DNA from: Octopus sinensis
Taxonomy: Eukaryota
NCBI RefSeq assembly: GCF_006345805.1
Contig: NW_021826500.1
Span: 1-12,611, forward strand
Length of the DNA: 12,611 bases
Direction: 5' to 3'
The notes beneath the pieces are model-generated. The model did not search any database, had not been told where the DNA came from, and saw nothing but the letters and a program-made list of their open reading frames with translations. Below, in pieces: positions 1 through 12,611 of this stretch (positions are counted from its first letter, which is position 1; every line of letters starts with the position of its first letter). The position numbers and the translations under genes were made by a program.

Positions 1-28
1 TATAATATATTAATATATATATATATGA
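1..28. repeat. (TA)n microsatellite, imperfect
   Basis: TA dinucleotide run at the window start; probably the tail of the adjacent minus-strand SINE. Confidence 0.85.
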
Positions 29-32
29 TATT

Positions 33-172
33 GGCTTCTTCTAGTTTCCTTCCACTAAATGCACTCACAAAGTTTAAGTTGGTTCCGACGTATAGTAGAC
101 ACTTGTCAAATGTGCCACAGAATGTGAATGAATTGAGAACCACGTGGTTGCGACCAAGCTTCGCCTGCGCAC
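33..172 (-). mobile_element. Degraded tRNA-derived CORE-type SINE (octopus-like)
   Basis: ggcttcttctagtttcc..cactcacaaag..tatagtagacacttgtcaaatgtgccac..gaaccacgtggttg..caagct..cctgcgc resembles the reverse complement of an abundant octopus SINE. Family assignment is from recall. Confidence 0.65.
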
Positions 173-733
173 ACATAAATTTTTAATATGAAAAATATAC
201 TAAGAACTAAATAAACACGCAACTGATTCCAGGTTAAGATTCCTTAACCACATAATGTCACAAAGAATACTCACAATTGTAGGAAGCATATGCAAAATTT
301 AAGTTGGAATTGCTATTATATACTATCTCTAACAAGAAATACACTTCTTGTTAGTCTTCAGTATCTAGAATTTCTGTCGTGTAATGTCTATAATAATACA
401 TCAGCCGATATGCTCTTTGTGGTTAATTTCAGGTTGGTAAGCTTATTTAGCTGCGCAATCAACCCTCTGTTCACATTCTTCAATGATTTTGTAGGACAAT
501 CTCTTTTGTAAATATTCATGTCCGACAGTAGATTTGAGACAAGTTTTTTTTCCTTCACCTTATCGGTGCCAGAGTAGGTAAGAAACTAATTTGCTAAGTT
601 GAAGACAATTCCATCCCTAACTAAACTGTAAAAACTCATCAAAACCAAGCTAAGAAGGCCCCGAAAGAAGACCATAAGAATTAAGGCAATTTTTGAAAAT
701 AAAGAAAATGCTTTCAGTTCCTTTTAATTCCAG

Positions 734-832
734 CTCAATATACATGTAGAGATGCAATACTTTGGCGCATCTTCGGCATTGAATCCTGGTGCCTCTGGCT
801 GTTTCAGCTCATCGGTATATACCCTCATCCAG
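734..832 (+). CDS. Candidate 99-nt internal exon, unknown product
   Basis: Acceptor ttccttttaattccAG (732-733) and consensus donor CAG|GTGAGT (833-838). Length is a multiple of 3 and two frames are open: LNIHVEMQYFGASSALNPGASGCFSSSVYTLIQ or QYTCRDAILWRIFGIESWCLWLFQLIGIYPHP. No family recognised. Confidence 0.45.
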
Positions 833-1021
833 GTGAGTCATTCTACTTTGAACAAGTGCAGTACAGTATCGAAGTATTATTTCACTGATATCCACTGACG
901 CTTATTTTTAAATCTGAATTTCCAGCATTAGCAAATATCATTTTATGAGCATTTTGAATAATGAAATTCAAAACTTAATAATAAATCTCTGAACGAGGTA
1001 TAAACAGTAGCTGCACGACAA

Positions 1022-1337
1022 TGTGAAGTATATTTGCCACTTTTTCGAGATCAGTGACATTTCGTTACTGGAAAAAGGATATATGTATTTGCATTGGGAC
1101 CCCTTTGCATCGAAGACCGGTGATTGCCGTGCGCTGATGACGAGTAAATACTCAGAAACCCGGGTCCGTGCGTATCACGCCAGGTCGACGATCGGAAGGA
1201 TGGCTTCCCTTTGCAAATACTGATAGGGCAGAGAAAGTGTGTCAATAGCCAAATGGAGATGTTCTCCTGGGACTATAAGCTATAGTAGCATTCACCCTTG
1301 GTGGTTAGCCACATTTATGTGGCAAATATACTTCACA
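1022..1337 (+). mobile_element. Hammerhead-bearing structured element, copy 1 (retrozyme/Penelope-LTR-like)
   Basis: Contains a hammerhead at 1120-1178. Colinear homology with 4114-4405 in four blocks. Bounded by a perfect 19-bp inverted repeat (1022-1040/1319-1337). Confidence 0.75.
1120..1178 (+). ncRNA. Extended type I hammerhead ribozyme (HHR1), predicted cleavage after C1166
   Basis: GTGAT-TGC-CGTGCG-CTGATGA-C.GAGT(AAAT)ACTC.A-GAAA-CCCGGG-TC-CGTGCG-T-ATCAC. Core CUGAUGA 1134-1140, GAAA 1155-1158, GUC 1164-1166. Stem I has 6 bp (2 GU), a 3x1 internal loop and 5 bp. The pair closing stem II is a C.A mismatch. Confidence 0.8.
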
Positions 1338-1464
1338 AATTCAATAATGTTATCAAGACAATTCTTAAATCGCCAACAAAGCAGTCAATGGTGAAGGTTA
1401 TATATCCTTATACAAAAGCTAGCAGTAAAGTAAATTGCCTTCCCGGGTCGTATAATTACCATCT

Positions 1465-1700
1465 CGAGTCATACAGACTTGTAAGTAACGGTTTCTTGAT
1501 TTCCATGGCGTTTATTCTCCTCCACTGGGCACGACGTCTGTCTGTCGCAGGGTTCCTCATTTTTGCCAGCTGATTGGAGTGGGGTAACATGAAAGAAATT
1601 GCTATACTCAAAACCACAACGTGTCAGCCGCTCCAGGAATCGAAACCGCGATCTAAAAGTCATGAATCCAGCACCATAATCACTAAGCCACGCGCCTACA
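1465..1700 (-). mobile_element. tRNA-derived CORE-type SINE, older diverged copy
   Basis: Clearly homologous to 4496-4744 (ctcatttttgccagc..ggaatcgaaacc..cactaagccacgcgcct). Box A/B-like motifs on the minus strand. Confidence 0.85.
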
Positions 1701-2054
1701 AACGTTAGGTGTGCATTTATATATTATCGCATTTGCAATAAACAATATTTGAAGTGAAACAAATTCAATAGTTTATTCGTGGTATTTCATCAAACTCGGG
1801 TTACATCTGATAAAGAACAGATTCGAAATAGTCAAAGCCGCCAGCATTTTATAACTTAAATATCTGTTAAGCTCTCCTTTGTCGTTAAATTATGTAAATA
1901 TTGGAAAGTTGGGGTATTGCAAACGATATGTAAATAGCGACATCTACCATCTTGTTCAAGTCATGAAAGTGAATTCACAACCAGTCCCTAAAAGTATGAA
2001 TACGCTTTCATTGCTAACGCAAGACATAGATACATAAATATTTATATATATATC

Positions 2055-2215
2055 GGATCGGAGTGATATCGAGATTAAACAGCCGAAATTGCTAAGATGA
2101 TCCGGTTCCCGACTGAAGATTAGAGGCTTCGAGTGACCCGTCTTTTTTTTTGTGTCGTCTCTTTGTGTGTTTTTTGCGTTCTTGTACCACTTTGTAATTT
2201 ATAATTTATACTTAA
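2055..2215. repeat. Probable interspersed repeat fragment, unclassified
   Basis: CpG-rich ~160-bp block flanked by TA runs, resembling a recurrent octopus repeat. Recall only; no second copy in the window. Confidence 0.35.
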
Positions 2216-2222
2216 TTTCTAA

Positions 2223-2274
<52 letters not shown>
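2223..2274. repeat. (AC)n(AT)n compound microsatellite
   Basis: Read directly from the sequence. Confidence 0.95.
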
Positions 2275-2277
<3 letters not shown>

Positions 2278-2348
2278 TTGTAGTCCCAATGCTTTCTTTT
2301 TGCAGTATATTGTTATATCATCATTATTAATTGTTATTCTGTTTACAG

Positions 2349-2424
2349 TTTTGTCCTCTGGTCCGTCCACTCACGGTCTCGACTTGAGCCCGTCTCATTT
2401 CGTTATGCTTTGGTCCCGTTCTCG
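2349..2424 (+). other. Candidate 76-nt exon
   Basis: Acceptor ttgttattctgtttacAG (2347-2348) and donor TCG|GTAAGT (2425-2430). Two frames open; coding status unknown. Confidence 0.4.
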
Positions 2425-3462
2425 GTAAGTTTATTGCCGGTGCCGAGTGGAATCAATATTATCGATAATGGCCGAAATTGTGTTTGACTTTTTCTGGCCG
2501 ATAACTGATGAGGGGTTGGTGAAATCTTCACCTCAACAACGAACAATGACGACTGTTAAGGCGTCAGCGCTACCCAACACGTTTACTTCACAACCTCGAT
2601 TGTGGCCGACCTCAATTGTGTTCGATGTGGTCAGCATTGCTCGGAGCCGGCTCACTCCATACCACCGCAAATCCAAGAAAGTATGTACGCATAGTAAGAG
2701 GTATACTAATGGACATAATACCTTGCCCTGTTTAACACTACCATACATTACCTCCGGTGCCTTTAACAGTGTCCTCCAAGTTGCATGCATTTACGCCATG
2801 TCTCCGGTTCGAAGACACATCCGCCCATAGATCTCGGAATCTTTTTGCGCCCACAGATATCTGAAACTCAGGGAAGTATCACATAAACTGCCTCTCAATC
2901 TCAGTAAAACATAAAAGCATAACAAAATAGTTAAATAACAATCTAATTTTCGTTTTGGATAGAAATGATATCCAGTCTGACTAAATAATTTTATTTTTTG
3001 AAAATAAATTTATAAATCATAGAATTCCGGCTCCTGTACATGACAGTTTTGAAATATGTATACAACATAACGAATTACCTGATTTTGCCATAACACAATT
3101 TGCAATATATAGATAGTATTATTAAATTTCCGAAGAAAAAAAATATCATTTCGTTAATAAAATAGAATTTTAAATAAAAGTTGAAGGATATGAAAACGGT
3201 GCTGTAAGGGGAAAAAAATGTTCAAGCAAGAAAAAATTGTCTGTCCAAAACTTTCTCTATTAATAGATATTTGAACCTCACGAGAGAAACGTGTAGTATA
3301 TTAGAAATAAAAATTGGTTGCATAATTAAGTTTAAGTGAAATTTATGGTTATATGAAAAATGGTAGACACCTTGGTGTTAAAGTAAAAGTTAGTATAGAA
3401 ATATAACTTTCGGGTAATAAATTTTATGAATTTACCTGTAAGACGGAACACTTGTAAAATAT

Positions 3463-3540
3463 ATGTGTGTGTATGTGTGTGTATGTATGTATGTATGTAT
3501 GTAGCAATCTGTCTAACTATCTATCTATCTCTATATATAT
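3463..3540. repeat. (GT)/(GTAT)/(CTAT) compound microsatellite
   Basis: Read directly from the sequence. Confidence 0.9.
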
Positions 3541-3986
3541 TCTCACGTAACATATTGAAGCATGTTATCCAAGGCGAGCTATTCGTGCTTAGACGTCACG
3601 GCTTTAAGCATCACCTGGCATGCTGAAAATAGCAGACTGGATCTGACTCTAAAACGACATTAAGTGTTCATAGAGTACAAGGAGAGAAGACAAAAAGACA
3701 AAATAAAACTAGTAAAAAATTACTGGATAATTCTAGATCCCGGATTTCTGACTTTGCATTTAGAAATGCTTTGCCTCATCACTGGAATATACTCAGAGAG
3801 AAACATAAATACATATATATACACAACATACGAATACTTACATATACGAACGTATACATACATATATATGCACATAAGCATCATGACCAGTTTAAAATGC
3901 CCACTTCTTAATGTCATGTGCGATATGGTTAAAACATCCCCACAGTAAATACAGTGACGAAATAAATTTAAATTTATATGAATAAG

Positions 3987-4024
3987 GATAAGATCATTAA
4001 TTTAAATTAAATAATGATCTTATC
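3987..4024. repeat. Perfect 13-bp inverted repeat (hairpin)
   Basis: gataagatcatta (3987-3999) / taatgatcttatc (4012-4024) with a 12-nt AT spacer. Confidence 0.9.
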
Positions 4025-4081
4025 AAGTGGCCAGCATGGAAATAAATTCTTTATCCTTATATATATATATATCATAATAAT

Positions 4082-4465
4082 TCTCGCCCAGAGATTTATT
4101 ATTGTTTTCGAACAGATTTTCTACGCCAGTGACTGTAGTTACTGTGAAAATCTATATATATCCAGCCGGTAGAGGAAGTCCCTCAACGAAGAGCGGTGCT
4201 TACCATACGTTGACAAGAGGCAATAACCTCGAAACCGGTCCGTGTGTAGTATCCATATCTTCGGGGAGGCTGATCTCCTTTTGCTGGCTGGCAAGGACAC
4301 CGAGATGGTGTCAGCTCTTCTGGTGACGTCGATGTTCACCTGGGGCTAAATGCATCAGTAACACCCCCACCACCCCGCCCTGACCCTAGCCACATTCAGA
4401 TGGCTGACCCCTCTTATGTTATAGAGCAGTTACTGTTTATATCTCGCCCAGAGATTTATTATTGT
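4082..4465 (+). mobile_element. Hammerhead-bearing structured element, copy 2 (retrozyme/Penelope-LTR-like)
   Basis: Contains a hammerhead at 4196-4252. Bounded by the perfect 24-bp direct repeat tctcgcccagagatttattattgt at 4082-4105 and 4442-4465 (offset 360). Homologous to copy 1. Confidence 0.8.
4196..4252 (+). ncRNA. Extended type I hammerhead ribozyme (HHR2), U3:A8 core variant, predicted cleavage after C4240
   Basis: GTGCT-TAC-CATACG-TTGACAA-GAGG(CAATAA)CCTC-GAAA-CCGG-TC-CGTGTG-T-AGTAT. Stem I 4204-4209/4241-4246, stem II 4217-4220/4227-4230, GAAA 4231-4234, GUC 4238-4240. Confidence 0.85.
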
Positions 4466-4495
4466 ATATATATATAATAATAATAATAATAATGA

Positions 4496-4744
4496 ATGCG
4501 CCCTTTTAAAGCCTAGCCAGGCTCATCCGCCAGGTTTCCCGGTTTCTATGGCGTATGTGTTCCTCAGCTGGACGGGACGCCTGTCTGTCGCAGCGTTACT
4601 CATTTTTGCCAGCCGAGTGGACTGGAGCAACGTGAAATGAAGTGTTTTGCTCAAGAACACAACGCGTCGCCCGGTCCCGGAATCGAAACCACAATCTTAC
4701 GATCATGAAGCCGACACCCTAACCACTAAGCTAGGCACGTCCAC
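4496..4744 (-). mobile_element. Near-intact tRNA-derived CORE-type SINE with (ATT)n tail at ~4475-4493
   Basis: Minus strand reads Box A TAGCTTAGTGG and Box B-like GTTTCGATTCC, then a CORE-like ttgagcaaaacacttcatttcacgttgctccagtccac segment and a simple-repeat tail. Confidence 0.9.
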
Positions 4745-5260
4745 ACACACATACACACACACACGCGCGGACATTTATTTATCTAGCTGGGATTTATCTA
4801 TGTATCTCTCCCTATTTACATATATAGATATATATGTGTGGGTGTGTGGGTATAGGCACACACAAATACATACAAACACACACATACACATATTTATATA
4901 TATATTTATGCATTCCGTGAGTGTGTGTATATGTGTGAGTGTATGTATGCATGTATGCATGTGTGTATATACATATGTATATATGTGTGTGTGTGTGTGT
5001 GTTTGTGTGTGTGTATTTGTGGTGTGTGTTGTGTGTGTGTGTTACTGTGAGAGTATGCTCATTATTTAATTAACTTATTTATCTAGCTCTGCTTATCTAT
5101 CTATCTCTCCCTATATACATATACATATACATATACATATATGTGTGTATGTGTGTGTATAGCCACCCACAAATACATACAAACACACACACGCGCACAC
5201 ACCTATACACATACATACACACGCAGACACACACCCACGCACAAGCACATATTGTTATAC
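4742..5260. repeat. Mixed (AC)/(GT)/(AT) low-complexity tract containing a diverged ~300-bp tandem duplication
   Basis: ttatttatctagct at 4775 and 5075; cacaaatacatacaaacacacaca at 4861 and 5168. Confidence 0.8.
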
Positions 5261-5284
5261 ATATAGAAAAATAAAAAGAGAAGA

Positions 5285-5287
<3 letters not shown>

Positions 5288-5320
<33 letters not shown>
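5288..5320. repeat. (GA)n microsatellite
   Basis: Read directly from the sequence. Confidence 0.97.
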
Positions 5321-5323
<3 letters not shown>

Positions 5324-6133
5324 TTGATATAAATAGAAAAGGAAGCCATGTACACTATAATATACTGCATTAAATTTCAACGTATTTCAAGGCATATTAC
5401 ATCTCAGTTATCTTATGAAGAAGCATTCTATCTGGTTGTGTTTATAAATAGATTAAAAGAGAACATGCAGATTTTAATATCTGGCTGGCTTCTGCAAGAT
5501 TGCTTTAAATTAAAAATAAGATATGCACATCTAAAAATATGATTAGCTACTGCAATGTTGCGTCAAATTAATCTGCACGTATGAAAGCTATAATTAATTA
5601 TTGAATACAATTCGAAATATGTCAGGTTTGCGGAATTACGGAAAGAAATGAAAAAAGAAGCAGAAAATACAATCGCTAAACGTGAGATATCATTTTAAAA
5701 GAAGCGATATAAAAGAAAATTGGATTGGAAGAATGTATTTGACAAGGGAAAAGATTATGGGGGTGTCATAAACTGAAAATAAAGTGAAATAGATATATAA
5801 GATTTGGAATGTGTTTATTAATTCGTTTATGAATTTATCGCGAAACTATATTGTGTTATGTCAGAAAGAACAAGACGTACATTGACAGGATGTCAGCGAA
5901 TAATTATTGCTAATTACAATGCAAGTAGCTAAGACAGTAATCAAATATCGGAGCTGCTAGGTCACTATTTATGAGTGAACGAATATTTGATCGACATAAA
6001 TTAGCAGTATTTGAATATATTTGACGTTTGTGATCATAAAATCTGCTCTGCGGCCTCGATGTATCGCTCTCACTCGCATTCAGCGACAGCTTGTTCAAAG
6101 TGTTTCTATTATAAAATGGTAATGTGTGCGTGG

Positions 6134-6134
<1 letters not shown>

Positions 6135-6192
<58 letters not shown>
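6135..6192. repeat. (GT)n microsatellite
   Basis: Read directly from the sequence. Confidence 0.97.
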
Positions 6193-6193
<1 letters not shown>

Positions 6194-6266
6194 TATGAAG
6201 ATCACCAAGTAATACAGCAGTTGATCAGTTAAGAAAGAAAACTCATTACTATCAATTAGTAACAGG

Positions 6267-6490
6267 AGGCGGCAAGCCGTCAGTTTTGTTAGCCTGCCGA
6301 ACAAAATGCTTCGCGACATTTCGTCCGATTTCCCCTTTCTATGTCCAAATTCCGTCGGGGTCGAATTTGCTTTTCATCATTTCGGAGTCGATAAAATAAG
6401 TAGCAGTTGAGCAGTGGGGTCGAGGTAATCGATTTTACCATCCCTGAAAATTGCCGGCCTTGGGCCAAAATTAGAAACCATTAATAATTA
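6267..6490 (+). mobile_element. tRNA-derived SINE, second family, diverged copy
   Basis: Homologous to 8347-8560 and to the reverse complement of 10055-10273 (caaattccgtcggggtcgaatttgcttttcatcatttcggagtcgataaaataagtagcag..ggggtcga..taatcga). Confidence 0.85.
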
Positions 6491-6558
6491 GTAAGACAAG
6501 GTGGCGGGATGTCAGAATTGCAAGCATTTCTGTGATTTCTCGCAGCTTTAGAATGAAG

Positions 6559-6634
<76 letters not shown>

Positions 6635-6710
6635 TGTATTATATATATGTATTAAATTTATACTATGATATGTAAGTACGTACACACTTATATGTGTATA
6701 TATATGTGGC
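6559..6710. repeat. (TA)n microsatellite, interrupted
   Basis: Read directly from the sequence. Confidence 0.95.
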
Positions 6711-7344
6711 TATATTTGTAAGAGAGTGACTGAATGTGGACGTATGTATGATTGTGTTCATTTCTCAACACATTTTATTTTCTTTTGGTCGACATCGCCG
6801 CAACAAATTCCTTCTCAATTATCTGTGCTCCACCAAGTAATAGGCGTAATAAATGCAAGCGTCGATTTCATTGACGAAATCCTTCAACGCATTACTCAAA
6901 TATGCTCGTAATCAAAGGGATTTAAATCGTTAACAGAATAACAGAACATAAGTTTAATATCGAATAATGAAACATGTGGTTATAAAGAAGCAATAGTTTG
7001 AGGAATTTTAAATGATTAGAATAATAGAATAAAGGGTAAAACGTTTTATGTTTTATGAAATTATTACAGTTATGTGGATGAAAAGCGCAATTTGATATTG
7101 GTAATAGAGCGTTGCTTTATGCAGCAATGAATATTTTATTGAAGAAATTTTGTTATCTCAGTTCATTTAGAATAGAACGAATGAATATCAGCATGCAGCT
7201 GTTATTAATAATCTACTAATTTATACTAAGCAGTCGTAGTTGCGTATAAGCTAAAAAAAATTACCTATGTAGAAATTGAATAGGTTTAAAGAATTGTGGA
7301 GTTATGAAGGCTCCGTATATTCGAGATAAAACGAATTTTTTAAG

Positions 7345-7474
7345 GCTTCAAAAATATCTGGTAATTTCTCAATAGTAGGTTTTATGATTTCGGAATACAA
7401 ATTTGACAGCTTTTTCTGGATACAAGATATTGTAACAGACGAAATGTTGGCTGTTACTTTTAAATTGAGTTCTG
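7345..7474 (+). CDS. Candidate 130-nt exon, unknown product
   Basis: Acceptor aattttttaAG (7343-7344) and donor CTG|GTGAGC (7475-7480). Open phase-0 frame ASKISGNFSIVGFMISEYKFDSFFWIQDIVTDEMLAVTFKLSS, in frame with the first reading of exon 734-832. Confidence 0.35.
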
Positions 7475-7649
7475 GTGAGCCTAAAGGAAGAAATAATCTT
7501 TTCTGTTCACGTTTCTGAACTTGCGTATGTGTTTAGGAAAATTCACTTAAAGGTGTTTGCCGTTAAACTTGAATACTAAACAGAGGCCTTAAGATACATA
7601 GAGCGACAAAGACGCATAAAAAATAGGATCACAAAATAATTAATTTCAG

Positions 7650-7790
7650 CCTGTAAGGAACGAAGAGACTGAAATTACAGATAATGGTACTTCTGCATTA
7701 ATGATCCACGCTACAAATAATAGCCCTTCTTCAAAAAAAGGCAAAGATAGTCGGAGGCAATTTCTGTAGAATAAATATGGACATAATCAT
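7650..7790 (+). other. Candidate 141-nt exon (all frames contain a stop; terminal or non-coding)
   Basis: Acceptor taatttcAG (7648-7649) and donor CAT|GTAAGT (7791-7796). The longest frame PVRNEETEITDNG...SRRQFL stops at 7767-7769. Confidence 0.3.
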
Positions 7791-8346
7791 GTAAGTATCA
7801 TTGTGATAAAAGAAAGGATGACCTAATTTCATTTGAACAGATTAGGTTTATTCAGAGAAGATTACTTTGCTAATCAATGGAAACAATAAGCAAACGAATA
7901 TAGCGATTATTTTCTATGCAGTTACTCAGATGTATTTATACATGAAATTTTGGAGACAACTGTGATGTCTATGTGTTCCTGCATGGGACTGTGTTTGTAT
8001 TTGGTTTGCAGATGTACTTTAAGAGTATATAATTTATGCATGATTATATATAGGAAATGAAGATTAAAGAAGTGTGGTATTGAGTGAGGTTATGTACGTC
8101 GGTGTCTGTGTGTCTTGTCTTTGATTACACAAGTGTAGATAAGTGTGCTCCAGCTATGAATGGAGTATAACGGCGCAAGAGTAGACAATGACAAAAGTAA
8201 AAATAGCGAGGCGAGACTGGTTTTTATCCTGGCAAAACAGTCTACTATATTTCGGCAGGTAAATGTTTGATGAAGTGGACAAGAATTAATGTTAACACCC
8301 GTTAAAGGAATTCGGAAAGACAGCTGAGACTTCAGTTTTGAGATAA

Positions 8347-8560
8347 TGCAGCAAATGGCAGAATCGTTAGCACGCCGGGTGAAATGCTTAGCAGTATTTC
8401 GTCTGCCACTACGTTCTGAGTTCAAATTCCGCTGAGGTCGACATTGCCTTTCATGCTTTCGGGTCGATAAATTAAGTACCAGTTACGCACTGGGGTCGAT
8501 ATAATCGACTTAATCCGTTTGTCTGTCTGTTTGTCCCTTCTGTGTTTAGCCCCTTGTGAG
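8347..8560 (+). mobile_element. tRNA-derived SINE, second family, well-preserved copy
   Basis: Box A-like TGGCAGAATCG and Box B GAGTTCAAATTCC, central gaggtcgacattgcctttcat..gggtcgataaattaagtaccag domain; two homologues in the window. Confidence 0.9.
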
Positions 8561-8619
8561 ATGAGAATATGTTGAATAAAATCATAATTAACTGATCCTT
8601 CTGTATTTTCTTTACCTAG

Positions 8620-8645
8620 AATAAGGAACCTTACAGCACTCCTTC
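8620..8645 (+). other. Candidate 26-nt micro-exon
   Basis: Branch-point-like CTGAT (8592-8596), long pyrimidine tract ccttctgtattttctttacctAG, donor TTC|GTGAGT (8646-8651). Confidence 0.4.
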
Positions 8646-8649
8646 GTGA

Positions 8650-8650
<1 letters not shown>

Positions 8651-8698
<48 letters not shown>
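8651..8698. repeat. (TA)n microsatellite
   Basis: Read directly from the sequence. Confidence 0.97.
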
Positions 8699-8703
<5 letters not shown>

Positions 8704-8991
8704 TAAAATAATATTGCCAACTAAATGTGGAGATTCTATAGAGGACGAGCTACTGTTGATTTTAAACCACAGGAGGATATTTCTTCCAGCTGGCCAACGA
8801 CACGCTGTCTGTGTCTGATTAATATTTCCGAGGGAAAAGAAAAAGGTGTATCCTTTGCTCTACTTCAGAAAGAGAAAAATAAAAGAAAAGAACCAGAGCA
8901 TATCAGGATACTTGGGAGAGGTGATTAACATTTCGAGACTTTGCTCTTCAGCAGAAAGGTTACCATCACATCCACTTTTTGGACTCACGAT

Positions 8992-9040
8992 ATACATACA
9001 TACATACATACAGATCTTCATACATACATACATACACGCA
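8992..9040. repeat. (TACA)n microsatellite, interrupted
   Basis: Read directly from the sequence. Confidence 0.9.
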
Positions 9041-9045
9041 CGCGT

Positions 9046-9265
9046 GGCGTTTTGTATTTTTGCAAAGTAATACATTTTACTTAACTCCAGTCCTCACAAT
9101 TGTAACTGGGTAAATCTGCGAGCGACCTTCCGATCGGATGACGGTGCCGAGAGGTGGTAAGAAATGTCGGCCTGTTCGCATAATTAAAACGGTGCGGAGT
9201 ACATTGTGACCAGCGATGTGTAACAACATAGAATAGTCTCTTCTCGGTAATGTCATCCTATGATA
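9046..9265 (+). mobile_element. 5'-truncated CORE-type SINE with a different 3' body
   Basis: ggcgttttgtattttgcaaagtaatacattttacttaactccagtc aligns loosely with the CORE-like segment of 4496-4744 (reverse complement). The downstream gtaagaaatgtcggcctg..cattgtgaccagcgatgtg resembles a recalled octopus repeat. Confidence 0.5.
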
Positions 9266-10054
9266 CATGTGTGTTTATGTGTGTGAGTGGAAGAGAGAAA
9301 GAGTGAGAGAGAGGGAGAGGTGGAGAGAGCGCTCTGTTGACATACCTTTTTGTATTTGCTCATGAAAATGCTTCTGTAAAAACCACCCAAGGAGATGTAC
9401 AATGGGGTCGAGCTATCAAACCAGTAACCGATTGATTACAAAAAAAATTCGCTCACCAAGAAGCCATTTTCTTTATCTACCCACACGATATCACTTAAGA
9501 AATGTTAATACAACATTCGATTTAAAACTATTGGCAAAGCAATAGATAAAATATTTATTTCTTACCAATAAGTAAATAAATAAATATATAAATAAATATG
9601 TAAAGTACCTCTTGAGGAATATTGAGGCGATATTGGATTAAATTTTATTGGTGAAACAACTGAACATTTCGATTCTAACAACAGTAAAATTGCCCCTTCA
9701 AGAAATGTGTCAATTTTGCTAAGATCAAAGCGTTCTGGTAGCATTATAAAAGAGAGCACTTCTTAGAACTGTAGTTTTGTTGGTTATCCTTTTTTCGTTT
9801 AGGTGTATTGCTTTAATCGATGTTTGATGTTACTGAAATCGTTTTGGTAAAATTAAAATTATGCACACAACATTCTATATCAATACATAGCTTGCTATAC
9901 TGACCTACATTTAAGAAACTTACCTGCCATGTTCGAAATAAAGATTTATGTAGTTTTATTCAGCCGCATAAAACCGATAATCGTGCAACCACTTGGAGAT
10001 TATCACGACAACATCAATGGCGTCGACGACAACCCCAAGTACAACAAGAATAAA

Positions 10055-10273
10055 AGTCCTTTTGTACTCTAAGCACAAGGCGTGGAATTTTCACTGGAGG
10101 GGACTAGTCGATTGCATCGACCCCAGTGTTCAACTGGTACTTATTTTTCATCGACACAGAAAATATTAAAAGCAAAGTTTACCTCGGCGGAACTGGACCA
10201 CAGGGCGAAATGGACGGACGAAATGTCGCTAAGCAATTTGCTCGGCATAATAACCATTCTTCTAGCTCGCCAC
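10055..10273 (-). mobile_element. tRNA-derived SINE, second family, diverged copy
   Basis: tcgattgcatcgaccccagtgttcaactggtacttattt..aaagtttacctcggcggaac..gctcgccac is the reverse complement of the 8347-8560 family. Confidence 0.85.
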
Positions 10274-10275
10274 TC

Positions 10276-10377
10276 TGATGATGATGATGACGACGACGAC
10301 GACGACGATGATGATGATGATGATGATGATGATGACGATGATGATGGCGTTGATGATGATGATGGTGATGATGATGG

Positions 10378-10410
<33 letters not shown>

Positions 10411-10494
10411 CGACGACGACGACGATGATGGTGATGTCGATGACGATGATGAGCAGGAAGAGAAGAATTGGTGGCGATGATGATGATGATGATG
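10276..10494. repeat. (GAT/GAC/GGT)n trinucleotide microsatellite
   Basis: Read directly; explains the poly-D/poly-M/poly-S ORFs. Confidence 0.95.
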
Positions 10495-10631
10495 GGAAAT
10501 AATAATCAAGTTGTACATGATCATGGTGGAAGTTGTCGTGGTGATGACGGTGATGGTGATGTTTTCGGAGGTGGTGGTCTTGTTGAGTAACAGAAAGAAT
10601 GAAACGTCGGTAATGGCGGCAGTTGCGTAAG

Positions 10632-10632
10632 G

Positions 10633-10663
<31 letters not shown>

Positions 10664-10790
10664 GATGATGAAGGAGTGAGGTTGTGGCCGGTGGCGTTGA
10701 CTATGCCGATGCTGATGATGATGATGATGAGCATGATGATGATTGTAATCATCGTCATCAATATCATCATCATCAGCAGCAGCAACATTA
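10632..10790. repeat. (GAT)n/(CAT)n/(CAG)n degenerate trinucleotide repeats
   Basis: Read directly from the sequence. Confidence 0.9.
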
Positions 10791-10877
10791 TGAAGACTTA
10801 ACTAACGGAGACGATGAAGTTTTATTGATACGAAATGAAAATGTGAAACAATCAGGAAGACAGATCGAAAACCAATG

Positions 10878-10975
10878 AGAGAGACGAGGAGAGTAAGAGA
10901 GAGAGAGAGAAAAAATAAAGAAGGAGAACAGAGAGACAAACAGAGTAAGTGAGTGAGAGGGGGAGATGGAGACAA
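10878..10975. repeat. GA-rich purine tract
   Basis: Read directly from the sequence. Confidence 0.8.
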
Positions 10976-11044
10976 TGAAAGATACACAACATGAAAATCA
11001 ATCAGGAGACAAAGATGGAAAATGAAGTGAGTGGTTTTACATTC

Positions 11045-11160
11045 ATATACACATATATAGATGTGTGTGTGTGAGTGTGTGTGTGCGTGTGTGTGAGTGC
11101 GGATGTGTGTGACAAACTATACGCACACATTTGTGTAAATATATATTATAATGTAGTAGG

Positions 11161-11201
<41 letters not shown>

Positions 11202-11296
11202 TAGGTATATGTATGTATACTGGCACATCCCTTCACATAGATATATTTATACGTTTATGTTGTAGAACGAGAATATATGGATTGTATACGCATATA

Positions 11297-11339
<43 letters not shown>

Positions 11340-11452
11340 AAAATAGATATACATATATATACGTATATATATGCATGTATATACAGATATATGTACATAT
11401 ATATATACGTATGTATATGTATATATACAAATAAATATGTACATGTATATAC

Positions 11453-11512
<60 letters not shown>

Positions 11513-11570
11513 TATATATATATGTATGTATGTATATATACATACGTACATACATGCACACATATATTTG
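11045..11570. repeat. Large (TA)/(GT)/(TATG) low-complexity tract
   Basis: Read directly; explains the YI/IY-rich ORFs. Confidence 0.95.
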
Positions 11571-11874
11571 TAAACACTGTCACTGTTCATGTGTATGTAT
11601 GTGTTGCAGTGAATGCCCGTACGTGAATGTGCGATATTATAAGGACCTGCTAATCCCCTTAATCTTAAAGATACACGAACGCGCAATAGTCCGTATTATA
11701 GAGAAGTAATTTATACTCCCATGTCTCTCTCGCTGTGTGTGTTTGCGTGTCTTTGATGCGCTGCGCGTGCATCTGTTATACGTAGTGGCTCGCTCGCACG
11801 CGCTCTGAAATGCATTCGTTATCGTCAATGTATTTATCTTCATTAATGCATGTTGATGAATATACATAAGTGCA

Positions 11875-12303
11875 TATATTTACATATATATATATATATA
11901 TATATATATTCGCACCAATACTCCTTATGTAACCGCACACAAACACACACATAAACGCATACATATATATCGATATATCGATGTATGTATTTATGTATAT
12001 ATGTATGTATGTATGTATGCATGTATGTATATATATATATTTATAAAGTCGGATAGATATAGATATATAGATATGTATGTATATATGAGTGCGTATGTGT
12101 GTATGCACGTGTCTGTATGTATTTGTTTAGGCATTTGCGTCCTTGTGTATTTGTACAAGAGAGGCAGAAAGACAGGCAGATACATATTACATATGCATAT
12201 GTGTATATATATGTATATATCTCTCTCTTGCTCCCCCCTCTCTCTCTATACATATATATGTATGTATGAATGTATATTTATATATATGTATAAGTATGTA
12301 TGA

Positions 12304-12334
<31 letters not shown>

Positions 12335-12590
12335 CAAACATATATATATATACATACTTATGTATATATAGAGAGACAGAGAGGGAGAGAGAGAGAGATC
12401 TTTTAGGTATTTCTACGTGTATGAAAGTGTACATCAGTCAATGTGCCTGCGTTCCGTTTTGTGTGAATGTGCTTCTATACGGTATGCCTGTGTGTGTCCG
12501 CTGCCTGTGTGTTTGTATGTCTGTTAGTGTGTGTGTGTTTGTGTGCGCATGCTTGTGTGTGCATGTGTGTGTGTCTGTGTGTCTGTCTAT
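11875..12590. repeat. Mixed (TA)/(TATG)/(GA)/(GT) low-complexity tract
   Basis: Read directly from the sequence. Confidence 0.9.
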
Positions 12591-12611
12591 CTTCAGCAAA
12601 TTCATCTCATC

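Follow-up and report, generated by a model that had tools for sequence, protein, structure and literature searches.

Hammerhead-bearing insertions in an octopus contig: probable relics of a retrozyme-like element linked to Penelope-like elements

What are the two similar segments of about 300 nt, each apparently carrying a hammerhead ribozyme, that lie some 3 kb apart in Octopus sinensis contig NW_021826500.1 (assembly GCF_006345805.1)? The window analyzed here is a stretch of 12,611 nt, positions 1 to 12,611 of this contig. A sequence-only reading had proposed that 1041-1323 and 4114-4405 are colinear members of a structured, mobile, non-coding RNA family. We confirmed the colinearity: segments 1041-1337 and 4106-4465 are colinear homologues with 62% identity (nhmmer E 7e-14; blastn E 2e-10), a similarity far above chance level. 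Recounting also reproduced the identities reported for the ribozyme 5' arm (22/30, 1111-1140 versus 4187-4216) and for a downstream block (25/33, 1258-1290 versus 4331-4363). Both segments share the start TTT(TT)CGA, at 1041 and 4106. A third segment, on the opposite strand, aligns over 147 nt with 64.6% identity (blastn E 4.5e-9; nhmmer E 4e-7 to 2e-8 against copy 1). Searches of other sequence collections, which included no eukaryotic genomes, gave no additional copy. The copy count, which covers this window, is two full copies and one partial:

1041-1337, + strand: copy 1, a 297-nt full-length body with a short 3' end lacking a tail, colinear with copy 2
4106-4465, + strand: copy 2, a full-length body with a tail of about 46 nt (4419-4465), colinear with copy 1
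8698-8839, - strand: copy 3, 5'-truncated, consisting of the 3' domain alone, with no ribozyme and a short 3' end

Measured repeat to repeat, the unit of copy 2 is 360 nt. These are probably three insertions of one short (about 300-360 nt) non-coding retroelement family, two full length and one 5'-truncated.

Each full copy is predicted from its sequence to form a type I hammerhead that caps a rod of about 40 bp. Helix I has 6 bp, helix II has 4 bp and a 6-nt loop, and helix III has 2 bp and a palindromic loop:

1120-1178, + strand: type I hammerhead of copy 1, matching a relaxed descriptor
1120-1124 and 1128-1133 paired to 1167-1172 and 1174-1178, + strand: helix I, copy 1
1134-1140, + strand: core CUGAUGA, copy 1
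1141-1154, + strand: helix II, copy 1, with a C.A at 10.1-11.1
1155-1157, + strand: GAA, copy 1
1158-1165, + strand: palindromic helix III ACCCGGGU, copy 1
1166, + strand: C17, copy 1, with predicted cleavage at 1166/1167
4195-4253, + strand: type I hammerhead of copy 2, matching the strict descriptor
4210-4216, + strand: core UUGACAA, copy 2, a U3-A8 variant
4217-4230, + strand: helix II GAGG/CCUC, copy 2
4231-4233, + strand: GAA, copy 2
4234-4239, + strand: helix III ACCGGU, copy 2
4240, + strand: C17, copy 2, with predicted cleavage at 4240/4241

Descriptor and predicted fold both support the hammerhead as proposed, of type I and with a helix III that is short and palindromic. The conserved core (C3 U4 G5 A6 N7 G8 A9 / G12 A13 A14 / A15.1-U16.1 / H17) is found as CUGAUGA..GAA..A..U C in copy 1 and as UUGACAA..GAA..A..U C in copy 2. 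The sequence-only reading needs correction here: the core of copy 2 is not CUGAUGA but UUGACAA, with the C3-G8 of copy 1 swapped covariantly for U3-A8. The three helices have type I proportions in both copies (an open helix I of about 6 bp, a helix II of about 4 bp, and a helix III of 1-2 bp whose loop is palindromic), with the exception of the C.A at 10.1-11.1 in copy 1. The hammerhead pair G10.1-C11.1 is normally conserved. Neither ribozyme is fully canonical, copy 1 for its C.A and copy 2 for its U3-A8. The latter covariation is natural and documented in the hammerheads of Penelope-like elements (PLEs) (PMC4209133). The C.A had gone unremarked in the sequence-only reading, as had copy 3 and an inverted tail fragment at 977-1040 described below.

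A descriptor composed after the sites had been seen (6-bp helix I, CUGANGA or UUGANAA, 4-bp helix II, GAA, palindromic A..U helix III, H17) matches the window only at 1134-1166 and 4210-4240, both on the + strand, and found nothing in 2000 dinucleotide shuffles. By this descriptor the minus strand of the window has no hammerhead. None of the Rfam hammerhead models reaches its gathering score in either copy, be it in the whole window, in 400 nt around copy 1 or in slices, and the first two scans list no hammerhead. In its slice, copy 2 aligns to Hammerhead_HH9 across helix I, the core, loop 2 and GAAACC..GGUCC (24.4 bits, E 1.2e-4, gathering score 52); the slice of copy 1 scores 11.8 bits with Hammerhead_1 (E 2.4, gathering score 34) in a mis-registered alignment.

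The canonical metazoan type I hammerhead has a helix I of 6 bp, a helix II of 4 bp and a helix III of 1-2 bp with a palindromic loop of 2-4 nt, and is active as a dimer (PMC4209133); the architecture of the window hammerheads is the same. Because helix III here consists of 2 bp and a palindromic loop (ACCCGGGU or ACCGGU), activity would be expected mainly from the dimer. The minimum-energy homodimer in RNAcofold is a double hammerhead for both copies (-38.9 versus 2 x -13.8 kcal/mol for copy 1; -37.5 versus 2 x -16.3 kcal/mol for copy 2).

The predicted fold of the + strand RNA has three parts, namely a hairpin at the 5' end, the type I hammerhead with its helix I drawn out into a long imperfect rod, and a 3' domain ending in a hairpin:

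1052-1070, + strand: 5' hairpin CAGUGAC/GUUACUG of copy 1, with a G.U pair within; stem sequence identical in copy 2
4127-4144, + strand: 5' hairpin CAGUGAC/GUUACUG of copy 2
1085-1220, + strand: copy 1 hammerhead domain, with outer stem 1085-1099/1206-1220 and a helix I lengthened into a rod that closes on the ribozyme (MFE helices)
4162-4291, + strand: copy 2 hammerhead domain, with outer stem 4162-4176/4276-4291 and a rod (MFE helices)
1227-1323, + strand: 3' domain of copy 1, hairpins 1227-1243, 1255-1267 and terminal 1308-1323
4296-4405, + strand: 3' domain of copy 2, hairpins 4296-4312, 4322-4340 and terminal 4388-4405

The outer stems pair where they had been placed, and the terminal hairpin (TAGCCACATT) indeed begins 140 and 147 nt past the cleavage sites C1166 and C4240. 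The 5' hairpin has the identical stem claimed for it, and CAGTGAC-N4/5-GTTACTG occurs in the window at 1052 and 4127 only; however, the distance from its start to the cleavage site is 113-114 nt rather than about 125. Fold z-scores are -2.8 on the + strand versus -1.2 on the - strand for copy 1, and -3.2 versus -0.1 for copy 2. On an unfitted MAFFT alignment, RNAalifold returned -35.2 against a null of -11.4 +/- 3.2 (z = -7.4), with a consensus of 38 pairs, 11 of them compensated on both sides and none broken. A structural alignment fitted by hand keeps 41 of 50 pairs in both copies and contains 14 double compensations (permutation P <= 5e-5; slid controls 8-13), the covariation statistics being those of two sequences. 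G.U pairs outnumber A.C pairs 9 to 1 in this alignment, which makes the + strand the one from which the RNA is read. The rod and ribozyme are thus maintained by compensatory changes across copies only 62% identical, and such changes must have arisen in active master lineages.

Covarying structure had been proposed for the whole of the roughly 300 nt. It is strong in the hammerhead and rod domain but weak in the 3' domain, where there is little covariation, so the claim does not extend to the entire element. Hairpins 1227-1243 and 1308-1323 enter the three-copy RNAalifold consensus mostly through invariant pairs, and 1255-1267 is seen in single-copy folds only. The covariation GGAGA/TCTCC versus GGTGA/TCACC noted in a 3' hairpin does include one compensated pair, but relies on an alignment that MAFFT does not pick.

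Might similarity and hairpins alike be accidents of repeat-rich DNA? Low-complexity hairpins are abundant in the window and no Rfam match attains gathering level, as this would have it. Against it stand the homology, the consensus fold and the descriptor null, which effectively refute chance similarity, and GC-rich islands of 0.54, such as the copy 1 hammerhead domain, within a window of 0.36. We regard such an accident as next to impossible.

The boundaries of the copies bear on how the elements moved:

964-971 (left) and 1337-1344 (right), no strand: candidate target-site duplication AAATTCAA, bracketing the inverted fragment and copy 1
977-1040, - strand: inverted 5'-truncated fragment of 64 nt (3' arm of the terminal hairpin, 14 nt, and the tail of about 46 nt), head-to-head with copy 1
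4082-4105, + strand: 24-bp direct repeat identical to 4442-4465, a tail end upstream of copy 2 (partial tandem or terminal redundancy)

The matching ends attributed to the two copies are of different kinds: copy 1 has a perfect 19-bp inverted repeat (1022-1040/1319-1337) and copy 2 the 24-bp direct repeat. The reverse complement of 977-1025 matches the tail of copy 2 at 4416-4464 (blastn 84% over 45 nt; nhmmer E 4e-6), and since the 24-bp repeat is also found inverted beside copy 1, it is element sequence rather than target sequence. Two of the four 3' ends, those of copy 2 and the inverted fragment, carry the tail; copies 1 and 3 do not. The 7-8 bp match of the candidate target duplication, in AT-rich DNA, is only suggestive.

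The 19-bp repeat, together with the marked self-complementarity of the element (1080-1225 against its own minus strand), might recall a miniature inverted-repeat or foldback DNA transposon with an accidental resemblance to a hammerhead. Terminal inverted repeats common to all copies are absent, however; they bound copy 1 only, where the repeat is part of the 64-nt inverted 3' end including the tail, whereas copy 2 has direct repeats instead. Copy 3 is 5'-truncated in the manner of a retroelement, the descriptor found no match in the shuffles, and the excess of G.U over A.C pairs and the strand difference in fold z-scores point to an RNA structure, not a DNA palindrome. A DNA transposon is thus highly improbable.

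PLE insertions are known for 5' truncation, partial tandems, an adjacent inverted 5'-truncated copy, an optional tail of 30-40 bp and (TA)n targets (PMC8557442); the tail is the stretch separating two reverse transcriptase (RT) start sites, and priming occurs on both strands (PMC11167929). The window shows 5' truncation in copy 3, a partial tandem of 24 bp at copy 2, a 64-nt inverted fragment at copy 1 and an optional tail, and the differing ends of copies 1 and 2 fit these PLE features. The proposal of dispersed mobile-element insertions related to retrozymes or PLEs is in keeping with how the copies behave. At about 46 nt, the tail exceeds the described 30-40 bp. Copy 3 abuts (TA)n at 8651-8697; (TA)n is very common in the window and adjacency may be due to chance, and the (TA)n(TAA)n beside copy 2 may be the tail of a neighboring SINE.

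These SINEs raise the question of an old segmental duplication of one locus (element and downstream SINE), in which the element could be a host non-coding RNA gene. The same minus-strand SINE indeed lies 70-150 nt downstream of each full copy, with a spacing of 3043 nt between SINEs and 3065 nt between elements. Yet the DNA between element and SINE is non-homologous, as are the outer flanks; the SINEs are 76% identical and the elements only 62%; a third copy lies on the opposite strand 4 kb away; and the junctions hold pieces of the element's own tail. Moreover, the 14 double compensations of the hand-fitted alignment cannot build up by neutral drift of a dead duplicate. We find this origin very doubtful.

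A closer contender is that the pieces are 3'-terminal pseudo-LTRs (pLTRs) of a full-length autonomous PLE, heavily 5'-truncated, instead of a separate short element. PLE hammerheads sit in the pLTR near the 3' end, and genomic PLE copies are mostly strongly 5'-truncated (PMC8557442, PMC4209133), as copy 3 clearly is; PLEs also show the tail, the inverted copy and the partial tandem; and Xenopus retrozymes are sister to PLE pLTRs (bioRxiv 10.64898/2026.07.22.740005). However, both full copies begin at the same point (1041, 4106), each joined to a piece of its own tail, one inverted and one direct. A shared start at a tail junction, seen twice, makes random truncation an unlikely source. Upstream of 1041/4106 the copies share no homology, and the ribozyme has the canonical loop-loop build that typifies retrozymes rather than the minimal PLE build.

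Coding content also speaks against a PLE end. Outside low-complexity DNA, the window has no stop-free stretch above 145 aa that could hold a PLE ORF (telomerase-like RT and GIY-YIG endonuclease), Pfam gave no match in ten chosen longer stretches, and no remnant of a PLE reverse transcriptase or endonuclease is present among the window's longer stop-free stretches. On balance we consider a truncated PLE unlikely. The elements themselves have no long ORF, no Pfam domain and no protein homologue. A tRNA-derived head is likewise lacking: ARAGORN found no tRNA, and B-box-like sites are absent from the elements and occur only in the neighboring SINEs at 1636-1646 and 4679-4689.

We therefore favor, as a likely though not assured reading, relic single copies of a retrozyme-like, PLE-mobilized, non-autonomous element, and the sequence-only interpretation is partly supported. 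From established hammerhead biology, two units (in tandem or in two transcripts) would pair through helix III and be cut after GUC at C1166/C4240. Host tRNA ligase, which has been shown to circularize animal retrozyme RNAs, might then do the same with unit-length RNAs released from multimeric transcripts. As the insertion anatomy suggests, cDNA would be made by the RT/GIY-YIG endonuclease of a PLE. Near the RNA 3' end this enzyme would have two internal start sites, one yielding tailed copies (copy 2, inverted fragment) and the other tailless ones (copies 1 and 3). Priming on both strands could produce the inverted truncated fragment at copy 1, partial tandem formation or run-on copying the 24-bp terminal repeat at copy 2, and early termination the 5'-truncated copy 3; targets would often be (TA)n. 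No dimeric to multimeric tandem is present in the window, which holds single units only, bar the 24-bp terminal redundancy at copy 2. The copies are old single-unit relics, each of which would cut once at most, with no self-release of a unit RNA.

Among known systems, Hammerhead_HH9 and the Schistosoma Sm-alpha type hammerhead also come close. Unlike the dispersed window elements, HH9 is single-copy, an intronic ribozyme conserved in amniotes. Copy 2 shares with HH9 (RF02275) loop 1 (UUAC), a 6-bp helix I, the core, a 4-bp helix II with a CAAnAA loop, and GAAACC..GGUCC, but its helix III is cut down to ACCGGU, its core is U3-A8 and it scores 24.4 bits where the gathering score is 52.

Plant LTR retrozymes and viroid-like hammerhead circular RNAs (PMC4918200) are similarly non-autonomous and non-coding, and their ribozyme is embedded in an RNA of rod-like or branched shape. 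Self-cleaved RNA is the means by which they propagate (PMC4918200), and the window family may do likewise. Plant retrozymes have type III hammerheads in true LTRs, measure 600-1000 nt and are mobilized by Ty3/gypsy elements, unlike this family. Viroid-like RNAs replicate from RNA to RNA and usually carry ribozymes in both polarities, whereas the elements have none on the minus strand.

The hammerheads of PLE pseudo-LTRs (PMC4209133, PMC8557442, PMC11167929) resemble those described here in being type I, in the 3' part, with a palindromic helix III and U3-A8 covariation, and their families are likewise rich in compensatory changes. Insertions of both kinds show an optional tail, an adjacent inverted 5'-truncated copy, a partial tandem, 5' truncation and (TA)n targets. 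In contrast to PLEs, the window elements have no RT/GIY-YIG ORF, a unit of about 300-360 nt versus 3-4 kb, and a tail of about 46 nt versus 30-40 nt. Their ribozyme is of the canonical 6-bp/4-bp loop-loop form, whereas the minimal PLE variant has a long helix II, an extra nucleotide after A9 and no helix III.

The closest likeness is to animal non-LTR retrozymes (Cervera & de la Pena 2020, PMC7229834; Li, Clavereau & Pollet 2026, bioRxiv 10.64898/2026.07.22.740005), which occur in molluscs (mussel) among other phyla and are reported to be non-autonomous PLE derivatives with a variable proportion of monomers and mean units of about 300 bp (bioRxiv 10.64898/2026.07.22.740005). Common to both are non-coding units of about 170-400 bp (up to about 970; here 297 and 360 nt), one type I hammerhead of canonical form per unit with a short palindromic helix III favoring dimeric cleavage, a highly structured RNA and a link to PLEs. 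A single central ribozyme had been thought to set the family apart from classical retrozymes. That distinction falls away, as animal retrozyme families normally include single units, in a proportion that varies from 0 to 1 (bioRxiv 10.64898/2026.07.22.740005), although there they stand beside tandem arrays and in the window they are the only form. The GC content of the window elements, 0.46-0.49, is slightly over the <0.45 quoted for animal retrozymes. Animal retrozymes are expressed as self-cleaved linear and circular RNA, and the window family may be so too. In contrast to them, the window copies show, directly in their sequence, a PLE-type tail, an inverted copy and partial tandem junctions. 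We found no earlier description of the family sequence itself. The giant squid genome annotation already counted 235 type I hammerhead loci (PMC6962438), and the octopus elements are expected relatives of the retrozyme and Penelope-associated elements already known in animals.

Self-comparison of the window aligns 1042-1290 colinearly with 4117-4363 (61.9% identity over 260 columns, E 2e-10), within two full-length copies of a ribozyme-bearing element on the plus strand, copy 1 (1041-1337) and copy 2 (4106-4465), which nhmmer matches over ~285 nt with an E value of 7e-14. A third, 5'-truncated copy (copy 3), in minus-strand orientation at about 8698-8839, adjoins a (TA)n tract at 8651-8697. 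It is 64.6% identical to copy 1 over 147 columns (E 4.5e-9; nhmmer E 4e-7 to 2e-8) and is the counterpart of the 3' half of copy 1 only, without the ribozyme. In addition, copy 1 is directly preceded by an inverted piece of the element's 3' end, 64 nt long (977-1040): read in reverse complement, 977-1025 matches the tail of copy 2 at 4416-4464 with 84% identity over 45 nt (nhmmer E 4e-6), and 1022-1040 and 1319-1337 form a perfect inverted repeat. This 19-bp repeat might be read as a MITE, a reading that we reject, as the repeat is part of the inverted element 3' end at 977-1040.

The sequence-only reading had proposed a structured hammerhead RNA family with two members. Both members stand, and copy 3 and the inverted fragment were absent from its list. 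Its identity counts (22/30 and 25/33) are reproduced, as are terminal hairpins 140 and 147 nt past the cleavage sites; the CAGTGAC-N4/5-GTTACTG hairpin occurs only at 1052 and 4127 and lies closer to the cleavage site than the proposed ~125 nt, with its start 113-114 nt ahead of it. A covariance model of the two hammerhead domains, run on the window with filters off, revealed no further ribozyme-domain copies; it recovered its own two training copies and microsatellite hairpins only. A 29-base pattern had 0 matches in a metagenome collection. A 17-base pattern had 84 matches there and one in a viral collection, none with a hammerhead box at a workable position, and these are chance matches.

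Cleavage is predicted after C17 of each full copy (C1166 in copy 1, C4240 in copy 2), in motifs that read as follows.

Hammerhead motifs, 5' to 3', by direct reading of the plus strand
Copy 1, plus strand: CGUGCG, CUGAUGA, CGAG-UAAAUA-CUCA, GAA, ACCCGGGU, C, CGUGCG
Copy 2, plus strand: CAUACG, UUGACAA, GAGG-CAAUAA-CCUC, GAA, ACCGGU, C, CGUGUG

Both motifs share the layout of the canonical metazoan type I hammerhead, in which helix I has 6 bp, helix II has 4 bp and helix III has 1-2 bp under a 2-4-nt palindromic loop, and for which dimeric action is expected (Cervera and de la Pena, PMC4209133). A descriptor of standard hammerhead features, which was composed after the sites were seen and is thus a test of chance rather than a blind discovery, matches exactly these two sites in the window, both on the plus strand. 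The same descriptor has 0 matches in 2000 dinucleotide-preserving shuffles of the window; on this result and the nhmmer E value between the copies, we reject a chance origin. The hammerhead element copies are a real and well-supported feature.

No Rfam hammerhead family is listed for the whole window at E<=1 or for a 400-nt region around copy 1 at E<=10; matches, all sub-threshold, come from 63-65-nt slices only. The copy 2 slice reaches 24.4 bits against Hammerhead_HH9 (RF02275; E 1.2e-4, gathering score 52), in an alignment that spans loop 1, the 6-bp helix I, the core, the 4-bp helix II with its CAAnAA loop and GAAACC..GGUCC, and the copy 1 slice reaches just 11.8 bits against Hammerhead_1. 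UUGACAA in copy 2 is a joint change of C3 to U3 and G8 to A8, not a damaged CUGAUGA. This U3-A8 covariation was first seen in the hammerhead of a Penelope-like element (PLE) from Cercyon, and a descriptor with that core has about 1,300 matches in Schistosoma (PMC4209133). Copy 1 retains C3-G8 and shows C.A at 10.1-11.1, normally a conserved G10.1-C11.1, a change that probably weakens its predicted ribozyme. From ACCGGU to ACCCGGGU, helix III gains one C and one G and remains palindromic. With the 59-nt motifs, the lowest-energy RNAcofold homodimer of each copy is a double hammerhead with an intermolecular helix III (-38.9 vs 2 x -13.8 kcal/mol for copy 1; -37.5 vs 2 x -16.3 kcal/mol for copy 2).

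The two full copies fold more stably than shuffled sequences on the plus strand (z -2.8 and -3.2; minus strand, z -1.2 and -0.1). In both, the outer stem noted in the sequence-only reading closes an imperfect rod that continues helix I. For the ribozyme domain, aligned by MAFFT without fitting to any structure, RNAalifold gives -35.2 kcal/mol vs a column-shuffle null of -11.4 +/- 3.2 (z = -7.4; minus strand, z = -3.3), with 38 pairs, of which 11 are changed on both sides and 0 are broken. In a structure-guided alignment, 41 of 50 pairs form in both copies, with five one-sided changes and 14 double compensations, a count that comes from a hand-fitted alignment of two sequences only: eight in the outer stem, two each in helix II and helix I, one in the rod, and C3-G8/U3-A8. 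Permuting the 3' partners of this 50-pair alignment gives P <= 5e-5, sliding them by 1-3 columns leaves 8-13 pairs, and G.U cells outnumber A.C cells nine to one. For two sequences, covariation in the rod and ribozyme is strong. As inserted copies drift, these compensatory changes must stem from selection in transcribed master copies.

No significant covariation is found in the 3' domain, which comprises the downstream hairpins up to the terminal one (z = -0.9 with two copies; RNAalifold covariation term +0.11 with three). Of three hairpins previously described there, the three-copy RNAalifold model predicts that at 1227-1243 and the terminal one, mostly with invariant pairs, and not the GGAGA/UCUCC hairpin, whose claimed covariation with GGUGA/UCACC comes down to one compensated pair, in an alignment other than the one MAFFT selects. 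The copy 2 tail holds CAGUUACUG at 4427-4435, which repeats the 3' arm of the hairpin at the 5' end (also at 4138-4146); the minimum-energy fold of copy 2 pairs this stretch with CAGUGACUG in that hairpin (4127-4135), closing the RNA end to end. The idea of the tail as a duplicate of the head was dropped (local alignment score 11, shuffle P about 0.05).

The ends of the copies bear on how they were moved. Both full copies share a 5' start, TTTTTCGA at 1041 and TTTCGA at 4106, which is joined in copy 2 to the element's last 24 nt in direct orientation (4082-4105 = 4442-4465) and in copy 1 to its last 64 nt in inverted orientation (977-1040). Two 3' ends are observed: copies 1 and 3 stop 14-17 nt past the terminal hairpin, and copy 2 and the inverted fragment extend ~46 nt more, ending ...CAGAGATTTATTATT. 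PLE insertions have the same set of features. They show strong 5' truncation, partial tandems that give rise to pseudo-LTRs, a 5'-truncated inverted copy adjoining the 5' end and an optional 30-40-bp tail at one end, and some clades prefer (TA)n (PMC8557442); the reverse transcriptase primes on both DNA strands, and the tail is attributed to its two neighbouring internal start sites (PMC11167929). The main rival explanation, which is less probable, is that the copies are merely the 5'-truncated 3' ends of a full-length PLE. Against it, they have a common 5' start joined to pieces of tail, they share no homology upstream of that start, and their ribozyme is of the canonical, not the minimal, type.

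Candidate target duplication and neighbouring repeats in the window
964-971 and 1337-1344: candidate target duplication of 7-8 bp, (A)AATTCAA (octamer AAATTCAA), bracketing the inverted fragment and copy 1
1441-1719 and 4533-4746, minus strand: tRNA-derived SINE copies, 76% identical, with a weak further one at 9040-9159
~8400-8560, plus strand: second SINE-like repeat with a tRNA T-arm-like GGTTCAAATTCCGCTGAGGTCGAC, adjoining copy 3
2220-2280, 3460-3500, 4780-5240, 6100-6200, 6550-6660, 8651-8697 and 11030-12400: dense (TA)n, (TG)n and (TATG)n microsatellites

Five extra bases (972-976) separate the left octamer from the tail end of the inverted fragment, and the octamer is only suggestive of a target-site duplication. 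At copy 2, which lies in (TA)n(TAA)n, none can be read. Directly upstream of copy 2, a nested inverted repeat at 3975-4065, GATAAGATCATTA..TAATGATCTTATC within AATAAGGATAA..TTATCCTTAT, may be a small foldback element; it is also the origin of a sub-threshold Rfam 'mir-360' match.

Each full element is followed at 70-150 nt by a copy of one SINE, with a B-box-like GTTTCGATTCC at 1636-1646 and 4679-4689, and the two SINE copies are oriented alike relative to their elements, as a segmental duplication of element plus SINE would place them. However, the DNA between element and SINE is non-homologous at the two loci and divergence is unequal, with 76% identity for the SINEs vs 62% for the elements, and we reject this explanation. 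Of the 95 sub-threshold Rfam matches (mir-297, mir-466, mir-3149 and others), almost all stem from microsatellites, to which weak covariance-model matches in the window were also traced. A long imperfect trinucleotide tract at 10250-10790, (GAT)n/(GAC)n and relatives, contains open frames on either strand that would encode poly-Asp and poly-Ser and that reach 215-218 aa; it is low-complexity DNA, with no evidence here for a gene.

Our conclusion is that a retrozyme-like, non-coding hammerhead element was copied by PLE machinery and left these insertions, which are single-unit relics. Protein searches found no homologues of the ORFs in copy 2 and the SINE, which are spurious, exact look-ups of two ORFs from the window returned no record, and ten of the longer stop-free stretches of the window outside low-complexity DNA have no Pfam match to a reverse transcriptase or endonuclease. 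A single unit would undergo one cut at most and would not release unit-length RNA; it is family resemblance that suggests circular RNA, dimeric cleavage and possible current activity. Among animal retrozyme families, the proportion of single units ranges from 0 to 1 (bioRxiv 10.64898/2026.07.22.740005). We may also hypothesize, as a rather improbable alternative, a distinct and mainly monomeric SINE-like hammerhead class, in which the rod (~40 bp), the CAGUGAC/GUUACUG hairpin, which is invariant, and the 3' end with its two start sites would form a recognition module for a PLE-type reverse transcriptase, and which would propagate one unit at a time, with neither tandem arrays nor circular RNA intermediates. 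If true, this would link retrozymes directly to PLE internal initiation, at the sequence level and in an invertebrate.

In the literature searched, the sole mention of cephalopod hammerheads is a tally in the annotation of the giant squid, with 235 Rfam hammerhead 1 loci (PMC6962438), and a paper on Octopus vulgaris repeats gives 31 PLE families and leaves ribozymes unmentioned. If their source is a cephalopod, our copies would add cephalopods to the classes with described retrozyme-like elements. They leave the known picture of such elements unchanged and provide a further well-resolved example of a non-autonomous retroelement that bears a ribozyme, with insertion junctions that are readable to the base. 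One family here shows C3-G8 and U3-A8 core variants together, and its helix I is extended into a rod maintained by many compensatory changes. The combination of optional tail, inverted truncated copy and partial tandem was recently tied to internal initiation by the PLE reverse transcriptase (PMC11167929); the junctions of the window copies therefore lend single-locus support to the proposed origin of animal retrozymes as non-autonomous derivatives of PLEs.
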